DNA of 64,000 nucleotides from Candidatus Zixiibacteriota bacterium (GTDB taxonomy: Bacteria; Zixibacteria; MSB-5A5; JAABVY01; JAHJOQ01): contig JAHJOQ010000073.1 in the NCBI GenBank assembly GCA_018820315.1, positions 13,343 to 77,342 of the forward strand, in the 5' to 3' direction. The position numbers were made by a program, and so were the translations under genes. How positions within the stretch are numbered: the stretch's first letter is position 1; each line of letters opens with the position of its first letter. Below the pieces are notes generated by a model. The model made no database searches. It had not been told where the DNA came from and saw only the letters and a program-made list of their open reading frames with translations. Positions 1 through 64,000 of the stretch are shown in pieces.

Positions 1-1650
1 ATGGAGCTCGACTCGGGCAATTATTTCGGCGGGCATTTCGATCCACACCTCGCTGATTATAATGAATTTGTTGTCAAGGAGCTTTTCCCGATATGGCTGC
101 AGGATCAGTACGAAGAGATCAAGGGTCTCAACAAAGTATATTCATCGAAATACAAAGAGTTTCAGGATGTCGAGCCGCCTCTGGAGTTCACGAATGTTCC
201 TCCCAAGCAGATGGCGAAGGTCTTCGACTGGTTCAAGTTCAAAGAGAGCTTGATGGAGAACCACTTGATCGAGCTCAGAGAGATGTACAAGACTTTTTCC
301 TGCGAGCCGATGTTCATCAGAACACTCTCCTTCACAAACGATTTCCAGTCTCCTTTGGACAGTCCGCGGTTGCCGGGTGAAGGCTGTCTGGACAGTGTCT
401 CCCTATCGTGGGATCACACTACGGGCGAGAACCTTAGCCGTGTGAGGCATCTGAGAACTGTATCGGAATTTCCGTATGTCTGCGAACTACCGGTCGGCAA
501 TTGGAGCTACAAACCGGAAAGAAGCAGGGAATACTATCCTATAGGAGCTGATGCCACACGTTACATGATGACTGTGGGATTTGCCGGCGGTGCCAAGGGG
601 GTCAGTTATCACATGTTTGCCGGGCGTGATCACTGGTACGGTTCGGCGCTGGCATCAGATGGGACAATTCAGGATTCGTACGAACTGGTGAAGACCTTTA
701 ATATAAACGCCCAGATGCACGAGATATCTGCATGCAATCCGATCGCGGACATTGGTGTTGTCACATATAAACCGTACGCGTGGGAGTCGCTCCTAAAGTT
801 TGAGAACGAGCACAAGTCGCTGTCGCAGTATCTCCATTCTTATACGATGCCGAAGTTCGGCCGTGATCTGGATATGCTGAAATTCGATTTCGGTGTGCCG
901 TCGCTGAGCAATCCTGCAAGTCTGGACAAGTTTGGTACGCTGGTCATCCCTGTTTCGGATGTTATGGATGAAAAGGAGCAGAACCACATCATTGATCTTG
1001 CGAAGAGTGGTCACAATATTATCCTGATTGGTACGCTGCCTCAGTACGATACTGCAATGCAGCCTTGCACTGTGTTGGTGAAGGCTCTCAGATGCAAGAC
1101 TACTAAAGAGTTTAAGCTGGGGAGAGTCACTGCCGACGGTCAGGAATTCTCATCGATGGTTTTCGGATTCCTGAAGACCACCGAGAAGCGTAAGAAAGTT
1201 CTGGCTAAGGTGGCGCAGAAGGTGGTTGCTCTGTCGTATTCGAAGTACAAGGGGACCGTGGTGCTGATTTCTTTCGATCCCTCCACTGAGACCAATCACC
1301 ACAAGATGACCTTCCTGGAACAGATTCTAAGAAGCTGCAAAATCAAGAGATATGTCGAGACGTCGAACCCGAGGATCAGGGCATTGGTCCATAAAGGTGA
1401 TAAGAAGCTCGTTTTATTCCTGATGAACTCCACTCCTCCGTTACAGTTCAAAGAGGCAGCTGGTGGACTTACTCGTACAGCAGTCAGGTTAGATCTCAAG
1501 GCTCTAGGCTTCAAGGGGGCCAGGATCAAGATGACCGATCTTTTTGCAACCGAGGAAGTAATAAGCACAACCGCTGCCGATCTCTCCAGCGGCCTCTATT
1601 TTACCATGTCCGAACTGGACGGTCGTGCCTATTTGCTGACAAGTCGGTAA
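1..1650 (+). CDS. Hypothetical protein, 5'-truncated at window edge; function unclear (possible glycoside-hydrolase-associated fold)
   Basis: Long uninterrupted ORF (549 aa) running from the window edge. No diagnostic catalytic motif recognised. The segment DLAKSGHNIILIGTLP is vaguely reminiscent of beta-galactosidase trimerisation-type domains. No signal peptide is visible because the N-terminus is missing. Confidence 0.35.
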   Translation: MELDSGNYFGGHFDPHLADYNEFVVKELFPIWLQDQYEEIKGLNKVYSSKYKEFQDVEPPLEFTNVPPKQMAKVFDWFKFKESLMENHLIELREMYKTFSCEPMFIRTLSFTNDFQSPLDSPRLPGEGCLDSVSLSWDHTTGENLSRVRHLRTVSEFPYVCELPVGNWSYKPERSREYYPIGADATRYMMTVGFAGGAKGVSYHMFAGRDHWYGSALASDGTIQDSYELVKTFNINAQMHEISACNPIADIGVVTYKPYAWESLLKFENEHKSLSQYLHSYTMPKFGRDLDMLKFDFGVPSLSNPASLDKFGTLVIPVSDVMDEKEQNHIIDLAKSGHNIILIGTLPQYDTAMQPCTVLVKALRCKTTKEFKLGRVTADGQEFSSMVFGFLKTTEKRKKVLAKVAQKVVALSYSKYKGTVVLISFDPSTETNHHKMTFLEQILRSCKIKRYVETSNPRIRALVHKGDKKLVLFLMNSTPPLQFKEAAGGLTRTAVRLDLKALGFKGARIKMTDLFATEEVISTTAADLSSGLYFTMSELDGRAYLLTSR

Positions 1651-1837
1651 TCGGAGCAGTTTCCCAGACAATTCCGTTCCCAATTCATCCGGAGAACTGG
1701 AATATGTAGACCCGCTTTTCCGGAATAATCGACGTGTACGGGAACATACTCGAAGAATGGACCGTATATATCTTTGGAAGTTGCGCAATTTGGCTTGACA
1801 ATTTGCGATTAGTTCGTATATTACTTGTCTGTCGAGG

Positions 1838-3403
1838 ATGGAGGTGGTTCACTTGCGCGAGAATAAAAGTGTCACCCGGTGGGGGCTTTTTTTTGTTTCA
1901 CTGGCATTAACAGCAATAATCTTCGCTGCCATAGGCTTTGGGGTTTCCAATGTCGTGAGCGTGCGGCGCGATGTAGATCATTCTCTTCCTGCGCCTCAGG
2001 TGACTTATACACAGGCGGTTTCGCTCCCTCCCACGCCGATTACTCAGAGTGGGGAGAGCCCATTCGTTGCGGTGGTCGAGAAGTCTTATGACGCTGTCGT
2101 GAATATCTCCTCCAACCGGCGAGTGCAGTCTCGTTATCACGAAATGTATGACGATTTTTGGCGCCGTTTCTTCAAGATGCCGGACAGAGAGCAGGTAATC
2201 CCTTCATTCGGGTCCGGATTCGTTGTTCGCGACGATGGGTACATTGTCACCAACAATCATGTTGTCGACGGCGGGGAAGATATCACTGTCACTCTATCGG
2301 ACAAGAGCACACACAAGGCGACAGTTGTCGGCGCAGACCAGCCGACTGACCTCGCAGTTTTGAAGATCGAAACCAATAGAAGGCTTCAGACGGTAGAATT
2401 CGGAAATTCATCTGATATGAGGGTGGGTGACTGGGTCCTTGCTATCGGGAATCCTTTCCCATCTCTCGGACTCGATCGAACGGTTACCGTCGGAGTGGTT
2501 TCGGGCAAGGGCAGATCGCAGCTCTCCTTTGGATCGGAGACGCCAATTTATCAGGACTATATACAGACCGACGCATCCATCAACCCGGGTAACTCCGGCG
2601 GGCCGCTGATCAATCTGGAAGGCAAAGTGGTCGGCGTCAATTCCGCGATAGCTTCGCCGAGCGGTGGTTCTGTAGGTATCGGATTTGCAATTCCTTCCGA
2701 CCTGGCTAAGCAGATTGTCTCGGAGATAATAACCGAAGGCAAGGTTGCTCGAGGGTATCTTGGGGTGCTGCCGAGAAATCTCACGACCGATGAGGCGGAG
2801 ATGGTCGGTCTCGATCGGCTCATGGGAGTTTATATTGACGAAGTGACTCCCGGTTCTCCTGCTGCGGTTGGTGGCCTGAGAAATGACGATGTCATATCGA
2901 CATTCAATGGGCAGGAGATCAATGGTGAACAGGATTTTCGCTTGAGAGTCGCCGCCGCCAAGAATGGAGAAGAAGTTAAGCTTGGGATCATAAGACGGGG
3001 CAAGCAGCAGCAGGTGACGGTTGTCCTCGCCGATCGAGAAGCTGCTCTTGCTGACTACACTCCCGCAACACCGAGTACGGGCAATAAGCCGGCGGAATCT
3101 GAGAACGTTTCATCGAACTGGCTTGGGATGACAGTCGCCGATTGCAGTCAAGAGCTTGCATACAGCATGGGTGTGGATTATCATGAGGGTGCAATAGTCG
3201 TTTCGGTGGACGGCAGGTCGCCTGCCGATGTCAAAGGAGTTGTTCCCGGGACAATCATCGTTGAGATCGACTACGTACCAGTAAAAGGGAAGGACGACTT
3301 TGAGAAAGTCGCAAAAGACATTGGAAATAGAGATAGGGCTATAGCATTTCATGTTTTTGATGTGACTGGCCGGATAGGCTATGTTGCCATAAAACCGCAA
3401 TAA
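1838..3403 (+). CDS. degP: DegP/HtrA-family periplasmic serine endoprotease with C-terminal PDZ domain(s)
   Basis: N-terminal hydrophobic anchor. Trypsin-like catalytic triad motifs: TNNHVV (His), DLAVLKI (Asp), GNSGGPL (Ser). PDZ-like region follows (YLGV...EVTPGSPAA). Confidence 0.9.
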   Translation: MEVVHLRENKSVTRWGLFFVSLALTAIIFAAIGFGVSNVVSVRRDVDHSLPAPQVTYTQAVSLPPTPITQSGESPFVAVVEKSYDAVVNISSNRRVQSRYHEMYDDFWRRFFKMPDREQVIPSFGSGFVVRDDGYIVTNNHVVDGGEDITVTLSDKSTHKATVVGADQPTDLAVLKIETNRRLQTVEFGNSSDMRVGDWVLAIGNPFPSLGLDRTVTVGVVSGKGRSQLSFGSETPIYQDYIQTDASINPGNSGGPLINLEGKVVGVNSAIASPSGGSVGIGFAIPSDLAKQIVSEIITEGKVARGYLGVLPRNLTTDEAEMVGLDRLMGVYIDEVTPGSPAAVGGLRNDDVISTFNGQEINGEQDFRLRVAAAKNGEEVKLGIIRRGKQQQVTVVLADREAALADYTPATPSTGNKPAESENVSSNWLGMTVADCSQELAYSMGVDYHEGAIVVSVDGRSPADVKGVVPGTIIVEIDYVPVKGKDDFEKVAKDIGNRDRAIAFHVFDVTGRIGYVAIKPQ

Positions 3404-3459
3404 GAGGCTACGCTTACGTATACCAAGGGAAACCTTTAATCGGGAGGAAGGCTTAATAG

Positions 3460-4314
3460 TTGCCAAGGCAATCGAGAAAATATCGCGACGAAGATAGGTC
3501 ACTTGACCTTTATCTTCGCGAAATCGGTGAGACTCCTCTTTTGAAACCAGAGGAAGAGGTAGAACTGGCTTGCAGGATCCACGATGGAGATCAGGCAGCA
3601 CTTGAGCAACTTACCAAGGCGAACTTGCGTTTTGTTGTCTCAGTAGCCAAACAGTATCAGAATCAGGGTTTGTCACTGGCCGATTTAATTAATGAAGGCA
3701 ATATTGGCCTTATCAAAGCGGCAAAGAGATTTGACGAGACCCGTGGATTCAAGTTCATCTCCTATGCGGTGTGGTGGATCAGACAGGCTATCTTGCAGGC
3801 TCTTGCTGAGCAGTCAAGAATAGTACGGCTTCCTCTTAATCGCGTGGGAACTCTGCACAAAATCGGTAAGATTTCGAGCTCGCTCGAACAGACATATGGC
3901 AGAGAGCCCTCGCCGGACGAAATAGCGGAAGAGTTAGAGCTGACTACGGCGGAAGTTTCCGATACGCTCAAGATATCGAACACGCATTTATCGCTCGACG
4001 CTCCTTTCTCTTCTTCTGAGGATAACAGTCTCATCGATGTTCTGGAGGATGAATTTCAGCCTGCCCCAGACGAAGCTCTGCTCCAGCATTCTCTGAAGCT
4101 CGAAATCGAGAAAGCGCTGGAAACACTCACGCCGCGCGAGGCAGAGGTTATCAATCTTTATTTCGGGTTGAGCCATGAAAAAGCTCTGACTCTGGAAGAG
4201 ATTGGAGCCCGTTTCGCGTTGACTCGTGAAAGAGTCCGGCAGATCAAGGAAAAGGCAATTCGCAGGCTTAGGCACGCCTCCAGGTCGAGATCTCTGAGAG
4301 CATACCTCAGCTAA
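3460..4314 (+). CDS. Sigma-70 family RNA polymerase sigma factor (RpoD/RpoS-like; regions 1.2, 2, 3 and 4 present; no long region 1.1)
   Basis: TTG start with GGGAGGAAGG RBS. Region 2 motifs [17 protein letters not shown] and [13 protein letters not shown] are present. Region 4 HTH is [20 protein letters not shown]. At 284 aa it is too short for a typical primary sigma. Confidence 0.85.
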
Positions 4315-4341
4315 ACAAGATTAAGGTACCTAATTAGAAGA

Positions 4342-4375
4342 AGAGGGAAGGCAGAACGCCTTCCCTCTCTTAGTT
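4342..4375. terminator. Bidirectional Rho-independent terminator between convergent genes
   Basis: Perfect 11 bp stem AGAGGGAAGGC / GCCTTCCCTCT with 5 nt loop, followed by CTCTTAGTTT. Lies between the stop of the sigma gene (+) and the stop of the DUF4097 gene (-). Confidence 0.6.
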
Positions 4376-4417
4376 TCCGCAAGCTTCGGATAGATTCAAA
4401 TTCGAAAACTTTGCTGA

Positions 4418-5284
4418 TCACCTCACGTCGATGTTTGCCGAGCCCATTCCAACCTGTAGAGTAATCTCAAGATGCCCTTCTGCATCATCCCAGTTCCTTG
4501 ACTCATAGAAGTCGCGCTCAATCTCCTCGAAATGCCTCTTCGGGATATCAATCGAGGAGAGAAATGTGTCCTCGGCATAGATTCTCACGCCAATGTGCTC
4601 CGGTACGATTATATTTACCGATCCCAATCCGACAGAAATGTCCGCTTCTGCATCGAAATCGAACTTGCCGGAGAAATCGATGTCAGAGGATCCGACGCCA
4701 CCTTTGAACTTGAGCATTCCGAAACGCGCATTTCCGAGTTCTTCGAGCGTGACCGAACTCGCTCCGGCATCCACCACAATTCTGTCCAGTTCGCAACCAT
4801 TCAGCTCTTCGAAGCTGATGTTGCAGTCCGCAGCCCCGATATCGAGCCAGAGGCGTCTCACTGACAGTCCTCCGAGTCGCATTTCACAGGATGCGGCACC
4901 AATATCGACTTTAAACTCAATGGGGATACGGTCGGTTAATCCTAATCTCCATTCATTGTCAACATCCCGGTCATGCCAGTTGCCGCTCTCGGCAGAAATG
5001 TCAAAATACAGCCGCCCTTCGCGTTTATTCTTGCGGTAATCGTAATCGTACTCGAATCGCTCGTCCTCGTAATCACCTTCAAGGCGAAATGCCTTGTCTG
5101 GATCACAGGCGTCGATGAAAAGCTCACCCAAGCCGAAATCAATCTCAATATCGAGCGCCTCTTCATCAGTGAGGACAACTTCTTTCTCCTCCGTCACCAT
5201 TTCGCCTATGGCTGATGATGCGAACAGGAACGCAGCAATCAGCGTCGAAAATGTGAGAGCAGTTCTGTTTCCAGTCATGATCAA
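4418..5284 (-). CDS. DUF4097/DUF2154 'toast-rack' (LiaG-like putative adhesin) domain protein with N-terminal signal peptide
   Basis: Signal peptide MIMTGNRTALTFSTLIAAFLFASSA. Repeated beta-strand units of the form VDIGAASCEM / LDIGAADCNI / VDAGASSVTL / GGVGSSDIDF are typical of the DUF4097 repeating fold. The start overlaps the upstream membrane-protein gene by 4 nt. Confidence 0.6.
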   Translation of the reverse strand: MIMTGNRTALTFSTLIAAFLFASSAIGEMVTEEKEVVLTDEEALDIEIDFGLGELFIDACDPDKAFRLEGDYEDERFEYDYDYRKNKREGRLYFDISAESGNWHDRDVDNEWRLGLTDRIPIEFKVDIGAASCEMRLGGLSVRRLWLDIGAADCNISFEELNGCELDRIVVDAGASSVTLEELGNARFGMLKFKGGVGSSDIDFSGKFDFDAEADISVGLGSVNIIVPEHIGVRIYAEDTFLSSIDIPKRHFEEIERDFYESRNWDDAEGHLEITLQVGMGSANIDVR

Positions 5285-6576
5285 TTCTCCTGCACAGCGT
5301 CGGGCAAGACTGTCTCGTCGCCGCCCAAGCCACCGTTACGCGTCGAATCGCTGCTTCCGGCGCAGTTGCCTATGTCTTTGGGGCGAGTCCCAAATCGCGA
5401 GAACCAGATTGCTCCATATCCGATACAGAGCACAGCTGCAACTACGGCTGTGCCGAATCCAAAGAAAATACCAGAGGCAACTTCAGCCCCTGTCACCTGG
5501 AAGAACCCGGAAATGAGCCACAGCAACATGAAAGCAATGACTCCCATTATCATAGTCATGAATCTGGATGTGAACCTGAGACTGCCGGAGGTTTTTCCGA
5601 GTCGCTGGCCAATATAGTGCGCAGTCCCTACCGTCCCCAGTATGGTTGCGCCTACTATCGCAAATGGATATATCAACACGGCTACCGGAATGCCAACAAT
5701 AGTGATGCAGAGTAGCACAAAGAAGGGACCTATTCCGAGAACCAGGAGAAAGCCCACCAGCAGGTTCTTTGCGGCACCTCTTTCAATCTGATACTTGATG
5801 CGCTCCACAGGCCTGCGGAATATCACCATGACCAGGAATGAGAAGACTACAATATAGAGCGCCACCATGAACCAAGTGAAAAGTCCCGGCAGACCTATGT
5901 CACCGCCGGACGGGAACGGGAAATATTTGGGGTCGAACTTCTTGAATCGTCCCTGGACTTCCGCACCCGGGTCTTTCTGAATCCTCTTTGCAACAACATC
6001 GCCTGTCACAATCGCGTTTGGTCCCAGAGTGACTGACCCGGTAGAGAATATCGTACCATCGATCACGCCATCGACTGTTACATTTCCGCCGACACAAACA
6101 ACGTCACCGTCCACTTCATCATCGTATGCTATGTAGACATCGCCGAATTCAACGATAGGCGGCTTTCCACTTCCGGGTTGTGGTGCGTCATATGGTGGAT
6201 CGTAGTCGAGTTCGTCTTGAGGCGGTTGAAAAACATACTCGTTGCCATCTACGTCGGTTGCGCGGATGCCATCATCGTCGATACGGATTTCAACGAACTT
6301 CTTGCCCTCAAAATACAACTCGTCAAGAGCACCTGATTCGTCGAGAGCATCCAATTCGTCCAAAGCGTCGAGGGCCTCCTGTCGCTGGAGTTCTTCTAGC
6401 TCCTGCGCCTTCTCAGACTGATCTCTCGCCTTGTCAAGAGACTCCGACTGATCAAGTTCCTGAAGGATAGAATCGATTTCTTCGACATCGGGAGCGGGCG
6501 GCGGTTCAGGTGGCGCCGGCAGTCCGACCGGGACCAGAACAGCCATAATCAGCAGTATGAGGAGCGCACGGGTCAA
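5281..6576 (-). CDS. Membrane protein: signal/anchor, acidic coiled-coil segment, bactofilin-like (COG1664 polymer-forming) beta-helix segment, C-terminal polytopic (about 5 TM) domain; candidate ECF anti-sigma/sensor partner
   Basis: N-terminal hydrophobic segment MTRALLILLIMAVLVPVGL followed by a Pro-rich stretch. EELQRQEALDALDELDALDE coiled-coil. GDVVCVGGNVTVDGVIDGTIFSTGSVTLGPNAIVTGDVVAK resembles bactofilin/CcmA beta-helix repeats. Several long hydrophobic helices follow in the C-terminal 200 aa. Lies in an operon between an ECF sigma and the DUF4097 gene. Confidence 0.5.
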   Translation of the reverse strand: MTRALLILLIMAVLVPVGLPAPPEPPPAPDVEEIDSILQELDQSESLDKARDQSEKAQELEELQRQEALDALDELDALDESGALDELYFEGKKFVEIRIDDDGIRATDVDGNEYVFQPPQDELDYDPPYDAPQPGSGKPPIVEFGDVYIAYDDEVDGDVVCVGGNVTVDGVIDGTIFSTGSVTLGPNAIVTGDVVAKRIQKDPGAEVQGRFKKFDPKYFPFPSGGDIGLPGLFTWFMVALYIVVFSFLVMVIFRRPVERIKYQIERGAAKNLLVGFLLVLGIGPFFVLLCITIVGIPVAVLIYPFAIVGATILGTVGTAHYIGQRLGKTSGSLRFTSRFMTMIMGVIAFMLLWLISGFFQVTGAEVASGIFFGFGTAVVAAVLCIGYGAIWFSRFGTRPKDIGNCAGSSDSTRNGGLGGDETVLPDAVQEN

Positions 6577-6701
6577 GATTACCTCTGCTTTTCGTCCAGT
6601 TCAGAGCTGGAACTTAAGTCTGAGTTGACAAATTGGAGATTGGCTACGACTTGCCAGGGAAGATTAGACAATGTTAATGTTTTCTTGCACATGGCTTTGT
6701 C

Positions 6702-7286
6702 CTACCGAATCGACTTGAGCTTCTTCTTCAGCAGCTCTCGCGCTCTGAATATTCGTGCCTTGACTGTCCCGACAGGTGTACCAAGTATATCGGCGATCTC
6801 TTCATACGACTTGTCGTCCCTGTGCCTGTAGATGATAACCTCCCGATACTTGTCCGGCAGTGAATCAATAGCCTCGTCAATGGACTGGAGCTTCTGCTTT
6901 CGAACCAGGTTTCGCTCCGGGTCCCATGTCCGGTCGGGCAACTCGAATTCTACCTGACCATCCTTGGTTTGGATTGGCCTGTCAAGCGACAACGCCTCAA
7001 TCCGTTTCTTCCGCACGAAGTCTATTGCACAGTTGGCGGCGATTTTGTACAGCCACGTCGAGAATCGGTATTCGGAGCGATATGAAGCAAGTGCATTGAA
7101 GGCCTTCATGAAGGTCTCCTGCACAAGATCCTGCGCTTCATCCTGATTCCTGACGATCTTCGTGACTACATGGAATATCGCCTTTCTGTGTCTGACCAAA
7201 AGGGACTCATAGGCTTTCTGATCGCCCTCAAGAGCCCTGGCAATCAGAAGATCGTCTTGAACCTGCTTTTCTGGTCCCTCTGCCAT
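6702..7286 (-). CDS. ECF-subfamily RNA polymerase sigma factor (sigma-70 regions 2 and 4)
   Basis: Region 2 motif DLVQETFMKAFNALASYRSEYRFSTWLYKIAANCAIDFVRKKR. Region 4 HTH motif SYEEIADILGTPVGTVKARIFRARELLKK. 194 aa. Confidence 0.9.
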   Translation of the reverse strand: MAEGPEKQVQDDLLIARALEGDQKAYESLLVRHRKAIFHVVTKIVRNQDEAQDLVQETFMKAFNALASYRSEYRFSTWLYKIAANCAIDFVRKKRIEALSLDRPIQTKDGQVEFELPDRTWDPERNLVRKQKLQSIDEAIDSLPDKYREVIIYRHRDDKSYEEIADILGTPVGTVKARIFRARELLKKKLKSIR

Positions 7287-7289
7287 GAA

Positions 7290-7315
7290 CTTACGATTCC
7301 CGTAGCACTATGTTT
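7290..7315 (-). promoter_or_regulatory. Candidate ECF (sigmaW-type) autoregulatory promoter TGAAAC-N16-CGTA abutting the ECF sigma start codon (implies leaderless or very short leader)
   Basis: On the minus strand the sequence TGAAACatagtgctacgggaatCGTAagtATG ends at the ATG of the ECF sigma gene. This is an exact match to the B. subtilis sigmaW-type consensus TGAAAC-N16-CGTA. No RBS is present, consistent with a leaderless transcript. Confidence 0.4.
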
Positions 7316-7761
7316 CACAAATTCAAGCTGTAAAATAGATTGCATCACCACAAAATACAAACAAAATCTGTTTCTCACCTGTTAGCCTCGATCTGACCGC
7401 TCTGTTTCAATCCTCAACTGATGGTCTTGAATGTGATTAGCTCGCTGCATCGCATTTGGATCGGTTTGAGGCTCACATTTTCAGTGTCTGATCGAGCAAG
7501 GCTTGCCATGACGATAGTTATGGTCGATGTTCCAGACTCTTAGCGAGTAGTGAGGCCGTCCGGTCCGGTGAGGCGCGACGGGCTGAGACAATTTGATGGG
7601 CGCGAGCGTCGAATGACGTCTCGATCTCAATGCACTCGATGCCAGGAGAAGGCCGGGAATACGCCACTATGTTGATAAAATCCCATTATTTATGGATAGA
7701 AACCACTTCGAAGACCAAGTCTTTCGGCAACCATTCGGATCGTCTTGTGCGCATGTGGGTA

Positions 7762-7787
7762 TAACATATTGTCTTGCAATATGTTAC
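7762..7787. promoter_or_regulatory. Perfect 10 bp inverted repeat (TAACATATTG-N6-CAATATGTTA) in a long intergenic region; candidate operator/regulator binding site or RNA hairpin
   Basis: Read directly from sequence: TAACATATTG tcttgc CAATATGTTA. AT-rich and dyad-symmetric, inside a roughly 900 bp non-coding stretch between two divergently organised gene groups. Confidence 0.35.
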
Positions 7788-7931
7788 TGTACTGCGCGAT
7801 TGATCGGATTTTGAGCAGCTTTGCGGCAATCCTCTTGCTCAATACCTGTGAGAGGTCAATTATCGAAATGCAAAACCGATAAATCTGTTAGGGACTTTGC
7901 CCTGACAGAACGGCTGGAAGGGTGAAGTAAA

Positions 7932-8072
7932 ATGGGCAAGGGAAGAAAAGACACATTCAAGCTGCCAAAGAAGACATTTTGGCATTTGTACAGTCTTCAG
8001 GGTCTCGAATCTGAGAAGTTTGTCAAAGTGGTGAACAAGATCCTGAAAAAAGAGTTTACACTGATTAAGTAA
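7932..8072 (+). CDS. Small ORF (46 aa), very lysine-rich basic peptide; hypothetical
   Basis: ATG preceded by GGAAGGGTGA. Translation is MGKGRKDTFKLPKKTFWHLYSLQGLESEKFVKVVNKILKKEFTLIK. It falls below the ORF-track length cutoff and no homolog is recognisable by eye. Confidence 0.25.
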   Translation: MGKGRKDTFKLPKKTFWHLYSLQGLESEKFVKVVNKILKKEFTLIK

Positions 8073-8185
8073 CAAAAGGCCGTTTTGGCGGCAAGTCGGC
8101 AGCTTGTTTCGGCGTTAGGAAGTCCTTTGGGAAGCGACGGGGCTTGCTAAAATGCCCTCAGGGATGAAGGTAGTCGAAATATTTC

Positions 8186-8214
8186 TTGACAAAACAGTTC
8201 AACACTGATAACAT
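8186..8214 (+). promoter_or_regulatory. Sigma-70-like promoter (TTGACA-17-TAACAT) upstream of the M23 peptidase gene
   Basis: TTGACA at 8186-8191, a 17 nt spacer, then TAACAT at 8209-8214. The GAGGA RBS and ATG at 8250 follow. Confidence 0.5.
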
Positions 8215-8249
8215 GCACGGAAATTTTGGCCGTGGTAGAGGACGCGCGA

Positions 8250-9179
8250 ATGCAACGTAGGAAATACACCATACTTGTCATCCCCAATGGGAAGGGCAAG
8301 TCTTACCGTTTCTCGGTCGATTCAGTTATCCTGACATCACTCGCAGCATTCTCGATAATATTCGCCGCGTTCACTTTCTTCTTCTCGTACGATTATTTCT
8401 TCGAACAATTTGACAAGAGCAAGCTGGCACATCTTCAGTCAGAAAAAGTACTCTTGTGCAATAAAATAGATGGCATGAGCAGCACGATCATCGATCTGCA
8501 GGATAGCTATGAGAACATTGTCGATAAAGAAAAGGCTATCCGCGCGATATTCGATTTGCCAGATATCGACCCGCAGGAAAGACAGCTCGGTATCGGTGGT
8601 CCGGAACTGTTCGATTACACAGATAAGAGCGACGCGGAAATGCTGGCGTACCAGACCGAATCAGAAATCGATGAGCTGGTACGGCTCTCGACTTTTGAGA
8701 CGCAGCAGTTCAAAGCAATTTATGAGAAACTTCTGGATAAGAAGGATGACCTGGATCACATGCCGTCGATCATGCCATGTGCCGGTTATCTCACGCGCGG
8801 GTACGGAATCAAGAAGCATCCCATTTCCGGTTTCAAGAGTCTGCACGCAGGTCTCGACATCGCCAATCGCACGGGGACTCCGGTGTATGCTACCGCCAGC
8901 GGTGTTGTCTCGTCAGTCGGCAACAATGGACGGCTCGGGAAGACAGTCGTGATTGATCACGGCAACGGCATCAAGACGAAATATGGCCATCTCAATAAAT
9001 ACACTGTCAAGAAGGGCACGAAAGTCAACCGTGGCGACAAGATCGCCGAGATGGGAAGCACCGGTTATTCCACCGGCACTCACCTGCACTACGAAGTACA
9101 ACTCAACGGCCAGTCGGTCAATCCTCAGAAATTTGTTCTGTCACCCGAGATGGTGAACGAGCATTCTTCGGTTTACTAG
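8250..9179 (+). CDS. M23/LytM-family murein endopeptidase with N-terminal membrane anchor and coiled-coil region (EnvC/MepM-like)
   Basis: M23 catalytic motifs HAGLDIA and GSTGYSTGTHLHYEV. TM helix ILTSLAAFSIIFAAFTFFF. The likely start is ATG at 8250 (GAGGA RBS); an alternative upstream ATG is at 8226. Confidence 0.85.
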   Translation: MQRRKYTILVIPNGKGKSYRFSVDSVILTSLAAFSIIFAAFTFFFSYDYFFEQFDKSKLAHLQSEKVLLCNKIDGMSSTIIDLQDSYENIVDKEKAIRAIFDLPDIDPQERQLGIGGPELFDYTDKSDAEMLAYQTESEIDELVRLSTFETQQFKAIYEKLLDKKDDLDHMPSIMPCAGYLTRGYGIKKHPISGFKSLHAGLDIANRTGTPVYATASGVVSSVGNNGRLGKTVVIDHGNGIKTKYGHLNKYTVKKGTKVNRGDKIAEMGSTGYSTGTHLHYEVQLNGQSVNPQKFVLSPEMVNEHSSVY

Positions 9180-9263
9180 ATTCTCCCTACATATATTTGA
9201 TTGCGTGGAGCGGGTTAATTCCTTGCGGATTGGGTGATACTATCTTGGGCACTCGCATATTAT

Positions 9264-9300
9264 AACCACGCCTCGCGTTGTGCGTGGCGTGGTTTTGATT
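9264..9300. terminator. Bidirectional Rho-independent terminator between convergent genes
   Basis: Perfect 9 bp stem AACCACGCC / GGCGTGGTT with 13 nt loop, followed by TTTTGATTT. The M23 gene ends at 9179 (+) and the dockerin-like protein gene ends at 9343 (-). Confidence 0.6.
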
Positions 9301-9342
9301 TACTCAATGTCCGAATGGCTCACAATTCTCGCCAGGTGCATT

Positions 9343-10707
9343 TTACCACGGTGGATCGCAGTTAATGACCGGTTCAAATCCACTCGAAAATATGTATGCT
9401 ATTAGATATACGACGTCGTCGATGTCAACCGTATTGCTGGCATCTGCATCGGCGCAACAGGTAATCGGGACTGGTGGCCATCCGCCTGAGAAAATATACG
9501 CGATTAGATAGACCACGTCGTCGATATCGACAAATCCGCTACCGTCAGCGTCACCCGGAACGCACCACTGCCCACTTGCACCACATTCGATGCCGTTGGC
9601 AAATGTCCAGTGTCCTCCCTTGTCGATAAGCTCCTGCAGTTCATACAGTCCGTCAAGGCGGGACGCGAGCACCATACAGGTCACCGTGCATTCTCCCGGT
9701 TCAAGTTCAACATCCTGAGCGATGATATAGAATGAACTCAGGTTTTCTATTGAGTCTGGGTCACCTGCTACGAATCCCGCGTGCGTAGCCATGAAGGTGC
9801 CTATCTCGGCAGGCGTATACCCGTTGTTTGGATCAACCCAGTTGTCGTTTTCAAGAACGGCTGCACCTGCGATATAATCGACATCGGCTGCTGCCTTGAT
9901 CTCCCAGGGACCGAATCCTGCACCACAACTGTAATTCTCCGTCGGTGATCCGATCGGACCGAACTGATAGACTTCGTTTCTCCATGGGTCTGCACCGGAT
10001 CTGTTATTCACTCCGCCAGCGCCATCCGGGATATCCCAGTCGATACCTTCTCCCAGATGTATCCTCACAGTCGTGTCAGCATTGTTGCAGACCTCGATTC
10101 GCTGGACCATAACGCACGTGTCGGGATGCATGGGAATGTAATACTCGATACCACCGACAACAACTGTGTCAGGTGTAGCCCATTGACAGCTGGCCTGTGT
10201 GTAAGTTGGTGTATGAGTAACTGCCAACACACTCATCGGGATCAGGCTGACTTCGCTGTCTGAACCATCATACATCGAGAACCATGTTGTGCTGGGATCA
10301 TTAGCATAGCTGATCACCAAACTCTGGTCAAACAACATAGACTCGCCTATGTCATACCAGTATAAGTTCCCTTCCTCTGACAGATATCCTGTCCCTGTCC
10401 GCGTATGGTTCCAGACCGCTATGGACCAGCAGAATGTTCCCAGGAGTTCGTACTCTGGAACACTGAAGCTGCTCGAATACTCTTTTACATAGCCTCCTTT
10501 GATCACTTCCGATGAATCTGCGAGCTTCTGCAGACTGAGCGCTTTCGACTTCGACAAGCCCTCATCAGCCAGGAGGCCCCAGAGCATCGTCAGGGCTGCG
10601 GCTATACAGATGCTGGTGCCCTTATGTACCACTTGATCCTCCTTCAATACGATATCGCCCGTACCGGAACAATCCGATCGTACTGTGCTACACTGATTGG
10701 ATATCAA
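9343..10707 (-). CDS. Secreted hypothetical protein with C-terminal tandem dockerin-like (EF-hand-type Ca-binding) repeats
   Basis: Putative signal peptide near the N-terminus (GTSICIAAALTMLWGLLA). The C-terminus carries two near-identical 21-22 aa segments, DADGSGFVDIDDVVYLIAYIF and DADASNTVDIDDVVYLIAYIF. Both have Asp/Ser at loop positions 1,3,5,9,12 followed by a hydrophobic helix, which is the hallmark of dockerin repeats. The remainder has no recognisable catalytic motif. Confidence 0.55.
   Translation of the reverse strand: MISNQCSTVRSDCSGTGDIVLKEDQVVHKGTSICIAAALTMLWGLLADEGLSKSKALSLQKLADSSEVIKGGYVKEYSSSFSVPEYELLGTFCWSIAVWNHTRTGTGYLSEEGNLYWYDIGESMLFDQSLVISYANDPSTTWFSMYDGSDSEVSLIPMSVLAVTHTPTYTQASCQWATPDTVVVGGIEYYIPMHPDTCVMVQRIEVCNNADTTVRIHLGEGIDWDIPDGAGGVNNRSGADPWRNEVYQFGPIGSPTENYSCGAGFGPWEIKAAADVDYIAGAAVLENDNWVDPNNGYTPAEIGTFMATHAGFVAGDPDSIENLSSFYIIAQDVELEPGECTVTCMVLASRLDGLYELQELIDKGGHWTFANGIECGASGQWCVPGDADGSGFVDIDDVVYLIAYIFSGGWPPVPITCCADADASNTVDIDDVVYLIAYIFSSGFEPVINCDPPW
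9377..9529 (-). repeat. Imperfect direct DNA repeat (about 43 nt x2, about 85% identity, about 110 nt period) encoding the two dockerin-like segments
   Basis: GAAAATATGTATGCTATTAGATATACGACGTCGTCGATGTCAAC (9377-9419) versus GAGAAAATATACGCGATTAGATAGACCACGTCGTCGATATCGAC (9487-9529). Confidence 0.6.
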
Positions 10708-10935
10708 CGTCGGTGAGGAGGTTTATTGCCACAGCATTTGCTTCCAATGCGAGATGCCAAGATTCGTCATTCATACCTGATGAATGCTCAGCGACTTGAT
10801 CTGAACGCAATATAGATTCTTCATTCCCTGCTGTCAAGAATAGTGACTGTTATTCTCTCACGTTCCTCGCGGAGTCAGATCGGACTTGGCGTCACCGAGA
10901 GCAAGTGACGTATAATTACCTACATGGGTGATCGA

Positions 10936-10964
10936 ATCCTCTATAGGAACTCTGCGCGAATGAT
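10936..10964 (+). promoter_or_regulatory. Candidate ECF sigmaE-type promoter (GGAACTC-N16-TTCTAG) upstream of the second ECF sigma gene
   Basis: GGAACT at 10936-10941 and TCTA at 10960-10963. This resembles the RpoE-type GGAACTT-N16-TCTAA consensus and lies about 75 nt upstream of the likely ATG at 11042. Confidence 0.3.
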
Positions 10965-11041
10965 GCAGTTCTAGAAAGTGAAGGCTGTTTTGCCCGCGAA
11001 TGGACTCACTTGCGGGCAGCAAGAAAGTCAGGTGTATAAGA

Positions 11042-11749
11042 ATGAATAGGAATGCGCCAGAATCGGAAGCTGGGAGGACTGCTGCGATCTCCGAACAGGG
11101 TTCGGCAAAGCAGGGTCAGACCCCGACAAATGGCGCACGGAACACGAAGGATAACAGTGAAGAGGAGACCTTGCACCTGATCGGACTCGTCAAGGCTGGA
11201 GACAACCGGGCGTTCGGAGAGCTTGTGAATCGTTATCAATCTCAGGTCGCCAACATCGCCTATCGGATGGTAAACGATTATGACGACGCCAAGGATGTTA
11301 GTCAATTGGTGTTTGTCAAGACCGCCGATAATATCAACAGCTACGATCCCTCCAAGAGGTTCTCGACATGGCTTTACAGAATTACAGTGAATGCGTCGAT
11401 CGACTATATTCGCAAGCACAGACGTCACAATCATGAACATCTCGACAATTACGCAGACTCGCTGGAAAACCTCGATGCATCTCCGGCTCAGGTCTATCAG
11501 ATGAAGCATCTCCGCTTCGCGATTCTGAAAGCCGCTGATCGACTGAATGCGAAGCAGCGAGCGGCCTTTATTCTGAAAGATATGGAGGGGCACGAGGTGA
11601 GCGAGGTGGCTGAGATACTCAACATGCCGGAAGCGACCGTGCGTTGGTATATCCACCGGGCAAGACTTAGGTTGAGACGTGAATTAAAAGGGCAGTATTC
11701 TCTTCGAACGTTCGGAAGCGAGATGGTGAACAGCCTCATTAGAAATTGA
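11042..11749 (+). CDS. ECF-subfamily RNA polymerase sigma factor with low-complexity N-terminal extension
   Basis: Region 2 motif FGELVNRYQSQVANIAYRMVNDYDDAKDVSQLVFVKT...FSTWLYRITVNASIDYIRKHRR. Region 4 HTH motif VSEVAEILNMPEATVRWYIHRARLRLRREL. The ORF opens at 11000; the ATG at 11042 has a better RBS (AGGTG). No anti-sigma gene is evident downstream. Confidence 0.85.
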   Translation: MNRNAPESEAGRTAAISEQGSAKQGQTPTNGARNTKDNSEEETLHLIGLVKAGDNRAFGELVNRYQSQVANIAYRMVNDYDDAKDVSQLVFVKTADNINSYDPSKRFSTWLYRITVNASIDYIRKHRRHNHEHLDNYADSLENLDASPAQVYQMKHLRFAILKAADRLNAKQRAAFILKDMEGHEVSEVAEILNMPEATVRWYIHRARLRLRRELKGQYSLRTFGSEMVNSLIRN

Positions 11750-11926
11750 TGGTCCGCTCACTGTGAAATCAAAGCAGCACAGCTACTGTGTGCACTAGTA
11801 TGGCTCGTCTTAGCTCCGCTGAACGAATTGTGCCCCGACACCACAGGAACTTTTTGTCTGTACGGTCATTAATTGTTATATTGTCCAACGTGGCTCAATA
11901 TTGATTACTTGTGGATGGGGAATATC

Positions 11927-12964
11927 ATGAAGGCTGTCAATTCGATTCTTGAAGCAATAGGTGGAACTCCGATGATGCGGATCAACAATCTGGTCCCGGA
12001 TGGATGGGCTGATTTGTACGCAAAGGCGGAATATATGAATCCCGGTGGCTCTGTCAAAGACAGGATGGCGCTCTATGTCATCGACGACGCCGAGAAACGC
12101 GGGCTGCTCAAACCGGGCGGAACAATTGTCGAGAATACGTCGGGAAACACGGGTGTCGGTGTGGCGATGGTCGCGGCGGTTAAGGGCTACAAGGCGATAC
12201 TGACCATTCCCGACAAAATGTCACGCGAGAAGATAGACAGGCTGAGGGCATACGGCGCCGAGGTTATTGTCACTCGGACAGATGTTCCACCAGATTCGCC
12301 GGAGTCATACTACGAGATTGCAAAGCGAATTGCAAAAGAGACTCCCAATTCATTCTATCTCGATCAATACCACAACCCGAAAAATATCGAAGCTCACTAC
12401 AACACCACCGGGCCGGAAATTTGGGAGCAGACCGAGGGCAAGCTCGATTATTTCGTTGGTGGAATCGGAACCGGAGGGACAGTCTCTGGAATCGGGAGGT
12501 TCCTCAAGGAGCAAAACCCCAATATCAAAATCATAGCTGTCGATCCTGAAGGGTCGGTGTTTTACGACTATTTCAAGACGGGCAAGCTGATAGAGCCTCA
12601 TGTTTACAAGCTTGAAGGCATCGGCGAGGATATGCTTGTCAAGGCGATGGATTTTGATGTAGTAGACGATATCATTCAGGTCAAAGACAAAGAGTCATTC
12701 CTGATGGCGAGGCGTCTGATGACGGAAGAGGGTATCTATGCGGGAGGATCATCCGGCGCCGCGATGGTTGCTGCTCTCAAGGTTGCTGAAGAAGCGGGCA
12801 GAGGCAGGATGGTAGTGACACTGTTCCCCGACTCTGGCGACAGGTATCTGTCGAAGATGTTCTCGGATGAATGGATGCGCGAAAACGGATTTCTCGACAA
12901 CGACAACATTTCTGGCGACGCACAAGAAGGATCTCGATATGAGCAAAGACAAAACAAGGTTTGA
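11927..12964 (+). CDS. PLP-dependent cysteine synthase / cystathionine beta-synthase family enzyme (CysK/CBS fold; no C-terminal CBS-pair)
   Basis: PLP-lysine motif NPGGSVKDRMALY. Gly-rich loop SGNTGVGVAM. GIGTGGTVSGIG nucleotide-like loop and C-terminal SSG motif. The ORF-track start at 11873 (TTG) was moved to the in-frame ATG at 11927. Confidence 0.8.
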   Translation: MKAVNSILEAIGGTPMMRINNLVPDGWADLYAKAEYMNPGGSVKDRMALYVIDDAEKRGLLKPGGTIVENTSGNTGVGVAMVAAVKGYKAILTIPDKMSREKIDRLRAYGAEVIVTRTDVPPDSPESYYEIAKRIAKETPNSFYLDQYHNPKNIEAHYNTTGPEIWEQTEGKLDYFVGGIGTGGTVSGIGRFLKEQNPNIKIIAVDPEGSVFYDYFKTGKLIEPHVYKLEGIGEDMLVKAMDFDVVDDIIQVKDKESFLMARRLMTEEGIYAGGSSGAAMVAALKVAEEAGRGRMVVTLFPDSGDRYLSKMFSDEWMRENGFLDNDNISGDAQEGSRYEQRQNKV

Positions 12965-14096
12965 AACACGAGCCATTCACGCCGGACAATCTCCGGATCC
13001 ATCCACAGGCGCAATAACAACACCGATATTCCAGACATCGACATATGTTCAGGAGGGTGTCGGAGGACACAAGGGCTATGAGTATTCCCGCACTGACAAT
13101 CCGACCCGCACAGCGCTGCAGGAGTGCCTTGCGTCACTCGAAAACGCAAAGTACGGACTGTCGTTTGCTTCCGGGATGAGCACGATCTCGACGATCATGA
13201 ATCTCCTGAAAGCGGGCGATCATATCGTGTCATCGGATGATGTCTATGGTGGCACGTATCGGATCTTCGAACATGTATTTCGTGACTACGGCCTGAAGTA
13301 CGATTATGTGAATATATCGAATCTCTCTGAAATAGAGAGCGCAATAAAGCCTGAAACAAAGATGGTCTGGGTTGAGACCCCCACTAACCCGCTGCTGAAA
13401 ATCACCGACCTCAAAGGTGTAGCCGAAATTTGCCGAAAGCACAATCTCATTTCCTGTGTAGATAACACTTTTGCGACCCCATACTTCCAGAAGCCTCTTG
13501 ATTACGGCATTGATATTGTGATGCATTCGGTCACAAAATTCCTCGGTGGGCATGCGGATACGGTCGGTGGAGCGCTGATGACATCGAGTGACAAACTCTA
13601 TGACCGTCTGAAGTTCTGCCAGAATGCCGTCGGAGCAATTCCGGGACCGTTCGACTGCTGGCTGGTACTGCGGGGCGTGAAGACGCTTGCTGTGCGCATG
13701 GAGCGGCACGCACAGAATGCCGGTCAAATCGCGAACTGGCTGGAGGCGCATCCTAAAGTCAGGAAAGTCATATATCCGGGATTGAAGTCGCATCCGGGGC
13801 ATGAGATTGCTAAGAAGCAAATGACCGGCTTTGGCGGGCTCATCTCGTTTGAGATCGACGGTTCGCAGGCGGACGCAGTCAAGTTTCTCGAAAATGTTAA
13901 GCTGTTTGCGCTGGCCGAATCGCTGGGAGGTGTCGAATCCCTGATCGAGCATCCCGGTCTGATGACGCATGCGTCTATTCCGGCTGAAGTGCGGCACGAG
14001 AAAGGGCTCTCAGACAGTCTCATCAGGATTTCGGTCGGCATCGAGTATGTCGACGACCTGATAGCTGATCTTGACGACGCGTTGGCTAATCTGTAG
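12939..14096 (+). CDS. Cys/Met-metabolism PLP-dependent enzyme (cystathionine gamma-lyase / gamma-synthase family)
   Basis: N-terminus TRAIHAGQSPDPSTGAITTPIFQTSTY. PLP-lysine region SVTKFLGGHADTVGGAL. The start at 12939 (AAGAAGGA RBS) overlaps the upstream gene by 26 nt, indicating translational coupling. Confidence 0.85.
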   Translation: MSKDKTRFETRAIHAGQSPDPSTGAITTPIFQTSTYVQEGVGGHKGYEYSRTDNPTRTALQECLASLENAKYGLSFASGMSTISTIMNLLKAGDHIVSSDDVYGGTYRIFEHVFRDYGLKYDYVNISNLSEIESAIKPETKMVWVETPTNPLLKITDLKGVAEICRKHNLISCVDNTFATPYFQKPLDYGIDIVMHSVTKFLGGHADTVGGALMTSSDKLYDRLKFCQNAVGAIPGPFDCWLVLRGVKTLAVRMERHAQNAGQIANWLEAHPKVRKVIYPGLKSHPGHEIAKKQMTGFGGLISFEIDGSQADAVKFLENVKLFALAESLGGVESLIEHPGLMTHASIPAEVRHEKGLSDSLIRISVGIEYVDDLIADLDDALANL

Positions 14097-14161
14097 CGCT
14101 ATGGTAAGGCTCTACTATAAGAATGGCTTGGGATAGTGGTATCGAATTAACTGGAGGTTAT

Positions 14162-14557
14162 ATGGAAAAGATGAAATACACATTCGGTAAGCTGACGAAG
14201 ATGACTTACGACGAGGCGCTTGCAAAGCTGCCTGATCTCCTCAAGGAAGAGGGTTTCGGAGTGCTCACCGAGATCGATGTCAAAGAGACGATGAAGAAGA
14301 AACTTGATGTCGGATTTCGGAAGTACAAGATCTTGGGTGCATGCAATCCGAAGCTTGCATATCAGGCATTTCAAGCCGAGATTGAGATCGGCGCTCTGCT
14401 TCCGTGCAATGTGATAGTGTATGAAGATGACAGCGGCAAGGCTGTTGTATCATTCATGGATCCGCTGATGGCGCTCGGGTTCATTGGTAATGAGAGCCTG
14501 TCAGGCGTTGCTAAAGAAGCCAACGATCGCCTAAGAAGAGTACTGGACAAGATTTGA
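14162..14557 (+). CDS. DUF302-family small protein
   Basis: 131 aa. The sequence pattern (KMTYDEALAKLPDLLKEEGFGVLTEIDV...GALLPCNVIVYEDD...VSFMDP) matches the DUF302 fold. GGAGG RBS sits 5 nt upstream of ATG 14162. Confidence 0.6.
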   Translation: MEKMKYTFGKLTKMTYDEALAKLPDLLKEEGFGVLTEIDVKETMKKKLDVGFRKYKILGACNPKLAYQAFQAEIEIGALLPCNVIVYEDDSGKAVVSFMDPLMALGFIGNESLSGVAKEANDRLRRVLDKI

Positions 14558-14588
14558 TAATAACTGTTGTCTGATCCGGCGGAGCCTC

Positions 14589-16793
14589 ATGAAACCAGTT
14601 TACTTAGATTATAACGCCACGACTCCGATCGATCCCGGTGTTGCCGACGCCATGCTGCCGTTTCTCCGGGATGATTTCGGCAACCCGTCAAGCGGGCATT
14701 ACTATGGATATCGCACACGCGCGGCGGTAGAGATTGCGCGCTTGCAGATCGCCTCTCTTCTCGGTTGTGATTCCGATGAAGTGATATTCACAAGTGGCGG
14801 CACCGAATCGAACAACTACGCAATCCGGGGATATGCCTTTGCGAACAGGCATCGAGGACAGCACATAATCACGTCTCAGATCGAACATCCGGCGGTGCTT
14901 GAAGTCTGCAGCTACCTCGAGAAGCACTGTTTCGACATAACGCGCCTCCCAGTCGATGAATTCGGTATGGTGAATCCCTCGGCAGTGGACGATGCGATTC
15001 GCGCCGACACCATTCTCGTGACGATCATGTTGGCAAACAATGAGGTAGGAACAATCCAGCCGATTGCTGAAATAGCAGAGATTCTCACCGACCGTCAAAT
15101 CGGTTTTCACACCGATGCTGCTCAGGCTGTCGGCAAGATTGCGACGCGTGTTAACGATCTCGGAGTCGATATGCTCAGCATAGCGGGGCACAAGCTATAC
15201 GCACCGAAGGGGATCGGCGCGCTGTATGTCCGTCGCGGAATCGAAATCGAGAAATTTATGTTCGGCGCCGATCATGAATCAAATCGACGTGCAGGCACCG
15301 AGAATGTGCTCGAGATAGTCGGTTTAGGCAAGGCATCCGAACTTGCACACGAGAATTTCGATAGCTATGCCTCAAGTATGCGCCGAACACGTGATCGGAT
15401 GCAGGAGCTTCTGCTTGCCGGGTTCCCTTCGATGAAGATTAACGGTCATCTTGAGAAGCGACTGCCGAATACCCTCAGCGTCAGCTTCCCCAGAATCGAA
15501 GCAAACATAATCATTTCTGAGGCTGCCGGTGTTGCAATATCTGCCGGAGCGGCTTGCCATACGGAATCTGTTGATATATCACACGTGCTTGAAGCGATGG
15601 GTATCCCTGAGGATATTGCCATGGGGACATTGCGGATTTCAACCGGCAGATTTACTACCGACAACGACATCGAGAAGGCTTTCGAGGAGCTGAGCCGAGT
15701 TGTGAGTGGACTTTTGTCTGGCGCTAGCGGGAGTGATGGCACATCTGCGAAGCAAGGGGAGTATAAGCTAACCCGATATACACACGGACTTGGATGTGCG
15801 TGCAAGCTGAGACCACAGGTGCTTGAATCAGTCTTGAGCAAACTGCCGATCCCGGATGACAAGAATGTCCTGGTCGGGACAGAGAACGCCGATGACGCCG
15901 CAGTGTATCTAATCAGCGATGATCTGGCTATCGTGCAGACGGTCGATTTCTTCACTCCGGTCGTGGACGATCCATACGATTTCGGTCAGGTGGCTGCAGC
16001 CAATTCGCTCAGCGATATATATGCAATGGGTGCGAAGCCTCTGTTTGCCCTGTCCATAGTAGGCTTCCCATCGAATCGCCTACCACAGTTTGTCCTCGAA
16101 GAGATACTGCGAGGTGCGCATGACAAGGCGAAGGAGGCGGGGATATGCATCATCGGCGGTCATACAGTTGATGACACCGAACCCCAATATGGCCTGGCCG
16201 TTACTGGCAGTGTGCACCCGTCGAAAATCTGGATGAACAGAGGTGCACGCCCCGGTGATAGCATCATCCTGACCAAACCGATTGGCATCGGCATACTGAG
16301 CACAGCCGCTAAGCAGGGGATGATCGATCAGCCCAGCATGGATGAAATTGTGCTGCACATGTCTACGCTTAACAAAGGCGCTGCAGATATTCTTGCGGAC
16401 TACTCCGTTCATGCGTGTACCGATGTGACTGGTTTCGGATTAGCGGGACATCTTCATGAAATGACTCGCGCCAGCGGGGTAGAAGTTGAACTCGATTCTT
16501 CAGTCATTCCGGTGATAGGCGGCGCGCGCGAAGCGGCTGTGGCTGGTGCGATTCCGGGAGGCACTGTTTCGAATATGGAATTTATGGAGGGAAAGATCGA
16601 GTGGGATGACTCGGTCGACCGCATCGCGCGGACTCTTATCTGCGACGCCCAGACTTCCGGCGGCCTCCTGATTGCGCTGGATAGTGCTGATGCTCCACAG
16701 GCAGTCCGGGCGCTTCAGGATGCCGAAGTGAAATACGCGGCTATCATTGGAAAAGTTACCGGAACCGGCGCGGGGAAGATTTTCGTCAAATAG
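14589..16793 (+). CDS. selD: Fusion protein: N-terminal NifS/IscS-like cysteine desulfurase (selenocysteine lyase-like) + C-terminal selenophosphate synthetase SelD (Cys-type active site)
   Basis: N-terminal domain carries the PLP-lysine motif SIAGHKLYAPKGIGALYV and active-site Cys in SAGAACHTES, read as IscS-like. After a Gly/Ser linker (SGLLSGASGSDGTS), the sequence LTRYTHGLGCACKLRPQVLESVL...LVGTENADDAAVYLI...VDFFTPVVDDPYDFGQVAAANSLSDIYAMGAKP aligns closely with E. coli SelD (LTQYSHGAGCGCKISP...DDAAVYD...[33 protein letters not shown]). Confidence 0.85.
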   Translation: MKPVYLDYNATTPIDPGVADAMLPFLRDDFGNPSSGHYYGYRTRAAVEIARLQIASLLGCDSDEVIFTSGGTESNNYAIRGYAFANRHRGQHIITSQIEHPAVLEVCSYLEKHCFDITRLPVDEFGMVNPSAVDDAIRADTILVTIMLANNEVGTIQPIAEIAEILTDRQIGFHTDAAQAVGKIATRVNDLGVDMLSIAGHKLYAPKGIGALYVRRGIEIEKFMFGADHESNRRAGTENVLEIVGLGKASELAHENFDSYASSMRRTRDRMQELLLAGFPSMKINGHLEKRLPNTLSVSFPRIEANIIISEAAGVAISAGAACHTESVDISHVLEAMGIPEDIAMGTLRISTGRFTTDNDIEKAFEELSRVVSGLLSGASGSDGTSAKQGEYKLTRYTHGLGCACKLRPQVLESVLSKLPIPDDKNVLVGTENADDAAVYLISDDLAIVQTVDFFTPVVDDPYDFGQVAAANSLSDIYAMGAKPLFALSIVGFPSNRLPQFVLEEILRGAHDKAKEAGICIIGGHTVDDTEPQYGLAVTGSVHPSKIWMNRGARPGDSIILTKPIGIGILSTAAKQGMIDQPSMDEIVLHMSTLNKGAADILADYSVHACTDVTGFGLAGHLHEMTRASGVEVELDSSVIPVIGGAREAAVAGAIPGGTVSNMEFMEGKIEWDDSVDRIARTLICDAQTSGGLLIALDSADAPQAVRALQDAEVKYAAIIGKVTGTGAGKIFVK

Positions 16794-16812
16794 TACAAGA
16801 TATTGGAATGAG

Positions 16813-16845
16813 AAAGCCGGGACAGAGTCCCGGCTTTTCTATTTG
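16813..16845. terminator. Bidirectional Rho-independent terminator
   Basis: Stem AAAGCCGGGAC / GTCCCGGCTTT with AGA loop, followed by TCTATTT. Lies between the NifS-SelD stop (+) and the rplY stop (-). Confidence 0.65.
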
Positions 16846-16882
16846 CAGGTCAAGAACCGAGCGATAGTGTCTGCTCGTCTGA

Positions 16883-17581
16883 CTATTCCTTCTTCTTTTC
16901 GGTGATGACCTCAGGCTCCTTCTTCTCTTCGCCTTCACCTTCACCGGCGCCTTCACCCTCAGCACCTTCGGCCACTTCGCCTTCAGCAGCCTCTCCGGCA
17001 GTCCCGGCCACCTTTGCAACAGTCGGGGCGGCCACGGTCACTATGACTTGACTCTCATTAGTGACGAGCTCCAGCCCTGATAGGTCAAGGTCTCTGGCAT
17101 GAACAGAGTCACCGATTGCCATTTCAGAGACGTCGATCTCGATGAAATCTCTCATATCGGTCGGCAAGCAGGCAACATCGATCTGTCTCCGGGTGAACTC
17201 GAGGATTCCTCCCATGGTCTTCACGCCGTCCGGAATTCCTTTTAGATGAATGGGAACGCTGACGGTGATTTTCTTGGTGAGAGAAATCTGCTGGAAGTCA
17301 ACATGGAGCATTTTGCTCTGAATCGGTCCGCGCTGGACTTCTCTAATCAAGACTTTGTAAGGCTCACTGGTTTTTCCCTCTATAGTCAGATCGATCAGAA
17401 TATTATCCGATTCGGACTTTCTAAAGAGGGCGGCCAGATCGCGCAGACTAATCGCTATAGGGATCGCATCAAGGTCGGGACCATAGACGACGGCTGGTAG
17501 CATGCCCTGCTCGCGTAGCTTTCGGGCAACGCCTTTGCCAGCGTCAGCGCGCGGTACCGCGGTTAATGTTCTCGTTTCCAC
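16883..17581 (-). CDS. rplY: 50S ribosomal protein L25 / general stress protein Ctc form, with acidic Glu/Gly/Ala-rich C-terminal tail
   Basis: N-terminus METRTLTAVPRADAGKGVARKLREQGMLPAVVYG is typical of L25. The C-terminal tail is GEAAEGEVAEGAEGEGAGEGEGEEKKE. Adjacent to prs, which is the conserved neighbourhood. Confidence 0.85.
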   Translation of the reverse strand: METRTLTAVPRADAGKGVARKLREQGMLPAVVYGPDLDAIPIAISLRDLAALFRKSESDNILIDLTIEGKTSEPYKVLIREVQRGPIQSKMLHVDFQQISLTKKITVSVPIHLKGIPDGVKTMGGILEFTRRQIDVACLPTDMRDFIEIDVSEMAIGDSVHARDLDLSGLELVTNESQVIVTVAAPTVAKVAGTAGEAAEGEVAEGAEGEGAGEGEGEEKKEPEVITEKKKE

Positions 17582-17601
17582 TTATTGGCTCCTTTGCATT
17601 A

Positions 17602-18537
17602 TTAATCGAAGAGTATTGAAATAGATTCTCTATTGGAAATTCGTCTGATTGCCTCGCCGAAGAGCTGCGCCGTGGACATAACCCTGATCTTAGAACAATC
17701 CTTGCTCTTGTCCTGATCCAGGCTATCGGTAACCCAAAGCTCCTTGATCGGAGAATTCTCTATTTTATCGATGGCGTCGCCTGAGAAGAGACCATGCGTG
17801 CAGCAGGCATATACTTCCGAAGCGCCCCGGCTGATGACCCCTCGGGCGGCATCGGTAAGTGTTCCAGCGGTGTCGCACATGTCATCTCTGATTATCACCG
17901 TCTTGCCCTCGACTTCACCAATGATGTTCAGAACTTCTGACTTGTTATAATCAGGCCGTCTCTTGTCGACTATCGCAAGACCGCAATGCAGTGAATTCGC
18001 GAATGCTCTGACCATCTTGACAGATCCGATATCGGGAGCGAGCATGACGAGATTGTCGAACCTGCGGCTCCTGAATTCATTGAGAAAGACCGGATTTGCG
18101 AACAAATGGTCAGATGGTATATCGAAGAACCCCTGGAGTTGGGGTGCATGAAGATCGAGCGTCACGATCCGGTCGGCGCCGGCAACAGAGATCACATTTG
18201 CGACGAGCTTGGCCGTAATGCCGACTCTTGGACGGTCTTTCCTGTCCTGCCGACCGTAACCGTAATATGGGACGACCGCCGTCACTTTATCCGCCGAAGC
18301 CCTGCGGGCTGTCTCAATAAGCATGAGTAATTCAAGGAGGTTCTCCGCCGGGGGATTGGTTCCCTGGATAATGAAGACATCGTGACCGCGAATGTTCTCG
18401 TTAACCTGGACGCGAAACTCGCCGTCCATAAAATTGGTCGTTTCTGTACTTGTCAGAGAAATGCCCAGATAACCGGCGATTTTCTCAGCCAAAGGCTTGT
18501 TGGATCGACCTGCAATCAGTTTTATGGGTCCCGGCAT
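17602..18537 (-). CDS. prs: Ribose-phosphate pyrophosphokinase (PRPP synthetase)
   Basis: IKLIAGRSNKPLAEKIAGYL...DGEFRVQVNENIRGHDVFIIQ...PYYGYGRQDRK. PRPP-binding loop VIIRDDMCDTAGTL. The ORF-track start at 18624 was moved to the internal ATG (MPGPIKL) to give a canonical length. Confidence 0.9.
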   Translation of the reverse strand: MPGPIKLIAGRSNKPLAEKIAGYLGISLTSTETTNFMDGEFRVQVNENIRGHDVFIIQGTNPPAENLLELLMLIETARRASADKVTAVVPYYGYGRQDRKDRPRVGITAKLVANVISVAGADRIVTLDLHAPQLQGFFDIPSDHLFANPVFLNEFRSRRFDNLVMLAPDIGSVKMVRAFANSLHCGLAIVDKRRPDYNKSEVLNIIGEVEGKTVIIRDDMCDTAGTLTDAARGVISRGASEVYACCTHGLFSGDAIDKIENSPIKELWVTDSLDQDKSKDCSKIRVMSTAQLFGEAIRRISNRESISILFD

Positions 18538-18629
18538 AGTAAAACCACACTCCAGCGTAATCAGTAATTTAGCCCACAAATATACCGAAAATGCGGTGAA
18601 ACGCAACAGAAAAATCGCCTTCATTACCC

Positions 18630-18658
18630 TTGACAGGCATGGCGGCGTAAGTTAATAT
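18630..18658 (+). promoter_or_regulatory. Sigma-70-like promoter TTGACA-17-TAATAT upstream of the S9 peptidase gene
   Basis: TTGACA at 18630-18635, a 17 nt spacer, then TAATAT at 18653-18658. Followed by AGGAGG RBS and a TTG start at 18693. Confidence 0.55.
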
Positions 18659-18692
18659 CAGAACAGAAGAAATCTAACAACAGGAGGTCGGT

Positions 18693-20567
18693 TTGAGGAA
18701 ATTTAGCGTCACCCTGATGATCACCCTAATGCTATCGGCAAATTCTTACTGCATGGATCTTTTCCAGTCTGATTCAGCATTCATTCCGGACATTGAGACG
18801 TTTATGCAGATAGGATGGTCATCGGACGGCAGCATATCTCCGGATGGGAAGATTATACTGTTTATGACCTCGTTTACTGATGCGAATCAGCTCTTCAGGC
18901 TCACACCGGAAGGCTGGCCGTACCAATTGACAACATTCAAGGACGGGATCGATTTCTATTCTCCATCGTACGACTTCAAGTATGCTGTTGTAGGAGCGTC
19001 GGTTGGAGGTAATGAGGATGCCCAACTCTACCTTCTTGACGTGATGACCGGCAGGATTAAGAAGCTCACAGATAGTCCTGAAGTCAGGTACGGAGCTCCG
19101 ATCTGGACACGGGATGGCAGTACCATCTATTTCCGCTCAAACAAAACAAATGGTACGGATTTTCAGGTCTGGAAGATGAATATTCTGGATGGTGAGGAGA
19201 TCCTGGTTCAGGACAAGACTGGATATAATGGTCCAGCAGGTCTGAGCCGGGACGGCAAATATCTCCTGACTTACACCTATACATCAAATGTTGATAACAA
19301 TTACTATCTCTATGATCTTGCGACCAGCGAAGAGAGACTTCTGACCCCGCATGAAGGCGATGCGATGTGCGAATCGTTTTCGCTGACTCCCGATGGCACA
19401 ACGGCCTATATCGTTACAAATGCCAATGAAGATGGAATCGCAAGACTCGCCAAAATGGACATTGCTTCTCTGGAGATAGAGTTCCTTGAAGATAACTCCA
19501 AATGGGAGAACGAAGGTTGCCTGCTTTCTGACGATGGCCGCTACCTGGCGTGGCGTGTAAATGACGAGGGTTATTCAAAACCTTATATCAAAGATATCAA
19601 GACCGGCACGATGCTCCCCACACCTCCACTGGAAGGCATGTTCGGCGACGGTTGGATGTCTGAGGTGAAGAGCCTTCTCTTCTCATTCAATTCTCCGACC
19701 ATGGCGCCCGATTTGTGGCTCTGGGATTGGGAAACGCAGACCTTGAAGCGGATCACGTATTCAACCTATGCCGGGATCGACCCAAGCCTCTTCACCGACC
19801 CCGAACTCATCCACTACGAGTCATTCGACGGGCTTGAAGTACCGGCATTTATCTTCCTGCCCGCGGGTTACAAGGGTGGCGAGATTCCGTTTATCATCGA
19901 TGCCCACGGCGGCCCTGAGGGACAGTATCGACCGAGTTTTGCCCGACATTTCCAATATCTCCTCCTTAACGGCTATGGCATTCTTGCGGTCAATCCTCGC
20001 GGATCCTCGGGATACGGTCGGGATTATATGGCGATGGATGATTACAAGAAGCGCCTGAATTCTATCAAGGACTATGCCTGGGCGGCCAAATGGCTGATCA
20101 AGAACGGCTATACCAGAGAGAGCATGCTCGGCATCAAGGGTGGCTCGTACGGAGGCTATGTCGTGATGGCGTCGCTCACCGAATATCCGAGTCTATACCG
20201 AGCAGGCATCGATAATGTCGGGATCGTGAATTTTGTGACCTTCCTTCAGAATACGAGAGATTACCGCAGAGCAATGCGAGAGTCAGAGTATGGTCCTTTG
20301 TCGGATTCGGCTTTCCTCTCGTCGATCAGTCCTATTCATAAGATGGATAAAGTAAAAGCTGCTCTGATGGTTGTGCATGGCGAAAACGATCCGAGAGTGC
20401 CGGTCGGTGAGGCGAGACAAATAATCGACGCGATGCAGGCCAGGGGAGCGGAAGTCGTCAGTCTGATCTATCCCGACGAAGGGCATGGCATTTCAAAGCT
20501 TTCGAATCGATTGGATTACTATAGACAGATGGTCGATTTCTTTGATAAGTACCTGAAGTCGAAATAG
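18693..20567 (+). CDS. S9-family serine peptidase (prolyl oligopeptidase / acylaminoacyl-peptidase type) with N-terminal beta-propeller
   Basis: Signal peptide. WD40/TolB-like repeats in the N-terminal half. C-terminal alpha/beta-hydrolase with GGSYGG nucleophile motif and VVHGENDPRVP...DEGHG. TTG start with AGGAGG RBS. Confidence 0.85.
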   Translation: MRKFSVTLMITLMLSANSYCMDLFQSDSAFIPDIETFMQIGWSSDGSISPDGKIILFMTSFTDANQLFRLTPEGWPYQLTTFKDGIDFYSPSYDFKYAVVGASVGGNEDAQLYLLDVMTGRIKKLTDSPEVRYGAPIWTRDGSTIYFRSNKTNGTDFQVWKMNILDGEEILVQDKTGYNGPAGLSRDGKYLLTYTYTSNVDNNYYLYDLATSEERLLTPHEGDAMCESFSLTPDGTTAYIVTNANEDGIARLAKMDIASLEIEFLEDNSKWENEGCLLSDDGRYLAWRVNDEGYSKPYIKDIKTGTMLPTPPLEGMFGDGWMSEVKSLLFSFNSPTMAPDLWLWDWETQTLKRITYSTYAGIDPSLFTDPELIHYESFDGLEVPAFIFLPAGYKGGEIPFIIDAHGGPEGQYRPSFARHFQYLLLNGYGILAVNPRGSSGYGRDYMAMDDYKKRLNSIKDYAWAAKWLIKNGYTRESMLGIKGGSYGGYVVMASLTEYPSLYRAGIDNVGIVNFVTFLQNTRDYRRAMRESEYGPLSDSAFLSSISPIHKMDKVKAALMVVHGENDPRVPVGEARQIIDAMQARGAEVVSLIYPDEGHGISKLSNRLDYYRQMVDFFDKYLKSK

Positions 20568-20591
20568 CCGATCCGGCATGAGCCGAGTTTG

Positions 20592-20620
20592 AGGGTGGGA
20601 GCGATCCCGCCCTTTTCTTG
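20592..20620 (+). terminator. Rho-independent terminator after the S9 peptidase gene
   Basis: Stem GGGTGGGA / TCCCGCCC (one G.U wobble) with GCGA loop, followed by TTTTCTTGTGG. Confidence 0.5.
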
Positions 20621-20778
20621 TGGATTTTCTCTGTTTTCGGATGTATTTGATAGAGGAACAGCTGGGGCTGCAGAATCGTATAGAGCAGTGGGCGCAATAC
20701 TTTTGTTGACAGAGAGAAGGTAAGATTGCAATATGTTTAGTAGGTCGACTCGTATACAAGAATGCAGGGAGGTGTTTG

Positions 20779-22068
20779 ATGATAGGTAGGACGCTGGCGT
20801 TAGCCTTGGTATTTCTGATTCTCGCCGCGTCGGTGTTCCCTCTTCCCCCGAAGGCCAAGGAGGTCACCGTCCTTGATATCGATGGTGCCATCGGACCGAT
20901 TGCGGTGAAGATGATTAAGAAAGCTATCAAGGTGGCTGAGGATTCAGGTTCTGAGGCGCTGGTGATTCGCCTCAACACGCCCGGAGGGCTAACCAACTCG
21001 ACCTGGAAGATCACAACTGCCATATTGAGCGCCGATGTGCCGGTGATCGTCTATGTCTGGCCGCCCGGGGCGAGGGCTGGTTCAGCGGGTGTGTTCATCA
21101 CGTATTCTGCGCATATAGCGGCAATGTCATCCGGCACCAACATTGGAGCAGCGACACCGATCCAGATGGAAGGAGAGATGGACTCGACGTTGGCGAAGAA
21201 GGTGACGAATGATGCCGTGGCCAATCTTCAATCCATCGCCGAGAAGCGAGGGCGCAATCAGGAGTGGATTGAGAGAGCAATCAGGGACGGTGAATCCATC
21301 ACGGCAAGCGTTGCGCTGGACTCGAATGTTGTCGACCTGCTCGCGGAGGATATCTCTGAACTGTTGTTCAAAGTTGATGGAATGGAAGTTGCCCTGCACA
21401 GTGGAGATACCGTGACATTGTCTACGAAAGCGGCTGTGACGGTCAAAGTGGAGAAGAGCTTCTCGGAGAGGATACTTGAAGTGATATCTGATCCTAATAT
21501 AGCTTTCATTCTCTTCACTCTCGGATCGCTCGGCCTTGTCATGGAGCTGTACAATCCAGGCGCGATCGTACCGGGTGTTGTGGGGGGCATCTGCATCATT
21601 CTGGCATTCTTCTCATTCCAGACACTTCCGATCAACTACTCCGGCATTGCGCTGATTATCTTTGCTATCATACTCTTCCTGCTTGAGATAAAAGTCCCAT
21701 CGTATGGGATTCTCTCGATTGGTGGTGTTGTCTCGCTGGCTCTCGGAGGATTATTCCTGATAGATTCTCCGGGCCCGTATATGGAAGTCTCGAAAGGAGT
21801 GATATTCTCTGTCGTAGCCGTCACTGCTGCATTCTTCATGATTGCAATTCGGTATGTATTTAAGGCGCACCGAAGGCAGGTAACGACCGGAGGAGAAGGA
21901 CTCATCGGTCTGACGGCAGAAGTCAAGGAGAGGATAGATGCAGAGGGATTGGTCTATGTCTCCGGTGCCCTGTGGAAAGCTGTCAGCGATGAGCCGCTTG
22001 AAGTCGGAACCAAGGTAGAGGTCGTCAGCGTGGACGGTCTGATCGTTAAGGTCAAAAGGAAAGCATAA
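20779..22068 (+). CDS. NfeD-family membrane-bound serine protease (ClpP-class)
   Basis: Signal/anchor. ClpP-like segment VLDIDGAIGPIAV...VIRLNTPGG...VIVYVWPPGARAGSAGVFI. Multiple TM helices, then a C-terminal OB-fold beta domain. Immediately followed by a stomatin-like gene, which is the classic pairing. Confidence 0.85.
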   Translation: MIGRTLALALVFLILAASVFPLPPKAKEVTVLDIDGAIGPIAVKMIKKAIKVAEDSGSEALVIRLNTPGGLTNSTWKITTAILSADVPVIVYVWPPGARAGSAGVFITYSAHIAAMSSGTNIGAATPIQMEGEMDSTLAKKVTNDAVANLQSIAEKRGRNQEWIERAIRDGESITASVALDSNVVDLLAEDISELLFKVDGMEVALHSGDTVTLSTKAAVTVKVEKSFSERILEVISDPNIAFILFTLGSLGLVMELYNPGAIVPGVVGGICIILAFFSFQTLPINYSGIALIIFAIILFLLEIKVPSYGILSIGGVVSLALGGLFLIDSPGPYMEVSKGVIFSVVAVTAAFFMIAIRYVFKAHRRQVTTGGEGLIGLTAEVKERIDAEGLVYVSGALWKAVSDEPLEVGTKVEVVSVDGLIVKVKRKA

Positions 22069-22083
22069 AGAAGGAGGGATCGA

Positions 22084-22830
22084 ATGATTTCGACATATGG
22101 AATAACAATCGTCGTACTCGCTCTGTTCATACTTGCCAATGCGGTAAGAATACTAAAAGAGTATGAACGCGGAGTGGTCTTCAGGCTCGGTCGTGTGATC
22201 GGAACCAAGGGACCCGGGCTGATTCTTCTGATACCGATCGTCGATAAGATGGTGAGGGTGTCGTTGAGAACTGTCACAATGGATGTTCCGCCACAGGATG
22301 TGATAACCAAGGACAACGTGACGGTAAAAGTCAACGCTGTGATCTATTTCTCCGTAATGGATGCAAACAAGGCTATCATCGCAGTCGAGGATTTTCTCTA
22401 TGCTACTTCACAGATAGCACAGACGACGCTTCGGTCGGTATTGGGCGAAGTCGAGCTGGACGATCTCCTGTCGAAACGCGAGGATATCAATCAGAAGCTG
22501 CAGCACATCATCGATGAACAGACCGAGCCATGGGGTATCAAGGTGTCTGTTGTTGAGGTTAAGAATGTCGATCTGCCACTCGAGATGCAACGTGCAATCG
22601 CTCGTCAGGCTGAGGCAGAGCGTGAGAGAAGAGCCAAAGTCATCCATGCTGAGGGTGAATTTCAGGCGGCCCAGAAGCTTGCAGATGCGGCTGGCATCAT
22701 CTCCACGCAGCAGGGTGCGTTGCAGTTGAGGTATTTGCAGACCCTGACGGAGATTTCGAGCGAGAGGAACTCTACGCTGATTTTCCCGCTCCCGATTGAG
22801 ATGCTGGGCGGCATGCTTAAGCGAGATTAG
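22084..22830 (+). CDS. SPFH/band-7 (stomatin/prohibitin-like) membrane protein
   Basis: N-terminal TM. SPFH core: [21 protein letters not shown]...[22 protein letters not shown] coiled-coil EAERERRAK follows. Confidence 0.85.
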
Positions 22831-23119
22831 AGTCCTAAGATAGCCGCTGCTATTTCAGTACGGCATCTCCAGGTTCTGACATGCTGAGCGCAGTGAACAG
22901 CGATCGCCAGTCTTTGCCTCAGCTGCCGGGAACTCTTGGCAAATGGCCGTGTTACGCGAGTCATTGGTTGGGAACTGTCTCAACAGACTTGTGGATTGTG
23001 AGTCTTCAGGGGCTGCAGACAACTCACTATCATGGATATATTTGGTTCCAGATTTATGTTGACAGAGCCGATATCAAGATAGTATTCGTGATCTTTGCAT
23101 TTTGAAAGGAGTTTCTTGT

Positions 23120-24445
23120 ATGTCGCTGACGAATGAAGATATCCTGAGGAAGATCCGAGACAACGGCGTGAAATACATTCGCCTCTGGTTTACCGACATC
23201 CTTGGTCAGTTGAAGGGCATGTCTATTACATTAAGTGAGATAGAAAACGTTCTCGAAAGCGGCCAGGGTTTCGATGGTTCGTCTATCGAGGGCTTTGTCC
23301 GCATCGAGGAATCTGACCTCATGGCCTGGCCCGACCTTGATACGTTTACGATCTTCCCGTGGGATCTCGGTGGCGAAAAAGTAGCAATGATGTTCTGCGA
23401 CATCAAGAACCCCGACGGGACTCCCTACGATGGTGATCCTCGCTACTGTCTGCGGCGGAATTTGGAAGCTGCAACAGAGCAGGGGCTGACTTTCTACACT
23501 GGTCCGGAGTTGGAGTACTTCTATTTCAAGAACAGCGAGAATCCCGAGACAATGGACAAGGGTGGCTACTTCGATTTCTCTACTGTCGATGAGGGCGTTC
23601 GTCTTAGGAAGAAGACCGTGAATTTTCTTGAGCTGATGGGTGTTCCTGTCGAATGTTCCCACCACGAAGTTGCGCACAGCCAGCACGAAATCGATCTGCA
23701 ATATCAGTCTGCGCTTCGCATGGCAGACTGTGTCCAGATATATCGCCTGATCGTCAAAGAGGTCGCCCAGCACGCAGGTTATTATGCAACGTTTATGCCA
23801 AAGCCGATACTGGGTCAGAACGGTAGCGGCATGCATGTTCACCAGTCGCTTTTCAAAGGCGATAAGAACATCTTTTTCTCGCAGGAGAACGAGTACAATC
23901 TGTCGGCTGAGGCAAAGCACTATATCGCCGGCTTGCTCAAGCATGTAAAAGAATTCACTCTCATAACGAATCAGTGGGTTAACTCATACAAGCGACTCGT
24001 TCCGGGATTCGAAGCTCCGTGTTATGTGTCGTGGGGGCGGCGTAACAGATCGTCGCTGGTAAGAGTGCCAATGTATCGGGTCGGCAAAGAGAAGGCGACA
24101 AGAATCGAACTTCGATCTGCCGATCCTGCGTGCAATCCATATCTTGCGTTTTCGGTTATGCTGGCTGCGGGACTTAAGGGCATCAACGAGAAGTACGCGA
24201 TTCCGGCACCGGTTGAAGACAACATCTTTCATGTAGAGCCGGGCGACTTCAAGAAGAGAGAAATAGACGTGCTGCCGAATAGTCTCGAAAATGCGATCAG
24301 GGAGACTGAAAACTCTAAGCTCGTGCGCGAGACTCTTGGGGAGCACATTTTCGGCTCATTGATTGCCAACAAGCAAGTGGAATGGGACAGCTACCGGGTA
24401 CACGTTTCCCGGTACGAACTTGACAAATATCTGCCAATGCTGTAA
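23120..24445 (+). CDS. glnA: Glutamine synthetase (type I, short about 442 aa form)
   Basis: N-terminal beta-grasp IRLWFTDILGQLKG. Catalytic-domain motifs SGMHVHQSLF and NPYLAFSVMLAAG, with the ATP-binding region. AAGGAG RBS 8 nt upstream of ATG 23120. Confidence 0.9.
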   Translation: MSLTNEDILRKIRDNGVKYIRLWFTDILGQLKGMSITLSEIENVLESGQGFDGSSIEGFVRIEESDLMAWPDLDTFTIFPWDLGGEKVAMMFCDIKNPDGTPYDGDPRYCLRRNLEAATEQGLTFYTGPELEYFYFKNSENPETMDKGGYFDFSTVDEGVRLRKKTVNFLELMGVPVECSHHEVAHSQHEIDLQYQSALRMADCVQIYRLIVKEVAQHAGYYATFMPKPILGQNGSGMHVHQSLFKGDKNIFFSQENEYNLSAEAKHYIAGLLKHVKEFTLITNQWVNSYKRLVPGFEAPCYVSWGRRNRSSLVRVPMYRVGKEKATRIELRSADPACNPYLAFSVMLAAGLKGINEKYAIPAPVEDNIFHVEPGDFKKREIDVLPNSLENAIRETENSKLVRETLGEHIFGSLIANKQVEWDSYRVHVSRYELDKYLPML

Positions 24446-24454
24446 ACTCACTGG

Positions 24455-25909
24455 ATGAATATCCAGCGTGCCTCGGCTGAGGAAATCCACCGGAGGACGG
24501 TTTGCGGCGAGCTTGATCCGATCGAAACTGCCGAAATCTTCTCGGATTCTGCACAGCGCTCGCAGGCTAACCTTAATAGTTTCATTGCGTTAACGCCATA
24601 CCTAGCCCTCAGGTCTGCGGAAGAAGTGAAATCTCGCCTGGAGAAACGCGAATCCCTCGGCAGCCTTGCCGGTGTTCCGGTGGCTGTCAAAGATAACATC
24701 TGTCTCGAAGGATACCCCACAACTTGCGCTTCGCGCATTCTCGCCGATTTCAGGCCGCCATACAATGCCACAGTGGTCGAAAAGCTAATTGATGCGGGAG
24801 CACTGATTATAGGAAAGACGAATCTCGATGAGTTCGCGATGGGCTCTACCACCGAGAGCAGTTACTTCGGATCGGCAAAGAATCCCCTGAATTCAGAGTA
24901 TTCACCCGGCGGATCATCGGGGGGCTCCGCTTCTGCGGTTGCTTCCTTTCATGTGGCGGTAGCGCTCGGGTCAGATACAGGCGGTTCGATTCGCCAGCCA
25001 GCCTCGTTGACAGGGATCGTCGGCCTTAAGCCGACATACGGCGCTGTATCGCGCTACGGCCTCATCGCCTATGCATCTTCTTTCGATCAAATCGGTCCAT
25101 TCGCGAGAAATGTCAGAGATACTGCAATGCTGTACGCTGCAATTGCAGGGCGCGATCGACGAGACTCGACATCTGTTGACAACGATACAACCAACTTGAT
25201 GTCCGCCATCGATCAATTCAAGCCGGTGCGGATCGGCGTTCCGAGAGAATACTTCGGAGAAGGGCTTGATGATGATGTCGGCAGAGCAGTTGGCAGCGCT
25301 CTCGAAACGGCGAAGTCAATCGGCTGTGAGATTGTGGATTTGTCGATGCCAATCCTCGACAAAGCGATTGCGGCATACTACGTGATTGCGACCGCAGAGG
25401 CTTCATCCAACCTGGCCAGATACGACGGTGTGCAGTTCGGACAGAGGTCCCCGCGTGCGGCCGCTATGCAGGAGATGTATTCGAACACGAGATCCGAGGG
25501 TTTTGGTGACGAGGTCAAGCGGAGAATCATGCTCGGTACGTATGTGTTGTCGTCAGGTTACTACGAAGAATACTATCAGAAGGCAATGCAGGTGAGGGAG
25601 ATCATTAGGCGTGATATTATGCATGCATTTGACAAAGCAGATGTCATAGTCACTCCGACATCGCCTACAGCGGGGATCAGGCTTGGCGAGAAGATTGACA
25701 ATCCCCTGTCAATGTACCTCGCAGACGTCTACACAGTGATAGCAAATCTCACCGGGACATGTGCGATGTCAATACCGTGCGGTCATGGAGCGTTCGGCCT
25801 CCCAATCGGTGTTCAGGTAATCGGAAAGCATTTCGACGAGATGAATCTTTTCAGATTAGCGCACCGACTTGAGTCGGCGCTCGATTTTCGGGCGGGTGAG
25901 GATGACTGA
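24455..25909 (+). CDS. gatA: Glu-tRNA(Gln)/Asp-tRNA(Asn) amidotransferase subunit A (amidase signature family)
   Basis: Amidase signature [22 protein letters not shown] and [11 protein letters not shown] motifs. Confidence 0.9.
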
Positions 25910-27356
25910 AGTGCATCGATACGAATCTGTGATTGGTCTCGAGGTACATGCTCAGCTCGAAACCAGATCGAAGTTGTTCTGCGGCTGTGCGTCTGCTTAC
26001 GGTTCACCTGCCAACACACAGGTTTGTCCCGTCTGCCTCGGGCTTCCGGGCGCATTGCCAGTACTCAACGAGGCTGCTGTGGATTCTGCTATCAAGATGA
26101 TACTCGCCTGCGGAGGACAGATCAGCGCCAGGTCAGTCTTTGCACGAAAGAACTACTTCTATCCGGATCTTCCCAAAGGCTATCAGATTTCGCAGTTTGA
26201 CGAGCCTATCGGAGTGGGTGGAGCGATAGTGTTCGATCTCGATGGCGAGACGCATCGTATCGGCTTGACCCGGATTCATTTGGAAGAGGATGCCGGTAAG
26301 TCTGTCCATCCAACCGAGGTTTCCGGCGATGCTATGTCCCTGATCGATATGAATCGCTGCGGTGTGCCGCTGCTTGAGATCGTATCGAAGCCGGGAATTC
26401 GCAGTCCGGAGGAGGCGTACGCGTATCTTTCACGACTCAGACAAATAGTCCAGTATCTTGGAATCTGCTCGGGCGATATGGAAAAAGGTGCTCTGAGGTG
26501 CGATGCTAATGTCTCTGTCCGGTTGAGAGACATTGATGAGTACGGGACGAGAACGGAGTTGAAAAACCTCAATTCATTCAGGGGCGTCGAGCGGGGACTT
26601 AAGTATGAGATAGACCGCCAGATAGAAATCTTGGAATTAGGCGGCAGTGTGGTTCAGGAGACGAGGCTTTGGGATGAGGACCGAAATATCAGTGTTTCCA
26701 TGCGTTCCAAGGAGGAATCACACGATTATCGCTATTTCCGGGAACCGGACCTTGTCGATCTCGCTATCTCCGATGAGTGGGTTTCGGCCGTTGCAGATTC
26801 GCTCCCGGAACTGCCGCACGAGACGTATATCAGGTTCATGAGCGAATATTCACTCCCCCGATATGACGCAGAAGTATTGACAATGAGCCGCGAGTTAGCT
26901 AATTATGTTACTGAGGCGATGCGGTTCTTCCCCGACCCGAAGAAGGTCTCAAACTGGACCATGACCGAGGTGCTCGGAGTCCTGAAGGATTTGGGGATCG
27001 GTATCGACAAGTTCCCGGTGTCTCCGGCTCAGGTCGGTGAGTTGCTGAAGGCTGTTGATGATGGTCTGATTTCCGGCAAGATCGCAAAGGATGTATTTCG
27101 GCAGATGGCGGAGACGGGCGAATCGCCGTTGGTCATCATAAACAGGGAAGGTCTGCGGCAGATTAATGATGAGGATATGCTTGATGCCGTGATCACTGAG
27201 TTGCTTGCATGCAGCCGTGAGAATGTCGAAGCCTACCGCGGAGGCAGGAAGCAGATATTCAGCTTCCTCATTGGCGAGATAATGAAAGCAACAAATGGAC
27301 GGGCAAATCCGGATATTGCGAACAGATTGCTCAAGAGGAGACTTGATGAGAGGTAA
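25902..27356 (+). CDS. gatB: Glu-tRNA(Gln)/Asp-tRNA(Asn) amidotransferase subunit B
   Basis: [23 protein letters not shown]...[18 protein letters not shown] at 25902 overlaps the gatA stop (ATGACTGA). Confidence 0.9.
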
Positions 27357-27960
27357 AATACGGGTGGCCGTCTTCATCTCGGGAGGGGGAACGAACCTCC
27401 AGTCCCTGATCGATAGCAGTCAGGCTGAAGGCTTTCCGGCTGAGATCGCCTTCGTATTGTCGAGCAATGAGGATGCATACGGTTTAGAGCGTGCTCGGAA
27501 GCATTCGATACCGACTGGAGTCATCCGGCGAAAAGACTTCGAATCAAGCGATGAATTCTCCAATGCAATCATGGATGCTCTCGAAGCTCATCGAATCGAT
27601 GTCATCTGTCTTGCGGGTTACATGAAGCTGATCCCGGCGAAAGTTATTCGGCATTTCAGGGATCGTATCCTTAACATACACCCGGCACTGCTCCCCAAAT
27701 TCGGCGGCAAGGGTATGTATGGCATGCGGGTGCACGGAGCGGTGATTGCGGCTGGGGAGACCGAGTCGGGACCAACTGCCCATTTGGTTGACGAGATTTA
27801 CGACCACGGTGATATTGTAATGCAGATGAGAGTCCCAGTGCTGCCGGGTGACACGCCGGAGGACTTGCAGAAGCGCGTGCTCGAGGCCGAACACAAGCTC
27901 TACCCGGAAGCGCTGAGAGCACTTGCAGAGAAGATAATCTCAGAGGAAAAGAGGAAATAA
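27346..27960 (+). CDS. purN: Phosphoribosylglycinamide formyltransferase
   Basis: [11 protein letters not shown]...[11 protein letters not shown]...[18 protein letters not shown]...[13 protein letters not shown]. The start overlaps the gatB stop by 11 nt. Confidence 0.88.
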
Positions 27961-28872
27961 ATGAAGATGACTGATCAGATATGGGAGTTTGAGATATCTG
28001 AATATCCGAAGTATGCCCGGGGCAAAGTGAGGGAGATATACGATCTCGATGACAAGCTGCTGTTCATCGCAAGCGACCGCCTTTCGGCATTCGATGTCGT
28101 CCTGCCAACTCCGATTCCCGGCAAAGGCAAAGTACTTACCGCGATGTCCGTTTTCTGGTTCGATTACCTGCGAGACGTCGTGCCGAACCACTTCGTGACT
28201 GCGAACGTCGATGAGTATCCAGAGCCGCTACAGAAGTATCGTCAGATGCTCGATGGTCGCTCGATGCTGGTCACGAAGTGTCAGCGACTCGATGTAGAAT
28301 GCATCGTCAGAGGATATATCACCGGCTCTCTGTTTAAAGAATATATGACCGAGCAGGATGATTCATTCAGCGGGGAAGTGGTGGTCAACGGGATTTCCTT
28401 TCCTGATGACCTCAGGGAGTCACAGAAACTCCCCGCTGCGATCTTCACGCCATCCACGAAGGCTGACAGCGGACATGATGAGAATATCTCGTTTGAGGAC
28501 ATGGTGCGTACAACCGGCACAGACGTGGGCGAAAAGCTGCGCCAGGTTTCGATTGATCTCTACACCAAAGCCTCTGACTATGCCCGGTCACGTGGGATAA
28601 TAATTGCCGACACCAAATTCGAGTTTGGATTCAAAGCTGGCGAGCTTATCCTGATCGACGAAGTGCTTTCGCCGGATTCGTCGCGGTTCTGGCCCGCTGA
28701 CGAGTACGAAGTGGGAAGATCTCAGCGGAGTTTCGACAAGCAGTATGTGCGTGATTGGCTGAATAGTGCGCATTGGGATAAGACGCCTCCTGGTCCGGCG
28801 CTTCCTGATGATGTAATCAGGAAGACATCTGAAATCTACACGCGCGCACTTGAAATTCTGACCAGACGGTAA
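27961..28872 (+). CDS. purC: Phosphoribosylaminoimidazole-succinocarboxamide (SAICAR) synthase
   Basis: KVREIYDLDDKLLFIASDRLSAFDVVLP...IADTKFEFG. The start codon immediately follows the purN stop. Confidence 0.88.
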   Translation: MKMTDQIWEFEISEYPKYARGKVREIYDLDDKLLFIASDRLSAFDVVLPTPIPGKGKVLTAMSVFWFDYLRDVVPNHFVTANVDEYPEPLQKYRQMLDGRSMLVTKCQRLDVECIVRGYITGSLFKEYMTEQDDSFSGEVVVNGISFPDDLRESQKLPAAIFTPSTKADSGHDENISFEDMVRTTGTDVGEKLRQVSIDLYTKASDYARSRGIIIADTKFEFGFKAGELILIDEVLSPDSSRFWPADEYEVGRSQRSFDKQYVRDWLNSAHWDKTPPGPALPDDVIRKTSEIYTRALEILTRR

Positions 28873-28896
28873 ACCGTTTGCAATTGAGAGGTAGGC

Positions 28897-30480
28897 ATGG
28901 AAGCAGATAAGAAGAACAAAGCTGTCAGAGTTCGCCGGGCGCTGTTGAGTGTCTCGGACAAGACAGGAATAGTCGAGTTCGCGAAGAAGCTCTGCGAGAT
29001 GGACATCGAGATTATCTCGACAGGCGGTACGAAACGTGTCCTGAAGGAAGCCGGTGTGCAGGTACTGCCAGTGTCTTCGTTTACGGGTGCGCCGGAGATT
29101 CTCGATGGCAGAGTCAAGACCCTGCATCCGGCGGTGCATGGCGGCATTCTCTACAAGAGGGATAACACCGATCATGTGAAACAGATGCGCGAGCATGATA
29201 TGCGCGCTATTGACATGGTTGTCGTGAATCTGTACCCGTTCGAGGAGACTGTAGAGCGTCCCGATGCAACCGATGACGAAATCATCGAGAACATTGATAT
29301 CGGTGGACCCTCGATGGTACGCTCGGCAGCGAAGAACCACAACGATGTTGTCGTCGTGACTGAACCGGCACAGTATGGTCCGATAGTCGAGGAGATGGCT
29401 GCCGCAGATGGGTCAATTTCGTATGAGACGCGATTCAATTGCGCTAAGAGAGCTTTCAAGCTTACGGCGCGCTACGACAGCATGATTGCGGCATACTTCG
29501 GTAGAGAAGATGCCGGAAAAAGCGACGAATTCCCCGACACTCTTAAGCCTGAATACAGCAGAATGACAAGTCTCCGGTATGGTGAGAATCCACATCAGAA
29601 GGCAGCAATCTACTCGCTTGTGGGGCACTCAGGACCATCGCTGGTCGATGCTCAGATACTCGCCGGCAAAGAGCTGTCTTACAACAACTACAATGATCTC
29701 GAGGCTGTGCTCGGCATGCTCCTCGATTTTGAAGATCCATTTGCATGCGTTGTCAAACACACTAACCCATGCGGGGCAGCAGTTGCGGAGACTTCAACCG
29801 AAGCGTACAAACTGGCATACGAGTCTGACCCGATGTCGGCGTTCGGATCGATCATCGGTATCAACCGATTTGTCGATATGGAGATCGCGATGCTCCTCCA
29901 CGAGACGCCATTCGTAGAATGCATAATCGCCCCTGGATACAGCGATGAGGCTGTCGAGATGATGAGAAAGAAGAAGGCTCGTAGGCTCCTCGCGCTCCCG
30001 TCCATTGCGCCTGGAAAGCATGGAAAGGTGCGCCAGACGTTCCTTCAGGGGGGACTACTGGCTCAAACGGTGGACAATTACAGGGTTACACGGGAAGATC
30101 TGAAGGTGGTGTCAAAAGTCCAGCCTAATGAAGGCCAAATTGAGTCTATGTTGTTCGGATTCCAGATAGTGAAGCATATCAAATCGAACGCGATTGTGTT
30201 AGTCCAGGGGAAGCAGACAGTTGGAGTCGGATGCGGTCAGACTTCAAGGGTAGACGCTTCACTGATGGCTGCCTACAAGGCGGGCGACCGATCCAACGGA
30301 GCTGTACTAGCTTCAGATGCCTTTTTCCCGATGCGTGACGGCATCGATAAGGCTGCCGAGGCGGGCGTGGTCGCGATTATCCAGCCGGGGGGATCAAAGC
30401 GCGATGACGAAGCTATTGAGGCGGCAGACGAACACAAAATGGCAATGGTTTTGACGGGAATACGGCATTTTAAGCACTGA
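28897..30480 (+). CDS. purH: Bifunctional AICAR transformylase / IMP cyclohydrolase
   Basis: MGS-like N-terminus [20 protein letters not shown]...ISTGGT...[17 protein letters not shown]-terminal AICARFT domain. Confidence 0.9.
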
Positions 30481-30545
30481 CGGATCTTTTTTGCCTTGCG
30501 GTTAGGTTGATGATTTAGTAGATTTCACCTAACCGTGGAGGACAC

Positions 30546-31013
30546 TTGGGAGAAAGAATTCTAGACATCGTGTTCTATCTTGTGCAGTATGTCAGAACGC
30601 ACAATGGTTCGCTCGCGCACCTTGATGACATCTCGAAGTCACTGAGAAATCTCGGGTTTACCGAGAGCGAAATCTCATCTGCTTACGGTTGGTTTCTGGA
30701 GGAAGTGCAGTCTCGAAGCGAGAAGTTCGTGTTTTCTAACGACATCGGCAATTGCCAGCCGCGTGTATTCTCAGAGCTTGAAAGACAGCAGATTGAGCCT
30801 GCCGCTCAGGGATATCTAATCCAGATTCATCAGATGGGGCTGCTCAGCGAAGAAGAATTCGAAATGACGATTGAGCGGGCGATGATGTTGGCTCCTGAGC
30901 AAGTAGACGTCGCAGGAATGAAGATGCTCACCTCGACGGTGCTGTTCTCCGGCGCCTCTCCCAATATGGATCTCAACTGGTTCAATGTCTCGGGCGACGA
31001 GACTGTCCATTGA
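30546..31013 (+). CDS. smg: Smg-like (DUF494) protein
   Basis: N-terminus ILDIVFYLVQYVRTHN...LRNLGFTESEISSAYGWFLE parallels Enterobacterial Smg (FDVLMYLFE...LTDAGFEREDIYNALLWLE). TTG start with GGAGG RBS. Confidence 0.55.
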   Translation: MGERILDIVFYLVQYVRTHNGSLAHLDDISKSLRNLGFTESEISSAYGWFLEEVQSRSEKFVFSNDIGNCQPRVFSELERQQIEPAAQGYLIQIHQMGLLSEEEFEMTIERAMMLAPEQVDVAGMKMLTSTVLFSGASPNMDLNWFNVSGDETVH

Positions 31014-31018
31014 TCTAA

Positions 31019-32215
31019 GTGCGACTATCAGGTAAGAAGATTCTGTTAGGTATCACCGGCTGTATTGCAGCCTATAAGGCGGGCTACGTCTTACGCGCAC
31101 TGATGCGGGAAGGTGCAGAGGTCAGAGTCGTGATGACCAAGGCTGCCTGCGAATTTGTAACACCCCTGACTTTTGAAGCTTTGTCGGGCAGACCGGTCGC
31201 TGTCGAGATGTTTCCTCGGGATCAGTTTTCCTCTGTGCAGCATGTATTTGCAGCGGAGTGGGCTGATTTGATTCTTGTTGCGCCTGCGACGGCGAGCATT
31301 ATCGCAAAATCGGCATCGGGTGTCTGGGATGATCTTCTCTCGACTACAATCGGTGCCGCGCAGAGTCAGGTGATATTTTCTCCCGCAATGAACACATTCA
31401 TGTGGAATAATCCGGTAACTCAGCAGAATATTGCCAAACTGAAGTCGTTCGGACATGAGTTTATCGATCCGGAGGAAGGCGATCTGGCCAGTTGGGCGGT
31501 GGGACCGGGGAGGTTTCCCGAGCCTGACACGATCGTTGAGTTTGTGGTGAATTTCTTTGGGAAGCAGACTGACTTCGTCGGGAAGAGAGTCCTCGTAACT
31601 GCTGGTCCGACATACGAATATATTGATCCTGTCAGGTTTATCGGGAATCCCTCGACCGGAGCGATGGGTTTTGCGTTGGCGGACGCTGCTCGGAAGCGAG
31701 GCGCCGATGTCACGCTGATATCCGGCCCAACGCAGCTCGAACCGCCTGTTGTCAGCGAATTTTGCTCGATTATATCGACTGATCAGTTGGCGGAAGAGGT
31801 TCTGTCTCGAGTCGAGAATGCAGATATTGTAATTATGGCTGCGGCACCCTCCGATTATTCCCCGGCGAACTCATACAGCAATCAGAAGATCAAGAAATCG
31901 ACCAAGCCGCTGTCGATCAAGCTTTCACCGACTATGGATATTTTGAAGGAAGTCGGTAAGAAGAAGGGCAGCAAGATCGTGGTTGGATTTGCCTTGGAGA
32001 CTGAGAAAGAAGTTGCCAACGCTCGCAAGAAAATGACCGACAAGAAGCTCGATATGATTGTCGTCAATAATCCAAATGCCGAAGGGGCCGGTTTCGGAAC
32101 CAAGACGAACAAAGTCACTATTCTCAGCGGCAAATCAAAGGCCGAGAAGTTGCCATTGATGTCTAAGCGCGACCTTGCCGATGAAATCCTCAACCGCATA
32201 AAGAAACTTATCTAA
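31019..32215 (+). CDS. coaBC: Bifunctional phosphopantothenoylcysteine decarboxylase / phosphopantothenate-cysteine ligase
   Basis: Flavoprotein N-terminus [24 protein letters not shown]-terminal DFP ligase domain ([24 protein letters not shown]). GTG start. Confidence 0.9.
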
Positions 32216-32217
32216 TC

Positions 32218-32922
32218 ATGCCTGACCCGTGGGATTTGGCAGAAATTGCTGAAACGGCCAAGAAGGCTCTGTTGCAGGCTGAAGAGCTTGGGACTGGTGC
32301 GCCGCAGATCGGAACCGAAGTGCTGAAGAGCATTAGCCTCGGCTCCGGGTCCGAGGATAGTGCGAAATTGCTGGCTGAGTTCAATTCAGAGATCAAGAAT
32401 TGTACTCTTTGCAGGTTGCATGAAGGGCGAAACAAACTTGTGTTCGGAGTCGGCAATCCCGATGCGGATGTGATGTTTGTCGGTGAGGGTCCGGGGCGCG
32501 ACGAGGACCTCAAGGGCGAGCCGTTTGTGGGACGTGCCGGGCAGCTCCTAGACAAGATTCTTGCGGCGATCGGCTTTGATCGGTCGATTGTCTACATCGC
32601 CAATATCGTGAAATGTCGCCCTCCGCAAAATCGCGATCCACAGCCGGACGAAATGACGACCTGCATGCCGTATCTTTTTCGCCAGATTGAAATCATCCAG
32701 CCAAAGCTGATTTGCTGCCTCGGGCGCATTTCGGCTCAGGCGCTGCTTCAGACCACGCAGCAACTCGGAAAACTACGAGGCCAGTTTCACGATTTCCGGG
32801 GCATCAAGCTGCTGGTGACATATCATCCAGCCGCGCTGCTTCGATTCCAGCAGTACAAGCGTCCGACATGGGAAGATGTCCAGATGCTTCGCGCCGAGTA
32901 CGACTGGATGATCGGCAAGTAG
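32218..32922 (+). CDS. Family 4 uracil-DNA glycosylase (UdgA-type, 4Fe-4S)
   Basis: [36 protein letters not shown]...[16 protein letters not shown]...[13 protein letters not shown]. Confidence 0.85.
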
Positions 32923-32973
32923 CTTCTAATCACCAAGACCACTCAACCAGTAGCGAATCACCAATTCAGCAGT

Positions 32974-33270
32974 TCATCTCTTCGTCCAATGACCGGCTAC
33001 CCAGACATGGCCACGACCCTGTCTCTTGTGATAGCCCGGCACCCAATTTCCTCTGGGATTCCTCTCCCAGTGCCCACTGTTCCAGACGTACATGTGATTA
33101 TTCCACTTCCAGTAACCATCGATCCAGACAGCTTTGGGGCCCGGCCGGGGTGGTTTGATCTCCGACTTAGTTGGTGGCGGCGCTTCGGTGATGACCATCG
33201 GACCAGCACAGCTGTAAGCGTAAAGTGCTATCAGCGCGATCATCCCGAGTACGAACAATGTTTTTCTCAT
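32974..33270 (-). CDS. Small lipoprotein with YXWGXW/WXXGXW repeats
   Basis: Start re-assigned to ATG at 33270 (AAAGGGGA RBS). Signal MRKTLFVLGMIALIALYAYSC (lipobox-like). Four repeats: WIDGYWKWN, WNSGHWERN, WVPGYHKRQ, WVAGHWTKR. Confidence 0.55.
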   Translation of the reverse strand: MRKTLFVLGMIALIALYAYSCAGPMVITEAPPPTKSEIKPPRPGPKAVWIDGYWKWNNHMYVWNSGHWERNPRGNWVPGYHKRQGRGHVWVAGHWTKR

Positions 33271-33620
33271 ATATTCCCCTTTCATATCCACTATCGGCCG
33301 ATTATCTGCGATGTCCATATTGAGGATCATAGAACTTGCGGTAAATGTGATGCGGCGTTCATTTCGAAACACTTCTGCGAGGTGACCTATGCGGATTCTT
33401 GCGTAATGGCTGTGGATATGGCGCATGGGATGTACCCCAGCCACATTAACGATGGCAGATTTCGGAGAATCCTGCACTACAATCGTGTCGAGAGGGTTCG
33501 TTCTTGACCGGCGCGTTGGGATTGTGTATTTTAAGTCATTAATCCCACTTCAGGGTGTGGGCTGCCCAGTGGTTTTGAAGGGTATAGTCTGACAATCATA
33601 CTAACGCAGGGAAGCTTCCG

Positions 33621-35033
33621 ATGGCAGGTTCAGATACATCACAGAAACAGCCCCCTCATTCAGTTGAAGCCGAGCGCGCGGTACTAAGTGCAGTTCTGAA
33701 TTACAGAGACTCCATTCATGACGCAGCCGACGTTTTGACCCCGGAGTGTTTTTACGATGGTCGCCATGAGGTCGTATTTGCATCAGCTATCGAGCTCTAC
33801 AATGATGGCATCCCGATTGACCTTGTAACGATTTCAGATGACCTGACCAAGAAAAGCAAGCTCGACAAAATCGGCGGAATCGAGATGCTGACCGATCTGT
33901 TGACCGTGGTATCTTCGTCTGCCAATGTCCGCCACCATGCCGAGATTATCTATGACAAGTTTCTTCTACGGCGGCTAAAGCGAGCTGCTGATGATATATC
34001 TATTCAGGCTCGCAATGCCGAGGAGGGTGCAGAAGAAATCATAAACCACGCCGAGAACGAGATATTCAGAATCAGCCAGCGGCGACTTGGTGAGGGGTTC
34101 GTGTCGATAAACACGATCCTCCCACGCACATTCGATGAGATCGAAAACTACCGTCAGCGCAAAGGTTCGATCATCGGGACTCCGACCGGCTATCATGATC
34201 TCGATCGGATGACATCGGGACTCCAGGACAACGATCTGATTGTCGTTGCCGGGCGTCCATCTATGGGCAAGACTGCGCTTGCTCTCAACATCTGCGCGCA
34301 CATAGCGATGGAAGAGAAAAGAGGAGTGGGGTTATTCTCGCTCGAAATGTCCGCAAACCAAATTTCGCAACGGATGCTCTGCGCCAAAGCACACATCAGT
34401 CCTCACATGCTCCGCTCCGGGATGCTGCGGGATGAGGATTATACCCGGCTCGGAATCGCTGTCGGACCACTCTCCGAGGCGCCGATATTCATCGACGATT
34501 CACCGAACATTAGTATTCTCGAACTGAGATCCAAAGCGCGCAGGTTAAAAGTGCGTGAGGATATAGGACTGCTTGTGATAGACTATCTGCAAATGATGCA
34601 CGGAGGAGCATCCTCAGAGAGCCGTCAACAGGAAATATCACAGATTTCGAGATCGCTCAAGGCTCTTGCCAAAGATCTCAGCATTCCGGTGATGGCAGTT
34701 TCACAGCTCTCTCGTGCTCCTGAGATGCGCGGGGGCGACAGACGACCGCAGCTTGCGGACCTTCGTGAATCGGGCGCAATCGAGCAGGATGCCGATCTTG
34801 TAGCATTTGTTTATCGAGAAGAATATTATCTGGAAAGGACGCCGGATGGCTGCCCGCCCGACAAGCAAGGGATTGCCGAGATAATTGTCGCAAAGCAGCG
34901 TAACGGTCCGACAGGGGTTGTAAAGTTGACGTTCCTGAAGGACTACATCCAGTTTGTCAATCCTGAGTTTCACCACAGGGAGCCGGCTGGCGTCGCGTAC
35001 GATGATGATAATGCGGGGGATGTGCCGTTTTGA
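33621..35033 (+). CDS. dnaB: Replicative DNA helicase
   Basis: N-terminal PPHSVEAERAVLSAVL. Walker A GRPSMGKTALALN. Characteristic H2-H4 motifs (SLEMS, LLVIDYLQM). Confidence 0.92.
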   Translation: MAGSDTSQKQPPHSVEAERAVLSAVLNYRDSIHDAADVLTPECFYDGRHEVVFASAIELYNDGIPIDLVTISDDLTKKSKLDKIGGIEMLTDLLTVVSSSANVRHHAEIIYDKFLLRRLKRAADDISIQARNAEEGAEEIINHAENEIFRISQRRLGEGFVSINTILPRTFDEIENYRQRKGSIIGTPTGYHDLDRMTSGLQDNDLIVVAGRPSMGKTALALNICAHIAMEEKRGVGLFSLEMSANQISQRMLCAKAHISPHMLRSGMLRDEDYTRLGIAVGPLSEAPIFIDDSPNISILELRSKARRLKVREDIGLLVIDYLQMMHGGASSESRQQEISQISRSLKALAKDLSIPVMAVSQLSRAPEMRGGDRRPQLADLRESGAIEQDADLVAFVYREEYYLERTPDGCPPDKQGIAEIIVAKQRNGPTGVVKLTFLKDYIQFVNPEFHHREPAGVAYDDDNAGDVPF

Positions 35034-35806
35034 TATTTCTGCGGTACCTTGGGAGAGTCACAACGTCGCTCTTTTCTGATCTCGGTGGCATCTGTCTGAT
35101 GCTGGCCGGGGTCATTCGTTCGCTGCCCTCACAATTCAGACATTTCGGACTTATCACCGAACAGATGCTTCGAATGGGTGTGAATTCACTCCCGCTGATC
35201 GTATTGACATCGATATTCACCGGGGCGGTGTCCGCATGGCAGGCGGCGTATCAGATGGAGGGCTATGTCCCGCTCAGATACCTCGGCACTGGCGTGTCGA
35301 AGGCCGTTTTCATTGAACTGGCACCTGTGTTGACTGCTCTTGTCGTTGCCGGTCGTGTAGGAGCCTCAATAGCCGCCGAACTCGGGACGATGCGGGTAAC
35401 GGAACAGATCGATGCCATGGAAACGATGGCTATCGATCCGATCGGCTACCTCGTGACACCGCGTATCATATCCGGAATGATCATGCTGCCGGTGCTAGTC
35501 ATTTTCGCTGATATCATTGCCATTCTGGGAGCGCTGGCCGTAGCTACCGCACTTCTTGGCATCGAACCGGAACTGTTCATGAACGGGATGAAGGCTTTTT
35601 TCAGAGTGTCTGACGTGCTGTCGGGACTGGTCAAGGCGGTGTCATTCGGAGTTATCATATCGACACTCGGCTGTTTCCACGGCTTCAAGGCATCTGGCGG
35701 CGCAGAGGGCGTCGGCCTTGCCACAACAAGAGCGGTCGTAACATCATCTGTCTTGATATTAGTATCTGATTATGTAATCGCGACACTGCTCTTCAGGGTT
35801 GGATGA
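35030..35806 (+). CDS. mlaE: MlaE-family ABC transporter permease (lipid asymmetry maintenance)
   Basis: Conserved MlaE core ELAPVLTALVVAGRVGASIAAELGTMRVTEQIDAMETMAIDPI. TTG start overlaps the dnaB stop (TTGA). Confidence 0.85.
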   Translation: MIFLRYLGRVTTSLFSDLGGICLMLAGVIRSLPSQFRHFGLITEQMLRMGVNSLPLIVLTSIFTGAVSAWQAAYQMEGYVPLRYLGTGVSKAVFIELAPVLTALVVAGRVGASIAAELGTMRVTEQIDAMETMAIDPIGYLVTPRIISGMIMLPVLVIFADIIAILGALAVATALLGIEPELFMNGMKAFFRVSDVLSGLVKAVSFGVIISTLGCFHGFKASGGAEGVGLATTRAVVTSSVLILVSDYVIATLLFRVG

Positions 35807-36530
35807 GATGATTCGAATCGAGAATCTGCATAAGAGTTTTGATGACAAGCTGGTGCTCCGGGGAGTCGACCTCGAAATCCTCGATGGCGAGGTTATGGTC
35901 ATTCTTGGCTCGTCCGGCTGCGGCAAGAGTGTCCTGTTGAAACACCTCATAGGTCTGATGATGCCGGATGAAGGCAGCGTGATAGTCGACGGAACGGATA
36001 TCACCTCTTTGTCCAAGAGAGCGCTGTACGAAGTAAGGCGCAATTTTGGGATGCTGTTTCAATCTGCGGCCCTGTTTGATTCAATGACAGTATACGAAAA
36101 CGTTTCGCTCGGTCTTACTGAACATTCACCCCTGTCGGAAGCGGAGAAGCGCGAGATAGTGAGAGACAAGTTGGAATTGGTCGGGCTTTCCGATACCGAG
36201 GAGATGTCTCCATCTGAGCTTTCTGGTGGTATGCGAAAGAGGGTCGGGCTGGCGCGAGCGATTTGCATGGATCCGGCAATAGTGCTCTACGACGAGCCGA
36301 CGACCGGACTCGATCCTGTCATTGGTGACACGATAAACGATCTGATCCAACGACTGCAGAGTCGTCTAAACATAACTTCTGTCGTAGTGACTCACGACAT
36401 GCGGTCGGCATTCATGGTCGCCGATCGGATGGCTATGCTAAGCAACGGGAAGATTCATTTTGTCGGAACATCAAAAGAAATCGAAGCATCAGATGATCCG
36501 GAAGTACGCGAATTCCTTGCGCATCGATAA
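35799..36530 (+). CDS. mlaF: MlaF-type ABC transporter ATP-binding protein
   Basis: Walker A GSSGCGKS. ABC signature LSGGMRKRVGLARA. Walker B VLYDEPTTGLD. Overlaps the mlaE stop. Confidence 0.88.
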   Translation: MDEMIRIENLHKSFDDKLVLRGVDLEILDGEVMVILGSSGCGKSVLLKHLIGLMMPDEGSVIVDGTDITSLSKRALYEVRRNFGMLFQSAALFDSMTVYENVSLGLTEHSPLSEAEKREIVRDKLELVGLSDTEEMSPSELSGGMRKRVGLARAICMDPAIVLYDEPTTGLDPVIGDTINDLIQRLQSRLNITSVVVTHDMRSAFMVADRMAMLSNGKIHFVGTSKEIEASDDPEVREFLAHR

Positions 36531-36559
36531 GATGGCAATCAATCTGTTAAGTTGAATTT

Positions 36560-37924
36560 ATGGCCACTGCTGAAAAAACGATCTATGTCTGCCAGTCGTG
36601 CGGATCGACTTATCCGAAATGGTCGGGCAAGTGCGTGCAGTGTGGTGAGTGGAACACGCTGACTGAAGAGAAGCAGAAGAAAAAGACACAGAGGCAGATC
36701 GACAGCGACCGCCTTGGGACAGTCGTGACTCGTCTCGACAAAATCGAAACCTCGGACAACTTCCGCGTGCCGACTGCTCTTGGTGAGTTTGACCGAGTTA
36801 TCGGCGGTGGGCTTGTCGCGGGTGCGTCGCTGCTGCTGGGTGGCGATCCCGGGATCGGGAAATCGACGTTGTTGCTGCAGACAGCCGGAAGTTTGGCATT
36901 GAACGGTCAGTCGGTGCTATATGTCTCGGGCGAGGAATCGGCTGAGCAGATAAAGAATCGCGCAGATCGGCTCGGGATAATGTCTGACAGAGTGACTGTC
37001 GCCACAACTACGGAGATGCATGAAATCAAGGCTATCATCGATCGGGAATATCATTCGTTTGTGATTATAGACTCGATCCAGACATTGCGTTCGCGGGAAT
37101 ACGAGTCATCGCCGGGAACCGTGACCCAGATACGCGAATGTGTAGCCGTGCTACAGGACATCTGCTCCGCGAGAGGCATGTGCCTGCTGCTCATTGGACA
37201 TATTACCAAAGAAGGCGCAATAGCCGGTCCGAAAGTCCTCGAGCATATGGTTGATGTGGTTTTGTATTTTGAAGGCGAGAAGAATCATCTCTATCGGATT
37301 CTGCGCGCAGAGAAGAATCGGTTCGGATCGACTTCAGAGATCGGTATCTTCACAATCGGTGGCGCCGGCCTTGAGCCTGTCGCAAATCCATCACAACTTT
37401 TCTTGTCGGAGCGCACCGGCGGCATTTCCGGTCAGGCAATCGTCTGCTCAGTCGAGGGCGCTCGACCGATTCTCTTCGAAATTCAGGCGTTGGTTGCGGA
37501 TTCATCGTACGGAGTTTCTCAGCGAGTGTCATCCGGCTTTGACCAGAAGCGATTGAGTCTGTTGCTTGCGATCCTCGAAAAGAAGCAGGGATTTCGCCTT
37601 GCGGGCAAGGATGTGTTCGTCAATCTGGCTGGAGGATTGCGAATCGATGAGCCTGCAATCGATCTTGGAGTGATGAGCGCAATAGTGTCGAGCCATCAGG
37701 ATACGCCGGTGAGAAGCGATTCTGTGCTGGTCGGCGAGGTCGGACTGGGCGGGGAGATACGGTCCGTTCCGAAGCTTGAAGCGAGAATCAAGGAGGCGAT
37801 TAATCTCGGTTTCTCAAGAATTGTCGTCCCCAATCGAGGGCTGGGTGATTTGAAAAGCAAGTCGGGAATCAAGATAGTGCCTGTGTCGACACTCGACGAG
37901 GCATTCAGAGCTGCATTAGAATAG
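36560..37924 (+). CDS. radA: DNA repair protein RadA/Sms
   Basis: Zn-finger CQSCGSTYPKWSGKCVQCGEWN. Walker A GDPGIGKST. KNRFG motif. Lon-like C-terminal domain. Confidence 0.92.
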   Translation: MATAEKTIYVCQSCGSTYPKWSGKCVQCGEWNTLTEEKQKKKTQRQIDSDRLGTVVTRLDKIETSDNFRVPTALGEFDRVIGGGLVAGASLLLGGDPGIGKSTLLLQTAGSLALNGQSVLYVSGEESAEQIKNRADRLGIMSDRVTVATTTEMHEIKAIIDREYHSFVIIDSIQTLRSREYESSPGTVTQIRECVAVLQDICSARGMCLLLIGHITKEGAIAGPKVLEHMVDVVLYFEGEKNHLYRILRAEKNRFGSTSEIGIFTIGGAGLEPVANPSQLFLSERTGGISGQAIVCSVEGARPILFEIQALVADSSYGVSQRVSSGFDQKRLSLLLAILEKKQGFRLAGKDVFVNLAGGLRIDEPAIDLGVMSAIVSSHQDTPVRSDSVLVGEVGLGGEIRSVPKLEARIKEAINLGFSRIVVPNRGLGDLKSKSGIKIVPVSTLDEAFRAALE

Positions 37925-37938
37925 AGCAGGAGGGTACT

Positions 37939-38520
37939 GTGGCCAAAACATTGATCAAACCAGACGGGTTCATGGTTCCACTGCCTGCGACCCTGCTCTC
38001 CTGTCAGAAGCCGGGGGAGACACCTAACATCATCACGTTGTCATGGGTCGGTGTGCTTTGCAGCGAACCACCGCTGATCGGAGTCGGTATCAGGCCCGGC
38101 AGATATTCTTACGGCATTGTGAAGGAGACCGGTGAGTTTGTTATCAATGTGCCAAATGAAGATCAGGTGGCTGCGTCAGATTATTGCGGGCATGTTTCCG
38201 GCCGCAAGAAGGATAAATTCGCGGAGTGTTCGTTAACAGCGGAAAAGGGTAGTGTCGTTTCGGCGCCGATCATCAAGGAATGCCCCATTAATATCGAGTG
38301 CAGAGTGACTCAGTCGATTGTGCTCGGATCGCATGAGCTTTTTATCGGCGAGATAGTCGCAATACAGGTAGATGAGAATTGTCTCAACGACAAAGGTCAT
38401 GTCGATATCGGCAAAGTGAAACCATTTGTGTATATCCCCGGTTCGAGTGAGTATGTCGGTGGATTTGACAACCTTCTCGGCAGGAGTGGGTTTGCAGCAA
38501 AGAAGCGAACGATGCAATAG
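37939..38520 (+). CDS. Flavin reductase-like (FMN-binding split-barrel) domain protein
   Basis: The sequence pattern (PNIITLSWVGVLCSEPPLIGVGIRPGRYSYGIVKETGEFVINVP...GEIV) is consistent with the flavin reductase like domain. GTG start. Confidence 0.6.
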   Translation: MAKTLIKPDGFMVPLPATLLSCQKPGETPNIITLSWVGVLCSEPPLIGVGIRPGRYSYGIVKETGEFVINVPNEDQVAASDYCGHVSGRKKDKFAECSLTAEKGSVVSAPIIKECPINIECRVTQSIVLGSHELFIGEIVAIQVDENCLNDKGHVDIGKVKPFVYIPGSSEYVGGFDNLLGRSGFAAKKRTMQ

Positions 38521-38563
38521 TGCATCGTTGTTGCGATATTAGATCGCAATTAGTGGAAACAAA

Positions 38564-39829
38564 GTGAGGCGAAAAGTGAGTGGAGCGAAAAGTTGGCACA
38601 GACTACTTGAATATCGAGATTGGATATTCGGAGTGATAGCGGCCGCAGCGGCAGTAATTGGCGTATGGAGTTACTTGCAGCAGCCGGAATTGAGATGGCG
38701 ACACATTGAAACCACTGAACATATGACAGAATCGGGAGATCGCGGACAATATACACTGTTAATCGCCAACAAGGGGTTACGTGATGCCTTTAATGTAACG
38801 TTCGTGGCGAGTCTGGAATATGGTCAGTTAGACTCAGCCAATTTCAATCTCGGACTTTCTGATACCCAGTCAGTGGTACTAGGGCAAACTGACATTGAGA
38901 TCGGACTCTCGCGAATACCCAAAGGAAGCGCATCAGAGATCTACGTTTTCGCCAGTTCGCAGGATAGTCTGCCGAGAGAATTGGAAGTTATCAAGCTAAT
39001 AGGTGATGAAGTGCAGGGCGAAGAGTGGGCTCCAGTAACCAGAGTGTGGAAAGCGGTCTATTCAGGAGTTGTTCTTCTTCTACTACTACTGTGTATCATC
39101 AACATTCGCCGATTGCGATTCCCGAAAGTGCGGTCAGGCGGCTATGAATCAAGTATGACGGATATTGTAACGCAAGACGCTTTGGATGAAATCAAGACAA
39201 TAGGGGCATTTGAATTAAAGGCTGATACAGAGGATAGCAGTTATGAATGGAAGACTGAGCATTTAGCTGGCCTTGAGTGGCTCCAGAATAGAATTAAGAA
39301 TGCCAAGAAGCAGATTTCGATTGTATCGTACTCTTTTGTGTCACTTGAGACCCAGCTTGAGCAAGCTCTCGAGGAATATCTTCAGAAAGACAGTACTTGT
39401 CGTTTGCGCATTCTCCTTCTGCAACCGCATTCTCCTAGTTTCGTACAGAAGACACTACTGGAGTCATTCGATCGCCAGGCAGAGTTATTTACGCCGAGTC
39501 AATGGAACAAAGCCGCTATGGAATTGCGAAAGTTGCATGCCCATGATCTAACCCAGACGTTCTCGATTGTTAAGAGATGGTCCAATAAGTACGGTGCCGA
39601 AAGGGTAAAGTGCAGAACGTACTTTGATACGCCGTTATTTGCAGGTTTCCTCTTTGATGATGATGCATTTTGTCTTTCGTCTTACTTCCTCGATCCGGTG
39701 ATGCGTGGGTTCCACAGTCGACGACTTTGCGTGGAAAGCTGCGGCAATTCCGATGATCTGCAAGTTCTGCGGAAGATCTTTCAGAACTGGTTCACTGTTA
39801 AGTTTGCGATGGGGGGCGAAGCCGGTTGA
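38564..39829 (+). CDS. Hypothetical two-TM membrane protein; C-terminal cytoplasmic domain with phospholipase-D-like sequence pattern lacking the catalytic His/Lys (HxK replaced by FxG)
   Basis: TM1 WIFGVIAAAAAVIGVW. An approximately 130 aa beta-rich extracytoplasmic segment. TM2 VVLLLLLLCIINI. The cytoplasmic region ISIVSYSFVSLETQLEQALEEYLQKDSTCRLRILLL ... RVKCRTYFDTPLFAGFLFDDDAFCLSSYFLD parallels the PLD pattern (i.i.spYf...aL..a..rGV.Vrill ... lHaKvmivDd.wa.iGSaNfD) with H replaced by F and K by G. Confidence 0.4.
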   Translation: MRRKVSGAKSWHRLLEYRDWIFGVIAAAAAVIGVWSYLQQPELRWRHIETTEHMTESGDRGQYTLLIANKGLRDAFNVTFVASLEYGQLDSANFNLGLSDTQSVVLGQTDIEIGLSRIPKGSASEIYVFASSQDSLPRELEVIKLIGDEVQGEEWAPVTRVWKAVYSGVVLLLLLLCIINIRRLRFPKVRSGGYESSMTDIVTQDALDEIKTIGAFELKADTEDSSYEWKTEHLAGLEWLQNRIKNAKKQISIVSYSFVSLETQLEQALEEYLQKDSTCRLRILLLQPHSPSFVQKTLLESFDRQAELFTPSQWNKAAMELRKLHAHDLTQTFSIVKRWSNKYGAERVKCRTYFDTPLFAGFLFDDDAFCLSSYFLDPVMRGFHSRRLCVESCGNSDDLQVLRKIFQNWFTVKFAMGGEAG

Positions 39830-39867
39830 AATCTATCTCGATCAACTGGGTAAGGAGAAGTCAACAT

Positions 39868-40551
39868 ATGTACGCCATAGCCAGATCTTACAATGCGCCT
39901 CGCTTGCGAGGCTTAATCAAGAGACTTGACAGTAGTGATCGGTTTACGGCGATTGTTGTTGTAGTCGATAGCGATCGGGACTCAACTGGGACTGCAGACA
40001 GTGTTTCAGCTATGCGGACACGCACATCCATACGAACAGTCCTTCTGGAGAACTATGGATGGTCCAGAGCCTTGAATGCCGGTATTGATGCCTTGCCACG
40101 TCAGCAGCACGAGAATGAGCTTGTCATGATGATATCTAATGAGGTCGCAATCACGATACCTCAAATCGATGCGCTTGCTGAGAAGGCATCCTCGAAAGAT
40201 GCTTCCTGTAGTTACGTACACTTTAAAGGGCGGTCAGAACCGACTTATTTTGTTCCCAGAAACACGTGCGCAGTGTGGAGGAGAGGTGTTTTTGAAAGAG
40301 TGGGACTTTTTGACGAAAGGTTTGATCACAAGACTGGCATGGAGGACTACGAGCTGGTTTTGCGATCGTATAGAGATGCATCACTGCTTCCTTTTCTGGC
40401 CGCGAGAGGCGTTCCTCTTCGGCTTCCGGAGACTCTTAATCTTGCTGAGAAGCTAGATTGGGAAAGCCGCGGGTTGCTCTGGATCAACTCGCTGTATAGC
40501 GAGCATGTTGTATCAGCGATCGAGGCGCACCTTGCTTCGCAGTTTATATAG
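39868..40551 (+). CDS. Glycosyltransferase family 2-like protein (degenerate: DxD motif not evident)
   Basis: AAGGAGAA RBS 8 nt upstream of ATG. TAIVVVVDSDRDSTGT parallels the GT2 DDGSTD segment. ENYGWSRALNAGIDA parallels the NxG..ARN.Gi segment. ERVGLFDERFDHKTGMEDYELVLR parallels GGFDE...gEDyDl..R. The expected DAD/DxD position reads MMISNEV. Confidence 0.45.
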   Translation: MYAIARSYNAPRLRGLIKRLDSSDRFTAIVVVVDSDRDSTGTADSVSAMRTRTSIRTVLLENYGWSRALNAGIDALPRQQHENELVMMISNEVAITIPQIDALAEKASSKDASCSYVHFKGRSEPTYFVPRNTCAVWRRGVFERVGLFDERFDHKTGMEDYELVLRSYRDASLLPFLAARGVPLRLPETLNLAEKLDWESRGLLWINSLYSEHVVSAIEAHLASQFI

Positions 40552-40632
40552 GAAGGGATTTGAAATCTGCCTCTGGCTGATGGTTTTGATCGTTCTTATA
40601 AGCGCGATCCTGATCTTAGATTACAACGTACA

Positions 40633-41949
40633 ATGAACTTCTTCGCAAGCACAGTCACTACCCTCGCATCAAAAGTACTCACAATATTATTCGGCACACT
40701 CACCGGAGTGCTTACGGCGCGAGCGCTCGGACCATCGGGGCGCGGTACTCTGTCTGTTATCCTCTCGACAGTTTTGATCGGCGTCATATTCGGTGAGTTT
40801 GGCTTGATCGAGGCCAACGCATACATGGCGGCGGGAGACCGACGCAAATCGGCCAAGTTGACTGTCAACAGCCTCTGGAGCTCTATGGGATTTGGAACAT
40901 TGACCGGCTGCGTGATCGTAGCGCTCTATTTGATTTCGCCGGACATTTTCGAAGCAATTCCATTGAGTCTTATGATTGTCGGACTGATATCTGTTCCGTT
41001 CGTGATGCTGGGATTGATGCTGCAGCGCATATATCTGGGGCAGAATCGAATTGTGCAGTTCAACGCCTATGATCTCATTAGTAAGCTGCTGGTATTGATA
41101 CTGACTTTTGTCGGACTCTATCTTCTGCATGTGACACTTTCAACCTATCTAATGATTTACGCGGCCATATTTTGTTTTTCGGGAGTGATATTCTTTCTGG
41201 GGCAGAGAGTGAGCCTCTCAACGATTATGAGACCCGATCTCGGTGTGCTCAAAGAATCGCTTCGATATGGATTCCGTGCGTACATAGCGGTGTCACTGCC
41301 GTTTGTTCTCTCTCGACTTGGACTTTACTTCGTGAACGCACAACTCGGAGCGACCGAAGCGGGGCAATACTCCGTTGCGATGCAGGCCAATGATTTGTTT
41401 CTGATCGTACCTGGCGTCATCGGCACTCTGCTTTTCTCCAGAGTGGCAGCCGACCAGAAGACTCATACACTGACTCTTAAGAGCTTCAGATTCATGCTGA
41501 TGGTTATGCTGCCCATTTTCATACTGGGGCAAATCTTCACACGAGAGCTGGTGCTGTTGCTTTTTGGTGCTGACTTTTTGCCCGCAGTGCTTCTTATGCG
41601 AATCCTGTTCATCGGCGGATTCGCAACTGGTCTCGGGGTCATATTCTTGAATGATCTGGCAGGCAGAGGTTATCCTCTGTTCATAGTCCTGATGTGGCTT
41701 CCATTGTGCGCGATAAACGTAATCCTGAACCTGGTACTGATGAATCTGTGGGGCACCGCCGGCGCAGCAGCATCGCTGGCGGTTACGTATGTATTGGGAT
41801 TCATAGCTGCGGTGCTCTATTTCAGATATTACGTCAAGGTCAGAGGTTGGAGCGGTTTCCTGCCGAGGCCGGGTGATTTCACTGACCTGATTCAATCCTG
41901 TAAGACCGCTGTGGCTGGCCTGACCGGCAGAGGTGAGACTAGACAGTGA
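40633..41949 (+). CDS. MOP-superfamily oligosaccharide/polysaccharide flippase (Wzx-like) integral membrane protein
   Basis: 438 aa with about 12-14 predicted TM helices distributed as in Wzx/RfbX 'polysaccharide biosynthesis protein' family members. The sequence is hydrophobic throughout. Confidence 0.55.
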   Translation: MNFFASTVTTLASKVLTILFGTLTGVLTARALGPSGRGTLSVILSTVLIGVIFGEFGLIEANAYMAAGDRRKSAKLTVNSLWSSMGFGTLTGCVIVALYLISPDIFEAIPLSLMIVGLISVPFVMLGLMLQRIYLGQNRIVQFNAYDLISKLLVLILTFVGLYLLHVTLSTYLMIYAAIFCFSGVIFFLGQRVSLSTIMRPDLGVLKESLRYGFRAYIAVSLPFVLSRLGLYFVNAQLGATEAGQYSVAMQANDLFLIVPGVIGTLLFSRVAADQKTHTLTLKSFRFMLMVMLPIFILGQIFTRELVLLLFGADFLPAVLLMRILFIGGFATGLGVIFLNDLAGRGYPLFIVLMWLPLCAINVILNLVLMNLWGTAGAAASLAVTYVLGFIAAVLYFRYYVKVRGWSGFLPRPGDFTDLIQSCKTAVAGLTGRGETRQ

Positions 41950-42062
41950 TGAGTAAGACACGATTTAGGATATAAGAGGCAGGTTTCGGGCAAACTTACA
42001 CAGCCAGTCGCCTGCACAGCCACCGACCGCGTTTATTATTTGCCTGTTTTACGAAAATGTGA

Positions 42063-42091
42063 TTGCCTTGGATCACCTTTGTATATATTAT
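42063..42091 (+). promoter_or_regulatory. Candidate sigma-70-like promoter (TTGCCT-17-TATTAT) for the methyltransferase gene
   Basis: TTGCCT at 42063-42068, a 17 nt spacer, then TATTAT at 42086-42091, about 25 nt upstream of ATG 42118. Confidence 0.35.
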
Positions 42092-42117
42092 CGATTCGAG
42101 AACATCCACAGGAGAAG

Positions 42118-42972
42118 ATGGTGATCCAAAGAAATCTGTTGCCGGTTAATAAGATAATCTGCGGGAATTGCGAAGAAGTCTTGAAGGGATTCCCTGAGGA
42201 CTCGGTGGATCTTATCGTTACATCTCCACCGTACGCCGATAGCAGGAACAGTACATATGGCGGCATACATCCTGATGAGTATGTGGACTGGTTTTTGCCC
42301 AAGGCAGTTGAATTCCATCGTGTTCTAAAACCTACGGGAACATTCATATTGAACATCAAGGAGAAGGCCGTCCGTGGAGAGCGCCACACTTATGTATTAC
42401 AGTTGATACTCCGGCTCCGCGAAGAGGGTTGGCTTTGGACGGAGGAATTCGTGTGGTACAAGAAGAACTGCTATCCAGGCAAATGGCCGAACAGATTTAG
42501 GGATGCATGGGAACGATGCCTTCAATTCAATAAGCAGAAGAAATTCGCCATGTATCAAGATGAGGTTATGGTGCCGATGGGAGAATGGGCCAAATCGCGG
42601 CTCAAGAACCTCAGCGAAACCGACAAAATCCGGGATGAGTCAAGGGTCGGTAGCGGTTTTGGCAAGAATATTTCCAATTGGCTCCGGAGAGATAAGGCTT
42701 ATCCATCAAATGTCTTGCATTTGGCCACCGAATGTTCTAACAAGAATCACAGCGCGGCATTTCCCTTGTCGCTGCCAGAGTGGTTCATTAAGCTCTTCAC
42801 CAAGAGAGGCGACCTCGTGCTTGATCCCTTTAATGGATCGGGGACTTCTGCCATTGCCGCCAGGAAGCTGGGGCGGAAGTATATCGGCGTGGATTCGAAC
42901 CTCGAGTACTGCTTAATGGCCGAGAGGCTTCTGAAGAGCGAAGACAGGCAGGTAGTCATATGGAACAACTGA
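42118..42972 (+). CDS. DNA methyltransferase, beta-class (N4-cytosine or N6-adenine; SPPY motif IV precedes motif I)
   Basis: NKIICGNCEEVLKGFPEDSVDLIVTSPPY carries motif IV SPPY. The C-terminal LDPFNGSGTSAIAA carries the motif I FxGxG AdoMet site. The order IV then I is typical of the N6_N4_Mtase beta class (e.g. PvuII/RsrI-type). The ORF-track start at 42040 was moved to ATG 42118 (AGGAG RBS). Confidence 0.8.
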   Translation: MVIQRNLLPVNKIICGNCEEVLKGFPEDSVDLIVTSPPYADSRNSTYGGIHPDEYVDWFLPKAVEFHRVLKPTGTFILNIKEKAVRGERHTYVLQLILRLREEGWLWTEEFVWYKKNCYPGKWPNRFRDAWERCLQFNKQKKFAMYQDEVMVPMGEWAKSRLKNLSETDKIRDESRVGSGFGKNISNWLRRDKAYPSNVLHLATECSNKNHSAAFPLSLPEWFIKLFTKRGDLVLDPFNGSGTSAIAARKLGRKYIGVDSNLEYCLMAERLLKSEDRQVVIWNN

Positions 42973-43706
42973 GTTTGAAGGATGTAGAGAAATTTGTTAG
43001 CACGGAAATCGTCACCTTTCACAAGAACAAACTTGAGATTTTGAAGCGGAAAAAACTTCAGAAGCTTCTAAGAGATAAGAATCCGTATCTCTTCAAGGCC
43101 AAGAACATTCTCATCGCCTCGGACTTGGTTACCAACATAATGGATGCTTACCTGTATGCTTCTGAGGAGAAACTCTTCGGTGATTTTCTGGAGGAACTGG
43201 CGATTTTTGTTGCCGGAAAGACATACGGGGGAAGAAAGTCATCGGCAACTGGCATTGACCTAGAGTTTGAGAAGTGTGGTAGACATTATCTGGTTTCAGT
43301 GAAATCTGGACCCAATTGGGGAAACAGCTCTCAACAGAAGAAGCAACAGACTGACTTTCAGAAGGCAGTCGGAGTACTCAAGCAGTCCCGATCTGAAGCT
43401 ATGGTCGAACCAGTTCTGGGAATCTGCTATGGCAAGTCTAAGACGAAGCATCTAAGAGGTTACACAAAGGTCATGGGACAGCTCTTCTGGAATCTTCTTG
43501 GCGGCAATCCAAATCTGTATACTGACATAATTGAACCGTTAGGTCATGATGCGAAGAAGCACAATGAAGAATTCTTGAAACAAAAGGCAGTCATAATCAA
43601 CACATTTACAGCGGAATTCCTGAAGGAATTCTGCGGCAGTGGCCAAATATGCTGGGATAAGCTTGTCAAATTCAATAGTGGAAACATGACGGACGATGCT
43701 TCCTAA
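42960..43706 (+). CDS. Hypothetical protein; candidate cognate Type II restriction endonuclease (by context only)
   Basis: Overlaps the MTase stop by 13 nt, suggesting co-transcription and translational coupling. No database-recognisable motif. The segment TGIDLEFEKCGRHYLVSVKSG could form a divergent PD-(D/E)xK core. AT-richer than the flanks by eye. Confidence 0.35.
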   Translation: MEQLSLKDVEKFVSTEIVTFHKNKLEILKRKKLQKLLRDKNPYLFKAKNILIASDLVTNIMDAYLYASEEKLFGDFLEELAIFVAGKTYGGRKSSATGIDLEFEKCGRHYLVSVKSGPNWGNSSQQKKQQTDFQKAVGVLKQSRSEAMVEPVLGICYGKSKTKHLRGYTKVMGQLFWNLLGGNPNLYTDIIEPLGHDAKKHNEEFLKQKAVIINTFTAEFLKEFCGSGQICWDKLVKFNSGNMTDDAS

Positions 43707-43804
43707 CGTGCTGCTGGCCGCGGAGATGGTAAAAACGCCACATTGCAGAATTGTCGGGCACTTGCTTCAGTATACATGCTCACCAAAAGGCATACTTCGC
43801 GAAC

Positions 43805-44929
43805 ATGGTAATACATTTCAACATAATACATTATGATCCTTCTTCCCGTGCGCGCACGGGTGAAGTGACGACTGCGCATGGGACATTCCCGACGCCGGCG
43901 TTTATGCCGGTCGGGACTGCGGGTGCGGTCAAGGCTGTATCCGCCGATGATCTCGAAGCGCTCGGTTTTGATATCATCCTCGGTAACACATATCATCTCT
44001 ATCTGCGTCCCGGCACCGATGTTATCGAACATGCAAGTGGATTGCACAGATTCAATTCATGGAAGAAATCGATCCTGACCGATTCGGGTGGATTCCAGGT
44101 GTTTAGCCTCGGTGAGTTGAGCAAAATCAATGACGAGGGTGTGACGTTCAAATCGCATCTCGATGGGTCATCGCATCTCTTCACGCCGGAAAAAGTCGTC
44201 GATATTCAGCGGATACTGCGGTCAGATATCATGATGCCGCTCGATCAATGCGTAAAGTTCCCGACGGAGCACGATGATGCGGCCAAGGCGGTCGATCTGA
44301 CGCTCGACTGGCTGAAGCGATCTGTTGATGCATGGAGGCCGCTATCAGATAAGCAGGCGCTGTTCGGAATAGTGCAGGGATCAACGTACAAAGACCTTCG
44401 AACCATAGCGGCCGAGACCACAGTCGAACTCGAATTGCCCGGTTATGCAGTCGGTGGGCTGTCTGTCGGGGAGCCGAATGATCTGATGCTGGAGCTTGCC
44501 GATCACACTGTGCAGTATCTCCCGGAAGATCGACCGCGATATCTGATGGGGCTCGGTACTCCGGTCGAGCTTCTGGAAGCAATCGCCCTCGGCTATGATA
44601 TGTTCGACTGCGTGCTTCCGACCCGCAACGCGCGCAATGCGACCCTCTTGACCACCAATGGTCGAATGATAATCAAGGCAGCTCGTTATAAGAGAGATTT
44701 TCGTCCAATCGATGAAGATTGCGGCTGCCTGACCTGTCGGCAATATCACCGGGCGTATTTGCGCCATCTCTTCAATATCAATGAGCCATCAGCTCTTAGA
44801 TTATCCACGATACACAATCTCTACTTCACATCGCGCCTGATGCAGGATTCTCGCAAAGCCATTGCTGACGGTCGTTTCGGGGTGTTTCTGGAACAATTCA
44901 AAGGCCGCTATGTTAATAACGACAGGTAA
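43805..44929 (+). CDS. tgt: Queuine tRNA-ribosyltransferase
   Basis: RARTGEVTTAHGTFPTPAFMPVGTAGAVKAVSADDLEALGFDIILGNTYHLYLRPG parallels E. coli Tgt. Zn-binding CGCLTCRQYHRAYLRHL. Start placed at the ATG matching the N-terminal alignment. Confidence 0.88.
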   Translation: MVIHFNIIHYDPSSRARTGEVTTAHGTFPTPAFMPVGTAGAVKAVSADDLEALGFDIILGNTYHLYLRPGTDVIEHASGLHRFNSWKKSILTDSGGFQVFSLGELSKINDEGVTFKSHLDGSSHLFTPEKVVDIQRILRSDIMMPLDQCVKFPTEHDDAAKAVDLTLDWLKRSVDAWRPLSDKQALFGIVQGSTYKDLRTIAAETTVELELPGYAVGGLSVGEPNDLMLELADHTVQYLPEDRPRYLMGLGTPVELLEAIALGYDMFDCVLPTRNARNATLLTTNGRMIIKAARYKRDFRPIDEDCGCLTCRQYHRAYLRHLFNINEPSALRLSTIHNLYFTSRLMQDSRKAIADGRFGVFLEQFKGRYVNNDR

Positions 44930-45008
44930 AAAGTACTTGACTTTGGCAGACTTAGGGCGAAATTAAGTGGTTTGTCGAAGTAACGGGCTAAACAGCAGGA
45001 GGTAGTTT

Positions 45009-45326
45009 GTGATTCACTTTTTGTCAGGATTCGCCGCTAACCCGGAATCGGGCGGGGGAAATCCGCTTATGCAGATGCTGATATTTTTCGTGCCGATCAT
45101 TTTGATCATGTACTTCTTCATGATTCGCCCTCAGAAGAAGCGGCAGAAAGAGCATCAGGATCTGTTGGCAGCGCTGAAAACGGGTGACAAGGTAGTCACC
45201 AATAGTGGTATGATCGGCACAGTTGTCGGTATTCACGACGATAAGAATAAAGTCGTGCTCAAAGTGGCCGATCAAGTTAAAATAGAGTTTGTAAAAAGTT
45301 CAATAGCTGGACTTGTAGAAAACTGA
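45009..45326 (+). CDS. yajC: Preprotein translocase subunit YajC
   Basis: LIFFVPIILIMYFFMIRPQKKRQKEHQDLLAALKTGDKVVTNSGMIGTV is the canonical YajC sequence. The true start is probably the internal ATG at 45069. Confidence 0.85.
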   Translation: MIHFLSGFAANPESGGGNPLMQMLIFFVPIILIMYFFMIRPQKKRQKEHQDLLAALKTGDKVVTNSGMIGTVVGIHDDKNKVVLKVADQVKIEFVKSSIAGLVEN

Positions 45327-45336
45327 TTGAGCAGGT

Positions 45337-45840
45337 ATGGCTGGAAATCTTGTTCGAAAGTATGGTGATCCGGTTCTGAGAGAACCGTGTGAACCGGTAG
45401 TGGTATTCGATGAGGAGCTGAAAAGATTTGCGGAGAAGATATTCTCCATTATGAAATCCGCCAATGGCATCGGATTGGCGGCTCCCCAAGTGGGAGATAC
45501 TCGGCGTATGTTCGTAATTGATTTGTCCTCGCAGACTTTTGACGCTGAGCCGATGGCTTTTGTAAACCCCGAAATAGAGAGCACCGATGGCACAGAGACC
45601 GCCGAAGAGGGATGTCTATCATTCCCCGGCCTCTTCTTACAGGTGGTTCGCGCCGAGAAGATTACGGTGAAATTCCAGGATCTGGAAGGGAAGACTCATC
45701 GTATCGAAGCGACCGGTCTCGCAGCCCGTGCGATCCAACATGAGAATGATCATCTAAACGGGGTTTTGTTCATCGACCACATACCTTCAGTAGATCGAGA
45801 GATCCTGGCCGGCAAGCTCAAGAAGATCAAAGTCGGCTGA
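45337..45840 (+). CDS. def: Peptide deformylase
   Basis: Motifs GIGLAAPQ, EGCLSFPG and QHENDHLNG (HExxH). Confidence 0.92.
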   Translation: MAGNLVRKYGDPVLREPCEPVVVFDEELKRFAEKIFSIMKSANGIGLAAPQVGDTRRMFVIDLSSQTFDAEPMAFVNPEIESTDGTETAEEGCLSFPGLFLQVVRAEKITVKFQDLEGKTHRIEATGLAARAIQHENDHLNGVLFIDHIPSVDREILAGKLKKIKVG

Positions 45841-45842
45841 GT

Positions 45843-46775
45843 ATGCGTCTGATTTTTTTTGGTAACCCCAAATTTGCTCTGCCCAGCCTCCAGCGATTGG
45901 CGTCGTCCCCGCACGAGATAATGTGCGTAGTGACCTCGCCTAACCGCGCTGCGGGACGTGGCAGGAAGCTTCATGTGCCGGAAGTCAAGATTGCGGCCGA
46001 ACAGTATGGGCTGCCTGTTTTACAGGTAGAAGACTTGACAGATTCCTCCTTTCTGGAGAAACTTGCCCAGTTAGCTGCTGCTCTGTTCGTAGTCGTCGCA
46101 TTTCGGATCCTTCCGCCGGAATTGTTGGCAATACCGGCGCTCGGTGCGATCAACCTGCACGCTTCACTGCTGCCCAAGTACAGAGGCGCCGCCCCAATCA
46201 ATCATGCGATAATGGCGGGGGAAACAGAGACCGGTGTCACGACCTTCCAGATAAAACAAAAGGTTGATACAGGAGGGATTCTCGTACAGCGAAAAGAGAG
46301 AATTCTCCCCGATGACACTTACGACAGTCTGTATGACAGACTGAGTCTTCTGGGGGCTGATGTTTTGCTCGAAACAGTCAATGGCCTTGAAAAAGGCATT
46401 CTTGAACCGGCGGAGCAGAATCCTGCTCTTGCGTCAAAAGCGCCGAAAATCAAACCGGAACAGGGAGAGATCGACTGGTCGCAGTCCGCTGAGTCCATCA
46501 ACAACCGTATCAGAGGATTCTGCTCCAAACCGGGAGCTTATACCTTTCGAAACGGAAGCAAGCTGAAGATATTGCGAAGTGAAGTCTTGCATGCCGCGAA
46601 GAATTCTCCGGAGGACGGAAGCTTGGTTATGGAAAGCGGTGTGGACGGTCTCGTGGTCGCGACTGGCGATGGCTGGTTGAGACTCCACGAAGTCCAGCCG
46701 GCGGGCAAGAAGCGAATGAAGGCTGAAGATTACCTCAGGGGTTATCCACCAGTATCCGGCGAAGCGCTCGGATAA
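45843..46775 (+). CDS. fmt: Methionyl-tRNA formyltransferase
   Basis: MRLIFFGNPKFALPSL...INLHASLLPKYRGAAPINHAI. The def-fmt adjacency is conserved. Confidence 0.9.
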   Translation: MRLIFFGNPKFALPSLQRLASSPHEIMCVVTSPNRAAGRGRKLHVPEVKIAAEQYGLPVLQVEDLTDSSFLEKLAQLAAALFVVVAFRILPPELLAIPALGAINLHASLLPKYRGAAPINHAIMAGETETGVTTFQIKQKVDTGGILVQRKERILPDDTYDSLYDRLSLLGADVLLETVNGLEKGILEPAEQNPALASKAPKIKPEQGEIDWSQSAESINNRIRGFCSKPGAYTFRNGSKLKILRSEVLHAAKNSPEDGSLVMESGVDGLVVATGDGWLRLHEVQPAGKKRMKAEDYLRGYPPVSGEALG

Positions 46776-46809
46776 TCAGACGCTCCGATCACGCAGAGAG
46801 GAGCAGAAT

Positions 46810-48372
46810 TTGAAGCAAGAGATTGTAATTAACTGTGCACAGCACGAAACCCGGATAGCTATTCTGGAGAACGACAAGCTTGTCGAACTCCTGGTTGAGC
46901 GACCGGGGGATCAACGAAATGTAGGGGCTATCCACAAGGGGAGGGTGACGGCAGTTCTGCCGGGCATGCAGGCGGCATTTCTTGATTTGGGACTCGATCG
47001 CACGTCGTTCCTGCATATCTCCGATGTCGGCACCGACTCGTCGGCACGCAGGTATGATTTTGATTATGATGATGACGAGAATGAGACCGAAAGCGACATA
47101 ATCCGCAAGACGAGCCGTCAGAATCCCATCGAGAAGCTAATCCATCAGGATCAGGAGATTCTGGTTCAAGTAATCAAGGAGCCACTGGGCGACAAGGGGG
47201 CGCGCGTCAGCACGGCCATAAGTCTGCCCGGGAGATTCCTGGTGCTCGTTCCGAACGAGAAGCACATCCGTGTGTCGAAGAGAATATCGAACTGGGCGGA
47301 GCGCAAGAGGCTGCGCCGGATGCTTTTCGATCTTCGCCCCGAAGGTTTCGGATTCATTGTCCGCACGGAGGGTGAAGGCAAGACTGAGAGAGACTTCAGA
47401 AGAGATATAAAGCGGCTTGTCAAGATCTGGGACCGTATCAGGAAGTCCGCCGACCGCAAGAGCGCGCCCGCGCTCCTGCACCGCGATGCCGGTATAACAA
47501 CCAGTATAGTGCGGGATTTCTTCACAGAGGACACGGAACGCGTAATAGTCGACTCACGTGATATTTACAAAGAAGTGATCGCATTCGTGAAAATGGTAGC
47601 TCCCGGTCTCAGGGACAAAGTCGAGCTGTACAAAGGTGATGTCCCCATATTCGATCTCTATGGTATCGAAGATGAGATCGATCGAACGCTCAATCGCAAG
47701 GTATGGATTAGAAAGGGCTCATTCATCGTCATTGATCAGACTGAGGCGCTCTGGGCTATCGACGTCAACACCGGCCGATTTGTAGGCCGAAAGGCCCAGG
47801 AACAGACGATTCTACTGACGAACCTTGAGGCAGCAAGAGAGATAGCTCGCCAGATCAGGTTGAGGGATCTTGGCGGACTGATCATAATCGACTTCATCGA
47901 TATGTATAGTCGCGAAAACCGTCGCAGGCTCTTCGAGGAGTTCAAGTCGCACTTCAGGAATGACCGCGCGAAGAATGCAATCAGTCCGGTGTCGGACTAC
48001 GGTCTCATCGAAATGACTCGCGAAAGAACGCGCCCGTCCCTGATTCAGACTTTTTCCGAGCCCTGTCCGACCTGCAACGGCTTCGGACGAGTATTGTCCA
48101 AGGACACAATTGCAACGAAGATTGATCGCTGGTTCCAGCGCGCGCGAGCAGGCACGCGGACTCGCAAATTCCAGTTGATAGTTCATCCTGAGGTCGCAAA
48201 GCATCTTCGCGCTCGCGAATCGAACAGTCTCAAGAGGATTTTAATGCAACTCAGATTCAAGATTGAGATTATTGAAGATGATTCTCTTAGACCGGAGAAC
48301 TACAAAGTGATTTCTCTCGATGATAATGTAGAGGTCACTGATCTGTATAAGACGAAGGCTGAAGTTAAATGA
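46810..48372 (+). CDS. rng: Ribonuclease E/G-family endoribonuclease (RNase G-sized, with acidic insertion in the S1 region)
   Basis: S1 domain GRVTAVLPGMQAAFLDLG...FLHISDV. DNase I-like catalytic core (GGLIIIDFIDM). Zn-link CPTCNGFG. Acidic insertion RYDFDYDDDENETESD. Confidence 0.85.
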   Translation: MKQEIVINCAQHETRIAILENDKLVELLVERPGDQRNVGAIHKGRVTAVLPGMQAAFLDLGLDRTSFLHISDVGTDSSARRYDFDYDDDENETESDIIRKTSRQNPIEKLIHQDQEILVQVIKEPLGDKGARVSTAISLPGRFLVLVPNEKHIRVSKRISNWAERKRLRRMLFDLRPEGFGFIVRTEGEGKTERDFRRDIKRLVKIWDRIRKSADRKSAPALLHRDAGITTSIVRDFFTEDTERVIVDSRDIYKEVIAFVKMVAPGLRDKVELYKGDVPIFDLYGIEDEIDRTLNRKVWIRKGSFIVIDQTEALWAIDVNTGRFVGRKAQEQTILLTNLEAAREIARQIRLRDLGGLIIIDFIDMYSRENRRRLFEEFKSHFRNDRAKNAISPVSDYGLIEMTRERTRPSLIQTFSEPCPTCNGFGRVLSKDTIATKIDRWFQRARAGTRTRKFQLIVHPEVAKHLRARESNSLKRILMQLRFKIEIIEDDSLRPENYKVISLDDNVEVTDLYKTKAEVK

Positions 48373-48397
48373 TATGTTGACCAGAAATTGCAGAAGA

Positions 48398-48428
48398 AAA
48401 GTCCCGCCGTAGCTGACGGGGCTTTTTG
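48398..48428. terminator. Bidirectional terminator-like hairpin between convergent rng and ppiD
   Basis: GTCCCG...CGGGGC stem followed by TTTTTGT on the + strand, and T-rich on the reverse. Confidence 0.45.
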
Positions 48429-48454
48429 TACGAGGAGTTTATTCTGTCAAACGA

Positions 48455-50272
48455 TCAATAGCTGCCGTATAGCTGATCGCGATAGTCCTTCACATTACTC
48501 GCATCCTGCAGTTTTCCGAACCACTGTTGGTAGTCCTGCTGCCGAATCGTGCCGATCATCCGCTGTTTTATTGTATCTTGTTCACTAGCGAAATCCTGCA
48601 GGTTTGCTGCCTGCCTATCGAGGAACTTGACGACCGCGGCTCCTTTACCGGTCATAATTGGACCGCTGATCGGGTTGTCGGAGCTGAGCTTGAAAGCTGC
48701 ACCGAGGAAATTAGGATCGCGTCCCAGCTTTCGTATTGTTCCTTTACGGGAAATCATCTCTGTGACGTCGTACTCCGCTACCAGCTGCTCAGAAGCTTCC
48801 TCGAGTGAGGTTCCTTCCATCACGAGATCGTAGATTCCACTTGCTTTGGCGAACGCTCGAGCCATCAACTTCTTCTGAGTGAGGTCTGAGGATGCTCTAC
48901 CGAAGCTCTCATCGATTCCCCTCACGCCCTCCGGCCTGTATGTCTCCACTTGTGCCACGACTATTCCAGTGGCATCCTCAATAGCATGTGATATTGCGCC
49001 GGCATCGTTTGAGAAAGCGAACTCATTAGCTTTCGGTACCTGCCCCATTGCACCGGCATTGTTACCTTTGGGGAACGGGCCGGTGTTGAGAACTTCATAA
49101 CCGAGATCATTCGCCGTCTGCTCAAATCCGGATGAGTTGGCTTCTTCGATGAAACTCTGTGCGAGGTTCTGCATATCAGACACAGTCTGTCCCGATGGCT
49201 TGAACTTTATCAAGATGTGGCTAGCCCTGATTTCCTTGTTTCCATCCTGCTCGCGCTCACCGGTCTTCATTATCAGATGCCATCCGAACTGAGTCTCAAC
49301 TGGTTCCGAGACATCACCCGAATCCGCGAGTGCGAATGCCGCATCTTCGAATTCTTTGACCATCTTCCCTGTACCGAACCAACCGAGATCCCCACCTTGC
49401 TGAGCCGAACCATCCTCCGAGAGATTCATAGCCAACTCTGCAAAATCGACACTGTCCCTGATCTCCTGTGCAATGCTCTCGATCTGTTGCTTGATGCCGA
49501 GACTGTCACTTGCAGTCGGATCTTTCTTGAACTCTACATATCTGAGCTTGGCCTCAGCAGGCTTGAAATAGCGGTCTAAGTGGTTTTTGTAATACTCGAG
49601 GACTTCCGCAGTGTCGTTGACGATTTCCGGATCGCGCATGTTGTCTTTCATGACAAGGGCATATTCGAATTTCATCAGTTCTTTTGTATCGATGAATTCC
49701 TCTTTCAGGTCCTCGCCGGTCACGCGCGCAGCAGTCACGGCCAATTCCTGTAACTTCACGCTCATTATGTCATTTCGCGCGACATTCTCGACCTCAATCC
49801 AGAACTGCACATATCGAGGATCCTGCATGGTCGATAGATATTTCTGATAATCAAAGCCTCCCGCTTCACTCTGGAACTCAGGATGCCGTTGCAGGAATTG
49901 TGGCGGGAACCGCTTGAGATGTTCGGCTAACTCGACGTTGGTGATATTCAGTTTCAACTCATTGAACTTCTGTTGGTATATGAGATCGGTCACCATATCG
50001 CTCCACGCTCTGTTTCTGATATCAATCATTTCGGATTGACTGATCTCGCGTTGGGATGACTGTGATGCCTGCTGATAGTAGTTGTCGACTATTTGCCCGT
50101 AAGCCTTATAATCAATATCTTCACCATTGATCTCTCCGATTATACCCTTCTCACCTTTGGACCTGGTGATATCGGCTCCCCAGGCGAAGATGATCGTCCC
50201 GACGAAGGCGGCGATGACTATGTATAGAAAAGCTTTACTAAATTTCCGAAAATTCTGCAACATACCTGCCAA
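48455..50272 (-). CDS. ppiD: Periplasmic chaperone PpiD-like parvulin-type peptidyl-prolyl isomerase (N-terminal membrane anchor)
   Basis: N-terminal anchor FLYIVIAAFVGTIIFAWG. SurA-N-like chaperone region. Parvulin domain ASHILIKF...GGDLGWFGTGKMVKEFEDAAFAL...GWHLIMKTGE. Confidence 0.75.
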   Translation of the reverse strand: MAGMLQNFRKFSKAFLYIVIAAFVGTIIFAWGADITRSKGEKGIIGEINGEDIDYKAYGQIVDNYYQQASQSSQREISQSEMIDIRNRAWSDMVTDLIYQQKFNELKLNITNVELAEHLKRFPPQFLQRHPEFQSEAGGFDYQKYLSTMQDPRYVQFWIEVENVARNDIMSVKLQELAVTAARVTGEDLKEEFIDTKELMKFEYALVMKDNMRDPEIVNDTAEVLEYYKNHLDRYFKPAEAKLRYVEFKKDPTASDSLGIKQQIESIAQEIRDSVDFAELAMNLSEDGSAQQGGDLGWFGTGKMVKEFEDAAFALADSGDVSEPVETQFGWHLIMKTGEREQDGNKEIRASHILIKFKPSGQTVSDMQNLAQSFIEEANSSGFEQTANDLGYEVLNTGPFPKGNNAGAMGQVPKANEFAFSNDAGAISHAIEDATGIVVAQVETYRPEGVRGIDESFGRASSDLTQKKLMARAFAKASGIYDLVMEGTSLEEASEQLVAEYDVTEMISRKGTIRKLGRDPNFLGAAFKLSSDNPISGPIMTGKGAAVVKFLDRQAANLQDFASEQDTIKQRMIGTIRQQDYQQWFGKLQDASNVKDYRDQLYGSY

Positions 50273-50436
50273 ACTCCTCTAAGTGATGATATGGTAACAA
50301 CACAAGCCAGTAATATATACATATCATCGGCAGAACCACAAGTCTTTTTTGTCGAGAAGTGCGTGCAACCTTGACTTATCGCAAATGTTATAATATGGTT
50401 GACACGTGCGGTATGTTTCCCATAACCTTAAGAATT

Positions 50437-52716
50437 ATGCAGCAATTTGCCAGTCACCCACAGAGAGCAGTCATCGTCGCACTCATTGTATTTGCCATAA
50501 CCATTCCCTGTATTGCCAATGGAGACAATTACTTATGGCCATTGCCGGCATCCAGAGAATTGACTTCAGGATTTTGCCAATGGCGGTCCGGGCACTGGCA
50601 TTCGGGCATAGATATCAGAACCTTCGGCAAAACCGGCTACAAAGTCAGCGCAATAGCTGGCGGGCATGTCTGGCGGGTGCGGACCGGGTGGCGAGGATAT
50701 GGAAAATCACTCTATCTGAAGCTCGATGATGGCCGAATCGCCGTATATGCTCACCTGGAGAAATTCACCCCTGAGATCGATCGCTATGTCCAGGAGCAGC
50801 AACTGGCTCAGCGGCGTTATCAGGTCGACCTGTACCCGCTTGAGGGGAGATTCCGATTCAAGGCGGGTGAGACTGTTGCAGTGTCGGGCAAATCTGGTGG
50901 AGCCGCCCCGCACCTTCACTTCGAAATTCGCGCGCGTGACGAGAATCCGCTCTCACCGCTGACATTCTACCCTGATTTGGTGGACGATCTCTCGCCTGTC
51001 ATTCGCAAGATATCCTTTCGATCTCTGTCACCGACGCAGAGCAGAGTGGATGGGCATACAGGAGTGACGGAAGTGCCGCTATTGCGCGGTAAGGGGAATC
51101 TCACGTCGAGCGACACGTGTACTGTCTACGGTCCCGTAGGCGTGGAGATTGATTGCGTAGACAAGCGCTCAAACACCAGCAGAAGTTATGCAGTATCGCG
51201 GATAGAGATGTTCGTCGATAGCTACGAGACCGCTCTCTTTGTCACAAATTATGACACGCTGTCATTCGATCGATGGGGCGAGGTCAATCTTGAGTTGAAC
51301 TACACACGGTCGCTCAAGGGCGACAACTTTGTTCATAACCTATATCAATTCTCAGGTACAAATCCGCCGCTGGTCAATGATCATACGTGGAACAAGGGGT
51401 GGATCGAGGCAGGCGCGTCAGAAAACGGAATCGGTATCGGGCCGGGTGTTCACACGCTCTTGTTCAGAGTCTATGATCAATCAGGCAATGTCTCCCGTGC
51501 GAGTGTTATTATCGATTTGAGATGCCCACCTGCTTTTGACGGCCACTCTGAAGTGGCTGGCAGCCTGTGTAGTGACCATTCAAATGTCGTACGACATGAG
51601 GTGGCATTACTTGATCAGGCCACCGGTACCTTCGCTCCGTATCTTCCCGGTGAAAATGCATCGGCGTTCGGTGATTATATAGACGGGGACATAAACCTCC
51701 TTGCTCAGTTTCGCGATCTCACTCAACGACTTGTACTGTATTCGATCTTCACCGACGACGGTGCCAGGTTCGATCACCTTGTGAGAGTCTCCGAGACAGG
51801 AGTTCCGATCCCAGCTCCCACAGCAGGGCTTGGGGCAGATGTGCTGTCTCCGTCTCGGCTTGAATCACGCTACGACCCGCTCCAGCTCGACACCAGGAAA
51901 CTTGCGGATTTCTGGGATGCAAAGAGCCGCACGGCTCGCAGTGTCTGCTTTGTACTGCCCGTAATGTTTGATACAGCGGACTCGTTGGTTCTGGTCGATC
52001 CCTCTGAAATATCGATTCCTGAGACGTTCTTTGGTCAATATGGCACACCGATAGTCGCGGGTGGCAACGGATCATCCGCTCATAATGTGAAATTCCCGGG
52101 AGCAGAGTTTATTCTGGAGAAAGGCGATCTCCTTGGAGCGAGCGCTGTCAGAGTAGACACTGCAACGATATCGGTTACGGACTATGGGATGGCGAAGGCA
52201 ATAATTCTCGGACCGGCTGATTTGCTTCTTAATGACTGGATCGATATTGGCGTACCTTCCGTGGAATGCGAAAGTGCGGCGCGATGCCATCTCTACAGTG
52301 TCACCGAAGATGGGGGAGTCTCATTCGTATCGAGCAGTCTCGACAGCAATTCAGTCCTCCACGCAAAGGTCTCCAGGCTTGTATCTTATGCGGTTCTTAG
52401 CGATACGGTTGGACCGAGAATCTGGCAAGTGACTCCGGGTGATGGAGGGAGAGTCAACAGCTCGAGGCCTAAGATCAGCTTCAAGCTCGATGATGCACTG
52501 TCAGGCATCGAGGACGACACCTCAATCGAGATTACTGTAGACGGCATCTGGGCGATTCCTGAATACGATACGGCTTCCAAATGGATGGTTACATATTCCA
52601 GCCAAGACCTCGATCCCGGCAACCACGTACTGCGTATACACGTCCGCGACCGAGCGGGTAATGAGACAGCATATTCGTCGAGCTTTCGCTATGTCAAGGG
52701 GAGTGGCCAGAGATAG
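50437..52716 (+). CDS. M23-family metallopeptidase with long (about 550 aa) C-terminal beta-rich extension
   Basis: Signal peptide. M23 motifs HSGIDI and GKSGGAAPHLHFEI. The C-terminal region is rich in predicted beta-strands (Ig/fibronectin-like) without recognisable catalytic motifs. Start uncertain (50437 versus upstream in-frame Met). Confidence 0.7.
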   Translation: MQQFASHPQRAVIVALIVFAITIPCIANGDNYLWPLPASRELTSGFCQWRSGHWHSGIDIRTFGKTGYKVSAIAGGHVWRVRTGWRGYGKSLYLKLDDGRIAVYAHLEKFTPEIDRYVQEQQLAQRRYQVDLYPLEGRFRFKAGETVAVSGKSGGAAPHLHFEIRARDENPLSPLTFYPDLVDDLSPVIRKISFRSLSPTQSRVDGHTGVTEVPLLRGKGNLTSSDTCTVYGPVGVEIDCVDKRSNTSRSYAVSRIEMFVDSYETALFVTNYDTLSFDRWGEVNLELNYTRSLKGDNFVHNLYQFSGTNPPLVNDHTWNKGWIEAGASENGIGIGPGVHTLLFRVYDQSGNVSRASVIIDLRCPPAFDGHSEVAGSLCSDHSNVVRHEVALLDQATGTFAPYLPGENASAFGDYIDGDINLLAQFRDLTQRLVLYSIFTDDGARFDHLVRVSETGVPIPAPTAGLGADVLSPSRLESRYDPLQLDTRKLADFWDAKSRTARSVCFVLPVMFDTADSLVLVDPSEISIPETFFGQYGTPIVAGGNGSSAHNVKFPGAEFILEKGDLLGASAVRVDTATISVTDYGMAKAIILGPADLLLNDWIDIGVPSVECESAARCHLYSVTEDGGVSFVSSSLDSNSVLHAKVSRLVSYAVLSDTVGPRIWQVTPGDGGRVNSSRPKISFKLDDALSGIEDDTSIEITVDGIWAIPEYDTASKWMVTYSSQDLDPGNHVLRIHVRDRAGNETAYSSSFRYVKGSGQR

Positions 52717-52998
52717 TAATTGAAATTATCCAAGAAACTGCTTAATATTCTGCGGCTGGTTGAAGAAACTATAGGTTAGGCTTGAGATGCTTCCGATCAA
52801 GGATGACATACTAACACAGCACAAACCTGTGGTTACGATGGTGTGCGCATCCGGAGCGATTGCCGGAGTGCCGGGATCTGAGGGTGGTGGTGGCGTGGTT
52901 TGCGCATATAGGCGGGTTCATTTTCGGAGTCGTCGTATTCATATTGTTTGTGAAGAGGGCTCCACATGTGTACTATAAAGAATGATGGGTTTTGACGT

Positions 52999-54120
52999 AT
53001 GATCAAGTTTCTGAATCTGCAAATCGGTGTTGTGCTCATGGCTGTTCTTTTTGCCATGCCGGCGCCCGGCCAGACATCGGATCAATACATGCAGCTCGCC
53101 GACTCACTCCTGAAGGTGAAAGATCTCGCTGGCTCCGCAGATGCTCTCCGAGAGGCCTACAGCGCAGACGAAGGGAATTTCGATGCCATGCGGAAGCTGG
53201 TCGGAATTTCGATCAGGTTAGGCGAGTTTGAGATGGCGAGACAAGCACTGGAGCTCTTGATAGAGTATCAGGAGATGGATGCCAACTCATATCTGGAAGC
53301 TGGACGTCTCGCTTGGTTGGCGAGAGAATTCGACATCGCCAATCAGTATATTGATCTTGCTGAGCTTGTAGCGGTGTTGCCAAACGAGAAAATACCTGCC
53401 TATCGGTCTATAGTCTACCGTGGAACAGGACGGCTCGCCGAAGCGGAGAGCCTGCTGGTTGCTGCGCAGAAGCAATTTCCGAAGAGCACCCTGATTCTGT
53501 CAAATCTCGGCCTGGCAGTGGCATTGCAGAGAGGACCGGAGGAGGGATTCAAGTATGTACAGCGCGCATACGAAATAGACTCGACTGATGTTTACACTCT
53601 GAGTTCATTGGCAAGTCTCTATCTCGCAGAAGGCGATGTTGAGAAGGCGCGATCTCTGTTTGAGAAGGCGCTGAAATACGATCCACAGAATTTCTTCACC
53701 AAGTCAAGCTTTGAGAATCTGGACAACACCGCTAAGGAGATGCAGATTCCGGTGTTGATGCAGAAGGGTGTGACCTATTTCGACAAATCTCTCTATACAC
53801 GAGCACGTAATGCTTTTAAGGATGTTATTGCGCTCGATTCGACTTTCGTGGAAGCATACATGAATCTCGGATTCACGCTCAACCTCCTCGGGGAGCCGCG
53901 TAACGCCATAGTTGCGTTCGAGAAGGGAGCTGCTATCGACAGCAGCATGGCTCCGTTATACATCGGCTGGGGAAATGCACTCGCCGGAATCGGAAAGCTC
54001 GATAGCGCAATAGTGATGTACAACAGGGCTATCGCATTGGATGCATCACTTCCGGAGGCACATGAAGCGCTAAAGACAGTCAAAGAGCTCAAGGATCAGA
54101 TGTCCGGAGATAAAGAATGA
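52999..54120 (+). CDS. Tetratricopeptide-repeat (TPR) protein with signal peptide
   Basis: Signal IGVVLMAVLFAMPAPGQ. Multiple 34-aa TPR-like units (A...Y..AG......A...Y..A). Confidence 0.7.
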   Translation: MIKFLNLQIGVVLMAVLFAMPAPGQTSDQYMQLADSLLKVKDLAGSADALREAYSADEGNFDAMRKLVGISIRLGEFEMARQALELLIEYQEMDANSYLEAGRLAWLAREFDIANQYIDLAELVAVLPNEKIPAYRSIVYRGTGRLAEAESLLVAAQKQFPKSTLILSNLGLAVALQRGPEEGFKYVQRAYEIDSTDVYTLSSLASLYLAEGDVEKARSLFEKALKYDPQNFFTKSSFENLDNTAKEMQIPVLMQKGVTYFDKSLYTRARNAFKDVIALDSTFVEAYMNLGFTLNLLGEPRNAIVAFEKGAAIDSSMAPLYIGWGNALAGIGKLDSAIVMYNRAIALDASLPEAHEALKTVKELKDQMSGDKE

Positions 54121-57100
54121 GCACAGCAGATTTTATCCATCTCCACAATCATACGCAATATTCGCTTCTCGACGGGGCTTGCCGCATTGACCCATTCCTT
54201 GAACTTGCCCACGACATGAAAATGCCTGCCCTGGCTATCACTGATCACGGAAATATGTTCGGAGCGATAGAATTCTATAAGAAGGCGAGAAAAAGGGGCA
54301 TCAAGCCGATAATCGGGTGCGAGATTTACGTAGCCCCGAAAAGTCACACGCACAAGGAGCCGATAGCGGGCAAACCGAGCGCTGGATACCATATGCTTCT
54401 TCTCGCCAGGAACGAAACAGGTTACAAGAATCTGATGAAGCTCGTTTCTGCCGGTTATCTGGAAGGTTTCTACCATAGACCGCGCGTAGACAAGAAGCTC
54501 CTGAAGGAACATGCCGAAGGATTGATTGCAACCTCAGCCTGCATGAAGGGCGAGATTCCCTGGCTTTTGTTAGCGAATGATGATGTCGAGGCAGCTCGCG
54601 CTGCCAAGAAATTCACAGACATTTTCGGCGAAGGCAACTTCTATCTTGAAATACAGAATCACGGCATACCAAAGGAGGACGAGGCCAGGTCCAAGGTGTT
54701 GGCGCTTGCTAAGCGGATCGGCCTTCCAATTGTCGCCACAAATGACTGCCACTATCTGCATCAGAAAGACTCAAGTGCGCACGACGCCCTCCTGTGCATC
54801 CAGACCGGCAAGTTCATCTCCGACTCCGACAGGATGAGATACAACACTGACCAGATTTATGTGAAGACACCTGCGGAAATGAAGGAACTGTTCGCCGATT
54901 ATCCGGATGCTATCGAGAACACGCTGAGGATTGCAGAGATGTGCAATCTCGATATCGAACTTGGCAAGAATCATCTGCCCGCGTTTCCATTGCCGGAGGG
55001 GCACAGCAATCTGGATGATTATCTACGGCTACTGGCCGAGGATGGATTGAAACAGCGGTACTCGGAGATAACTGACGAACACAGAAAGAGACTTGACTTC
55101 GAACTTGATGTGATAATCAAGATGGGATACTCCGGCTACTTCCTCATCGTCAAAGACTTCATCGATCAGGCCCGGAGGCTGGGTGTCCGTGTAGGTCCTG
55201 GAAGAGGCTCCGCAGCAGGTTCAATTGTCTCATACTGTCTCGGAATCGTAAATCTCGATCCGCTGAAGTACGGGCTTCTTTTCGAGCGGTTCCTTAATCC
55301 TGAGAGAATTTCGCTCCCGGATATCGACATAGACTTTGCTGATCGAGGGCGGGAGAGGATTATCGATTATGTTATTGACAAGTACGGCAAAGCCAATGTG
55401 TGCCAGATTATTACATTCGGGACTATGGCAGCTCGTCAGTCGATCAGAGATGTCGGACGAGTTATGCAGGTGCCGTACAGCGAAATCGATCGCATCGCGA
55501 AGTTGATTCCCTCCGGACCGGGCCAGACTATATCCGGAGCGCTTTCGACAGAACCGGAATTGAAGAAGCTCGCCAAAGGAGATGAGGAGTCGCGCAAGCT
55601 ACTGGAATTCTCTCAAACTCTTGAAGGTTTGGCTCGGCACGCATCGACGCATGCAGCGGGAGTAGTTATAGCTCCCAAGGCGCTCACAGAGTTCGTTCCG
55701 CTTTTCCGGGCGCCGAAAGGCGAAGAGACAACGACACAATACGACATGAAGTGTATCGAAGAGATCGGTCTTCTGAAGATGGATTTTCTGGGATTGCGGA
55801 CGCTGACGGTTATTGATGACGCTATCGCAATGATCAAAGAGAATCACGGCATTGAGATTGATCTTGAAAAGATACCTCTGGACGACGAGCGCGTATTCGA
55901 ACTATTCTGCGGTGGCCATACTGTCGGCATATTCCAGTTTGAATCGAGCGGAATGCAGGACTACCTGAGGAAGCTCGGTCCCGAGAATCTTGGCGATCTG
56001 ATTGCAATGAACGCGCTTTATCGACCCGGTCCCCTTGATGCCGGCACTATTGATGATTACATAAAGCGGAAGCACGGCGAGGAGGAGGTGATCTACGATC
56101 ATCCGAAGCTCGAACCGATTCTGAAGGAGACATATGGTGTCATCGTCTATCAGGAGCAGGTGATCAAGATTGCCATGGAACTGGCCGGCTTTACAGCCGG
56201 ACAGGGTGATGTGCTCAGAAAGGCGATGGGAAAGAAAGTCGTCGAGATAATGGAGCAGCAACAGAAGACTTTCCTTGACGGGTGCGCCGCCAACGGTGTC
56301 GATCCCAAAGTTGCTGCCGCTGTGTTTCTGCAGATAGAGACGTTCGCCAGATATGGCTTCAATAAATCGCATGCCGCGGGATACTCCTATTTGGCATACC
56401 AAACGGCATATTTGAAAGCTCACTATCCGCGCGAGTTCAATGCTGCGTCGCTGACGTCGGAAATGGGCAACACGGATCGAGTGATCATCCTGATCGAGGA
56501 GTGCCGGAGGCTTGGAATCCCGGTGCTTCCGCCGGACATAAATAGCTGTGGCGCTCAGTTCACGGTGGACGGTGACAGGATTCGGTTCGGCCTTGGGGCG
56601 GTGAAGAATGTGGGACTCGGTGCTATTGAGAAGATCATGGAAGCACGTGAGAAGGATGGAGATTTTGCTTCGATTTTCGACTTCGTCTCGAGGGTGGATA
56701 TCAAGGCGATGAATCGACGCGTTCTCGAATCGCTGATCAAGGCTGGTGCGTTGGATTCTCTGCCGGGGCACAGGGCGCAATTGCTGGCGGCTGTCGAATC
56801 GGTGCTGGCATTCGGTCAGGCGAGACATGCCAGCAAACAACACGAGAATCAGGCGAGCCTGTTTGGCGCCGATGCCGATACAATCGGAGTTGTGGAGCCG
56901 GCTCTTCCGGACGAGACCGAATGGGATAACATGACAAAGCTGAGTTTCGAGGAAGAGCTTCTCGGAGAGTATATTTCCGGGCATCCGCTCGACTCCTACA
57001 GGACACTGCTGTCTGCCGCTGCCACATGCAATACATTCGAGGCAGAGGACTATCCCGATGATTCGAGCGTGACTATCGGGGGTGTTCTGACGAGAATCAG

Positions 57101-57593
57101 AGAAAACACAGACAAGAAAGGCAATCGGATGGCCTTTGCTACGCTGAGAGATCTCAGCGGTACAATTGAGATTATCATCTTCTCGGCTCTTTACGCAACT
57201 CGGCAGGATATTATCAAAGAGAAATCCCTGGTAATGATATCCGGGAGATTATCGAAGCGCGAGGAAGAAAAACCGAAGATAGTAGCAGACAGGGTCGAGT
57301 CTCTTGATACAATCGCGGATGGTGGAGAGTTGACTCTCACACTATTCATTGAAGGTCCTAATTTCAACGGTGGGCGACTTGAATCGATAGAAGAGATTCT
57401 CGGCGATTATCCGGGCTCTGCCCAGGTAATACTCGTCCTCGATACCGGAAATGAACACGTGGTCGTGGAAGCTGAAGGGCTGAAAGCATCTGCGAAACCT
57501 GGACTTACACGGAGACTTTCGGGGCTTCTCGGCTCCGACAAAGTACGTTGGGAAGCGAGAGCATCAGCGCATAAGAACGGAACTACCGCATAG
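54117..57593 (+). CDS. dnaE: DNA polymerase III alpha subunit
   Basis: PHP domain FIHLHNHTQYSLLDGA...ALAITDHGNMFG. Polymerase core GRGSAAGSIVSYCLGI and PDIDIDF. OB-fold and tau-binding C-terminus. 1158 aa. Confidence 0.95.
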   Translation: MSTADFIHLHNHTQYSLLDGACRIDPFLELAHDMKMPALAITDHGNMFGAIEFYKKARKRGIKPIIGCEIYVAPKSHTHKEPIAGKPSAGYHMLLLARNETGYKNLMKLVSAGYLEGFYHRPRVDKKLLKEHAEGLIATSACMKGEIPWLLLANDDVEAARAAKKFTDIFGEGNFYLEIQNHGIPKEDEARSKVLALAKRIGLPIVATNDCHYLHQKDSSAHDALLCIQTGKFISDSDRMRYNTDQIYVKTPAEMKELFADYPDAIENTLRIAEMCNLDIELGKNHLPAFPLPEGHSNLDDYLRLLAEDGLKQRYSEITDEHRKRLDFELDVIIKMGYSGYFLIVKDFIDQARRLGVRVGPGRGSAAGSIVSYCLGIVNLDPLKYGLLFERFLNPERISLPDIDIDFADRGRERIIDYVIDKYGKANVCQIITFGTMAARQSIRDVGRVMQVPYSEIDRIAKLIPSGPGQTISGALSTEPELKKLAKGDEESRKLLEFSQTLEGLARHASTHAAGVVIAPKALTEFVPLFRAPKGEETTTQYDMKCIEEIGLLKMDFLGLRTLTVIDDAIAMIKENHGIEIDLEKIPLDDERVFELFCGGHTVGIFQFESSGMQDYLRKLGPENLGDLIAMNALYRPGPLDAGTIDDYIKRKHGEEEVIYDHPKLEPILKETYGVIVYQEQVIKIAMELAGFTAGQGDVLRKAMGKKVVEIMEQQQKTFLDGCAANGVDPKVAAAVFLQIETFARYGFNKSHAAGYSYLAYQTAYLKAHYPREFNAASLTSEMGNTDRVIILIEECRRLGIPVLPPDINSCGAQFTVDGDRIRFGLGAVKNVGLGAIEKIMEAREKDGDFASIFDFVSRVDIKAMNRRVLESLIKAGALDSLPGHRAQLLAAVESVLAFGQARHASKQHENQASLFGADADTIGVVEPALPDETEWDNMTKLSFEEELLGEYISGHPLDSYRTLLSAAATCNTFEAEDYPDDSSVTIGGVLTRIRENTDKKGNRMAFATLRDLSGTIEIIIFSALYATRQDIIKEKSLVMISGRLSKREEEKPKIVADRVESLDTIADGGELTLTLFIEGPNFNGGRLESIEEILGDYPGSAQVILVLDTGNEHVVVEAEGLKASAKPGLTRRLSGLLGSDKVRWEARASAHKNGTTA

Positions 57594-57706
57594 TCACAGG
57601 GTTATAAGCAACGAAATAGGTTGATTTTTGGTGGATTTTGTTTACATTGGTAGACAGTTATTGCCGATGAGAATCAGAGTCTGATACATATAGTCTGGAG
57701 ATTGAG

Positions 57707-58249
57707 ATGAGGAAGTCTGCAATCGTATTCATGGTTGGAATACTGGTCTTAAGCTTTACAATTTATGCAACAGCGCAGACAGGTTCGAAAGGGCAGGCTC
57801 CGAAAGATGAGAATGCTCTCACCTGGCACAAGTACGACAAAGCTCTTGAACTCGCGAAAGAGCAGAACAAGCATGTGATGGTGTTCTTCACAACTACCTG
57901 GTGTGGCTACTGCAAGAAGATGAAGAAAACAACATTCACCGATCCCAAAGTTCTTGCTCTCATGACAGGAAAATTTATACTTGCAGTCGTCGACGGTGAT
58001 TCCAAGAACAAGCTCAATCTGACAGACAAGGAAGGTGAGCCGTTAGTGATGACCGAAAAGCAGCTTTCCCGTGCGTTTGGAGTTAAGGGATATCCTACGA
58101 CAATATTCCTGAAACCGGACGGTACAACGATAGCCCCGATCTCAGGTTATTGGGCGGCTGATCAATTCGAGATAGCCCTGAGATTTGTCAGCACAGATTC
58201 TTACGAAAAGATGTCATTCAAAGACTTCGCCTCTCAGAAGCAGGGATGA
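57707..58249 (+). CDS. Thioredoxin-fold protein with signal peptide (WCGYC active site)
   Basis: Signal MRKSAIVFMVGILVLSFTIYATAQ. CxxC motif TTWCGYCKKMKK. Thioredoxin-like length and pattern (DsbD-gamma/DUF255-like). Confidence 0.7.
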   Translation: MRKSAIVFMVGILVLSFTIYATAQTGSKGQAPKDENALTWHKYDKALELAKEQNKHVMVFFTTTWCGYCKKMKKTTFTDPKVLALMTGKFILAVVDGDSKNKLNLTDKEGEPLVMTEKQLSRAFGVKGYPTTIFLKPDGTTIAPISGYWAADQFEIALRFVSTDSYEKMSFKDFASQKQG

Positions 58250-58265
58250 CGAAGCGTATTCAAAG

Positions 58266-58871
58266 ATGAAAAGAAGATTTTTCTCTACTCTGGCGGGGAG
58301 CTTTGCTTCTATCCTTGCCCTGACTTTCGTGTCACTTATTTGTGGTTGTGGAAACAACGGAGAGACATCCGAGACTTCACCAGTTCCGACCGATACGAGT
58401 GCCTTATCTGCAGCCTCTGTTCAGGGAGCTGCGGAGTCAATTCCTGACAGCCTCGAAGACGGTGATGACCTTGTATTCAAGTGCATCGACGGTGTCACTT
58501 TTTCCCTCTCCGATCTCAGAGGTTACGTTGTGATGATTGATGTCTGGCGGACTGATTGTGATCCATGTATCGAGAGACTCGGGTTTCTTAATGAGTTGCT
58601 GGCTGAGCATGGCGACGACAGGTTCAAAATGATCGGCATTTCACTGGATTTGCCAGACGGAGATGTGCTTCGCCGTTTTGTCGATAGACACCGTTTGCCG
58701 TATCCAATCGTCGCTGGTGTGGGTCAGTTTACGCTGAGTCCCGATCTGCTTGGCGCGTTGCCGGTGACCTACATTTTCGACAAGAACGGGAAGCTTCAGA
58801 GCCGGATCATTGGGAGCTACGAGAAGGAAGTGTACGAAGAACAGATCAGGCTTGTATCAGAAATGGGCTGA
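58266..58871 (+). CDS. TlpA/redoxin-like thiol-disulfide oxidoreductase lipoprotein (CDPC motif)
   Basis: Lipobox LICGC. Redoxin motif VVMIDVWRTDCDPCIERLGFLNEL. ATG 58266 is internal to the ORF-track call. Confidence 0.7.
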   Translation: MKRRFFSTLAGSFASILALTFVSLICGCGNNGETSETSPVPTDTSALSAASVQGAAESIPDSLEDGDDLVFKCIDGVTFSLSDLRGYVVMIDVWRTDCDPCIERLGFLNELLAEHGDDRFKMIGISLDLPDGDVLRRFVDRHRLPYPIVAGVGQFTLSPDLLGALPVTYIFDKNGKLQSRIIGSYEKEVYEEQIRLVSEMG

Positions 58872-58947
58872 TCTGGTATTTCGATTATCAGGTTGTATTG
58901 CAGAAGAAGAGAAGATATTAACATAAGTCACATTGATGGAGGAACTG

Positions 58948-59526
58948 ATGAAGAGAACAGGCAGAACACAGGCAATTCTTATCGCATTCGTGCTCATGGC
59001 ATTTCTTGCCGGATCGCTGATTGCAGGTGATGGATGTCCCGCCAGCAAGGCTAAAGCCGAAGCGAGCAGCACCAAATCGACTGATACTAAGTCCGCTCAG
59101 GCTGGCTGCGCCAAGACATGTGGCTCGAAAGCCGCGGCCGCCTGCACTCCTGCGGAGAAAAAGGCGTGTGGCGCCAGTTTGGCAACGTCCGATAAGCTCG
59201 GCAAGTTGACTCTTGGTGTCGCATACATGACCTGCAATGGCTGTGCGGGCCAAGTCAGCACTGCCCTCAAAGGTGTATCGGGTGTGCAATCTGTGGCCGT
59301 AGATTATCGCACCGGCACGGCTGATGTCGAATATGATGCCAAGTTCGTAACCACGGGCGATCTGGTCAGTGCAGTCGAGAAGGCTGGTTATCATGCCCAG
59401 GTCGGACCCTATTCTGAGAAGGAACTCATGGAATTTGCCAAAGGCGGCAAGCCGGAAGTATCATCCGTGAGCGCCACTCCGACTGTCAAGGCTGTCACGG
59501 CGACGGAGAAGGCTGGTTCTGAATAG
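58948..59526 (+). CDS. Heavy-metal-associated (HMA) domain protein with Cys-rich N-terminal region and signal peptide
   Basis: Signal MKRTGRTQAILIAFVLMAFLAGSLIAG. Cys-rich low-complexity region GCPASKAKAE...AGCAKTCGSKAAAACTPAEKKACG. HMA motif MTCNGCAGQV within a ferredoxin-like beta-alpha-beta-beta-alpha-beta pattern. GGAGG RBS 5 nt upstream. Confidence 0.7.
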   Translation: MKRTGRTQAILIAFVLMAFLAGSLIAGDGCPASKAKAEASSTKSTDTKSAQAGCAKTCGSKAAAACTPAEKKACGASLATSDKLGKLTLGVAYMTCNGCAGQVSTALKGVSGVQSVAVDYRTGTADVEYDAKFVTTGDLVSAVEKAGYHAQVGPYSEKELMEFAKGGKPEVSSVSATPTVKAVTATEKAGSE

Positions 59527-59663
59527 AAGATGTATCGCGTGATAATTCGTGAGGGAGCGGGGGAAACCCCGCTCCTTTCTTTGTGTATGATAGTTGGTAG
59601 AGTCGTCAAGGCTATTATCGTGCCGAGTGATTTGTGTTGACAGCGAAGCTCTTAGAAAATATC

Positions 59664-60635
59664 ATGAATGCAATGATTGTTAAGTTTGCTACTTGTGTAT
59701 TCGCCGCACTGTTTCTGTGCTATTGTCCGAATGCAGGTACCTCTGTAGCTGCGAAGTATGCCGGTGATCCTTTCCAGTTGGGTGTCGGTGCGCGAGCAGT
59801 CGGTATGGGAGGCGCGCATTCTGCCGCAGTTAATGATGTGACTGCAGGTTTTTGGAATCCTGCCGGCCTTTCATCGATCCCGAACAGACAGGTCATCTTC
59901 ATGCATTCAGAGACATTCGGATTGCTCCTGAATCATGACTATATCGCGTTTGCCTCACCTCTGAGGTCACAATCCGGTTCGGCAGTCGGGGCAATCAGTC
60001 TCACCCGTCTCGGGGGCGGAGGGATCAAACTCACTGAATGGGATTATAAATTCAACCGGCCGAGGGTCGTCAAGGAGAGCGGGCATGCGGATTATCAAGT
60101 GATATTTTCATATGCTGCGGGGAGCTCCTCTCGATTCAGGTTTGGGGGATCCGCAAAGATCCTTTATAGGAATATTGCTGATAATAGCGCGTATGGCATC
60201 GGTGCGGATCTTGGCGTTCAATGCGAACTTGGCGCGAATATGACGGCTGCACTGATGGTTCGCGACGCATCGACCACACTCTTGTCGTATGATACCGGAA
60301 CCAAGGAGAGCATCTATCCTACTATGGTGCCTGGCTTCTCGACTCGGCAGACAATGGGTGATTTCAGTATCGTTGCGACTGCAGATGCTGAGGTGAGATT
60401 CGAGAATTACCGAGAGGCTGCGCAGTACTGGAGCGGCTCAATCTCGGCCGACACGCATCTCGGATGCGAGATTGGATTTCGCGAGCGCGCGTTCGGACGG
60501 ATCGGGTCCGACATCGGGAGACTGACCCTCGGATGCGGAATCTCGGTCTCCTCCCTCGAATTCGATCTCGCGTACATGAGACAGACCGATATTGACGACA
60601 GCTTTCGAATATCTCTTCTTTACAACATGAAATGA
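59664..60635 (+). CDS. FadL/TodX-superfamily outer-membrane beta-barrel protein (short, about 320 aa; PorV/PorP-like size)
   Basis: Signal peptide. N-terminal conserved segment GDPFQLGVGARAVGMGGAHSAAVNDVTAGFWNPAGLS matches the FadL-family consensus (GfqL...garalGmaGA..A.adDasa.fwNPAgL). Amphipathic beta-strand pattern. C-terminal aromatic residue. Confidence 0.55.
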   Translation: MNAMIVKFATCVFAALFLCYCPNAGTSVAAKYAGDPFQLGVGARAVGMGGAHSAAVNDVTAGFWNPAGLSSIPNRQVIFMHSETFGLLLNHDYIAFASPLRSQSGSAVGAISLTRLGGGGIKLTEWDYKFNRPRVVKESGHADYQVIFSYAAGSSSRFRFGGSAKILYRNIADNSAYGIGADLGVQCELGANMTAALMVRDASTTLLSYDTGTKESIYPTMVPGFSTRQTMGDFSIVATADAEVRFENYREAAQYWSGSISADTHLGCEIGFRERAFGRIGSDIGRLTLGCGISVSSLEFDLAYMRQTDIDDSFRISLLYNMK

Positions 60636-60663
60636 TTTTGAAAACGAAAGGACTGCGCTCCAA

Positions 60664-62457
60664 ATGTCAAAGAAAGATCTACTCTTATTACTAGTACTGG
60701 CTGTATTTGCCGGATGTAATGGTGGCGCGGACGAGGAACCTGCCAAGGTGTTCGACCTTTCGCGGGAAGTAGCGTGGGTCGATGACACGGTTTTCACCCT
60801 TGCCAATCTGAACGAACAGCTTGAGAGAATGGGATGGACCGAGCACGCAGGGCTGAAACGCATCGGTGACACTGCTGATTTCAATTTCAACGCTCTGAAT
60901 GAGTTGATAACCGAGAGGCTGGTGAGTGGAGTTGCTGAGACTATCTCTGTCGATACGGTTCTCGAAGCTCAGAAGCGAATTCGAGAGCATATGCGCGGAT
61001 ATGTCATGCAACTGATGTACGCGGATGCGATCACCGAGAACGTGACAGTAACTCCCGAAGACGTCGAGAGTTACTATGACTCGAACCAAACGAAATACTT
61101 CAAACCAGCAAGCGCGAACGCCGCGCACATTCTGATATCGAACAACCCGTCCTTCTATGTGGAAGAAGGGCACAGTCACTCGGAAATAAGCAAGGATAGC
61201 ATAGATATTCTTGCGAGGCAGAAGATGTCTGAGGTCCTCGAGAAGCTCGACGATGGCGAATCCTTCGAATATCTCGCTAAAGAGTACTCGCACGATCAGA
61301 ACTCGGGTCGCAATGGCGGAGCACTGGGGTGGATAGAGAAAGATCAGAGTCCGGCCGAGTTCGACTCTGTGATTTTTGCCATTCCCATCGGTGAAACATC
61401 GCCGGCCGTCCGGACTCAGCACGGTTATCATGTGATAAGAGTGTATGAGAGGTCGGATTCCGGCTACACTCCGCTGGATGATCAACTTCGCGCGGCGATT
61501 GAGTATCAACTGCTCTCAGAGCAGCACAGGACGGTGGCAGCTGCATTTCTGGACAGTTTGAAGCAGGTCGCAAATGTGAGATTCAATGAGAAGCTTCTCA
61601 AAAGGGACGATTCCACTTATAAACCGACTGACTGGCTTGCGACAGTCAATAGTTCCGACACAATATATGTCTATGAGTACTCGAATTATGCTCGCACATA
61701 CAAGATGAAGAACAGGCTGCCGAAGCTGGATGTTGAGTCGAAGAAGGAGGTGCTCGACGGATTTGTCACCGTGCACATCCTTGGCGTGGAAGCGAAGAAG
61801 CGCGGCTATTATGACAGGGAGGATGCTAAACAGGAGCTTGCGGATTATACGTTCCAGCAGGCCAAACACCAGTACCGCCTGAAGGCTGATCCCCCTGTGT
61901 GGGAACCGACCGATGAAGAGGCCGAAGCATTCTATGACGCACATTTGGATGACTACTACTCGGAGAGGCCCATATCCGTGCAGCACATCCTCTTCGAGGA
62001 TTCGATGAAGGCTGAGAAAATCCGCTTGCAGGTAGAGGATGGTGCTGACTTCAAAGAGATGGCGCTCAAGTATTATCCTGGTGAAAGAGAAATCAGGGAG
62101 ACATTGTTCGATCTTGGTTATATCTCCAAGGACGAGATGCCCATTGAATTCTGGAATGCGGCCTGGTTGCTGTCAGTAGGAGATGTGTCTCGGCCTGTTC
62201 GAACCCAATATGGCTTCCATTTGATCAAGATGATAGATCGCAAGGAAATGACCACATTCGATCAGGCAAGTGCCAAAGTCAAACGTCGGATGAAAGACGA
62301 GAGGCGGGAGGAATACAAAGAGCGATGGCACAGTGATCTCTTCGCAGGACATCCGATAGTAATCGATAGTGCGCTTGTGCGCGAGTTTGTGTTTCAGGCG
62401 CCGGCACAGGTCGAGGGTGGCGCTCCCGCTCCCGATACTGCAGGCTCTAGTCAATAA
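60664..62457 (+). CDS. Lipoprotein peptidyl-prolyl isomerase with two parvulin domains (SurA/PrsA-like)
   Basis: Lipobox LAVFAGC. Two parvulin modules: AHILIS...GGALGWIEKDQSPAEFDSVIF...GYHVIRV and VQHILFE...LGYISKDEMPIEFWNAAW...GFHLIKM. Confidence 0.75.
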   Translation: MSKKDLLLLLVLAVFAGCNGGADEEPAKVFDLSREVAWVDDTVFTLANLNEQLERMGWTEHAGLKRIGDTADFNFNALNELITERLVSGVAETISVDTVLEAQKRIREHMRGYVMQLMYADAITENVTVTPEDVESYYDSNQTKYFKPASANAAHILISNNPSFYVEEGHSHSEISKDSIDILARQKMSEVLEKLDDGESFEYLAKEYSHDQNSGRNGGALGWIEKDQSPAEFDSVIFAIPIGETSPAVRTQHGYHVIRVYERSDSGYTPLDDQLRAAIEYQLLSEQHRTVAAAFLDSLKQVANVRFNEKLLKRDDSTYKPTDWLATVNSSDTIYVYEYSNYARTYKMKNRLPKLDVESKKEVLDGFVTVHILGVEAKKRGYYDREDAKQELADYTFQQAKHQYRLKADPPVWEPTDEEAEAFYDAHLDDYYSERPISVQHILFEDSMKAEKIRLQVEDGADFKEMALKYYPGEREIRETLFDLGYISKDEMPIEFWNAAWLLSVGDVSRPVRTQYGFHLIKMIDRKEMTTFDQASAKVKRRMKDERREEYKERWHSDLFAGHPIVIDSALVREFVFQAPAQVEGGAPAPDTAGSSQ

Positions 62458-62553
62458 GTACTGACGCGAAGCGATGAAATCGCTTCGATCAGTGCATCGA
62501 CGTATGGCTGAGAGGACGGTCTCGCACGGATGCGAGACGGTCGGAGGCTGAAC

Positions 62554-63222
62554 ATGAAGCGATTGAAGAGAACGGAGTCGGCTGTTTCATCCAATGTAAC
62601 CAATGAATCTGGCAGCGGGGGCTGTCCGGATTCTCAGCCGAATATCACCTACCTCAATGAGAGTTTGCGCAAAGCGACTCACCTCTTCGCGCTGGTCATT
62701 CCTATCGGGTATCTGTTGACGGACAAGCAGGTCAGTCTGTTGGTTCTCATACCGTTGGCGGCTCTCTTCATTCTATTCGACACCGCTAGACTTCGCGGGT
62801 GGTCTCTCTGGCATTTCGTGAGTCGAATCTGGGGGCCATTGATTCGACCTCAGGAGGACTGCAGATACACCGGTGCAAGTTACATCATGTTTTCGACCGT
62901 ACTGACAGTTGTCATGTTTCCGAAACCGGTCGCCATCTGCGCGCTCTCGTTCATCATAATCGGCGACACGGCCGGAGCCCTGATCGGCAGAAAGTGGGGC
63001 AGGCACAGGTTTCGGAACAAATCGTACGAGGGATCATTGGCATTCTTTGTATTTTCACTGATACCTGCACTATACCTTCCCGAATTGCCGTTCTGGCTGA
63101 TATCAGTCGGTGCTGTTGTAGCCACTGTAACCGAAGCGCTGAGCAGTGAGATCGATGACAACCTTTCTGTGCCGCTGGTGTCGGGTCTTGCCATGCACCT
63201 ACTGATGAAAATATCAATGTGA
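62554..63222 (+). CDS. CTP-dependent polyprenol/dolichol/phytol kinase-like or CdsA-superfamily integral membrane protein
   Basis: Six or more TM helices. Conserved basic-Gly motif GDTAGALIGRKWGRHRF in a cytoplasmic loop, similar to CTP_transf_1 family members. GGAGG RBS. Confidence 0.5.
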   Translation: MKRLKRTESAVSSNVTNESGSGGCPDSQPNITYLNESLRKATHLFALVIPIGYLLTDKQVSLLVLIPLAALFILFDTARLRGWSLWHFVSRIWGPLIRPQEDCRYTGASYIMFSTVLTVVMFPKPVAICALSFIIIGDTAGALIGRKWGRHRFRNKSYEGSLAFFVFSLIPALYLPELPFWLISVGAVVATVTEALSSEIDDNLSVPLVSGLAMHLLMKISM

Positions 63223-63371
63223 CGACCTTCTGGAATCGATTTAGTTCTCGTGGTGTTTTCGACTCAGTGATCAATTGCTGATAAAATCCCTTTGGCAGGC
63301 AGACAGTTCTTTGTTACTATTCAACCATGCATTTTCTGTCGGGATATTAACAGAGTCTGAAAGGAATTGAA

Positions 63372-64000
63372 ATGAAATACATTGATCTGCGATCTGACAC
63401 CGTGACCAAGCCTTCTGATGCTATGCGCAAGGCGATGGCCAATGCCGAAGTGGGCGATGACGTTTTCGGCGATGATCCTACAGTCAACCGCCTACAGGAC
63501 ATGATTGCTGAGAGACTCGGTAAGGAGTCAGCGCTCTTTGTGCCGTCCGGGTCAATGGGTAACGCTATCTGTCTGCGTGTCCAGACGTCTCCGGGAGATG
63601 AGATCATTATCGAACGGTATGGTCATATAGTCAACTATGAGGTCGCGAATGTTGCTGTGTTCTCCGGTTTGCAGACAAGCATGGTAGACGGCATCAATGG
63701 TGTGATTTCGCGCGAGCAGGTCGAACCGCTTTTGAAGGACGAGTCGCTGCACAGCCCCGGTACGAAACTCATTTGTATCGAGAATACTCACAACAGGGCG
63801 GGGGGCACGGTGTTTCCACTTCAGGAGATCAAGAAGCTCCGGGAGCTGGCAGATGATCGCGGAATCGGCATGCACCTCGACGGCGCCCGCCTCTGGAATG
63901 CTCACATTTCCACCAATATCCCACTTCAAGATTTTGCCAGGCTTGCGGATTCGGTGTCTGTATGTTTTTCGAAAGGGCTTGGCGCGCCGATTGGTTCGTG
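63372..64000 (+). CDS. ltaE: Low-specificity L-threonine aldolase (beta-eliminating lyase family), 3'-truncated at window edge
   Basis: MKYIDLRSDTVTKPSDAMRKAMANAEVGDDVFGDDPTVNRLQDMIAERLGKESALFVPSGSMGN matches the LtaE N-terminus closely. Confidence 0.85.
   Translation, partial: MKYIDLRSDTVTKPSDAMRKAMANAEVGDDVFGDDPTVNRLQDMIAERLGKESALFVPSGSMGNAICLRVQTSPGDEIIIERYGHIVNYEVANVAVFSGLQTSMVDGINGVISREQVEPLLKDESLHSPGTKLICIENTHNRAGGTVFPLQEIKKLRELADDRGIGMHLDGARLWNAHISTNIPLQDFARLADSVSVCFSKGLGAPIGS

What the first reader, a model, noticed from the sequence alone, without database searches (positions are those of the whole stretch)
38521..43806. Apparently lower-GC accessory island inserted between a flavin reductase gene and tgt-yajC-def-fmt
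Five consecutive genes with no housekeeping assignment: a two-TM PLD-like protein, a GT2-like protein, a flippase, a methyltransferase and a putative restriction enzyme. They sit between strongly conserved loci (radA/flavin reductase upstream; tgt-yajC-def-fmt downstream). By eye the island is more AT-rich than its flanks, roughly 42-47% versus about 52% GC. A small palindrome TTGCGAT-N5-ATCGCAA marks the left border. No integrase or tRNA is visible, so the acquisition mechanism is unclear.
Basis: partly seen in the sequence, partly recalled or inferred. Interest (0 to 1): 0.5.

Follow-up and report, generated by a model that had tools for sequence, protein, structure and literature searches.

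The report
Mosaic defence islet with new gene pair
The 5.3 kb between a flavin reductase gene and tgt in this Zixibacteria genome is a real, mildly AT-rich accessory patch made of an ordinary, plasmid-borne type of restriction-modification system, a lone flippase gene, and a rare, apparently undescribed two-gene module whose relatives carry known anti-phage effector domains.

Summary
It is still the lowest-GC and most tetranucleotide-deviant 5.3 kb of the window. There is no tRNA, integrase or flanking repeat.

The flavin reductase|tgt junction is variable. One distant relative has radA-flavin reductase-tgt contiguous. A closer relative carries 7 kb of unrelated genes there.

The segment is a mosaic of three parts.
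1. An M->R operon. The N4/N6 DNA methyltransferase is 67% identical to one on Enterobacter ColE1-type plasmids. Its partner is a PmeII/EcoO109I-family endonuclease. This is a known kind of system.
2. A MOP/Wzx-like flippase, not linked to the other genes in any relative examined.
3. ORF3 plus ORF4, a gene pair conserved in 9 independent contexts from at least four phyla.

My reading (inference) is that ORF4 makes a ligand and ORF3 senses it and acts as effector, here through the membrane.

The parts
37939..38520 (+). Left flank: flavin reductase gene (native, syntenic with radA upstream)
   Evidence: PF01613 E 1.8e-36. radA-flavin reductase adjacency is conserved in L006 and L084.
38508..38550 (+). 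Two tandem hairpins in the 55-bp gap after the flavin reductase gene. The first has a 9-bp stem and spans the stop codon.
   Evidence: RNA fold -21.4 kcal/mol, z -4.3, no shuffle as stable. Other 9-bp-stem hairpins in the window mostly lie at gene ends. The sequence is not conserved after the flavin reductase gene in L006 or L084.
38576..39829 (+). ORF3, 417 aa. Layout: TM1 (aa 16-35), a beta-rich segment of about 115 aa predicted to lie outside the cytoplasm, TM2 (aa 154-183), then a cytoplasmic C-domain (aa ~225-415; nt ~39248-39820) with a PLD fold but no HKD motif.
39868..40551 (+). ORF4, 227 aa. A GT-A/GT2-like protein with a well-conserved set of polar residues, but S-N-x where GT2 enzymes have DxD. 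It is the conserved downstream partner of the ORF3-type gene.
   Evidence: Full-length homologues at 34-47% identity lie 2-88 bp downstream of the C-domain gene in L164-166, L167, L170/171, L172/173, L174, L175, L176/177 and L178. All 6 members scanned hit PF10111 below threshold, best E 1e-4. PHROG galactosyl transferase E 5e-5. AGGAG lies before the ATG at 39868. Most atypical codon choice of 50 genes.
40633..41949 (+). ORF5, 438 aa. MOP-superfamily (Wzx-like) flippase with about 12 hydrophobic segments. It is not part of the conserved pair.
   Evidence: PF13440 at 41.6 bits, above the 23-bit cut-off. Hydropathy. No homologue in any context of the pair or in related loci. Tetranucleotide content is host-like (33rd percentile), but codon choice ranks 4th of 50.
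42118..42972 (+). Beta-class N4-cytosine/N6-adenine DNA methyltransferase with an SPPY motif; first gene of the R-M operon.
   Evidence: PF01555 E 1e-42. Closest solved structure is M.PvuII, an m4C enzyme, E 2e-33. PADLOC MTase_II E 2e-49. 67% identical to the MTase of plasmid NZ_AP022470.1. SPPY read from the translation.
42960..43706 (+). PmeII/EcoO109I-family Type II restriction endonuclease; overlaps the MTase gene by 13 bp.
   Evidence: PF14511 E 5.8e-71. Thousands of homologues; best non-self 68% identity; some named by NCBI 'PmeII family type II restriction endonuclease'. 47% identical to plasmid-borne copies with the same M->R layout.
42061..42136 (.). 17-nt inverted repeat (88% complementary, 42 nt apart) bracketing the MTase start codon. 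It may be a regulatory element of the R-M operon.
   Evidence: the repeat finder I8; not followed up.
43805..44929 (+). Right flank: tgt, followed by yajC-def-fmt-rng (native; conserved order in L004, L005, L006, L059).
   Evidence: TIGR00430 E 3e-149; synteny; start as called in the NCBI record.

Best explanation
The 5.3 kb between the flavin reductase gene and tgt is a mosaic accessory segment at a junction that varies between Zixibacteria lineages. It was assembled from at least two, probably three, independently acquired units. Its likely common theme is defence.

Unit A (shown by homology). This is a Type II restriction-modification operon. A beta-class m4C/m6A methyltransferase protects the host's own DNA, and a PmeII/EcoO109I-family endonuclease cuts unmodified DNA. 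The recognition site is probably of the GGWCC/GGNCC/RGGNCCY type; that specificity is inferred from the family only.

Unit B (the gene pair is shown; the mechanism is inferred). ORF3 and ORF4 belong to a rare, previously undescribed two-gene module. ORF4, a conserved GT-A-like enzyme, would make or modify a small ligand, plausibly derived from a nucleoside-diphosphate sugar. The HKD-less PLD-fold C-domain of ORF3 would bind that ligand, as the PLD-fold sugar-binding domain of TrmB binds sugars. Binding would switch on the variable N-terminal module. In relatives that module is a CBASS/Pycsar-type TIR NADase, a Ser/Thr kinase, a nucleotide cyclase or a wHTH. In this window it is a two-helix membrane module, which would compromise the membrane. 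The logic resembles CBASS, Pycsar and Thoeris, which pair a signal synthase with a sensor-effector.

Unit C. A lone MOP flippase of unknown connection to the rest.
For: Accessory and variable locus:
- Empty-site-like arrangement in L084, and radA-tgt adjacency in L017 and L026.
- Different cargo in L006, and different upstream neighbours of tgt in L004 and L005.
- The cargo genes of those relatives are absent from the window.
- The segment is the lowest-GC and most tetranucleotide-deviant stretch of the window. ORF3 and ORF4 have atypical GC3 and codon choice.

R-M unit:
- PF14511 E 6e-71 and PF01555 E 1e-42.
- The same overlapping M->R layout on mobilizable ColE1-type plasmids, with the MTase 67% and the REase 47% identical.
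- PmeII corresponds to GGWCC (PMC8112702).

Gene pair:
- An ORF4 homologue lies immediately downstream of an ORF3-C-domain gene in 9 independent contexts. Host GC ranges from 27 to 57%.
- Pairwise distances of the two genes correlate, r = 0.80, Mantel p = 2e-4.
- Named relatives come from Acidobacteriota, Alphaproteobacteria and Chlamydiota.
- Family N-termini include TIR_2, TIR, ThsB_TIR, CAP12-PCTIR_TIR, Guanylate_cyc, Pkinase, Trans_reg_C, HTH_31 and DUF4062.
- The TIR of P0131 matches CBASS effector TIR (E 2e-45) and PycTIR (E 2e-31). The kinase of P0140 matches PD-T4-6 (E 2e-94). The N-terminus of P0136 matches PDC-S60 (E 4e-49).
- Defence-type neighbours occur here (the R-M operon) and in L167 (PRTase_III-A E 5e-37, a Dam-type MTase, a ParB_N protein).
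- In L168 a NUDIX hydrolase takes ORF4's place directly downstream. NUDIX enzymes also act on nucleoside-diphosphate-linked compounds (established knowledge).
Against: - No integrase, tRNA, direct repeats or transposase mark an insertion.
- No close relative is available, so an old native variable region cannot be excluded.
- The compositional signal is modest and inconsistent between measures. The R-M genes have typical codon choice, and ORF5 has typical tetranucleotide content.
- RGGNCCY is not under-represented in the window (14 observed against 11.6 expected). GGNCC and GGWCC are only mildly low (observed/expected 0.75 and 0.87).
- For the pair, the defence role rests on domain sharing and on 2 of 9 neighbourhoods. 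The other 7 neighbourhoods are not defence islands.
- wHTH, kinase and cyclase outputs fit ordinary signal transduction equally well.
- The GT-A assignment of ORF4 is below every curated threshold, and no structure was predicted for it.
- No ligand, enzymatic activity or protein-protein contact was tested.
- The N-terminal membrane module of ORF3 is unique to this genome. Its AF2 model is unusable (pLDDT 41).
Confidence: 0.55

Rival explanations
1. ORF3, ORF4 and ORF5 work together as a cell-envelope glycoconjugate or lipid-modification module. A GT2-like transferase builds a lipid-linked sugar, a MOP flippase exports it, and a membrane-anchored PLD-like phosphotransferase attaches or remodels it. 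The R-M system is just a neighbour.
For: The three genes are consecutive on one strand with short gaps of 38 and 81 bp. ORF5 passes the Pfam cut-off for Polysacc_synt_3. ORF4 has weak GT2 and galactosyl-transferase matches. ORF3 is membrane-anchored with a PLD-fold domain, and the PLD superfamily includes phosphatidyl transferases such as PssA. All three have atypical codon choice.
Against: None of the other 8 complete contexts of the ORF3C/ORF4 pair, nor the truncated L169, contains a flippase. Most relatives of ORF3 are soluble fusions to TIR, kinase, cyclase or wHTH domains. The HKD motif that all PLD-type phosphotransferases need is absent from the family. ORF4 lacks DxD. No other polysaccharide genes lie next to the segment.
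Confidence: 0.12
2. The ORF3/ORF4 pair is an ordinary signal-transduction module rather than an immune one. ORF4 makes or converts a sugar metabolite, and the PLD-fold domain senses it, as TrmB senses sugars, to drive transcription, phosphorylation, cNMP synthesis or a membrane response.
Against: Several members carry TIR domains of the CBASS/Pycsar/Thoeris effector types. These are NAD+-degrading immune effectors in all characterised bacterial cases (established knowledge). The family is rare, patchy across phyla and often lower in GC than its host locus, which is typical of mobile conflict genes. It sits beside an R-M system here and beside PRTase_III-A, an MTase and a ParB_N protein in L167.
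Confidence: 0.2
3. There is no island. The five genes are long-resident, lineage-specific genes, and their lower GC reflects amino-acid composition and low expression rather than foreign origin.
For: No mobility signatures. The GC difference is only 3.4 points. The MTase and REase have typical synonymous codon choice, and their low GC comes from codon positions 1 and 2. The same arrangement is seen in every copy of this population (L001-L003).
Against: The MTase is 67% identical to an Enterobacter plasmid gene, across phyla. The ORF3/ORF4 pair is scattered over at least four phyla. The junction holds different cargo or none in relatives. The segment is the compositional extreme of the window.
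Confidence: 0.1

Closest known systems
PmeII / EcoO109I-family Type II restriction-modification systems (Pfam PF14511; plasmid-borne example NZ_AP022470.1 of Enterobacter roggenkampii)
   Same: The endonuclease matches PF14511 at E 6e-71 and is 47% identical to the plasmid copies. The methyltransferase is 67% identical. Both have the same M->R order with overlapping genes.
   Different: The host is a Zixibacteria chromosome rather than a small mobilizable plasmid. The methyltransferase is an N4/N6 (SPPY, M.PvuII-like) enzyme, whereas Pseudomonas mendocina, the source strain of PmeII, carries m5C at GGWCC (PMC8112702). The recognition site here is unknown. EcoO109I itself is too distant to be found by phmmer against the PDB.
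Signal-synthase plus sensor-effector immune systems (CBASS, Pycsar, Thoeris)
   Same: Two-gene logic: one conserved enzyme next to a protein that joins a constant putative ligand-binding domain to interchangeable effector modules. The TIR of relative P0131 matches CBASS effector TIR and PycTIR models. Transmembrane effectors, as in this window, also occur in Pycsar and CBASS.
   Different: There is no CD-NTase, pyrimidine cyclase or ThsB-type signal producer. The enzyme is GT-A-like. The presumed sensor is a PLD fold, not SAVED, STING, cNMP-binding or SLOG. ORF3 and ORF4 match no PADLOC model. No signalling molecule is known, and function is untested.
TrmB-family regulators (wHTH plus PLD-fold sugar-binding domain) and FAM83 DUF1669 pseudo-PLD domains
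   Different: Sequence identity is only 9-18%, with no detectable sequence homology. The domain sits at the C-terminus of many different N-terminal modules and is always paired with ORF4. A long helical insertion (residues ~60-112 of the model) is specific to this family.
HKD phospholipase D / Nuc-type nucleases (NucT, Nuc, Zucchini; DISARM DrmC)
   Different: The HxK(x)4D(x)6GSxN motif is not conserved. The His position is N, L or variable, and the Lys position is variable. The only near-invariant His lies in a helix. Canonical phosphodiesterase chemistry is therefore unlikely.

Membership tests
Type II restriction-modification system (PmeII/EcoO109I family) | Endonuclease of the family (Pfam PF14511) above the curated threshold | tested here: met
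   238.8 bits against a cut-off of 22.5, E 5.8e-71.
Type II restriction-modification system (PmeII/EcoO109I family) | Adjacent DNA methyltransferase with catalytic and AdoMet motifs, in one operon with the endonuclease | tested here: met
   PF01555 at 147 bits. SPPY and FNGSGT motifs read from the translation. 13-bp overlap with the REase gene. The same layout occurs on plasmid NZ_AP022470.1, with the MTase 67% identical.
Type II restriction-modification system (PmeII/EcoO109I family) | Defined recognition sequence, cleavage and protective methylation | not testable with these tools
   Site counts in 64 kb are inconclusive: GGWCC observed/expected 0.87, GGNCC 0.75, RGGNCCY 1.2.
Genomic island (horizontally acquired insertion) | Composition deviates from the host genome | tested here: met
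   Lowest GC and highest tetranucleotide distance of all 5.3-kb windows. The deviation is modest (3.4 GC points) and uneven among the genes.
Genomic island (horizontally acquired insertion) | Integrase or transposase, tRNA target, flanking direct repeats | tested here: not met
   No tRNA in the window. No convincing flanking repeats. No recombinase domain in the island genes or their neighbours.
Genomic island (horizontally acquired insertion) | Absent from related genomes that keep the flanks adjacent | tested here: inconclusive
   flavin reductase-tgt are adjacent in L084, and radA-tgt in L017 and L026, but these are only about 50% identical. The closest relatives (73-79%) have other cargo or other upstream genes. 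No genus-level genome was available.
Phospholipase D (HKD) superfamily | PLD fold | tested here: met
Phospholipase D (HKD) superfamily | HxK(x)4D(x)6GSxN catalytic motif | tested here: not met
   There is no HxK in the window protein or in the 26-sequence family consensus. The equivalent stretch reads TPx[L]xGFxxDxxxxxxSSYF. The correspondence with the HKD strand was made by eye, not from a structural superposition.
Glycosyltransferase family 2 (GT-A fold) | Match to a GT2 profile above the curated threshold | tested here: not met
   PF10111 19 bits against a cut-off of 27.3; PF00535 15 bits against 23.3. All 6 family members give sub-threshold hits. PHROG galactosyl transferase E 5e-5. No PDB sequence match.
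Glycosyltransferase family 2 (GT-A fold) | DxD metal/nucleotide-sugar binding motif | tested here: not met
   The position reads S-N-E, S-N-D, S-N-K or S-T-T across 9 homologues. The assignment of this position was made by eye.
MOP-superfamily flippase (Wzx-like) | Polysacc_synt-type profile above threshold and a polytopic membrane protein | tested here: met
   PF13440 at 41.6 bits against a cut-off of 23. About 12 hydrophobic segments. Substrate is unknown.
Known anti-phage systems (PADLOC-DB 2.0: CBASS, Pycsar, Thoeris and others) | Match of the system's signature proteins | tested here: not met
   ORF3, ORF4 and ORF5 have no PADLOC match. Only the N-terminal domains of some ORF3 relatives match effector models.

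The most novel reading that the evidence does not exclude
ORF3/ORF4 represent a new class of signal-based anti-phage (abortive-infection) system. A GT-A-fold enzyme produces a messenger derived from a nucleoside-diphosphate sugar. An HKD-less PLD-fold domain reads that messenger and triggers interchangeable effectors: TIR NADase, kinase, cyclase, wHTH, or, in this genome, a membrane module.
Probability: 0.25. Interest if true: 0.85.

Novelty: new variant of a known kind. Interest (0 to 1): 0.55.

Why it matters
As an 'island' the finding is routine. A small restriction-modification cassette of a plasmid-borne family has landed at a variable junction in an uncultivated phylum.

The value lies in the two genes next to it. 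They form a tightly linked, co-varying pair found in at least four phyla. It was absent from the defence-system catalogue searched (PADLOC-DB 2.0) and from the literature library searched. Its domain grammar is that of signalling immune systems, a constant enzyme plus a constant sensor domain with swappable TIR, kinase, cyclase, HTH or membrane heads.

If the pair is an immune system, it would add a new enzyme fold (GT-A) and a new sensor fold (a non-catalytic PLD domain) to the repertoire of bacterial second-messenger immunity. It would also point to sugar-nucleotide chemistry as a source of immune signals. Even if it is not immune, it defines a new ligand-sensor domain family with a cognate enzyme.

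Tried and rejected
- Word-index homology search with ORF3 found only itself. The same tool run with the C-domain alignment A2 found nothing, a sensitivity limit of the tool rather than evidence of absence.
- Single-sequence AF2 of full-length ORF3 was unusable, pLDDT 41. The N-terminal beta-rich domain therefore stays unassigned.
- Profile searches of the C-domain (A2) and ORF4 (A4) families against PDB sequences gave nothing meaningful.
- ORF4 has no relatives in the plasmid, phage or IMG/VR collections.
- The AFDB fold library was not available.
- Inferring the restriction site from site avoidance in 64 kb was inconclusive. Only the commonly avoided CTAG, and GGCC, are clearly under-represented.
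- The palindrome as an att-like border was rejected. It is a single copy, unremarkable on its own, has no partner at the right border, and is not conserved in relatives.
- A rearrangement explanation was rejected. The genes that relatives carry upstream of tgt are not elsewhere in the window.
- The metagenome scan with the flavin reductase found no relative above 53% identity, so close-relative synteny could not be obtained.
- Literature searches for DUF5919, for GT + PLD + TIR defence systems, and for TrmB/PLD-like sensors found no description of this pair.

Full report
**Source and setting.** The window is part of contig JAHJMQ010000017.1 of the metagenome-assembled genome GCA_018821285.1. 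NCBI labels its proteins 'candidate division Zixibacteria bacterium'. The closest Tgt proteins among species-representative genomes are 73-81% identical and come from Zixibacteria-type assemblies. The segment lies in a long run of + strand housekeeping genes. Upstream are purC, purH, coaBC, a UDG-domain gene, dnaB, mlaE, mlaF, radA and the flavin reductase gene. Downstream are tgt, yajC, def, fmt and an RNase E/G-family gene called rng here.

Measured GC is 47.7% for 38521-43806 and 51.1% for the rest. The 500-bp windows inside the segment range from 45.0 to 50.8%. The segment is also the most tetranucleotide-deviant 5.3 kb, 0.194 against 0.130 +/- 0.016.

The signal is uneven.
- GC3 is low in ORF3, ORF4 and the endonuclease, but host-like in ORF5 and the methyltransferase.
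- Synonymous codon choice ranks ORF4, ORF3 and ORF5 as 1st, 3rd and 4th most atypical of 50 genes. The two R-M genes are typical.
- By tetranucleotides the R-M pair is the most deviant sub-unit (top 0.4%), ORF3-4 is in the top 3%, and ORF5 is unremarkable.

The palindrome exists at 38531-38549 but is not unusual on its own. Together with a 9-bp-stem hairpin that spans the flavin reductase stop codon it forms a tandem hairpin element, -21.4 kcal/mol with z -4.3. This resembles the gene-end hairpins seen elsewhere in the window, and it is not conserved in relatives.

There is no tRNA, no Rfam family, no flanking direct repeat and no recombinase.

**Synteny.** None of the five genes occurs in about 160 related loci.
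- In L084, a metagenome contig with proteins about 50% identical, the order is radA'-flavin reductase-tgt, with 115 bp between the last two.
- In L017 and L026, radA abuts tgt.
- In L008, mlaEF abut tgt.
- In L006 (Tgt 73% identical), mlaF-radA-flavin reductase is followed by 7 kb of unrelated genes and then tgt-yajC-def-fmt-rng. The unrelated genes encode an SH3 protein, two M14 peptidases, a GNAT and an unknown protein.
- In L004 and L005, tgt has other upstream neighbours.

Those cargo genes are not found elsewhere in the window. The junction upstream of tgt is therefore a variable site in this clade, and the window's cargo is specific to its own population (L001-L003). No genus-level relative was found, so the timing and mechanism of acquisition remain open.

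**Unit A, restriction-modification.** The 248-aa protein matches PF14511 (RE_EcoO109I) at E 6e-71. It has thousands of homologues. The best non-self match is 68% identical, and named ones come from Planctomycetota and include 'PmeII family type II restriction endonuclease'.

The upstream gene, which overlaps it by 13 bp, is an N6_N4 DNA methyltransferase with an SPPY motif. Its closest solved relative is the m4C enzyme M.PvuII.

The same M->R layout occurs on small mobilizable ColE1-type plasmids of Enterobacteriaceae and Aeromonas. Against Enterobacter roggenkampii pSTW0522-66-5, the methyltransferase is 67% and the endonuclease 47% identical. That level of identity between a Zixibacteria chromosome and gammaproteobacterial plasmids shows the cassette moves horizontally.

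PmeII corresponds to GGWCC (PMC8112702). From my own knowledge, EcoO109I cuts RGGNCCY. The site here is unknown, and site counts in 64 kb do not decide it. This unit is a new member of a known kind.

**Unit B, the ORF3/ORF4 pair.** ORF3 has no match in Pfam, NCBIfam, PADLOC or PHROGs. An exhaustive HMMER scan of 1.84 billion cluster representatives found 26 relatives. All align only to the C-terminal ~190 residues, at 30-38% identity.

The family has no HxK...D motif. The only near-invariant histidine lies in a long helix.

The N-termini of the relatives differ widely:
- TIR_2, TIR and ThsB_TIR domains
- a CAP12/Pycsar-type TIR
- nucleotide cyclase
- Ser/Thr kinase
- wHTH (Trans_reg_C) and HTH_31
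- DUF4062
- short membrane anchors

Against PADLOC, the TIR of P0131 matches CBASS effector TIR (E 2e-45) and PycTIR (E 2e-31). The kinase of P0140 matches PD-T4-6 (E 2e-94). The N-terminus of P0136 matches candidate system PDC-S60 (E 4e-49).

In the window, the N-terminal part consists of two transmembrane helices around a beta-rich segment of about 115 aa. Positive charges flank the cytoplasmic ends, so the PLD-fold domain should be cytoplasmic (topology inferred by eye from the positive-inside rule).

**ORF4 is the conserved partner.** In every context with enough sequence except one, the gene directly downstream of the C-domain gene (2-88 bp) is a full-length ORF4 homologue at 34-47% identity. 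The contexts are L164-166 (TIR), L167 (cyclase), L170/171 (kinase), L172/173 and L178 (membrane anchor), L174 (PycTIR-like), L175 (wHTH) and L176/177 (DUF4062), plus a truncated copy in L169.

The exception is L168. There a NUDIX hydrolase follows the C-domain gene and the contig then ends.

Pairwise distances of the two genes correlate, r = 0.80 and Mantel p = 2e-4. Host loci range from 27 to 57% GC, and the pair is often more AT-rich than its surroundings. Named members come from Pyrinomonadaceae, Alphaproteobacteria and Rhabdochlamydiaceae.

ORF4 is better conserved than the C-domain: 66% mean column identity over six sequences and 55 invariant positions. The conserved blocks include GWSxA[LI]NAG, SC, RxExxYxxPRNT, GxF[DN]E and GMEDY. 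All six members scanned give sub-threshold GT2 matches, and ORF4 weakly matches a phage galactosyl-transferase family. The block pattern resembles GT2 enzymes by eye, but the DxD position reads S-N-x.

No flippase, methyltransferase or endonuclease homologue accompanies the pair elsewhere. Neighbourhoods are defence-like in two of nine cases: the R-M operon here, and PRTase_III-A plus a Dam-type MTase and a ParB_N protein in L167.

**Mechanism (inferred).** The grammar is one constant enzyme next to a protein that joins one constant non-catalytic fold to interchangeable output domains. Some of those outputs are the very TIR types used as CBASS and Pycsar effectors. This is how signal-synthase and sensor-effector systems are organised.

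The PLD fold serves as a sugar sensor in TrmB. GT-A enzymes and NUDIX hydrolases both handle nucleoside-diphosphate-linked compounds (established knowledge). I therefore propose that ORF4 makes or modifies such a ligand, that the C-domain senses it, and that this activates the N-terminal module. In this genome that module is a membrane one.

I put about 0.35 on this sensor-effector logic and about 0.25 on it being anti-phage immunity with a new messenger. An ordinary metabolite-sensing module is the main alternative.

**Unit C, the flippase.** ORF5 passes the Pfam threshold for Polysacc_synt_3 and has about 12 hydrophobic segments. It is not linked to the pair elsewhere, and no polysaccharide genes lie next to the segment. 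Its composition gives mixed signals. It could be a third independent acquisition, a native gene, or a lineage-specific addition to the membrane-anchored version of the pair. I cannot tell which.

**Comparison and verdict.** The segment is accessory, sits at a variable junction and includes at least one clearly mobile cassette. It is, however, a mosaic without recognisable insertion machinery, and the GT2-plus-flippase reading is not supported by comparative context.

The R-M system is ordinary. The ORF3/ORF4 pair matches nothing in PADLOC-DB 2.0, and I found no description of it in the paper library. That is not proof of novelty. I rate the whole as a new variant of a known kind, a small defence-type islet, with moderate interest that comes from the gene pair.

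Noticed in passing
window 38508-38550: Two tandem hairpins (9-bp and 8-bp stems) directly after and overlapping the flavin reductase stop codon; -21.4 kcal/mol, z -4.3. No T-run follows. Similar 9-bp-stem hairpins lie near 4343, 7762, 16813, 28801, 59554 and 62467; four of these lie within about 30 nt of the end of a listed ORF. This suggests a genome-wide 3'-end hairpin habit without U-tracts.
   Followed up: partly
window 42061-42077 / 42120-42136: A 17-nt inverted repeat (88% complementary, 42 nt apart) brackets the methyltransferase start codon at 42118. It could regulate expression of the R-M operon, which has no C-protein gene.
   Followed up: no
L167 231-2871 (Logan DRR027581 contig): Directly upstream of a cyclase-type ORF3/ORF4 pair lie three genes: a Dam-type D12 methyltransferase, a ParB_N protein and a PRTase-CE protein (PADLOC PRTase_III-A, E 5e-37). 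This may be a separate defence module, so the contig looks like a defence island.
   Followed up: partly
L168 314-2002 (Logan SRR22388172 contig): The one context where the C-domain gene (P0128) is followed by a NUDIX hydrolase instead of an ORF4-like gene. The contig ends there. This hints that the module's chemistry involves nucleoside-diphosphate-linked compounds.
   Followed up: partly
L178 2372-4672: A 766-aa protein with no Pfam, PADLOC or PHROG match lies about 600 bp downstream of a membrane-anchored ORF3/ORF4 pair.
   Followed up: partly
window, whole: CTAG (observed/expected 0.30, z -5.9) and GGCC (0.64, z -5.6) are strongly under-represented. GGSCC (0.55) and CCWGG (0.68) are also low. 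This could reflect other restriction systems of the host, present or past.
   Followed up: no
window 32974-33507: Two overlapping ORFs on opposite strands, 167 aa on - and 172 aa on +, between the UDG-domain gene and dnaB. The NCBI record calls a 98-aa WXXGXW-like protein on the - strand, while the Logan assembly calls the 172-aa + strand ORF. The annotation is ambiguous.
   Followed up: no
L006 2997-9886: In the closest relative that keeps radA-flavin reductase, the same junction holds different cargo: an SH3 protein, two M14 carboxypeptidases, a GNAT and a 473-aa unknown protein. Its GC (52.6%) is close to that of its flanks (53.8%). The junction therefore takes up varied genes, not only defence genes.
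   Followed up: partly

What the first reader, a model, noticed from the sequence alone, without database searches (positions are those of the whole stretch)
38564..39829. PLD-fold look-alike with HxK replaced by FxG
The cytoplasmic domain mirrors the PLD/Nuc 'pYf...RGV.VRill ... lHaKvmivDd...iGS.N.D' pattern with conserved spacing, but it has Phe and Gly where the catalytic His and Lys should be (LFAGFLFDDDAFCLSSYFLD). This suggests a non-catalytic PLD-like phosphate or nucleic-acid binding module tethered to the membrane, with an extracytoplasmic beta-rich sensor-like loop between two TM helices. Inactivated PLD domains are uncommon and may act as sensors or scaffolds.
Basis: inference. Interest (0 to 1): 0.5.

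Follow-up and report, generated by a model that had tools for sequence, protein, structure and literature searches.

The report
Dead PLD-fold domain paired with glycosyltransferase
This membrane protein ends in a phospholipase-D-shaped domain that has lost its catalytic His and Lys, and it belongs to a rare, unannotated two-gene module with a small glycosyltransferase whose relatives swap in TIR, cyclase, kinase, DNA-binding or membrane front ends, so it is probably a regulatory or sensor domain in a new signalling or defence module.

Summary
The ORF is real (38564/38576..39829, +). Its topology is N-in, TM1, a 122-aa outside loop, TM2, then a cytoplasmic C-terminal domain.

- **HKD motif:** The catalytic His and Lys are missing in all 27 family members, while the motif's Asp and Ser are kept.
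- **Variable front ends:** The 26 homologs share only this domain. Their N-termini carry TIR-type, cyclase, kinase, wHTH, HTH or 1-2 TM modules.
- **Co-inheritance:** A and B distances co-vary (r=0.70, Mantel p≈0.001).
- **Prior knowledge:** Both genes are annotated as hypothetical proteins (Zixibacteria MAG). PADLOC, phage and plasmid collections and the literature gave no match.

Best reading: a non-catalytic PLD-fold receiver that couples the glycosyltransferase partner to interchangeable outputs. The fold and the linkage are shown. The mechanism is inferred.

The parts
38576..39829 (+). Gene A: membrane protein with a C-terminal HKD-less PLD-fold domain. The mechanical ORF starts at 38564 (421 aa). 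The likely start is the GTG at 38576 (417 aa). Residue numbers in this report count from 38564.
   Evidence: ORF list. GAGG lies 6 nt before GTG 38576. The 417-aa form is identical to NCBI MBU1318878.1, a 'hypothetical protein' from a candidate division Zixibacteria MAG.
38621..38677 (+). TM helix 1 (residues 20-38)
   Evidence: Kyte-Doolittle 19-residue window peaks at 1.95. The N-terminal 19 residues carry 6 K/R.
38678..39043 (+). Predicted extracytoplasmic loop (residues 39-160, 122 aa). It is an orphan sequence of unknown fold.
   Evidence: It lies between the two TM segments and is net acidic, 10 K/R against 19 D/E. No Pfam hit at E<=10. No homolog covers it in either protein search. Other TM-type family members have only short loops.
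39044..39106 (+). TM helix 2 (residues 161-181), followed by the basic stretch RRLRFPKVR
   Evidence: Hydropathy peak of 2.40. There are 5 K/R in residues 180-199.
39245..39820 (+). Cytoplasmic PLD-fold domain without HKD catalytic residues (residues 228-419). This is the constant domain of the family.
39626..39688 (+). Degenerate HKD motif region (residues 355-375, DTPLFAGFLFDDDAFCLSSYF). The family consensus is [DE]-T-P-x-hydrophobic-x-G-(hydrophobic x3)-D-x6-S-S-Y-F.
   Evidence: Column counts: no His and one Lys in columns 355-365 over 27 sequences; D365 in 25/27, S372 in 23/27, S373 in 22/27, P357 in 27/27. The register against Nuc comes from hhalign of the C-terminal halves (weak).
39868..40551 (+). 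Gene B: a 227-aa soluble GT-A (GT2-like) protein, the conserved partner of gene A

Best explanation
Gene A ends in a catalytically disabled PLD-fold domain. It retains the fold and the structural Asp and Ser of the HKD motif but has no catalytic His or Lys. This domain is the constant 'receiver' of a rare two-gene module whose second gene (B) is a small GT-A/GT2-type glycosyltransferase-like protein.

I propose that the PLD-like domain no longer cleaves phosphodiesters. Instead it binds something connected with B: most likely a sugar, sugar-phosphate or nucleotide-sugar-type small molecule that B makes or consumes, or B itself. Occupancy of the old active-site face, probably across a PLD-style homodimer, would then switch the N-terminal module on or off.

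That N-terminal module is interchangeable across the family: TIR-type NADase-like domains, class III cyclase, Ser/Thr kinase, OmpR-type wHTH, XRE HTH, or 1-2 TM helices. In the window protein the output is the 2-TM segment with a 122-aa outside loop. This makes it a membrane-embedded variant, either a membrane-acting effector or a transmembrane relay.

Shown: the fold, the loss of His and Lys, family-wide conservation, N-terminal modularity, the tight A-B linkage and B's fold.

Inferred: ligand sensing, dimerisation, the direction of information flow, and whether the biological role is defence or signalling.
For: **Fold**
- The AF2 model has pLDDT 92.2.
- Foldseek's top 50 hits are all PLD superfamily.
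- hhalign against a Nuc profile gives 85% probability, E 6e-6.

**Loss of catalysis with selection retained**
- There is no His and only one Lys in columns 355-365 of 27 sequences.
- D365, S372 and S373 are kept.
- Thirteen further positions are invariant or nearly so across phyla at about 30% identity: Y256, L284, K296, E300, H325, Y353, P357, P378, G382, W409, F410, G417 and R381.
- These conserved residues sit mainly in the loops after beta1 and beta2, before beta4 and after beta5. That is the edge of the sheet that carries the PLD active site (secondary-structure map combined; this placement is an inference).

**Constant core, variable output**
- Homologs share only this domain.
- Their N-termini are Guanylate_cyc x3, Trans_reg_C x2, TIR/TIR_2 x2, CAP12-PCTIR_TIR, ThsB_TIR, DUF4062, Pkinase and HTH_31, plus 1-2 TM helices in about 10 members.
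- The two closest A/B pairs, L009 and L010, carry different N-termini (CAP12-TIR versus kinase).

**Partnership with B**
- B is adjacent in 12 of 13 distinct loci, in three geometries: 10 A->B, 1 B->A and 1 convergent.
- A and B pairwise distances correlate, r=0.70 with Mantel p~0.0009. Without the closest pair, r=0.49 and p~0.017.
- A B copy without A carries a TAG at an invariant Tyr.

**Precedents for non-catalytic PLD folds as binders**
- TrmB combines an N-terminal HTH with a C-terminal PLD-like sugar sensor.
- FAM83 DUF1669 is a pseudo-PLD domain.
- Both are among the best structural matches. Their functions are cited from established knowledge and were not tested here.
Against:
- The conserved His/Lys/Glu/Arg set (H325, K296, E300, R381) would fit a relocated catalytic site as well as a binding site.
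- One divergent member (P0019, locus L024) has no B within 4.6 kb upstream or 0.95 kb downstream.
- Cyclase, kinase and TIR domains can generate signals as well as act as outputs, so information could flow the other way.
- The family is small, with 27 clusters at 50% identity, and is known only from metagenomes and MAGs.
- Defence-island context is anecdotal: R-M genes near the module in the window, and MTase/ParB_N/PRTase-CE in L006.
- There are no hits in PADLOC.
Confidence: 0.5

Rival explanations
1. The domain is still an enzyme: a PLD-fold phosphotransferase or hydrolase that has rebuilt its active site from other residues (K296, E300, H325, Y374, R381). It would act on a phosphodiester-containing product or substrate of B, such as a lipid-linked or nucleotide-linked sugar.
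For: - One His (25/27), one Lys (25/27), one Glu (26/27) and one Arg (22/27) are near-invariant outside the old motif.
- A GT-A partner that handles NDP-sugars supplies plausible phosphodiester chemistry.
Against: - The nucleophilic His and the Lys on the beta4 strand are absent in every member.
- H325 lies in a long helical insert (H84-116 of the model) that has no counterpart in Nuc.
- Fusing one enzyme to TIR, kinase, cyclase, HTH or TM partners is more typical of a regulatory domain than of a metabolic enzyme.
- The best structural matches include the non-catalytic TrmB, TrmBL2 and FAM83.
Confidence: 0.2
2. The PLD-like domain is a protein-protein adaptor, in the manner of FAM83 DUF1669 binding CK1. 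It would dock the GT-A protein B onto different N-terminal modules, or it would itself be the acceptor that B glycosylates. No small-molecule sensing would be involved.
For: - A-B adjacency is tight and the two genes co-vary.
- B is a small single-domain protein with no targeting domain of its own.
Against: - No interaction test was possible.
- The many conserved polar residues at the former active-site edge are more than a docking surface usually needs.
- Adaptor function and ligand sensing are not mutually exclusive.
Confidence: 0.15
3. In this genome the gene is simply an accessory of envelope polysaccharide synthesis. It would be a 2-TM protein with an outside loop and a cytoplasmic domain, with a topology like polysaccharide co-polymerases, working with the GT (B) and the Wzx-like flippase encoded immediately downstream.
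For: - The gene order in the window is A, then B (GT2-like), then a Polysacc_synt_3/Wzx-like gene at 40633-41949.
- The TM-loop-TM-cytoplasmic-domain topology is supported.
- Epimerase or aminotransferase genes lie near some other loci.
Against: - The flippase is not conserved next to A-B in any other locus.
- Most relatives are soluble proteins with TIR, cyclase, kinase or HTH N-termini, which has no rationale in polysaccharide assembly.
- The outside loop is unique to this protein.
Confidence: 0.1
4. It is a decaying relic of a PLD enzyme with no function.
For: The catalytic residues are lost. The family is rare.
Against: - The same substitutions and about 13 invariant or nearly invariant positions persist across Zixibacteria, Acidobacteriota and Alphaproteobacteria MAGs at about 30% identity.
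- The ORF is intact.
- Synteny with B is conserved and the two genes co-vary.
Confidence: 0.02

Closest known systems
TrmB / TrmBL2 (archaeal sugar-sensing transcription regulators; PDB 2f5t, 3qph, 5bpd)
   Same: - They have a PLD-like fold without HKD catalysis that is used as a binding or regulatory domain.
- The domain order of N-terminal DNA-binding domain followed by C-terminal PLD-like domain is mirrored by family members P0006 and P0007 (Trans_reg_C) and P0012 (HTH_31).
   Different: - There is no detectable sequence similarity. Pfam Regulator_TrmB was never hit.
- The family lacks TrmB's additional C-terminal beta-barrel subdomain. The model ends with a helix and has only the PLD-like sheet.
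- It has a long helical insert (model residues 64-116) that carries conserved K296, E300 and H325.
- It is linked to a GT-A gene, and the window protein is membrane-anchored.
Nuc / NucT / Zucchini (single-HKD PLD nucleases; Pfam PLDc_2)
   Same: - The N-terminal beta-alpha-beta unit, including the 'YSF' strand, aligns profile-to-profile at 85% probability.
- The motif Asp and the Gly/Ser-Ser positions are retained with the same 6-residue spacing.
- There is a single domain per chain, so any PLD-type site would need a dimer.
   Different: - The catalytic His, Lys and Asn of HxK(x)4D(x)6GSxN are replaced by N/L, Y/R and F respectively.
- PLDc_2 scores are below the gathering threshold, 13.5-14.8 bits against 27.
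- A roughly 50-residue helical insert lies between beta2 and beta3.
FAM83 DUF1669 (eukaryotic pseudo-PLD scaffold domain)
   Different: It is eukaryotic. No sequence-level match was found: PF07894 hits the Nuc homologs but not this family. Its partners and context are different.
Pfam DUF5919 (uncharacterised bacterial domain, often found after an HTH)
   Same: Two family members give weak hits (E 2e-3, 18.3 bits) over the beta1 'YSF' region. It may be a sister family.
   Different: The hits are below threshold (cut-off 23.5 bits) and the window protein gives no hit. No literature on DUF5919 is held in the searchable library. The relationship is untested beyond this.
Sensor-effector fusions of nucleotide-signalling defence systems (TIR-SAVED, TIR-STING and 2TM-SAVED in CBASS; PycTIR and PycTM in Pycsar)
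   Same: The logic is similar: one constant C-terminal receiver domain is fused to alternative TIR or TM N-terminal effectors, and the gene sits next to the enzyme that would supply the cue. One member carries the CAP12/Pycsar-type TIR (PF10137, E 2e-30).
   Different: - The receiver here is a PLD fold, not SAVED, STING or a cNMP-binding domain.
- The adjacent enzyme is a GT-A glycosyltransferase-like protein, not a CD-NTase or pyrimidine cyclase.
- The family also includes kinase, cyclase and HTH fusions.
- PADLOC gave no hit.
- No anti-phage activity is known.

Membership tests
PLD superfamily (fold level) | Alpha/beta PLD fold: a mixed sheet flanked by helices, superposable on Nuc or PLD domains | tested here: met
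   [not shown]
PLD superfamily (catalytic HKD enzymes; Pfam PLDc/PLDc_2) | HxK(x)4D(x)6G(G/S)xN motif with the catalytic His and Lys | tested here: not met
   There is no His and one Lys in columns 355-365 of 27 sequences. The Asp (25/27) and Ser-Ser (23/27 and 22/27) are kept, and the Asn position is Phe or Tyr. The register comes and is weak, but no register supplies a His or Lys.
PLD superfamily (catalytic HKD enzymes; Pfam PLDc/PLDc_2) | Score above the Pfam gathering threshold for PLDc_2 (27 bits) | tested here: not met
   The window protein scores 13.5 and 14.8 bits. Six of 27 members give sub-threshold hits, the best at E 2.4e-5.
PLD superfamily (catalytic HKD enzymes) | Two HKD halves forming one site, either as two domains in one chain or as a homodimer | not testable with these tools
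   There is only one domain per chain.
TrmB-type sugar-sensing regulators | PLD-like subdomain plus a C-terminal beta-barrel subdomain that together form the sugar site, with an N-terminal TrmB-type wHTH | tested here: not met
   [not shown]
Pfam DUF5919 | Score above the gathering threshold (23.5 bits) | tested here: not met
   The window protein gives no hit. P0015 scores 18.3 bits at E 2e-3.
Known anti-phage defence systems (PADLOC-DB v2) | Match of A or B to any defence-system protein model | tested here: not met
   A gives no hit at E<=1. B gives only a stray DrmC hit at E 0.032.
GT-A / GT2 glycosyltransferases (for partner B) | GT-A Rossmann-like fold | tested here: met
   [not shown]
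GT-A / GT2 glycosyltransferases (for partner B) | DxD metal/NDP-binding motif and a catalytic-base acidic residue | tested here: inconclusive
   The DxD position reads S-N-[E/D]: S in 14/14, N in 12/14, E/D in 12/14. The 'GMEDY' region (E159, D160) is invariant. The positions were assigned from the secondary-structure map and GT2 motif knowledge, not from a superposition. Pfam GT2 models score below threshold.

The most novel reading that the evidence does not exclude
A and B form a previously unrecognised two-gene signalling or immune module. In it, a GT-A enzyme generates or depletes a sugar- or nucleotide-sugar-derived cue. A catalytically dead PLD-fold domain reads that cue, and this domain has been recruited as a new class of receiver that drives interchangeable outputs: TIR-type NADases, membrane-spanning effectors, cyclases, kinases and transcription factors. 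This would be a glycosyl-based analogue of the CBASS, Pycsar and Thoeris sensor-effector logic.
Probability: 0.25. Interest if true: 0.85.

Novelty: new variant of a known kind. Interest (0 to 1): 0.62.

Why it matters
Non-catalytic PLD folds are known (TrmB, FAM83, MITD1), so a dead PLD domain is not new in itself. What is new is a distinct, unannotated bacterial family in which this domain is the fixed core of a modular protein and is genetically coupled to a divergent GT-A enzyme.

The range of N-terminal partners is the signature of a receiver domain in signalling and abortive-infection systems. It includes several TIR types, among them the Pycsar/CAP12 type, as well as TM hairpins, cyclase, kinase and HTH.

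If the module is confirmed, it would add a new receiver fold and possibly a new, glycosyl-based cue to prokaryotic signalling or immunity. It would also give a function to two 'hypothetical protein' families and possibly to the neighbouring DUF5919.

The hypothesis is directly testable. The TIR-fused versions provide an easy NADase read-out.

Tried and rejected
1. **Word-indexed protein search with the full protein.** It found only a self-hit. With the family profile it found only 3 proteins. The exhaustive HMMER search was needed to find the family.
2. **Sequence and profile searches against PDB sequences.** These gave only spurious helical matches such as ATP synthase subunit b and nothing for B.
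3. **PADLOC, PHROGs and NCBIfam scans.** There was no meaningful hit for A. A NucT hit at E 0.18 and a holin hit at E 0.087 on TM1 were disregarded.
4. **Register of the HKD motif.**
   - Local hhalign stops before the motif because of the helical insert.
   - Global mode gave nonsense.
   - Aligning the C-terminal halves alone gave a weak (E 0.1) but motif-consistent register.
The B case was solved by registering the B proteins through a cluster look-up. The complex itself remains untested.
6. **Genome, metagenome and viral scans.**
   - The A alignment and the 7-sequence B alignment A4 were too divergent for pattern scans.
   - The single protein A found nothing in genomes.
   - The B alignment found 4 genome loci and 6 metagenome loci and none in viral contigs.
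   - There were no tblastn hits in the phage or plasmid collections.
7. **Literature searches.** Searches for DUF5919, for PLD-like/TIR/glycosyltransferase combinations and for TrmB-like sensors found no description of this module. The lipocone paper was checked and is unrelated.
8. **Island boundaries.** There are no tRNA genes and no convincing flanking direct repeats. Only a GC dip was seen.
9. **Rejected idea: the outside loop is the family's sensor.** The loop is unique to this protein.
Full report
**1. What is at the coordinates**

The window holds an ORF at 38564..39829 (+), 421 aa with a GTG start. A GAGG box precedes a second GTG at 38576. The 417-aa product from that start is identical to NCBI MBU1318878.1, a 'hypothetical protein' from a candidate division Zixibacteria MAG.

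Hydropathy gives two TM segments, at residues 20-38 and 161-181. There are six K/R before TM1 and five just after TM2. The 122-aa loop between them is acidic, with 10 K/R against 19 D/E. The positive-inside rule therefore puts the loop outside and the C-terminal half in the cytoplasm.

The loop has no homolog and no Pfam match, even at E<=10. Its 'beta-rich' character could not be verified.

**2. Is the C-terminal domain PLD-like?**

At the single-sequence level there are only hints: PLDc_2 at E 0.066 and 0.025, covering the first third of the profile, and NucT at E 0.18.

The word-indexed search found only the protein itself. The exhaustive HMMER search over 1.8 billion cluster representatives found 26 relatives, with E from 1e-36 to 5e-13. 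All of them match only residues ~228-419.

With this family in hand:
- Six of 27 members give sub-threshold PLDc_2 hits, the best at 2.4e-5, and two give weak DUF5919 hits.
- I built a genuine PLD profile from Nuc of plasmid R46 and its homologs. hhalign of the family profile against it gives 84.9% probability, E 6.4e-6, over the N-terminal beta-alpha-beta unit. Both families share the 'YSF' strand.
- AlphaFold2 with the 27-sequence alignment gives a confident model, pLDDT 92.2 and pTM 0.88.
- All 50 best Foldseek PDB hits are PLD-superfamily structures, including FAM83B DUF1669, PssA, NucT, TrmBL2, F13, Zucchini and PLD2.

The fold assignment is therefore solid, with the caveat that it rests on a predicted structure.

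**3. The HKD motif**

Across the 27 sequences, the eleven columns around the would-be HxK strand (355-365) contain no His and a single Lys. The loss of the catalytic pair is thus a family trait and not an alignment artefact.

Three motif positions are retained: D365 (25/27), S372 (23/27) and S373 (22/27). Their spacing is exactly that of the PLD D(x)6G-S.

A separate hhalign of the C-terminal halves is weak on its own (E 0.1). It places Nuc H116/K118/D123/G130-S131/N133 opposite L358/A360/D365/S372-S373/F375.
- His is replaced by N/L/I.
- Lys is replaced by Y/R/N.
- The motif Asn is replaced by F/Y.

Only one PLD-like domain occurs per protein, so any PLD-type site would need a dimer.

Outside the old motif the family keeps a striking set of near-invariant residues: Y256, L284, K296, E300, H325, Y353, P357, P378, R381, G382, W409, F410 and G417. 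K296, E300 and H325 lie in a helical insert of about 50 residues between beta2 and beta3 that Nuc lacks. I could not check whether they converge on the old pocket, because model coordinates are not exposed.

**4. The family is modular**

The relatives share only the PLD-like domain. Their N-termini are:
- class III cyclase (3 members);
- OmpR-type wHTH (2 members);
- TIR/TIR_2 (2 members);
- CAP12/Pycsar-type TIR, ThsB-like TIR and DUF4062 (one each);
- Ser/Thr kinase (1 member);
- XRE HTH (1 member);
- one or two TM helices (about ten members);
- unassigned sequence or nothing in the rest.

The window protein is the only member with a long loop between its two TM helices.

**5. A conserved partner gene**

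The ORF after gene A has an AAGGAG RBS before its ATG at 39868 and encodes 227 aa. It is identical to NCBI MBU1318879.1, a 'hypothetical protein'. It is 44% identical (E 3e-68) to the gene that follows the TIR-fused homolog P0004.

I scanned all retrieved loci with HMMs for A and B. B is adjacent to A in 12 of 13 distinct loci with enough flanking DNA:
- ten are A->B on the same strand, with spacing from a 4-nt overlap to about 100 nt;
- one is B->A (L022);
- one is convergent with a 7-nt gap (L025).

The exception is the divergent cyclase member P0019 (L024).

Further support for co-inheritance:
- The linkage survives changes in gene order.
- A and B pairwise distances correlate, r=0.70 with Mantel p~0.0009. 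Without the closest pair, r=0.49 and p~0.017.
- The two most closely related A/B pairs, L009 and L010, carry different N-termini (CAP12-TIR versus kinase). This shows domain swapping on a constant A-domain-plus-B chassis.

B-like genes without A also exist:
- a divergent copy next to SecDF (L021);
- a copy next to serS that has a TAG at the codon of an invariant Tyr (L019/L020).

**6. What B is**

B gives only sub-threshold GT2 hits: Glyco_tranf_2_2 in 6 of 6 members, best at 1e-4, plus EpsD and a phage galactosyltransferase PHROG.

The GT2 'ED' region (GMEDY) is invariant. The DxD position reads S-N-[E/D]. B may therefore be an unusual but active transferase, or it may only bind an NDP-sugar.

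**7. Context and distribution**

In the window the module lies between housekeeping genes: dnaB, mlaE, mlaF, radA and a flavin reductase upstream, and tgt, def, fmt and RNase G downstream. It sits in a stretch of lower GC, 0.47-0.49 against 0.51-0.53. A Wzx-like flippase gene and a type II R-M pair (N4/N6 MTase plus an EcoO109I-type REase) follow it. No tRNA or flanking repeats mark an insertion.

The flippase is not conserved next to A-B elsewhere. Other loci show occasional defence-type neighbours: D12 MTase, ParB_N and PRTase-CE in L006, and a NUDIX gene in L015. No third gene is conserved.

Members come from MAGs or metagenomes of Zixibacteria, Blastocatellia and an alphaproteobacterial bin. 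One B copy lies at a contig edge in a Methanosarcinales MAG. Nothing was found in the phage, plasmid or viral-contig collections, in PADLOC or in the literature searched.

**8. Interpretation**

*Shown:* a PLD fold without the catalytic His and Lys; strong purifying selection on other residues; interchangeable N-terminal modules; an almost obligatory GT-A partner.

*Inferred:* the PLD-like domain acts as a receiver. A constant C-terminal domain is fused to alternative TIR, TM, cyclase, kinase or HTH modules and sits beside one particular enzyme. This is the architecture of sensor-output proteins such as cNMP-binding, SAVED, STING and CARF fusions.

The best structural relatives include proven non-catalytic PLD folds. 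TrmB is itself an N-terminal HTH plus a C-terminal PLD-like sugar sensor. FAM83 is a pseudo-PLD scaffold.

I therefore favour a model (confidence about 0.5) in which the domain binds a sugar- or nucleotide-sugar-type molecule linked to B's activity, or binds B itself. Binding would probably occur at the former active-site face of a homodimer, and would control the N-terminal module. In the window protein that module is the 2-TM-plus-loop segment, acting as a membrane effector or a transmembrane relay.

The rival explanations are:
- a re-wired but still catalytic PLD using K296, E300 and H325 (0.2);
- a pure adaptor for B, or a substrate of B (0.15);
- for this genome only, an envelope-polysaccharide accessory working with B and the flippase (0.1);
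- a dead relic (0.02, contradicted by the conservation).

**9. Verdict**

The register is off by one residue.

Its interpretation needs inverting. The PLD-like domain, not the outside loop, is the conserved, probably sensing, core, and it works with the neighbouring GT-A gene.

This is a new family within a known superfamily and an undescribed two-gene module. Its function remains an inference.

Noticed in passing
window 42040-42972 and 42960-43706 (+): This is a complete type II restriction-modification pair: an N4/N6 DNA methyltransferase (PF01555, E 1e-42; PADLOC MTase_II 2e-49) overlapping an EcoO109I-family restriction endonuclease (PF14511, E 6e-71). It lies two genes downstream of the A-B module, inside a lower-GC stretch at 38-44 kb, between radA/flavin reductase and tgt.
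   Followed up: partly
window 40633-41949 (+): A Wzx-like polysaccharide flippase gene (Polysacc_synt_3, E 1e-10) sits directly after gene B. It is not found next to A-B in any other locus, so it is probably not part of the module. It could still cooperate with the membrane-anchored A in this genome.
   Followed up: partly
L019 351-1076 and L020 2-637: Two metagenome contigs carry the same B homolog with an in-frame TAG at the codon of the invariant Tyr127 (GRDEEP*RYPRNT). The upstream gene is a serS 3' end, and no A gene is present, including in the ~880 nt downstream in L020. This may be a decaying B where A has been lost, or a sequencing or recoding oddity.
   Followed up: partly
L021 4986-5774: A more divergent 262-aa B-like GT-A gene with a ~10-residue insertion stands alone next to SecD/SecF-like genes, with no A gene within 5 kb. 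The gene on the opposite strand just downstream looks NUDIX-like by eye. In L015 a NUDIX gene (PF00293, E 7e-7) also follows B.
   Followed up: partly
L009 275-1447 versus L010 6001-7485: These are the two most similar module copies, with A-domain distance 0.32 and B distance 0.19. Their N-terminal domains differ (CAP12/Pycsar-type TIR versus Ser/Thr kinase), which is a clear case of recent domain swapping.
   Followed up: yes
L013 5426-5986: In a Blastocatellia MAG the A gene is reduced to the bare PLD-like domain, starting at the beta1 strand. About 800 nt upstream contain no long ORF. A 507-aa gene downstream has an NPPW-type methyltransferase motif by eye but no Pfam hit.
   Followed up: no
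L006 231-2871: A D12-class adenine methyltransferase, a ParB_N-domain protein and a PRTase-CE protein lie directly upstream of the cyclase-fused A gene. This is a defence-island-like neighbourhood.
   Followed up: no
L025 2737-6011 (-): Next to the convergently oriented B gene are two genes with no Pfam hit, of 366 aa and 723 aa. The 366-aa gene has a Walker-A-like GAGKTHLL motif.
   Followed up: no
window 38508-38529: A perfect 9-bp inverted repeat (AACGATGCA-CTAT-TGCATCGTT) spans the flavin-reductase stop codon, just upstream of gene A. The scan flagged it as terminator-like on the minus strand. It may separate gene A from the upstream operon.
   Followed up: no
window 41293-41961 (-): A 222-aa ORF lies antisense to the flippase gene. 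It is Ser/Gln/His-rich and is probably a spurious shadow ORF.
   Followed up: no

What the first reader, a model, noticed from the sequence alone, without database searches (positions are those of the whole stretch)
42063..43706. Restriction-modification pair with an unrecognisable endonuclease partner
A beta-class SPPY methyltransferase (N4C or N6A) is translationally coupled by a 13 nt overlap to a 248 aa protein with no recognisable family signature. The protein has only a weak PD-(D/E)xK-like segment (GIDLEFEK...VSVKSG). This is a possibly novel Type II restriction enzyme. Both genes look AT-rich relative to the flanks and the pair has its own promoter-like element.
Basis: partly seen in the sequence, partly recalled or inferred. 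Interest (0 to 1): 0.5.

Follow-up and report, generated by a model that had tools for sequence, protein, structure and literature searches.

The report
Ordinary EcoO109I/PmeII-family restriction-modification pair
The two overlapping genes are a real restriction-modification pair, but the "unrecognisable" nuclease is a clear member of the known EcoO109I/PmeII restriction-enzyme family, found next to the same methylase in hundreds of genomes, so this is an ordinary mobile defence cassette.

Summary
The sequence observation holds. A 284-aa beta-class SPPY methyltransferase (42118-42972) overlaps a 248-aa ORF (42960-43706) by 13 nt, and the pair is AT-rich (46.4% GC against 50.8% for the window).

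The central claim fails. The 248-aa protein matches Pfam PF14511 (RE_EcoO109I) at E 5.8e-71. Its predicted fold matches only the EcoO109I crystal structures (TM 0.66-0.70). More than 8000 homologues exist, and NCBI labels some of them "PmeII family type II restriction endonuclease".

The methyltransferase is closest to M.PvuII, an N4-cytosine enzyme (E 2e-33). Its orthologue lies directly upstream of the nuclease gene in 80 of 82 assessable loci from many phyla, and the pair also sits on small enterobacterial plasmids.

The active site reads E69/E70, D100, S113-x-K115, with Ser where the usual acid would be. AvaII has Gln at that position.

The target sequence is inferred, not shown. It is probably GGWCC-like, protected by m4C.

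Side result: a co-occurring sister strain carries a different pair (TdeIII-family nuclease plus a 533-aa methyltransferase) in the same slot between the flippase gene and tgt.

Verdict: a new member of a known kind, of low interest.

The parts
42063..42091 (+). Promoter-like site TTGCCT-17-TATTAT upstream of the MTase gene
   Evidence: 9 of 12 consensus matches. Such sites are not more frequent here than in shuffles. The surrounding 188 nt is 95.7% identical in the sister-strain contig L089. Function not shown.
42110..42114 (+). Shine-Dalgarno-like AGGAG, 3 nt before the MTase ATG
   Evidence: Read directly from the sequence.
42118..42972 (+). Beta-class DNA methyltransferase gene (284 aa), probably N4-cytosine. 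Motif IV SPPY is at 42223-42234 and motif I DPFNGSGT at 42823-42846.
   Evidence: PF01555 E 7.5e-43. Best solved relative is M.PvuII, an N4-cytosine MTase, E 2.2e-33 over residues 14-267. PADLOC MTase_II E 1.6e-49. Exact protein in NCBI as 'site-specific DNA-methyltransferase [candidate division Zixibacteria]'.
42960..43706 (+). Type II restriction endonuclease gene (248 aa), EcoO109I/PmeII family. Catalytic codons: E69-E70 at 43164-43169, D100 at 43257-43259, S113 at 43296-43298, K115 at 43302-43304.
   Evidence: PF14511 E 5.8e-71. Model pLDDT 80, with helix 53-89 followed by strands 101-105 and 108-115. Foldseek top three hits are EcoO109I 1WTD/1WTE. The catalytic residues are invariant in 25 homologues.
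42960..42972 (+). 13-nt overlap of the MTase stop with the nuclease start (translational coupling)
   Evidence: In 77 orthologous loci, 68 show an M/R overlap and 9 a gap of at most 31 nt. The commonest overlap is 4 nt, so the 13-nt length itself is not conserved (R starts estimated).
42141..43833 (.). Segment that differs from the sister-strain contig L089. It is the variable restriction-modification slot between the flippase gene and tgt.
   Evidence: L089 1-188 matches window 41953-42140 (95.7%), and L089 3052-3936 matches window 43834-44718 (88.8%). The 2863 nt between them in L089 encode a different MTase and a PF09520 TdeIII-family nuclease.
42061..42136 (.). Inverted repeat (arms 42061-42077 and 42120-42136, 88% complementary, core TTGGATCACC / GGTGATCCAA) that brackets the promoter-like site, ribosome-binding site and start codon. 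It ends 4 nt before the left breakpoint of the swap.
   Evidence: As RNA the fold is not exceptional (z -1.08). L089 has a different and stronger hairpin built on the same GGATCAC motif at the junction (z -3.35). Meaning unknown.

Best explanation
This is a Type IIP restriction-modification cassette made of two translationally coupled genes.

The upstream gene encodes a beta-class, M.PvuII-like methyltransferase. It most likely makes N4-methylcytosine in a short palindromic site and so protects host DNA. The downstream gene encodes a homodimeric PD-(D/E)xK endonuclease with the EcoO109I fold. It cuts the same site when unmethylated, for example in incoming phage or plasmid DNA.

No controller (C) protein is present. 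The M-then-R gene order and the overlapping stop and start codons are the likely means of producing methylase first, or in excess. The active site is a family-wide variant: E69/E70 on the core helix, D100, and S113-x-K115.

The cassette is horizontally mobile. It has low GC, and the same pair occurs in many phyla, on small mobilizable plasmids and on a few viral contigs. Here it occupies a variable slot between a Wzx-like flippase gene and tgt in a Zixibacteria genome.

Shown: gene structure, family membership, fold, conservation of the pair, and the cassette polymorphism.

Inferred: enzymatic activity, m4C chemistry, the regulatory logic, and the target. The target is probably GGWCC or a close GGNCC-type site.
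For: - Family: PF14511 at E 5.8e-71, full-length.
- Fold: the only significant structural matches are EcoO109I, TM 0.66-0.70 over 275-285 columns.
- Integrity: the protein keeps every invariant and nearly invariant residue of 25 homologues.
- MTase: PF01555 with SPPY, and best solved match N4C M.PvuII.
- Pairing: an orthologous MTase is directly upstream in 80 of 82 assessable loci, with overlap or a gap of at most 31 nt in all 77 measured. The flanks differ in every genome examined.
- Plasmids: the same M-then-R pair occurs on 5-8 kb (mostly 5.2-5.7 kb) mobilizable plasmids of Klebsiella, Enterobacter, Salmonella, Citrobacter, Aeromonas and Acinetobacter. There the MTase is 67% and the nuclease 47% identical to these.
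- Active site: AvaII, a structurally characterised relative of EcoO109I, works with Q161-x-K163, so a non-acidic residue at that position is compatible with activity (PMC7337904). A weak BLASTP alignment to the TdeIII-family enzyme of L089 places S113-V-K115 opposite D-L-K.
- Target: characterised family members cut GGNCC-type sites. EcoO109I cuts RGGNCCY. PmeII cuts GGWCC (bioRxiv 10.1101/2021.02.10.430591). GGWCC is the most depleted of 32 pentanucleotide palindromes in 83 carrier loci: O/E 0.59, 585 against 986, the next pentamer 0.79, depleted in 90% of loci. In 79 control loci without the system it is 0.83.
Against: - No activity, methylation or cleavage data exist for this protein or, as far as I could find, for any close homologue.
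- The sequence link to characterised enzymes is remote. Neither the protein nor a 25-sequence profile hits EcoO109I or AvaII in the PDB by sequence. Structural-alignment identity to EcoO109I is 16-17%.
- I could not obtain PmeII's own sequence, so the 'PmeII family' link rests on RefSeq naming.
- M.PmeII and M.EcoO109I-type partners are not beta-class N4C enzymes. M.PmeII is m5C.
- GGWCC depletion is not specific evidence. Carrier loci are also more depleted than controls for CYCGRG, GRGCYC and GGCGCC, and the two sets differ in taxonomy.
- In this window GGWCC is barely depleted (O/E 0.87).
- The canonical acid of (D/E)xK is replaced by Ser.
- NCBIfam and PADLOC have no model that matches the nuclease.
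Confidence: 0.85

Rival explanations
1. One reading: a restriction enzyme of a new, unrecognisable family paired with a known methylase.
For: The protein is missed by NCBIfam, by PADLOC and by sequence search of the PDB. NCBI labels this exact protein only 'cytosolic protein'.
Against: Pfam PF14511 matches at E 5.8e-71 over the whole model. The fold match to EcoO109I has probability 1.00. Thousands of homologues carry the same Pfam domain. RefSeq names homologues as a type II restriction endonuclease family.
Confidence: 0.02
2. This is an EcoO109I-family cassette, but its target is not GGWCC. It could be RGGNCCY, GGNCC or a site unrelated to GGNCC. The methylase might also make m6A rather than m4C.
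For: Identity to any characterised enzyme is very low. The MTase class differs from that of PmeII, which is m5C. GGWCC is not depleted in the host window, while GGSCC is (O/E 0.55). The carrier-versus-control contrast is as strong for several other palindromes. JGI pipelines label the MTase homologues 'adenine-specific'.
Against: GGWCC is a clear outlier among pentamers across carrier loci, and the result holds in both halves of the set (0.58 and 0.60). RGGNCCY and RGGWCCY show no depletion beyond that of their sub-words (O/E 1.02 and 1.09). SPPY and the full-length match to M.PvuII favour N4C (the SPPY/N4C association is established knowledge, not tested here).
Confidence: 0.4
3. The nuclease is a decayed or inactive remnant, or does something other than restriction, and the methylase acts effectively as an orphan.
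For: Ser replaces the canonical acid at position 113. Two of 82 loci show the pair coming apart: R alone in L060 and a truncated 114-aa M in L066.
Against: S113 is invariant across homologues, so it is the family's normal state. The ORF is full-length and keeps all conserved residues. Strict co-occurrence with an intact MTase in 80 of 82 loci is what a toxic, active nuclease predicts. AvaII is active with Gln at that position.
Confidence: 0.05

Closest known systems
EcoO109I restriction endonuclease (PDB 1WTD/1WTE; Pfam PF14511 RE_EcoO109I), which cuts RG^GNCCY
   Same: Same Pfam family, with the full model matched. Same overall fold over about 275 aligned columns, TM 0.66-0.70. PD-(D/E)xK core with the catalytic Asp and Lys.
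   Different: Only 16-17% identical in the structural alignment and undetectable by sequence search. Ser sits at the (D/E) position. The partner methylase is a beta-class PF01555 enzyme. No C (controller) gene is present, whereas the EcoO109I system has C.EcoO109I (as summarised in PMC5935869). Target unknown.
'PmeII family type II restriction endonuclease' (RefSeq name). PmeII of Pseudomonas mendocina cuts GGWCC.
   Same: RefSeq gives this name to homologues 37-49% identical on plasmids and to a 60%-identical MAG protein. These sit in the same M-then-R arrangement, with an MTase 67% identical to this one. GGWCC depletion in carrier loci fits that target.
   Different: M.PmeII makes m5C, whereas this partner looks like an N4C enzyme. 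I could not compare PmeII's own sequence.
The ORF6/ORF7 pair of Citrobacter plasmid pCS36-4CPA and its relatives on ColE1-type plasmids (PMC5935869)
   Same: EcoO109I-domain nuclease (48% identical) next to an N4/N6 'YhdJ-like' methylase. Proposed as a restriction-modification system in 2016.
   Different: Plasmid-borne in Enterobacteriaceae rather than chromosomal in Zixibacteria. Also never characterised biochemically.
AvaII (G^GWCC, structure described in PMC7337904)
   Same: Reported there as weakly similar to EcoO109I, with a conserved catalytic core. Its non-acidic Q161-x-K163 parallels S113-x-K115 here.
   Different: Not among the top 50 Foldseek matches. Different N- and C-terminal elaborations. 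Its partner is an m5C methylase.
M.PvuII (PDB 1BOO), an N4-cytosine beta-class methyltransferase
   Same: Best solved relative of the MTase, E 2.2e-33 over nearly the full length. Same motif order, with an SPPF/SPPY catalytic motif.
   Different: Its target is CAGCTG, and its partner nuclease PvuII belongs to another family. The middle (target-recognition) region is poorly conserved.

Membership tests
Pfam PF14511 RE_EcoO109I (EcoO109I/PmeII-family Type II endonucleases) | Family HMM matched above the curated gathering score over most of the model | tested here: met
   238.8 bits against a cut-off of 22.5, E 5.8e-71, profile positions 2-198 of 198.
Pfam PF14511 RE_EcoO109I (EcoO109I/PmeII-family Type II endonucleases) | EcoO109I three-dimensional fold | tested here: met
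   AlphaFold model with pLDDT 80 and pTM 0.68. Foldseek hits 1-3 are 1WTD/1WTE: E 7e-8, probability 1.00, TM 0.66-0.70. The next hit has E 0.02.
Pfam PF14511 RE_EcoO109I (EcoO109I/PmeII-family Type II endonucleases) | Complete PD-(D/E)xK catalytic residues | tested here: inconclusive
   E69/E70, D100 and K115 are invariant, but position 113 is Ser rather than Asp or Glu, and this Ser is invariant in the subfamily. AvaII tolerates Gln there. I could not make a residue-level superposition on EcoO109I.
Pfam PF14511 RE_EcoO109I (EcoO109I/PmeII-family Type II endonucleases) | Cleavage of a GGNCC-type palindrome leaving a 3-nt 5' overhang | not testable with these tools
   Only indirect evidence: GGWCC O/E is 0.59 in carrier loci and 0.83 in controls, and the contrast is not unique to GGWCC.
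EcoO109I restriction-modification system in the strict sense (R + M + C.EcoO109I) | Controller (C) protein gene, and a methylase that is an orthologue of M.EcoO109I | tested here: not met
   No ORF of 50 aa or more lies between the flippase gene and the MTase, or after R. The partner is a PF01555 beta-class enzyme. The C protein of EcoO109I is cited in PMC5935869.
Type II (IIP) restriction-modification system | Separate, adjacent methylase and endonuclease genes that are conserved together | tested here: met
   80 of 82 loci keep the orthologous MTase immediately upstream. Overlap or a gap of at most 31 nt in all 77 measured. Unrelated flanks.
Type II (IIP) restriction-modification system | Demonstrated methylation and cleavage of the same site | not testable with these tools
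   No experimental data found for this subfamily.
Beta-class N4-cytosine DNA methyltransferases (M.PvuII-like) | Motif IV (S/D)PP(Y/F) lies N-terminal to SAM-binding motif I (FxGxG), with the target-recognition region between them | tested here: met
   S36-PPY39 and D236-PFNGSGT243, read from the sequence. Full-length alignment to M.PvuII.
Beta-class N4-cytosine DNA methyltransferases (M.PvuII-like) | The product is N4-methylcytosine rather than N6-methyladenine | not testable with these tools
   Inferred from SPPY and from M.PvuII and other cytosine-N4 enzymes being the top solved hits. Some source pipelines label homologues 'adenine-specific'.

The most novel reading that the evidence does not exclude
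This very widespread pair has never been characterised: it is present in at least 550 GTDB species representatives and has more than 8000 protein clusters. It could be the unassigned source of GGWCC m4C methylation. A 2022 marine metaepigenome study reported that motif as having no REBASE match (PMC8919816). Alternatively the pair could recognise a new site altogether, using an S-x-K variant of the PD-(D/E)xK active site. The flippase|tgt slot would then be a hot spot where restriction-modification cassettes of related (GGNCC-type) specificity replace one another between co-existing strains. The promoter, ribosome-binding site and first codons are kept across the swap.
Probability: 0.3. Interest if true: 0.3.

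Novelty: new member of a known kind. Interest (0 to 1): 0.15.

Why it matters
It matters little beyond annotation.

- The exact protein is labelled 'cytosolic protein' in NCBI.
- Neither NCBIfam nor PADLOC recognises the nuclease. Defence-system surveys built on those libraries would score this common pair as an orphan methylase and so undercount Type II systems in uncultured phyla.
- The subfamily is abundant and has no assigned recognition site. A single methylome or cleavage experiment on a cultured carrier would annotate thousands of genes.
- The cassette swap with a sister strain in the same sample is a clean small example of strain-level restriction-modification turnover in an uncultured lineage.

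Tried and rejected
1. Sequence search of the PDB with the protein and with a 25-sequence profile found no real hit. The link to EcoO109I came only from Pfam and from the fold search.
2. NCBIfam and PADLOC scans of the nuclease found nothing.
3. Palindrome avoidance in the window alone has too little power. GGWCC O/E is 0.87, GGSCC 0.55 and CTAG 0.30.
4. Avoidance across 83 carrier loci makes GGWCC the outlier pentamer. Against tgt-neighbourhood controls, the contrast is equally strong for CYCGRG, GRGCYC and GGCGCC. I therefore treat it as suggestive only, because the taxonomic make-up of the two sets differs.
5. Literature searches for EcoO109I, PmeII, PF14511, and GGWCC or GGNCC with m4C found no characterised close homologue. 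One paper (PMC2711268) was not held.
6. Profile comparison of this family with the TdeIII-family nuclease of L089 showed no significant similarity. A single BLASTP alignment of the catalytic core was marginal (E 0.026).
7. As an RNA hairpin, the inverted repeat around the start codon is not better than shuffles (z -1.08).
8. The flanking 26-nt inverted repeat (41904-41929 / 43905-43930, 73% complementary) lies in conserved coding sequence, and I regard it as chance.
9. The promoter-like element is not statistically above chance.
Full report
**What is in the sequence**

Two + strand ORFs occupy 42118-43706.

- The first starts at ATG 42118, three bases after AGGAG (42110-42114), and ends at 42972. 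At 284 aa it is identical to an NCBI protein from a candidate division Zixibacteria MAG. A longer TTG start at 42040 is possible mechanically, but homologues do not support it.
- The second runs 42960-43706 (248 aa). It is also identical to a deposited Zixibacteria protein, which carries only the name 'cytosolic protein'.
- The two overlap by 13 nt (ATGGAACAACTGA).
That site matches 9 of 12 consensus positions. Such sites are no more frequent here than in shuffled sequence.
- The pair has 46.4% GC (R gene 43.4%) against 50.8% for the window. This is the lowest 1% of same-length windows.

So the descriptive part of the finding is correct.

**The nuclease is recognisable**

- The 248-aa protein matches Pfam PF14511 (RE_EcoO109I) at E 5.8e-71 over the whole model.
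- A 25-sequence alignment (A1) gave an AlphaFold model with mean pLDDT 80.
- The only significant matches of that model among 350,542 PDB chains are the three EcoO109I chains (1WTD, 1WTE). They score E about 7e-8 to 6e-7, probability 1.00 and TM 0.66-0.70 over about 280 columns. The next hit has E 0.02.
- More than 8000 database proteins match, which is the scoring cap. The top 120 are 58-68% identical and all carry PF14511.
- RefSeq names plasmid homologues, and one MAG homologue, 'PmeII family type II restriction endonuclease'.

- NCBIfam and PADLOC have no model that hits the protein.
- Neither the protein nor the A1 profile finds EcoO109I or AvaII in the PDB by sequence.
- Identity to EcoO109I in the structural alignment is 16-17%.

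**Active site**

The model has the canonical core: a long helix (53-89), then strands 101-105 and 108-115.

- Invariant residues sit where the catalytic residues of PD-(D/E)xK enzymes lie: E69/E70 on the helix, D100 at the start of the next strand, and S113-V-K115 on the following strand.
- The usual acid of (D/E)xK is Ser in every homologue aligned.
- In AvaII, described as weakly similar to EcoO109I with a conserved catalytic core, that position is Gln (Q161-x-K163) and still ligates the metal ion. E123 and D147 are its other ligands (PMC7337904).
- A marginal BLASTP alignment with the TdeIII-family enzyme of L089 puts S113-V-K115 opposite D-L-K (E 0.026).

I infer an active variant site. 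This is not demonstrated.

**The methylase**

- It matches PF01555 at E 7.5e-43.
- SPPY (residues 36-39) comes before DPFNGSGT (236-243), which is the beta-class order.
- The best solved relative is the N4-cytosine enzyme M.PvuII, E 2.2e-33 over residues 14-267. Other cytosine-N4 enzymes follow, ahead of adenine enzymes.
- N4-cytosine chemistry is therefore the more likely, by inference.

**The pair is a conserved, mobile unit**

- In four loci from unrelated contigs, a PF01555 gene directly precedes and overlaps the PF14511 gene, and the neighbours differ completely each time.
The best 80 come from Chloroflexota, Planctomycetota, Poribacteria, Nitrospirota, Acidobacteriota, Bacteroidota (including cultured Porphyromonas gulae DSM 15663), Pseudomonadota, KSB1 and two archaeal MAGs.
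- Of the 84 loci fetched (the four above plus these 80), two are cut too short to judge or lack room upstream.
- In 80 of the remaining 82, an orthologue of this MTase (63-75% identical) ends at the start of the nuclease gene on the same strand.
- The two exceptions are L060, which has R alone, and L066, which has a 114-aa MTase remnant.
- M and R overlap in 68 of 77 measurable loci. The others have gaps of at most 31 nt. A 4-nt overlap is commonest, so coupling is conserved but the 13-nt length is not (R starts estimated).
- The same M-then-R pair sits on 5-8 kb (mostly 5.2-5.7 kb) mobilizable plasmids of Klebsiella, Enterobacter, Salmonella, Citrobacter, Raoultella, Aeromonas and Acinetobacter. 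In one of them the MTase is 67% identical to this one.
- One of these plasmids, pCS36-4CPA, was published in 2016. Its EcoO109I-domain ORF and N4/N6 methylase were proposed there as a restriction-modification system (PMC5935869).
- Eleven viral contigs of 2.9 million, and one phage record, also carry a relative.

The restriction-modification reading stands. The novelty reading does not.

**Mechanism**

This is a standard Type IIP system. The methylase marks host sites, and a dimeric nuclease cuts unmarked sites in incoming DNA. No ORF of 50 aa or more that could encode a controller protein lies beside the pair. The EcoO109I system does have one. Gene order and overlapping stop and start codons are the plausible way of keeping nuclease production dependent on, and later than, methylase production. 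This is inference.

**Target site**

The target is not established. Three lines point to a GGNCC-type site, most likely GGWCC.

1. Characterised members of the family cut such sites. EcoO109I cuts RGGNCCY. PmeII cuts GGWCC, deduced from the P. mendocina methylome and the statement that the motif equals the PmeII site.
2. In 83 carrier loci (about 640 kb), GGWCC is by far the most depleted of 32 pentanucleotide palindromes. O/E is 0.59 (585 against 986, z -12.8), it is depleted in 90% of loci, and the next pentamer is 0.79. The result holds in both halves of the set.
3. In 79 control loci around tgt genes from metagenomes that lack the system, GGWCC O/E is 0.83. The difference from carriers is about 6 standard errors.

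Caveats:

- Carriers are just as much more depleted than controls for CYCGRG, GRGCYC and GGCGCC, and the two sets differ in taxonomy.
- The host window itself shows GGWCC O/E of only 0.87. That would fit recent acquisition, given the low GC, but it is no support.
- M.PmeII is an m5C enzyme, unlike this partner.
- I could not examine PmeII's own sequence.
- A marine metaepigenome study listed GGWCC (m4C) among motifs with no REBASE match (PMC8919816). That is compatible with this family but not linked to it.

**A variable slot**

The control scan also returned two contigs from one metagenome sample, Ga0180009.

- L086 is 99.96% identical to window 41953-44718.
- L089 is a sister strain. Its first 188 nt match window 41953-42140 at 95.7%. 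That stretch includes the promoter-like site, AGGAG, the ATG and the first seven codons of the MTase.
- Its last 885 nt match window 43834-44718 (tgt) at 88.8%.
- In between, L089 does not have the 1693 nt found here. It has 2863 nt encoding a 533-aa PF01555 methylase, with motif I before SPPY, followed one base later by a 257-aa PF09520 (RE_TdeIII) nuclease at E 3.5e-89.

The site between the Wzx-like flippase gene (PF13440) and tgt (PF01702) therefore holds alternative restriction-modification cassettes in co-existing strains. The left breakpoint lies 4 nt after the right arm of an inverted repeat (42061-42077 / 42120-42136, core TTGGATCACC / GGTGATCCAA). In L089 the same GGATCAC motif forms a stronger hairpin exactly at the junction (z -3.35). 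In the window the fold is unremarkable (z -1.08). I cannot say whether this motif is an operator, a recombination site or chance.

**Verdict**

This is a real but ordinary Type II restriction-modification cassette. Its nuclease belongs to a known, very large family, and the same pair has already been described on plasmids. It is a new member of a known kind. Interest is low. The residual value is an annotation gap, an unassigned recognition site for an abundant subfamily, and a neat strain-level cassette swap.

Noticed in passing
L089 189-3051 (metagenome contig Ga0180009_10030132), corresponding to window 42141-43833: A sister strain from the same sample has a different restriction-modification pair in the same slot between the flippase gene and tgt: a 533-aa PF01555 methylase and a 257-aa PF09520 TdeIII-family nuclease. 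The upstream 188 nt are conserved, including the first seven codons of the window's MTase gene. In L089 those codons open a short ORF of about 32 codons.
   Followed up: partly
window 42061-42077 and 42120-42136; L089 about 166-198: The motif GGATCAC / GTGATCC forms an inverted repeat around the promoter-like site and start codon. It ends 4 nt before the cassette breakpoint. In L089 it forms a perfect 12-bp stem hairpin at the junction (z -3.35). It could be an operator, a recombination site or chance.
   Followed up: partly
window 42960-43706: Annotation gap. NCBI calls this exact protein 'cytosolic protein'. NCBIfam release 20 and PADLOC 2.0 have no model matching it, although Pfam PF14511 hits at E 6e-71. 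Defence-system finders built on those libraries would report the MTase as an orphan.
   Followed up: yes
window 38564-40551: Two overlapping + strand ORFs (421 aa with an N-terminal hydrophobic segment, and 241 aa) have no Pfam hit at E 1e-5 or better and low GC (46.8% and 48.8%). They lie between radA (36560-37924) and the Wzx-like flippase gene. This may be part of a variable surface-polysaccharide or accessory region.
   Followed up: no
L060 1530-2324; L066 3569-4777: Two of 82 orthologous loci show the pair decaying. L060 has the nuclease gene alone, between a 3-hydroxyacyl-CoA dehydrogenase gene and an EamA transporter gene. L066 has an intact nuclease ORF preceded by a 114-aa methylase remnant. 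These could be inactive nucleases or MAG assembly errors.
   Followed up: partly
L002 5799-6767 and L003 5786-6691; L001 1-1006: In two carrier contigs a second PF01555 methylase gene lies convergent, immediately downstream of the nuclease gene. In L001 a PF00145 cytosine-C5 methylase gene lies about 3 kb upstream. This suggests local clustering of modification genes.
   Followed up: no
whole window: CTAG is strongly under-represented (21 observed against 70 expected, O/E 0.30). GGCC, GGSCC and CAGCTG are moderately under-represented (0.64, 0.55 and 0.54). GGWCC is not (0.87).
   Followed up: no
L088 4001-8600, compared with window 43844-48372: The gene order tgt-yajC-def-fmt-RNase E/G is conserved in a relative whose Tgt protein is 74% identical. 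The 4 kb upstream of its tgt has no similarity to the window, so the variable region ends at tgt.
   Followed up: partly
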